DNA of 13,942 bases from Candidatus Bathyarchaeota archaeon (GTDB lineage: Archaea > Thermoproteota > Bathyarchaeia > Bathyarchaeales > Bathycorpusculaceae). The notes beneath the pieces were generated by a model. That model searched no databases and was not told the DNA's origin. It worked only from the letters and a program-made list of their open reading frames with translations. The position numbers and the translations under genes were made by a program. The stretch's first letter is position 1. Every line of letters starts with the position of its first letter. Positions 1 through 13,942 of this stretch are shown here, piece after piece. The DNA is taken from NCBI GenBank assembly GCA_963777155.1, contig CAVZPM010000016.1:1-13942 (forward strand), written 5' to 3'.

Positions 1-36
1 CAAGATTCTTGAATCAAGTTCACTTATTTTGGGCAA
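1..36 (-). CDS. 5' end of a probable Lrp/AsnC-family HTH regulator (partial, runs off the left edge; not in the ORF track)
   Basis: Minus strand reads TTG CCC AAA ATA AGT GAA CTT GAT TCA AGA ATC TTG = MPKISELDSRIL. This matches the Lrp N-terminal 'IDEIDAKIL' motif of the neighbouring paralogues. A purine-rich GGAGAAAAGGGA lies upstream. The frame is also open to an alternative TTG at 114. Confidence 0.6.
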   Translation of the reverse strand, partial: MPKISELDSRIL

Positions 37-173
37 ATTTTTTCCCTTTTCTCCGACGTTTTTTAGGTATTCGAATCTCTGATTTCTTTTCTTTCTCTTG
101 ATTATTTCAGTCAAAATTTCCGATGGTTATTGGATTATGTCGAAATTGAATGATTTGCCTTTTAACAAGTTCG

Positions 174-1187
174 TTAAAAGGTTGATATATATTGGCGTGG
201 GCTTGGCCATTTCTTCCATTCTTCGTTTATTCTTGAAATTTCCTGTTCAATTTTTCTTATTCCTGAAATTTTTCCAATCTGTTCTTGAATGTTAAGCAGT
301 TGACCTATGTCCTGAACCATTGCATATATTTGTAGGTCACAGTCTCCAGATGTCTTCATAATGCTTATGATATTGGGTATTCTGCTGACTTTTTCAACAA
401 TCAAATTTGGCTTTTCATTGGAAATAGTAGCGAAAAAAATACACATCGCTTGGTATCCGATTCTACTAAGATTAATTTGAATTGTTACTTTTAATGCGCC
501 TTTTTTCTTCAGCTTTTCATATCTTCTTTTTGCTGTGTCAGGTGAAATTCCTATTTCTTTAGCCAGAACATCCATTTGGATTCGACCGTTCTCAGCCAGT
601 GTATCTGCTATTTTTTGATCGATTTCATCAATAATTACAGTTTGAGTGTCTTTTTCATTTTTCTTAATTTCATGATTCTCCTTTATTGTGTCTTTCAGAT
701 CTTGGGTGACAAATGCTAGATTCTGGTTCATTTCTTTTACATCTGTCCAGATCGCTGTTTTCATTTCCAAAACTGGAAAATTATTTTTTATCGAATCCTT
801 AACCATGTTCAGCTGCTCAAGCGTTTTAAGGATCACTACTACGTCCACAGTTCCTTTTACTTCCTTATTGAAGGCAGAATAAACCTCTGGCTTTTTTTGT
901 AAGTACTCGACGAGTTTGTCTGCTTGCTGGGCGTCCATGTAGATTAACATGTGTGCAACTGCTTTGTAACCAAAACTTTTGTAGTTAATGTGAATCGTAG
1001 CGCCAGTAATAACTCCAGTTGCTTCCAATTGGCGATAATTTTTATTAACAACTTTTTTAGTTAGGCCTAGTTTTTTTGCAATCTCTGTTTCAGTTTTGCG
1101 TCCATCCTCTATTAATTCTTTAAGAATTTTTGCTTGGACTTTTGTAACTTGCTCAGTTAAGATTGATACCCCTTGTTGAACATTCAC
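174..1187 (-). CDS. Lrp/AsnC-family transcriptional regulator with two fused HTH+RAM units
   Basis: Unit 1: QAKILKELIEDGRKTETEIAKKLGL...INYKSFGY. Unit 2: IDEIDQKIADTLAENGRIQMDVLAKEIGISPDTAKRRYEKL...INLSRIGY...TSGDCDL. At 337 aa it is about twice the length of a normal Lrp. Confidence 0.93.
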   Translation of the reverse strand: MNVQQGVSILTEQVTKVQAKILKELIEDGRKTETEIAKKLGLTKKVVNKNYRQLEATGVITGATIHINYKSFGYKAVAHMLIYMDAQQADKLVEYLQKKPEVYSAFNKEVKGTVDVVVILKTLEQLNMVKDSIKNNFPVLEMKTAIWTDVKEMNQNLAFVTQDLKDTIKENHEIKKNEKDTQTVIIDEIDQKIADTLAENGRIQMDVLAKEIGISPDTAKRRYEKLKKKGALKVTIQINLSRIGYQAMCIFFATISNEKPNLIVEKVSRIPNIISIMKTSGDCDLQIYAMVQDIGQLLNIQEQIGKISGIRKIEQEISRINEEWKKWPSPRQYISTF

Positions 1188-1270
1188 GAAGGTTTTTTAT
1201 CATAATTAATATTGTGGTGTATTTAGTCTTTTACATAGGCTGTTTCATGTCAGGAATCTTAAATTAACAA

Positions 1271-1311
1271 GATAATATTGCCATTTGACAAACTAAAAAG
1301 GCAATATTATC
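1271..1311. promoter_or_regulatory. Perfect 12-bp inverted repeat, candidate Lrp operator
   Basis: GATAATATTGCC (1271-1282) and GGCAATATTATC (1300-1311) with a 17-bp spacer. It lies between the divergent lrp start and the TATA box at 1338. Confidence 0.7.
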
Positions 1312-1330
1312 GATTAAATCCAAGTTTTTT

Positions 1331-1345
1331 ATAAAGTTTTATATA
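1331..1345 (+). promoter_or_regulatory. BRE/TATA promoter (ATAAAGT-TTTATATA), predicted TSS about 1370
   Basis: Consensus archaeal TATA box TTTATATA at 1338-1345, preceded by an A-rich BRE-like run. No protein-coding start follows for about 300 nt. Confidence 0.65.
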
Positions 1346-1369
1346 CGAAGGAAGCGCTCGATTCTTTTC

Positions 1370-1530
1370 GTTAGAAAGAGAAAGAAAAGTGTTGCAATAG
1401 GTGGAGATGTGGGGCTGAGTAGGCTTTAGTAACTATTAACGAAATAGCCAATAGTTAAAAGAAGAGCTTTGCATTTGCTCTTTTTCTCCTTAAACCAGAG
1501 CCTCAGCAAACCCTAACATTTCTAAACATT
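1370..1530 (+). ncRNA. Candidate structured small RNA: long closing stem enclosing two hairpins; putative antisense regulator
   Basis: Outer stem pairs 1402-1430 with 1494-1524 (UGGAGAUGU/ACAUUUCUA, GGG/CCC, GCUGAG/CUCAGC, GCUUU/AGAGC). Hairpin A is AACUAUU/AAUAGUU (1431-1456). Hairpin B is AAGAGC/GCUCUU (1462-1482). It lies downstream of a TATA box. The ends are approximate. Confidence 0.6.
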
Positions 1531-1621
1531 CGGCGGGCGTCTTATTTGCCAAAAAGGTAATGCTTCAATGTAAACCCAACCCTATGAGAATCGCTCGTTT
1601 CGTCGATTATGTTGGCGCTAC

Positions 1622-1635
1622 AAAAATGATATATG
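1622..1635 (+). promoter_or_regulatory. Possible weak BRE/TATA for a near-leaderless MFS transcript
   Basis: AAAAAT-GATATATG ends about 25 nt before the ATG at 1661. Confidence 0.3.
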
Positions 1636-1660
1636 CATCTGAGGGAACTACAAGGAATTC

Positions 1661-2888
1661 ATGAACAGGCAACCTAACGGGGTTAATGAACGACTTAGGA
1701 CCTTGTTGTTGCCTACTTTAGTATTATGCACTTTCGTTGGATTTACGATAACCGCTTTTGTTAGCACGCTCCTTGTGGATCTTGCAGAATCTTTTAAGGT
1801 TTCAATCGGAACAGCGAGTGAACTTGTACTGATTAGTAGTCTCACAGGGCTAATCGTGGGAGTGGTTATGAGTGCAATTTCCATTAAATTCAAACATAGG
1901 TCTCTATTTCTCGTCGGAATGTCAGTTTTTACGATTGGTACATTTGGTTTCTTCTTGGCACAGACCTTTATCGACTTGTTTTTAGCCAATTTCTGGTTGC
2001 AGCTGGCTCTACAATTATCTCAATCATGACTTACGCCTTGATTGGGGATCAGTTTCCATTGAAGAAAAGAGGCTGGGCTATCGGTCTGCTCGTTTCAGGC
2101 GGAATGGCTGCGTTCATTATTGTTGCACCCTTGTCAGGGCTGATTGCAGGCTTAGCAGGGTGGCGGTCGAGTGCTCTCCTGGTTCATAATACCCGCTTCA
2201 TTAGTTTGCGTGGCTCTGAGTTTAATTTGTATTCCTTCGAATCAGCCTAAATTAGACCCTTCAAGCCAATCTCTCTATTTGCAAGCATACAAACGCATTT
2301 TTCTTTGCAAATCAACAGTTGCTTGTCTCATAGGTACAACGCTTGTTTCGTTCATAAGTGTCGTTCCTATGTACGCTGTATCCTTTTACAGAACTGCTGA
2401 GTCTGTTTCCCCGATTGTGGGCGGAGTTTTTTCTTCAATCGCTGGTGTGGGAGCGGTTGTCGGGGGGATAGTTGGAGGAAAATTAGTTAATAGGTTTGGC
2501 AGAAAGTCACTAGCTGTTATATTTTACTTCGTTTCAGGCGTAACTGTGCATTCTTTTTACTTTCATTCCAATAATTGGTGTTTCGGTGGCTATATGGGCT
2601 CTGGCAGCTGCCACGGGAACCTTGGGAATGGCTGGTCTAACCAGCTTAACGCTGGAACAGGTTCCAACATTTAGGGCATCGATGATGTCGATTAGCGGAT
2701 CCTTCCAAAATGTAGGAATGGCTTTAGGGGCAATTATTGGCGGATTAGTGCTAAATTACTTTCATAACAACTTTCAACTTCTAATGACTGTTCTCGGGTC
2801 ACTTGGAGCTTCCGCCGCCATAGTGCTCTTTCTTTTCACAAATGACCCATACACAGACGGGTCTCCGAGCAAAAAACCCAAAGCCTGA
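1661..2888 (+). CDS. MFS transporter, split by three frameshifts (about 1992, 2170, 2550); sequencing error or pseudogene
   Basis: Four overlapping ORFs join into a hydrophobic protein of about 408 aa with MFS motifs: SIKFKHRSL, LIGDQFPLKKRGWAIG, GWRSV, GGKLVNRFGRK, EQVPTFRASMMS...GMALGAIIGG. Confidence 0.85.
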
Positions 2889-2976
2889 TTCATAATAATT
2901 TGTTGAAATTACCCTGTGAATTTGGGCTCGGATTTTTATTTGTGTACTCGCTATTTAGTGAAGGACTGATGCCTGC

Positions 2977-3410
2977 TTGGCTGAACAAGAACTGAATTCA
3001 ACGTTGTTCCACACTTATGTGTTTCTTGTAAAGACTGGGAAACCTGTTGGTCCCAGGGATTTGATGCGTGGAGCCAACCTGAGCAGTCCAAGCGTCGCCT
3101 ACCGTAACCTGCAGAGACTAATGGATTTGGGTTTAGTTGCCAAAGACGAGTACGGCAACTACATTGTTAAGAAAAAGGTCGCTATGAGTGGATATGTTTG
3201 GGTTGGAAAAACCCTCATCCCAAGCTTCGCCGTCTACGGCTTTATTTTTCTAGGCGTTTTAATCGCAGAAATTCTCGTATCTGATTCCCTCATATGCTAA
3301 AGGGTTCTGCCATAGAGGAGTCATTCTGGCTTTTAACGGTAGTTACTGTTGTTTCTGCAGCAGTTTTTCTGATTGAAGCATGGCGGTTTAGGAAAAAGTC
3401 AAAACATTAA
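2977..3410 (+). CDS. Winged-HTH protein with two C-terminal TM helices (membrane-anchored regulator-like), frameshifted near 3280-3290
   Basis: N-terminal GPRDLMRGANLSSPSVAYRNLQRLMDLGLVAKDEYGNY resembles a wHTH. TM1 is FAVYGFIFLGVLIAEILV. After the shift the sequence continues HMLKGSAIEESFWLLTVVTVVSAAVFLIEAWRFRKKSKH to a stop at 3410. Confidence 0.75.
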
Positions 3411-3440
3411 CTTACTCGCTTTTTTGTGGTTCAAAGCTAT

Positions 3441-4499
3441 TTATGGCCAATATTTGGGCGCGATAGCCTCGCTGTCGATTAGTGAAGGAAACAGGTTAAG
3501 AGGCCAAGCTGGTGGCAGCATAGTCAAATGGACCGTTATCGACTCTACTCCGGTTATTTTTCTGATTTTTATATTAGCATCAAACATCTGTTCAAAATCC
3601 TCAAGGACAAGTCCACAATACAAATCATAGCTGCCGATTAGCCTAATGATAACTATTAGGTTTGGGATTTCAAGTATTTGAGCGTAAATTTCATTCATTT
3701 TGCTACGGTTGGAGATTTTTAAGTACAGGTTTGCAAAAGCTTTGTATCCCAATTTGGAGAGGTCAACAGTTATGCTGGAAGAAGTGAACAAGTTATTTCT
3801 TAGTTTTTTGTACCTTTGAATTATAGTCTTACTTGAAACATTCAGTTCTGTGGCAATTTTTTTGAAGGGTGTGCGTGCATTTATGGAAAGGATTTTTGCA
3901 ATCTTTTTATCAATTTCGTCTAGCGCAATAACTGGTCGTTCTTGATGATTGTTTATCAAGACTTTTCTGTCTTGTCGGTTATTTTCCTTTAACGGTTTGA
4001 TGATTAAGTTTTCTGGGTATTCTATGTTTGCTGCCTTCGCCCAGATTAATGCATCTACATGTTTAATGCAACTGTTAGCTTCCATCTCCTCGATAATATC
4101 GTGCAACTTTTTGAGGTTTCGTATAGCTACTTTGCCAAGGAAGTTGTAATTGCCACATGGACCGACTAATCCAGCAATGTAAGGTTTGGTTTCGAGGAAT
4201 TTTGTTACTTCTTTGTCATCTTCAATCGCGTTCGTTATGCATAGATCAACAATGTGTTGGTATCCCAAGCAGTGAGGGTTAATGAGCATTACTTCGCCGT
4301 TTATTACGCCTTCTTTCCATAGCTGTTTGTAACGTATTCTAACAGCTGTGACGGTAATTTTGCAGGCGGCAGCGATATCGGTGAAACTGGTGCGGGATTC
4401 CAATAAGAGTATCTTCAGTATTTTTGCATCAATTTCATCGATTTTCACTTTAGTTGCCAAAGTTACCTTGACCTCTACAAAACTTGGAATCTTAACCAT
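3441..4499 (-). CDS. Lrp/AsnC-family regulator with two fused HTH+RAM units (true start may be TTG at 4460)
   Basis: Unit 1: IDEIDAKILKILLLESRTSFTDIAAAC...INPHCLGY. Unit 2: LDEIDKKIAKILSINARTPFKKIATELNVS...VDLSKLGY...IGSYDL. An SD-like GAGGT precedes TTG 4460. Confidence 0.93.
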   Translation of the reverse strand: MVKIPSFVEVKVTLATKVKIDEIDAKILKILLLESRTSFTDIAAACKITVTAVRIRYKQLWKEGVINGEVMLINPHCLGYQHIVDLCITNAIEDDKEVTKFLETKPYIAGLVGPCGNYNFLGKVAIRNLKKLHDIIEEMEANSCIKHVDALIWAKAANIEYPENLIIKPLKENNRQDRKVLINNHQERPVIALDEIDKKIAKILSINARTPFKKIATELNVSSKTIIQRYKKLRNNLFTSSSITVDLSKLGYKAFANLYLKISNRSKMNEIYAQILEIPNLIVIIRLIGSYDLYCGLVLEDFEQMFDANIKIRKITGVESITVHLTMLPPAWPLNLFPSLIDSEAIAPKYWP

Positions 4500-4704
4500 G
4501 CAAAACGTGATGCTTTATTTAAGATTTTTCAAATCTATTGAGAAAAATATGTTTAGTGTATCTCTGTATTTGTCTGTTTAAGGTCTATTATCTGAATAAT
4601 AAATAAAATAGTTTGTCCAATCTTCGTTCATTTTACAAATTCTGGCAACGGACTTTCCCTACAATGTTTTTTCTCGCAAATTCGATATGTGAGCAGTTGT
4701 TTTT

Positions 4705-6090
4705 CTATTTTCTCCTAAGTTTTAATTTTACATCTGAAATTAGGTTGGCAGCAAAAATCAACGCTGTAGATAACTTGAACCTTCTTTTCTTCTCAAAGAG
4801 AAATGCAGTGCGCAGGTAGTAATGGTGGAACGCACCTTCTCTTAGTTTACCCAGGTCTTTCATACTCAGCCACGGTGTCTCAAAGATTGGGTGGGTCGTG
4901 TCGTAGAGATCAAAGTCGGTTACTCTAAGCCATCCCTTCTCCTTAACCATGTCATACATAGGGGTTCCTGGAAACGGCGTTGCCACGTTGTAGAAGCCTA
5001 CATCATCGGGAGCGATTTTTTCTACAAACTTTATAGTTTTCCATGCACTCTTCTTTGTTTCGCCTGGGAAACCCAAAATTACGTTTGGAACAGGTTTTAA
5101 GCCGAGTTCTCGGACCCAACCGAGGACTTTAATGGTTAATTCGGGGCTGATTCCTTTTTTCATTGCATCTAAAACCTGCTGGGTTCCGGATTCAACTCCG
5201 AACCAAACGGTGATGCATCCAGCCTCCTTCATCTTCGCAAGCAGATCTTTAGTTATCATGTCGACACGTGTTCCACAGTTCCACTGAATCTTTAATCCGC
5301 GCTTTAGGATTTCGCTACAAAGCTCTTCAGTTCGGGGCTGGTCAACCGTGAAGGCGTCGTCACAGAAAGTAAACTTGCTAATACCATAGGTCTTGTTTAG
5401 AAACTCTAATTCGTCAACTACATTTTTTGGGCTTCGCATTCGGTATTTGCGTCCATGCATCCTAACGGTTGTGCAGAATTCGCACCAGTAAACGCATCCT
5501 CTGCTGGTTGCCAGGTAAAGTACGTCTTCGAGTTCACGGAACTTCTCCATAGGCCAAAGGTGACGAGCAGGAAAAGGTAGACTATCTAAGTCTTCAATGT
5601 ATGGTCTGTCGGGGTTTCTTGTGATTTTCCCGTCTTTTCGACAAGTGATACCCAAAACGTCATCGTAACTTTTTCCTGCCTCTATTCTCTGCACAAGCTC
5701 CAACATCGTGTTTTCACCTTCTCTTCTAACTACAACGTCAAGTTCTGGGCATTCTTCGAGGGCTTTGTCATCCCAAAACGTGACATGGGAGCCGCCGGCG
5801 ATGGTTATGCAGTTTGGGCAAGCTTGTTTTGCAATCTTTACCAGTTTAAGTCCCGACTGATAAGTGAGCGTAGAGGATGTGACTCCAACGATGTCTGGTT
5901 GACGCTTACTAATTTCGCTTCTAAACTCTTCAGGTGAGAGCTTTAGCACTTGGCAATCGATTACGTCAACTTTGTAGTTGTTTTTCTCTAAGACTGCCGC
6001 TAAGTATCCTAAGCCTAACAGTGCAAAGGGCATGTGCATTGCAGCGCCAACTGGAGCAGATGGGTTAACCAAAGTTACATGAGGCTTCAT
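4705..6090 (-). CDS. Cobalamin-binding-domain radical SAM protein (class B methyltransferase-like)
   Basis: N-terminal B12-binding domain (LGLGYLAAVL, PDIVGVTS, IAGGSHVT, VVRREGE, DLDSLPFPAR), then TSRGCVYWCEFC (CxxxCxxC), FCDDAFT, FGVESG, ILGFPGET, TPFPGTPMY. Confidence 0.93.
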   Translation of the reverse strand: MKPHVTLVNPSAPVGAAMHMPFALLGLGYLAAVLEKNNYKVDVIDCQVLKLSPEEFRSEISKRQPDIVGVTSSTLTYQSGLKLVKIAKQACPNCITIAGGSHVTFWDDKALEECPELDVVVRREGENTMLELVQRIEAGKSYDDVLGITCRKDGKITRNPDRPYIEDLDSLPFPARHLWPMEKFRELEDVLYLATSRGCVYWCEFCTTVRMHGRKYRMRSPKNVVDELEFLNKTYGISKFTFCDDAFTVDQPRTEELCSEILKRGLKIQWNCGTRVDMITKDLLAKMKEAGCITVWFGVESGTQQVLDAMKKGISPELTIKVLGWVRELGLKPVPNVILGFPGETKKSAWKTIKFVEKIAPDDVGFYNVATPFPGTPMYDMVKEKGWLRVTDFDLYDTTHPIFETPWLSMKDLGKLREGAFHHYYLRTAFLFEKKRRFKLSTALIFAANLISDVKLKLRRK

Positions 6091-6324
6091 TTTCTAGTCA
6101 CTATTTGTTGTTCAAAAAGAGACGCTTTATGCTTAAACATTTCGCCTAGATCGATAAAAAGCCAAAAGAGCAGAAGAAATCAAATTCAGAAAAACGTCAA
6201 CTTGAAAACACAAGGTGATGTAAATACTTCGTATTGGTCTACCAAAGTGAAACACTCAAACATCATTGTTTTAAGTTTAACAGCATAATTTCAGTCAATT
6301 TACAGCTGTCAAACTCATTTATTG

Positions 6325-6338
6325 GATAAATTTATAAA
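6325..6338 (+). promoter_or_regulatory. BRE/TATA promoter of the beta-propeller gene; SD AGGAG at 6364-6368
   Basis: GGATAAA-TTTATAAA with TATA at 6331-6338. Predicted TSS is about 6360 and the ATG is at 6380. Confidence 0.7.
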
Positions 6339-6379
6339 CAAAACAAATATTTCACTATAGGTTAGGAGAAATAAGAAAA

Positions 6380-9284
6380 ATGCAAAATAAAAATAAAACT
6401 TTAGCTATTTCTATCGCTTTGATCTTAGTAGTTTCAATGGCAACTTCAATAATGCTTGTACCAAACGCTGACGCACATACACCTGCATGGCAAATATTCC
6501 CACATACGCATACATTAATGCTAGCCCAAACCCAATAGGTGTCGGTCAGACAGCACACGTCTACATGTGGCTTGACGCTGTTTACGGCGTAGCAGGAGGA
6601 ACCACTGCATAGTTCGAACGAACGCCTCAACAGCCAGCGCAGGATTAACTTTCCAACATTTACAGATTCCACAACTACAAGCTCATTATTACGGCACCCG
6701 ATAATACAACTACAACACAGAATTTTGCCGATTATTTCTAGACACAACCTCAAGCCAATTACGTGAAATTCACACCTACACAGGTCGGCACATACAAGTT
6801 TGACTTTAGTTTCCCAGGCCAAGTATATGGAGCAAACGGTAATGGCTACGAGAAATCAGTGCTGATAGGCGACACATATCTTCCTAGCAGCGCATCCACA
6901 ACACTTGACGTACAAGCAAGATCCGATTCCCGAGTCCGATAAACAGCTATCCGCTTCCACAGCAGTATTGGGCACATCCAATCTACGGTGAAAACACTGA
7001 CTGGTGGAAGATATCGTCCGACTGGCTAGGTTCAGGTGCCCCAGTTCCAGCAGGCTACACTAGCTCAACATTATTCCATGGCGATGCTGTAGGACCTTTG
7101 ACTTCCCACGTGATGTGGACAAGACCGCTTCAATTTGGAGGAGTTGTCGGAGGGAGCAATTTCGCCGACGGCGGCTCATTTCCTGATGGAGCAGTTTATG
7201 GACCAGCTTACTGGGAGGGTTCTTCATACAGACCACGATTCGTTAATGGAATAGTGATGGACGGAATACTCTTCTATAAAGGTGTGATAGCAACTGGAGG
7301 AAGCACCACTGGACCAACCATCGCACTTGACCTTCGAACTGGAAAAGTTCTTTGGTCAAGAGACGATGTACCCCTACTTTCCTTCGGATACATATACAAC
7401 ATTTGGAACCCAGACCAACACGGAGTAATGGCACCAATACTTTTCACAAGCAACTTCGCCAGAGCCTTTGATGCATATACAGGAGTCCAATTGTTCAACG
7501 TTACCAACATGCCTACAGGAACATCCACCACAGTTGCGGGTCCAAGCGGTGAACAAATAAAGTACTTCTTCCAAAACGCGGGCACCAATGCAGCTCCACA
7601 ATGGTATCTTGCACAGTGGAACTCCTCCAGACTATGGATCCAAGATGTCAACCCATTCACAGGCGGCGGCAGTCTTAATGCGCCCTCAGTGCTTAACTGG
7701 ACAACCGCAATAAATGGCGTTCCAGTTGTTGGACCTTTACCCAGTAGCTCTATACAAACAACAGTTCCTGCATCGAGCAACCCCACCGACACTATAATTG
7801 TTAACGGAAACATTCCTTTGAATGCAACCACCAATGCACAGACTGGGGTCTACGCAATACCGATAACCACCTATGACTGGAACATTTCAGTGCCGTGGCT
7901 AAACACTATGCCTCTACAACCAACTTTCAACTCAGTTACAGGAAACTTTACAATGCCTGCAGCTGGAACAAACCCAGTGTCAATTCTTGCAGCTAACTTC
8001 GGAGATGCAATGCTCTGCAGAAACGGCTCCTTACCAGTAGGGTACAAAGGAACAAGCGCAGGCCAGCCACAACTGCCATGCACAATGTTCCTTGTTAACC
8101 TCAACGCTTCAAAAGGCGCAATCGGCTCAATACTTTGGATGCAGACTTATAACCCACCCGCAGGAAACCTCACTATGTCTTTCGGAGCAGTCGACTGGCA
8201 GACACGCGTTTTCACTTTCAATTACCAGGAAACACTCAATTGGGTAGGATACGATATGAACAACGGCAATTACCTATACACGACTCCACGTCAGAGTGAC
8301 TTTGACTACTATGGCGTCGGCAACACTATGGTCAGCGTACTTGCTTATGGCAACCTGTACACCAGTGGATTCTCAGGTGTATGCTATGCCTTTAACGATA
8401 GAACTGGAGAATTACTATGGACTTACGGCAACGGTGGAGAAGGCAACTCCACTAACGGTGGCTTGCAGATATTTTACGGCGTCTACCCGACATTCATTCA
8501 ATCGATTGCCAACGGAGTAATTTACTTATCGACAAACGAACACACAATTCCCAACCCAATGTACAAGGGCTCTACATATCGCGCTATTAACGCAACCGAT
8601 GGAACAGAAATATGGCAGCTTTCAGGTTACCCCAGCGAGTGGTCTACTCCTGGTTCAGCATGGTATACAGCAGATGGCTTTTTAGCATGCATGAACGGCC
8701 TTGACAACAACATCTACAGCATCGGCAGAGGACCAAGCGCTTTAACAGTTTCAGCTCCGAACTTAGCAGCAGCATCTGGACAACCAGTTATTATCAGCGG
8801 TACAGTAGTGGATATTTCCGCAGGTACTAAACAGGACGAGCAAGCAGCACGCTTTGCGAATGGTGTTCCATGCGCATCTGATGCCAGCATGAAAGACTGG
8901 ATGGGCTATGTCTACCAACAGAAACCACTGCCAACCAACTTCACAGGTGTTGACGTAACAATCAACGTGGTGGACGCAAACGGAAACTTTCGAAGCATCG
9001 GCACAGCAACAACTGACTACACAGGCGCATACAATTTAGTATGGCAACCAGACATTCCAGGCACATACAACGTCATCGCAACATTTGCAGGCACCAACGG
9101 TTACTGGCCATCATCTGCAACTGCCGCATTCAACGTAATGGAAGAACATCCAACAACAGCACCAACACCGACTGCAGCACCATCAATGGCTGACCAGTAC
9201 TTTATTCCAGCAATAGCAGGGCTATTTGTCTTCGTAGCTATAATCGGCGTTGTAATCATCCTGGTCCTCAGGAAACGACCATAA
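6380..9284 (+). CDS. Secreted, membrane-anchored PQQ-like beta-propeller surface glycoprotein (about 965 aa); several frameshifts in about 6495-6945
   Basis: Signal peptide MQNKNKTLAISIALILVVSMATSIMLVPNADA/HTPAWQI. Shifted-frame segments PTYAYINASPNPIGVGQ, YRFHNYKLIITAPD, FTPTQVGTYKFDFSFPGQ and YPLPQQYWAHPIYGEN lead into ORF 7098-9284. PQQ-type blades: ALDLRTGKVLW, AFNDRTGELLW, AINATDGTEIW. An Ig-like C-domain, a Thr/Pro linker, a TM helix and RKRP end the protein. Confidence 0.88.
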
Positions 9285-9291
9285 ACAAACC

Positions 9292-9336
9292 AAGTGGACA
9301 AACCACTTCCCTCTTTATTTTTTTGTTTTTAATTTT
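9292..9336 (+). terminator. Hairpin plus U-rich terminator of the beta-propeller gene
   Basis: AAGTGG-acaaa-CCACTT (9292-9308) is followed by CTCTTTATTTTTTTGTTTTT, just after the stop at 9284. Confidence 0.7.
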
Positions 9337-9349
9337 AACACTATTTTTT

Positions 9350-9362
9350 CAAACTTTATATT
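9350..9362 (+). promoter_or_regulatory. BRE/TATA promoter of the methyltransferase gene
   Basis: CAAAC-TTTATATT lies about 50 nt upstream of ATG 9412. An SD-like GGCGGT precedes the start. Confidence 0.5.
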
Positions 9363-9411
9363 AATCCCAAAACCAACAATACCTCACTCATACCTCAGCC
9401 TGGGCGGTCGA

Positions 9412-10224
9412 ATGCTCAAAGACAACAATTTCAAAGAACAAATTCACGAAGCCAACGTTATAGTTCATCGCTTTGAAGCACCATACTACGAACTGCTCCA
9501 CCCAGAAGTCTACAGCAGACACGAACAAAAAAGAATAATCGCCAAACTAAAAAAAATCGACCAGCAAATCGCCGATAACCAAAAGATCGCTCTTGACGTA
9601 GGTGCAGGAACAGGTAACCTAACAGGCAAACTCTTGCAGATGGACTATAACGTAGTGGCAACCGATATTTCACCTGAAATGTGTGGGATTCTCAAAAAGA
9701 AATTCGCTGGTTATTTGCCTGATAAACTAACTGTAATTAACTCGGCCGTGGAAGATCTAAGTTTTAGCCAGGGTAAGTTTGATTTAATAACCTTCTACTC
9801 AGTGCTCCATCATCTGCCTGACTATCCTTCTGCTCTTCGCACAGTCTGTGGCTTTCTAAAGAAGGGTGGCGTAATGTATATCGACCATGAAGCATCCCCG
9901 TCCTACTGGAAAAGCGAACCCAGTGGTCTAGCTAGCTTGGTTAAAGGACTATACTTTCATTCAAACCCCGCAATCAACAGCCTTTACTTCCAACTCATAG
10001 GCTTAAAAGTTCCCACAATTGACTACACCCTGTCTGATTACTGGCACAAAAAAGAACATGCCCTAAGCCACCAAGCCATACTAGAAGTCTTCAAAAAGGA
10101 GGGGTTCGATTTCTCCAAACGAACAGACTATTATCAGCACGGAACCTGGATTCCGAATCCGCTGTTTCCGTTTTACAGTCTTCTTTGTCAGCCAGAAATG
10201 AGTTATTGGATAGCAAAAAAATAG
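9412..10224 (+). CDS. Class I SAM-dependent methyltransferase
   Basis: Motif I ALDVGAGTG, then VVATDISPEM, FDLITFYSVLHH and LKKGGVMYI. Confidence 0.9.
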   Translation: MLKDNNFKEQIHEANVIVHRFEAPYYELLHPEVYSRHEQKRIIAKLKKIDQQIADNQKIALDVGAGTGNLTGKLLQMDYNVVATDISPEMCGILKKKFAGYLPDKLTVINSAVEDLSFSQGKFDLITFYSVLHHLPDYPSALRTVCGFLKKGGVMYIDHEASPSYWKSEPSGLASLVKGLYFHSNPAINSLYFQLIGLKVPTIDYTLSDYWHKKEHALSHQAILEVFKKEGFDFSKRTDYYQHGTWIPNPLFPFYSLLCQPEMSYWIAKK

Positions 10225-10329
10225 TTGCCTTTGAATCCATGGACGCCTGTATTTCTCGGTTAGATAATTTTGATAAAGAACTCTAAATTATTTGGTTCAA
10301 GTTAAGCTTAAGACTATGAGGTTGTTTGT

Positions 10330-10473
10330 GTGCCCAGTATTGAGCTCGTAGTGGCGGCGTTCCTAACTATCACTTTCTTAGTCGGCAGTCCTATCTAACA
10401 AGCTTAAGGTACCATACACCCTGGTTGTGGTTCTACCAGGAATTACATAACCGTTATTGCGTTTTTGTTTTAG
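10330..10473 (+). pseudogene. Remnant (about 47 codons) resembling the N-terminus of a CPA1/NhaP-type Na+/H+ antiporter; contains two indels
   Basis: GAGGT SD then GTG. Reconstructed across two frameshifts as MPSIELVVAAFLTITFLV-AVLSNKLKVPYTLVVVLPGI-ITVIAFLF-stop. 'KLKVPYTLV.V..G' recalls the TM1-TM2 junction of CPA1 antiporters (recognised from memory, not searched). Confidence 0.5.
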
Positions 10474-10476
10474 TAA

Positions 10477-11565
10477 CTACTGCAATTCCAGGTGTGCTTT
10501 CCTAACTTTATCTGTGACCTGCAGTTTGTAGTGGCACTTATTGTCGCATTCTTTGCAATCTGTGCATTTGTCTGCTTTGACTTCTAAGCCTGCGTAGAGT
10601 TTTTTAGCCCAGTTTCTCAAGCCGTAGCCTGAGTAAAGAGTTTGAAATCGTAGAATTGCGGCTATGTTTATGCCTTGTGGACATGGGAGGCATTGTCCAC
10701 AGTCTCGGCAGTGGTTTGCTCCGAGGTCAAAACTGAATCTTTGCTGTTCTTTGGATGTTAATCCCCTGTACTTTTCTCCCGTCTTAGCCGCTGTTTCTAC
10801 TTCGTTTATGGTTTTTAATCCAGGAATTACCGTCGAGATATCTTGCGACAAAACATATCTTAGAGCGTTGCTTGCCATTGTTTCGTTGTCTTGTCCCAAT
10901 ATGGCTTTAATCTCTGGTTCATCCGATATCAGGGAAAGCGAAGGCTGGTATAGGCAAGTTATAAGATTAGAGGTTTTGGCTGAAAGGGGCTTCATCACAA
11001 CAACGCCTATGTCATGTGCCCTCGCTGCTGGCAACAGTTCCTCCAACGCTTGCCGAGTTACAATGTTGAGGGGAACCAGAACCGTGTCAAATTCACCGCT
11101 CTCAATCGCCCGAGCTAAGATTCGAGGTTTGTGTCCTGTGATGCCGATAAAATCAACCAGCCCTCTTTTGCGTGCTTCCTTACAGGTCTGTAGCGAACCA
11201 TCCGCACCCATGGCTTTCGCAAGTGTTTTCTCATCATCTATCCCATGAAGTTGAATAATGTCGAGGTGGTCGGTTCTAAGCCGTTTTAGGCTGCACTCAA
11301 AATCTTCAAGGGATTCCTTTTTAGTCCTAGAACCCGTCTTTGTGGCAATGATACATTTATCTCTGACCTCGTGAAGGGCGGCTCCAATTTTTTCTTCACT
11401 GTCCCCATCCAACTTGGCGGTGTCAAAGTAGTTTATTCCTAAATCAAATGCGTGTCTGACAACTCCTACTGCTTCAGGTATGGGGAGTTCTGAGATCCAA
11501 GTTCCACCAAATCCTACTATAGACACTTGAAGGTTTGTTCTGCCGAGTCTTCTTTTCTGAAAAAC
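10477..11565 (-). CDS. Aldo/keto reductase with C-terminal 4Fe-4S dicluster domain (start uncertain, upstream of 11526)
   Basis: The frame extends upstream as VFQKRRLGRTNLQVSIVGFGG, a typical AKR N-terminus. Other motifs: GINYFDTA, IATK, SLKRLRTDHLDIIQLH, GVVVMKPL. C-terminal cysteine motifs: CRDCGQCLPCP and CTDCKECDNKC. Confidence 0.9.
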   Translation of the reverse strand, partial: VFQKRRLGRTNLQVSIVGFGGTWISELPIPEAVGVVRHAFDLGINYFDTAKLDGDSEEKIGAALHEVRDKCIIATKTGSRTKKESLEDFECSLKRLRTDHLDIIQLHGIDDEKTLAKAMGADGSLQTCKEARKRGLVDFIGITGHKPRILARAIESGEFDTVLVPLNIVTRQALEELLPAARAHDIGVVVMKPLSAKTSNLITCLYQPSLSLISDEPEIKAILGQDNETMASNALRYVLSQDISTVIPGLKTINEVETAAKTGEKYRGLTSKEQQRFSFDLGANHCRDCGQCLPCPQGINIAAILRFQTLYSGYGLRNWAKKLYAGLEVKADKCTDCKECDNKCHYKLQVTDKVRKAHLELQ

Positions 11566-11593
11566 GATTCGCCTCTGGGGTTTCCGTTTTAAT

Positions 11594-12709
11594 TTAATTA
11601 TTGCTTAGGGCTTGTTTTATTTTTTCTACGAGTTGTTGATTGTCTTTGGCAGAACGAATGGTGATACGGAAATAATGGTCGTCTAAACCCATGAAGGTGC
11701 AGCAATCACGTATTAGTATGCGCTCTTTGGCAAGCATCTCTTTAAGCATGGTTGATGTAATTTTTTTGTTCTCAATTTTTACTAGCAGAAAATTCGTTAC
11801 GGATGGGTAGACATGTAAGCCTTCGATTTCACCCAATGCTTTGACGAGGGTTGCTCGATTTTTGGCGATTGTTTCTTTTGTATTCTTTATGAATTCTTTG
11901 TCTTTAAACGCTGCCAATGTAACCTGGCCCGCTAAGCCATTGATACTCCATGGAAGTCGGGTAGTCTGTAGTTTGTCGATGAGGGTTCCGGCAGCGATGG
12001 CGTAGCCAAATCGTATCCCAGCCATGCCATAGAACTTCGTGACCGAACGTATAACAAACAGGTTCTCATAATCCTTAACCATGCCTGCAAGGGTGTTATC
12101 TAAGCTCTTATTGGCGAATTCGATGTAGTTCTCGTCGATGCTGAAGATGACGTCTTTTTTATTGCAGAATTTAACCAGATCTAAAAGAGCTTCTTTACTA
12201 TAGAGCGTTCCAGATGGACTATGCGGGTTACAGATACACAGAATCTTCGTCTCATCTGTTATTGCTTTCTTGATTTTTTCTGTTTCCAAGGCAAAGTCTT
12301 GGGGCAGTTGCAGAAACACGGGTTCGCCGCCAACTCTCAAAGCAGCCTTCTCGTACTCTGAAAAAGAAGGTACCGGAATAAGTGCTTTGAAGCCTTTTGG
12401 CAGAATCTCAGTTATCATGTAGATGAGTTCAATCGAACCGTTTCCTAACAGCAGGTTTTCAGGTTCGACATTGTTGCCGACGTACTGTGCGATTTGTTCC
12501 TTAAACTCAACTGGGTTTGGGTCAGGGTAGTAACGAATGAGTTTGGCGTTTTCTTTCACAGCTTCCAATGCTTTGGGTGAAGGTCCAAGAAAGTTAATGG
12601 GTCCGCTGAATTCAAGTACTTCTTCTAGGGGAATGTTGTATTTTCTGCTAAAACCCCAGATGTCTCCTCCGTGGCTAACGAACCTTCTTTTTTTACACGT
12701 GCTTGACAG
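11594..12709 (-). CDS. cobD: PLP-dependent class I/II aminotransferase-fold enzyme, most like threonine-phosphate decarboxylase CobD (HisC not excluded)
   Basis: The in-frame extension upstream of 12568 encodes SHGGDIW...VLEFSGPINFLGPS, matching the CobD-type HGG / DFSANINPLGP motif. Other motifs: YPDP, GNGSIELI, CNPHSPSG, IDENY, PLP lysine in RSVTKFYGMAGIRFGY, ILIRDC. Confidence 0.72.
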   Translation of the reverse strand: MSSTCKKRRFVSHGGDIWGFSRKYNIPLEEVLEFSGPINFLGPSPKALEAVKENAKLIRYYPDPNPVEFKEQIAQYVGNNVEPENLLLGNGSIELIYMITEILPKGFKALIPVPSFSEYEKAALRVGGEPVFLQLPQDFALETEKIKKAITDETKILCICNPHSPSGTLYSKEALLDLVKFCNKKDVIFSIDENYIEFANKSLDNTLAGMVKDYENLFVIRSVTKFYGMAGIRFGYAIAAGTLIDKLQTTRLPWSINGLAGQVTLAAFKDKEFIKNTKETIAKNRATLVKALGEIEGLHVYPSVTNFLLVKIENKKITSTMLKEMLAKERILIRDCCTFMGLDDHYFRITIRSAKDNQQLVEKIKQALSNN

Positions 12710-13247
12710 TTTTTTCTTCCCCCATCAACCTGACTATTTCTTTTTCAACTTGTAAATGTGCTTTAAAGTGGGCGTTGTACAAGTTAACTACCTTGTATAG
12801 CCAGTATACACCCCCAACGCCCAACGTAACAAAGGTAATTATTGCATATGTTTTTATCGGTATTGTCTGCGGCATAAAAACTCGTTCTGGCAGAGCAGCT
12901 GCAAGATAAGCATCCTCTTTGCTTTCATGGACCCGCAAATCCTTAGACAATAAATACAAGATAATGAAAACGGGCACAACTAGAATTATACTGGCTGCCC
13001 ATACCTTAGAATTCATCACTTTGATTCGTTCGTTTAATACAGGTGGCTCCTTCCCTTGAGCCTTCAGGTAAACTGCAACCTGCTTCTCAAACTCGGTCTC
13101 GCTGTGGAAATGCCTGTTTCTACCCTCGACCAAACGGTAAAACATTGGGAAAAAGGCGACGCCGAAAGTGACGATGGCCCCTAAGAACCACATGGAAAAC
13201 CAGACCTTTCGGTCTCCTTCAACTTTAATTTGCATAGTAGTTTCCAT
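12693..13247 (-). CDS. Hypothetical membrane protein (3 TM, repeated hydrophobic-helix/YxL units; DUF4234-like)
   Basis: Similar helices LGAIVTFGVAFFPMFYRL and IITFVTLGVGGVYWLYKV, plus a middle helix. It overlaps the 5' end of the cobD-like gene, suggesting an operon. Confidence 0.7.
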   Translation of the reverse strand: METTMQIKVEGDRKVWFSMWFLGAIVTFGVAFFPMFYRLVEGRNRHFHSETEFEKQVAVYLKAQGKEPPVLNERIKVMNSKVWAASIILVVPVFIILYLLSKDLRVHESKEDAYLAAALPERVFMPQTIPIKTYAIITFVTLGVGGVYWLYKVVNLYNAHFKAHLQVEKEIVRLMGEEKTVKHV

Positions 13248-13291
13248 GTAGGTTCAGACTTTCCATTCGATTGCTATCAAGGTTGGGGTAG

Positions 13292-13305
13292 CCAAACTTT
13301 ATAAG
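13292..13305. promoter_or_regulatory. TATA element between divergent genes
   Basis: CCAAAC-TTTATAAG lies about 28 nt upstream of ATG 13332 (leaderless geometry). It also reads TTATAAAG on the minus strand. Confidence 0.5.
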
Positions 13306-13331
13306 GTCTTCCATTGGCTTCTTAAAATCAA

Positions 13332-13942
13332 ATGCACCCGAGTAAAATGCAGCTCTCTATAGTTATTCCTGTTTATAATGAGGAGCAAACAGTCGGCAAC
13401 ATCATTGAGCGCACGAAAATAGCTCTGCAGCAACAAGGCTTAGATTTTGAAATAATTGTTGTTGATGATCAGTCACATGATAGATCCGTTGAAGTTGCAA
13501 AAAGACATAGCGTTAGGCTCTTTTCTCTGAAACAGCATTTAGGCAAAGGCTATGTTCTACGCGCTGGGTTCGCACAAGCAAAAGGCGACATCATAGTCAC
13601 CATTGACTCAGATGGGTCCCACCGACCGGAAGAATTAGCTGAAGTTTTGGCCCCTGTTCTCCAAGACAAAGCAGATATGGTAATAGGTTCCAGATACCTA
13701 AATCATAAACGAGTTACTGCAAGAAAACTCAACCAATTTGGTGTACGGATCTTCAATTTCCTAATTCAACTATTTACTGGAACAGCCAGCACCGATTCCC
13801 AGTCTGGCTTCCGCGCCATGAAACGGGAAGTTGTCGACAAGCTAAAGCTCTACGCTCGCGAATATGAAATAGAATCGGAAATGCTAGTTAAGACGGCCAA
13901 AGCAGGCTTTAGGGTAGCTGAAGTGCCGATTAGCTTTGAGCA
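13332..13942 (+). CDS. Glycosyltransferase family 2 (DPM1/polyprenol-phosphate glycosyltransferase-like), partial; not in the ORF track
   Basis: Own translation: MHPSKMQLSIVIPVYNEE...EIIVVDDQSHD...GKGYVLRAGFAQAKGDIIVTIDSDGSHRPEE...DMVIGSRY...TDSQSGFRAM. Confidence 0.92.
   Translation, partial: MHPSKMQLSIVIPVYNEEQTVGNIIERTKIALQQQGLDFEIIVVDDQSHDRSVEVAKRHSVRLFSLKQHLGKGYVLRAGFAQAKGDIIVTIDSDGSHRPEELAEVLAPVLQDKADMVIGSRYLNHKRVTARKLNQFGVRIFNFLIQLFTGTASTDSQSGFRAMKREVVDKLKLYAREYEIESEMLVKTAKAGFRVAEVPISFE

Follow-up and report, generated by a model that had tools for sequence, protein, structure and literature searches.

The window analysed here, a 13,942-nt stretch of DNA from a Candidatus Bathyarchaeota archaeon, carries at positions 1397-1527 of its plus strand a single copy of a conserved, multi-copy, structured RNA element of about 130 nt that occurs in peat-soil archaea. 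The exposed parts of this element mirror the ribosome-landing sites of a family of surface-protein genes, and the element therefore probably damps translation of that family.

Results

The window contains one copy of a candidate structured RNA family

Full-length membership of the window copy is documented by a match to the covariance model R1 over model positions 1-130 (cmsearch, 96.9 bits, E = 1.7e-21), a model built from 80 sequences that include the window copy itself, and the same interval was found by nhmmer with an E-value of 3.4e-28. The original prediction had recognised no known RNA family here, and this was borne out by Rfam 15, which yielded no match in the window at the gathering score, chance-level hits over 1150-1700 at a permissive threshold (E 0.28-9), and an unrelated tRNA as the sole match at eight loci with typical copies.

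In general, members of the family consist of a closing helix (outer stem, P0, P1 and P2) that encloses two or three small hairpins. RNAfold of 1365-1550 returned a long closing stem with two hairpins for the window copy, leaving the complementary blocks in loops or in the junction, in agreement with the predicted fold. On the plus strand, the 5' strand of the outer helix (1403-1410) pairs with 1516-1523 in the MFE fold; the same segment doubles as a sense look-alike of an SD. It is followed by the 5' arm (1411-1429), in which the covariation counted in sets of 80 and 24 sequences delineates P0 (GGG, 1411-1413), P1 (GCUGA, 1414-1418), a bulge (1419-1421) and P2 (1422-1429). Hairpin A (1431-1456) carries the loop block GAAAUAGC at 1441-1448, antisense to signal-peptide codons 9-11, and hairpin B (1462-1482), whose stem arms covary, displays the loop UUUGCAUUU at 1468-1476, antisense to the AUG and the second codon. 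The adjoining anti-SD block UUUCUCCU (1483-1490) is predicted to be single-stranded, and the 3' arm (1495-1523), placed by fold and covariation, comprises P2 (1495-1502), P1 (1503-1507), an AAA, P0 (1511-1513) and the second strand of the outer helix (1516-1523). P2 of the window copy has an A-C mismatch (GGCUUUAG) that is absent from C22, a copy of 94% identity.

Taken as a single sequence, the window copy has an unexceptional folding energy (z = -1.44; 13 of 200 shuffles were as stable). Of 89 distinct full-length copies, the arm pattern served to anchor 83, and the structure was assessed on the 80 that were aligned; the structural alignment excludes L032:2252, a deleted copy, and the near-duplicates L002 and L163 (its second copy). 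Across the 80 sequences, 91.3% of cells pair, as compared to 88.8 ± 0.3% in shuffles (none of 500 equalled it), and 13 of 21 pairs show changes on both sides, as compared to 6.8 ± 1.3 in shuffles; slid controls on this alignment gave 26-53% pairing. For 24 more distant sequences, pairing amounted to 88.6% versus 80.4 ± 0.9%, with a covariation score of 0.231 versus 0.118 (0/500). Moreover, the outer flanks of 83 copies pair better with their own partner (-4.73 kcal/mol) than with flanks of other copies (-3.78 kcal/mol; permutation p = 2e-4), and the same own-versus-cross test on the arms of hairpin B gave p = 2e-4. When 10 copies were aligned with MAFFT and passed unrefined to RNAalifold, just seven pairs of P2 were recovered, the variable arms being misaligned, and the wobble pairs allowed no call on the strand (G:U 63 vs A:C 56 over all helices). 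The counts on 80 and 24 sequences and the own-versus-cross tests supply the stem covariation that had been proposed as a check in homologues, and this covariation supports the helices predicted for the element family.

The same models place the blocks of interest in accessible positions. In the window copy, the core of loop B has a predicted unpaired probability of 1.0, the anti-SD block one of 0.84 and the arm A block one of 0.82. Averaged over copies, loop B reaches a predicted value of 0.65 and the anti-SD block 0.73, compared with 0.45 overall and 0.18 in the arms, and the arm A block, at 0.51, is only about average. Among 83 copies, the TTGCAT of loop B is present in 62, the CTCC of the anti-SD block in 64 and the TAGCN of hairpin A in 51. 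The window copy does not have the features of an intrinsic-terminator-like hairpin: there are no terminator-like sites (GC-rich hairpin plus U-run) in 1200-1700 and no T run of at least 5 on the 3' side of the window copy, and typical copies have their T-run in front of the element. A scan for bacterial-type promoters and terminators, with a tool that has no model for archaeal promoters, returned nothing above shuffles.

Exposed blocks are complementary to the start regions of a surface-protein family

The gene at 6380-9284 of the plus strand encodes a PQQ-like beta-propeller/Ig-like surface protein with a signal peptide and a C-terminal anchor. Its frame is interrupted: the ORF from 6380 is open for 52 codons only, and a change of frame falls between 6538 and 6909. 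RNA contigs assembled from four metatranscriptomes cover 6511-9300 and carry seven 1-nt indels relative to the window at 6607-6934; six RNA runs, among them the four that supplied these contigs, contain 5-13% of the words of window positions 1-10000. The intervals 1396-1860 and 9301-9765 are uncovered by RNA contigs, a kind of data that cannot reveal small RNAs, ends or strand, and these gaps count neither for nor against transcription. Contig coverage stops near a T-run at 9311-9344, coinciding with a repeat that was skipped in mapping.

The start region of this gene (6360-6411), comprising the SD (6364-6371), the AUG (6380-6382) and codons 9-11 (6404-6411), is one of about 17-20 start regions of similar kind that the family has in the genome. 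Loop B (1468-1476) is complementary to 6378-6386, the anti-SD block (1483-1490) to 6364-6371, with a 6-nt spacer in each molecule, and the hairpin A block (1441-1448) to 6404-6411; AACC at 1493-1496 is complementary to 6360-6363, yet 1495-1496 sit in the closing helix. All four blocks of the original prediction are thereby accounted for. For the family at large, the three unpaired blocks of the element are antisense to, and collinear with, the SD, the start codon plus second codon, and codons ~8-11, and the interior of the element resembles an inverted copy of the 5' end of a family gene, with SD, ATG and signal-peptide codons in collinear order.

A windowed score combining duplex energy and accessibility recovered the same three sites with a sum of -14.7 kcal/mol and ranked the 6380 region 2 of 1,401. 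In the shuffle control that had been suggested, none of 200 dinucleotide shuffles of the element reached the three-site sum, and the best single site alone was matched by 14 of 200. Plain RNAduplex of the whole element placed the 6380 region at rank 211 of 2,245, with GC-rich targets scoring best; this ranking, made without accessibility, is uninformative. When the reverse complement of the element was locally aligned with start regions, the 6380 region ranked 2 with respect to the 2,244 others, these background regions being taken from a crude in-house ORF caller. For the window copy, the 17 family start regions had a mean score of 23.8 versus 14.6 ± 2.5 for the 2,244 others (Mann-Whitney p = 2.5e-10), with ranks of 1, 1, 1, 2, 4, 8, 10, 10 and onward, and the sense-strand control of the same test gave p = 0.05. 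All ten own-genome copies tested were significant, with weaker signals in C39, C33 and C37_57k (p = 1e-4 to 5e-6). Similarly, the energy score, computed against the first 1,400 of the 2,244 start regions in contig order, ranked the family start regions 1, 1, 1, 2, 2, 3, 13 and onward of 1,401 (p = 2e-10). According to these models, the complementarity exceeds chance and falls in nucleotides predicted to be accessible. The suggestion that paralogues might be targeted as well gains from the top genome-wide ranks of family start regions (p~1e-10). The proposed target 5 kb away is itself ranked near the top, and the complementarity follows the family consensus, not that gene specifically.

Element and start regions differ jointly between genera

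The start region of the family in genus g16 has the sequence GAAGG(U/A)(G/A)AAAAA-AUG-AAAAAA, and the element there reads ...UUUUUUCAUUUUUUCAUCCCUUC, at the place where the genus g1 element has UUUGCAUUU...CUUUUCUCC. Antisense scores for g1, g16 and g22 were higher within than between lineages by 2.26 (label permutation p = 0.0005, a test that is inflated by sequence relatedness). As judged from these comparisons, the blocks of the element change jointly with the family start region between genera, so that the loop-target co-variation listed among the original checks is seen at the level of lineages. A gene-specific (cis) signal was absent: elements scored 21.28 with the start of their own gene and 21.37 when crossed with other starts (p = 0.56; 32 pairs). 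For this analysis 40 loci were fetched, of which six lacked a long ORF before the element, one had no usable start, and five (L132, L143, L150, L158 and L160) were set aside for implausible or truncated starts, leaving 28 to which four own pairs were added. An apparent agreement among three genera in the base that follows the start codon (C in g1, A in g16, G in g18) was dropped, as six g18 start regions were mixed. Because the interior looks like an inverted family 5' end, the similarity may persist by descent or gene conversion.

The element is a repeat positioned behind surface-protein genes

The element occupies 17 places in its own genome (nhmmer E <= 0.0013). Same-genus BLAST matches were obtained in 18 of 24 genomes, and the covariance model R1 detected the element in 13 of 151 genomes of the class, corresponding to 8 of 79 genera. 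A second family, f7, is among the R1 matches with 16-18 copies per genome. By these searches the element occurs in an order-level group.

Its position is fixed in most copies. In the window's genome, 8 of 22 paralogue 3' ends bear an element, and among 80 loci picked by protein similarity alone, 30 do (25 of them above 20 bits), in every one of the 30 on the strand of the gene and 43-81 nt 3' of the stop codon. Viewed from the element, a C-terminal anchor, a stop codon and then a T-run precede it in 67 of 80 evaluable copies; in gene-linked copies this T-run, lying between stop codon and element, resembles the terminator of the gene. The predicted sRNA is not a lone one: positions 1397-1527 are one copy of a multi-copy repeat that mostly resides behind the stops of PQQ-propeller surface genes, even if only about one-third of family genes have it. 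The arms, which are the most conserved portion, resemble terminal inverted repeats. Tandem pairs and triples of the element occur, and partial solo 3' arms were found behind unrelated genes. In an empty-site comparison, the closest orthologues of the window gene had no element and also had another downstream gene, leaving no clean empty site. A role as insulator of a downstream paralogue in read-through RNA found no support: among 23 loci that have the element, 4 are followed by a family gene within ~1.5 kb, and among 51 loci that lack it, 7 are.

The window copy adjoins a family-type promoter

Upstream of the window copy, a gene on the minus strand (174-1187) encodes an Lrp/AsnC-type regulator with two HTH domains (Pfam HTH_24, HTH_AsnC-type, AsnC_trans_reg) and points away from the promoter facing the element. 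In relatives, the orthologues of this regulator are likewise divergent and adjoin a family surface gene. The intervening spacer contains a perfect 12-nt inverted repeat (1271-1282/1300-1311, 17-nt spacer) that is kept in the relatives' orthologous regulator/family-gene spacers and is likely the operator of a family-type promoter, as predicted from sequence. The TATA box proposed at 1338 was confirmed by homology: the TATA-like box at 1333-1345 (+) aligns with a conserved AAAGTTTTAAATA located ~50 nt before the family ATGs of eight relatives. Further downstream, a purine-rich relic of the family 5' UTR, SD and start codon (1373-1391, +), which ends in GTG, aligns with the relatives' ...AAAGGAGAAAAAGAAAAATG.

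Window positions 1188-1396 thus align with the relatives' regulator/family-gene promoter and 5' UTR and pass directly into the element. The family coding region present in relatives is absent between 1391 and 1397, and no gene stands in front of the window copy. Being placed directly behind a family-type promoter, with the coding region gone, the window copy looks like a stand-alone sRNA gene. The same promoter-element junction is found at a further copy of the same genome, C30, and the arrangement was therefore kept and duplicated. A comparable unit, situated just upstream of a family gene in genus g18, joins a duplicated family promoter and an SD/ATG relic to the element and ends with a T7 terminator. 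A BLAST search of 40 genomes of the genus gave no match to the junction type of the window copy. The contig also has two genes with broken frames, one of the MFS type and one for a surface protein.

Discussion

We favour, with some reserve, the view that the element is a structured RNA acting as an anti-start-site repressor for the whole surface-protein family. Its membership in a conserved family, covarying structure, position, complementarity and lineage-level co-variation provide the framework for this view. An RNA transcribed from the plus strand of the element would pair with the start regions of family mRNAs, and by covering SD and AUG the pairing would lower translation initiation. The window copy would act in trans, gene-linked copies in cis, in trans or both, and a minority of copies, including that of the window, would run from their own copy of the family promoter. 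A bolder version is possible, if doubtful: a dedicated RNA module, born from an inverted target start region and installed on one-third of the genes and on duplicated promoters, might control ~20 highly expressed surface paralogues and co-evolve with their SD and AUG, such that one paralogue or a stand-alone unit throttles the others. If so, RNA would control the dosage of surface variants or make them mutually exclusive, and prokaryotes would have a counterpart to microRNA genes arising from their own targets.

The element might instead be a structured 3'-end or mobile repeat of the REP/BIME or MITE kind, stabilising or terminating the upstream mRNA or just spreading, with its likeness to start regions being a mark of origin that is refreshed by gene conversion and has no antisense role. 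Its copy number and its conserved, terminal-inverted-repeat-like arms fit this description, as do the tandem pairs and triples and the solo 3' arms behind unrelated genes, and an inverted homologue is expected to have an interior collinear with SD, ATG and signal-peptide codons. Neither cis covariation nor a strand from wobble pairs speaks for more. We nevertheless regard this reading as unlikely, because most copies are not scattered but occupy one fixed spot behind one gene family, the blocks matching SD and AUG are both conserved and exposed, with covariation in the intervening stems, and in another genus these blocks and the start region have shifted jointly; moreover, stand-alone copies have a family promoter, and the window copy lacks a GC-rich hairpin with U-run. 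A function at the level of DNA, either as recombination partner for gene inversion (phase variation) or as second site for the Lrp-type regulator, would make use of the imperfect inverted repeats that flank a gene, one in its 5' start region and the mirror image in the element, and would suit the Lrp-type regulators adjoining many family genes as well as the lack of a strand call. It appears highly improbable, given that repeat identity is not greatest within a locus, that compensatory changes preserve helices useless to DNA models, and that stand-alone copies have nothing to invert.

With respect to the window copy in particular, the family may be functional and this member a dead remnant, left with promoter, start relic and element by a deletion that took the coding region. 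The coding sequence missing relative to relatives, the two frame-broken genes on the contig, the P2 mismatch not shared by C22 and the junction type unmatched by BLAST in 40 genomes of the genus would all fit. Still, the copy is full length and high-scoring, its three blocks are intact and exposed, C30 shows that the junction was kept and duplicated, and g18 has an equal promoter-plus-element design that includes a terminator; we therefore judge the remnant somewhat unlikely. Finally, since AGGAG, a spacer and ATG can be read on the minus strand of most copies, the element could be taken for a small protein gene or decoy start site of that strand, which is barely conceivable. The frame has 12 codons in the window and, by eye, 6, 17 and >27 codons elsewhere, with frame-changing indels; no ORF of at least 30 codons exists over 1346-1560. 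Having no open frame conserved between copies, a minus-strand small ORF was rejected.

Bathyarchaeia are abundant and uncultured, and the element is a candidate structured RNA whose predicted target is unusually explicit. If transcribed, it would be a rare archaeal sRNA whose target, mechanism and evolutionary origin are all readable from sequence, it would exemplify control of a surface-protein paralogue family by an RNA from 3' ends or duplicated promoters, and annotation would gain a new RNA family, with ~10-18 copies per genome, that currently goes unnoticed. The element also accounts for 'orphan' repeats between genes and for breaks in the assembly of these genomes.

A literature search, judged by titles and abstracts, found no relevant paper on regulatory RNAs of Bathyarchaeia, and the closest parallels come from other groups. 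REP/BIME and MITE-type repeats are short and multi-copy, have palindromic arms and often lie behind genes, sometimes in tandem. In contrast to these, the element keeps to a single gene family and to a constant distance from it, and its interior matches and co-varies with the family start. Plant microRNA genes can arise from inverted duplications of target genes, and the interior of the element likewise seems to stem from an inverted copy of its target, albeit in another domain of life, with other machinery, and with the translation start region as the derived part.

Closer in position is the icaR mRNA of Staphylococcus aureus, in which an anti-SD motif of the 3' UTR pairs with the mRNA's own 5' UTR (PMC3868564). 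As far as that account goes, the two systems share a same-strand sequence 3' of the stop codon that is complementary to the SD region of the preceding gene, a position taken by the family (67/80 copies; 30/80 loci), not by the window copy. Compared to icaR as described there, the element is a folded ~130-nt module behind about one-third of some 20 paralogues across genera, covers SD, AUG and early codons, exists also as a stand-alone promoter-driven unit and is parted from the gene by a T-run; an icaR-type preference for the own gene was dismissed, covariation with the own gene not being found in the 32 pairs. Among archaea, Methanosarcina mazei sRNA154 (via loop 2) and sRNA41 mask ribosome binding sites through loops (PMC5867862). 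In the portrayal given there, these are structured intergenic RNAs with an anti-RBS sequence in a loop and several related targets proposed, much like the element; they are single-copy and experimentally supported, whereas the element is multi-copy, linked to its presumed targets and known from the sequence of an uncultured lineage. A further parallel is found in bacterial sRNAs that originate from the 3' ends of mRNAs (reviewed in PMC9438474), which resemble the element in lying at the end of a protein-coding gene and in the same orientation. Such sRNAs usually regulate other genes, whereas the predicted targets of the element are the host gene's own family.

Three blocks of a repeated element match the start of the surface gene

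The original prediction held that an RNA encoded in the window pairs with the start of the surface gene at 6380. Within this complete 13,942-base contig, which belongs to a genome of 2.29 Mb and 39 contigs, the proposed blocks were confirmed: UUUGCAUUU (1468–1476) is complementary to AAAUGCAAA (6378–6386), UUUCUCCU (1483–1490) to AGGAGAAA (6364–6371), with a 6-nt spacer in each molecule, GAAAUAGC (1441–1448) to GCUAUUUC (6404–6411) and AACC (1493–1496) to GGUU (6360–6363). RNAfold likewise reproduced, for 1365–1550, two hairpins on a long closing stem with the blocks in the junction or loops, at an ordinary fold energy (-47.9 kcal/mol, z = -1.44, equalled by 13 of 200 shuffles). Searches of the window returned 0 Rfam families and 0 tRNAs. 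From 6380, only 52 codons are open, and a frame shift between 6538 and 6909 is followed by a 791-codon open frame with PQQ-like propeller and Ig-like domains.

The stretch 1330–1560 has additional matches elsewhere in its own genome. Using an nhmmer profile from eight full copies, the element (window copy at 1397–1527, + strand) was found in 17 places (E ≤ 0.0013). The copy on contig C22 belongs to a segment that shares 95.9% identity with window 1–4879 and is an allele or recent duplicate of it; the other copies are independent, with 73–86% identity. Common to the copies are a 5' arm, GGGGCUGAG-UA-GGCUCUGG, and a 3' arm, CCAGAGCC-UCAGC-AAA-CCC, and the interior comprises hairpin A, which varies, hairpin B, whose loop reads UUUGCAUU, and the tail CUUUUCUCCU. 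BLAST located the element in 18 of 24 same-genus genomes, at up to 14 copies per genome. A covariance model trained on 80 copies detected it in 13 of 151 genomes that sample the class (8 of 79 genera); among these are genomes of a second taxonomic family, with 16–18 copies each. Tandem pairs or triples occur at G013:C3:47900-48828, G168:C15:7260-7547, G086:C8:5016-5291, G187:C37:12595-12872 and G193:C1:4342-4640. A tRNA gene at 795–868 of locus L004, ~0.7 kb from the typical C38 copy, has no relation to the element. Five family-gene loci (L082, L093, L072, L110 and L123), two with the element, come from records titled Methanocella, Acidoferrum, 'uncultured bacterium' or Gammaproteobacteria, and are probably mis-binned contigs rather than cases of transfer.

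Complementarity extends to the paralogue family

Paralogue start regions have in common AGGAGAAA, an A-rich 5–8-nt spacer and ATG, often followed by CAA-AAA, and many carry ...ATGGCTATT... a few codons downstream. Reverse-complemented, the element consensus has the same SD-spacer-ATG-CAA, and AAAUAGCCAUAG, the motif conserved in arm A, is complementary to these downstream codons, which belong to the signal peptide. Scored against ~2,258 approximate start regions of the own genome, defined by a simple ORF rule, the reverse-complemented window copy averaged 23.8 for 17 family start regions, as compared to 14.6 ± 2.5 for 2,244 others (p = 2.5e-10). The family took ranks 1, 1, 1, 2, 4, 8, 10 and 10, in line with the suggestion that paralogues may be targets too, and the 6380 region ranked 2. 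The sense-strand control of the element gave no family enrichment; 10 of 10 own copies tested gave a similar one, three of them more weakly. An energy version with accessibility penalties, up to three collinear sites and no linker penalty recovered the three predicted sites at 6380 (sum -14.7 kcal/mol), placing this region at rank 2 of 1,401, a value reached by 0 of 200 dinucleotide-shuffled elements, and the family at ranks 1, 1, 1, 2, 2, 3, 13 and onwards (p = 2e-10); the best single site by itself was not significant (14 of 200 shuffles). No preference for the own gene was seen: over 32 gene/element pairs, elements scored 21.28 against their own start region and 21.37 against those of other paralogues (p = 0.56).

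The match also differs between lineages. For g16, another genus of the class, the family start region reads GAAGG(U/A)(G/A)AAAAA-AUG-AAAAAA (two genomes, 12 genes with elements), and the loop-to-tail segment of its elements, ...GGUUUUUUCAUUUUUUCAUCCCUUC, is the reverse complement of that region. Elements of genus g1 scored 21.4 against g1 and 16.9 against g16 start regions; g16 elements scored 26.2 against g16 and 22.1 against g1, and those of a third genus, g22, 22.0 against g22 and 15.8 against g16, with sense controls at 15–20. The within-lineage minus between-lineage score was 2.26, with a label-permutation p of 0.0005 that is generous given the related sequences. Start regions of the genus g18 are heterogeneous; its gene-linked elements mirror a ...AAAGGAGAAAAGAAGAAUGG-type start, and one element mirrors a TTG-start variant of the same genome.

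The helices covary and the anti-SD and anti-AUG blocks are predicted to be open

In 80 sequences, the closing helices P0, P1 and P2 together with hairpin B pair in 91.3% of cells vs 88.8 ± 0.3 after column shuffling (reached by 0 of 500), two-sided changes affect 13 of 21 pairs vs 6.8 ± 1.3 expected, and slid controls pair at 26–53%, a test of limited power because the arms are highly conserved. For 24 more distant copies from g16, g18 and g22, aligned to the model and hence biased towards it, pairing was 88.6% vs 80.4 ± 0.9 and the covariation score 0.231 vs 0.118 (0 of 500). Free of any alignment, 5' flanks pair better with their own 3' flank than with those of others, and hairpin B arms better within a copy than across copies (each p = 2e-4, modest effect). 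Wobble pairs favour no strand (G:U 63 vs A:C 56).

Predicted openness is 0.65 for the anti-AUG block and 0.73 for the anti-SD block, compared to 0.45 overall and 0.18 in the arms; at 0.51, the block of arm A is average. TTGCAT occurs in 62 and CTCC in 64 of 83 copies, and their spacing (mode 9–10) overlaps the SD-to-start spacing of the genes (8–13). Most copies have a 5' flank (window 1397–1410; typically ...GCAAUGGAGAAAAGAAU) that resembles the family SD-spacer-AUG in sense orientation and could pair with the 3' flank or the anti-SD tail.

The element follows surface genes, and the window copy follows a promoter

In the own genome, the element lies 52–63 nt after the stop codon of large surface-protein paralogues ending in a membrane anchor and RKRP, on the same strand, at 8 of 22 paralogue 3' ends examined. 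Every paralogue there has an A-rich stretch and then a pyrimidine/T-run directly after the stop, a putative family-wide terminator signature, and the element starts ~15–35 nt past the T-run. An independent set of 80 loci was drawn solely on resemblance to the last 294 residues of the window protein; the element is present at 30 of them (25 scoring above 20 bits), always on the gene's strand and 43–81 nt past the stop. Among 80 evaluable copies, part of them collected via family genes, 67 are preceded by C-terminal anchor, stop and T-run, and 13, the window copy included, are not. The element is missing behind the window's surface gene and the nearest orthologues of that gene, which end in a small hairpin (AAGTGG...CCACTT; window 9285–9330) plus T7. 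Shielding of a downstream paralogue was not supported, as family genes downstream are no commoner at loci with the element (4 of 23) than at those without (7 of 51).

Orthologues of the Lrp/AsnC-type regulator at 174–1187 (−) occur in 21 of 40 genus genomes, where they lie divergent to an adjacent family surface gene with the element behind it. Two such double-HTH regulators in the window, at 3441–4499 (−) and 174–1187 (−), are paralogous, and similar ones adjoin family surface genes at C37:56265-57245 and C9:161360-162361. The stretch between regulator and TATA-like box contains a perfect inverted repeat (12-nt arms at 1271–1282/1300–1311, 17 nt apart); kept in relatives' orthologous spacers, it is likely the operator of the Lrp-type regulator. 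The TATA-like box itself (1333–1345), already noted in the original prediction, is common to relatives' family-gene promoter region, as is a purine-rich relic of 5' UTR, SD and start (1373–1391) to their intergenic region. Where relatives have the coding region, the window has the pre-element spacer and then the element. Because 1188–1396 aligns with the relatives' regulator/family-gene intergenic region and then runs into the element, the window copy is, by homology, a family promoter fused to the element, its coding region lost. A second own-genome copy, on C30, has this junction in common; BLAST of 40 genus genomes did not find it. A stand-alone unit of g18 combines a duplicated copy of the family promoter with an SD/ATG relic, the element and a T7 run; it lies directly upstream of a family gene that has the second promoter copy, and a sister species shows the same design.

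Window 1–4879 has its 95.9%-identical twin at the end of C22 (G000:C22:30618-35487) and a more distant relative (87.7%) where C28 begins (G000:C28:2-1308), a contig that breaks right before promoter and element; a strain variant or duplication is indicated, plus repeat-driven assembly breaks. The MFS transporter gene at 1661–2888 is in three frames, and intact (410 codons) in the 96%-identical C22 segment. RNA contigs from four wetland metatranscriptomes, assembled contigs only and thus uninformative on small RNA, cover the surface-gene body (6511–9300) at 90–99% likeness and differ by seven 1-nt indels at 6607–6934, the site of its frame break. The breaks in 1661–2888 and 6380–9284 are either contig indel errors or decaying copies.

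Interpretation and comparison with known systems

Given its anatomy and position, the exposure of its blocks, complementarity specific to the family and co-variation at lineage level, we lean towards a predicted RNA that would base-pair to the SD/AUG region of family mRNAs, the most economical account. In its main rival, which we consider improbable, the element is a REP/MITE-like 3' repeat whose likeness goes back to an inverted copy of a 5' end and is maintained by gene conversion. A DNA-level reading fits poorly, as helices covary in both the 80- and the 24-sequence sets and own start regions are matched no better than others (21.28 vs 21.37); a minus-strand ORF also fits poorly. Compatible with the SD/AUG-pairing RNA is a window copy that is a dead remnant of a working family, a somewhat less remote prospect though still a doubtful one.

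Conditional on a transcript, the candidate element is of high interest for archaeal RNA biology; our search for literature on small or non-coding RNA of Bathyarchaeota/Bathyarchaeia found nothing relevant. Pairing of this kind has been described for the archaeal sRNAs sRNA154 and sRNA41 (PMC5867862) and, in cis, for the icaR 3' UTR (PMC3868564). The proposed action resembles that of anti-RBS sRNAs or 3'-UTR anti-SD elements, and the element belongs to no described family. New would be its multi-copy linkage to one paralogue family, the three-block mirror of the start region, the way it seems to derive from the 5' end of its own targets, and stand-alone units that reuse the family promoter.
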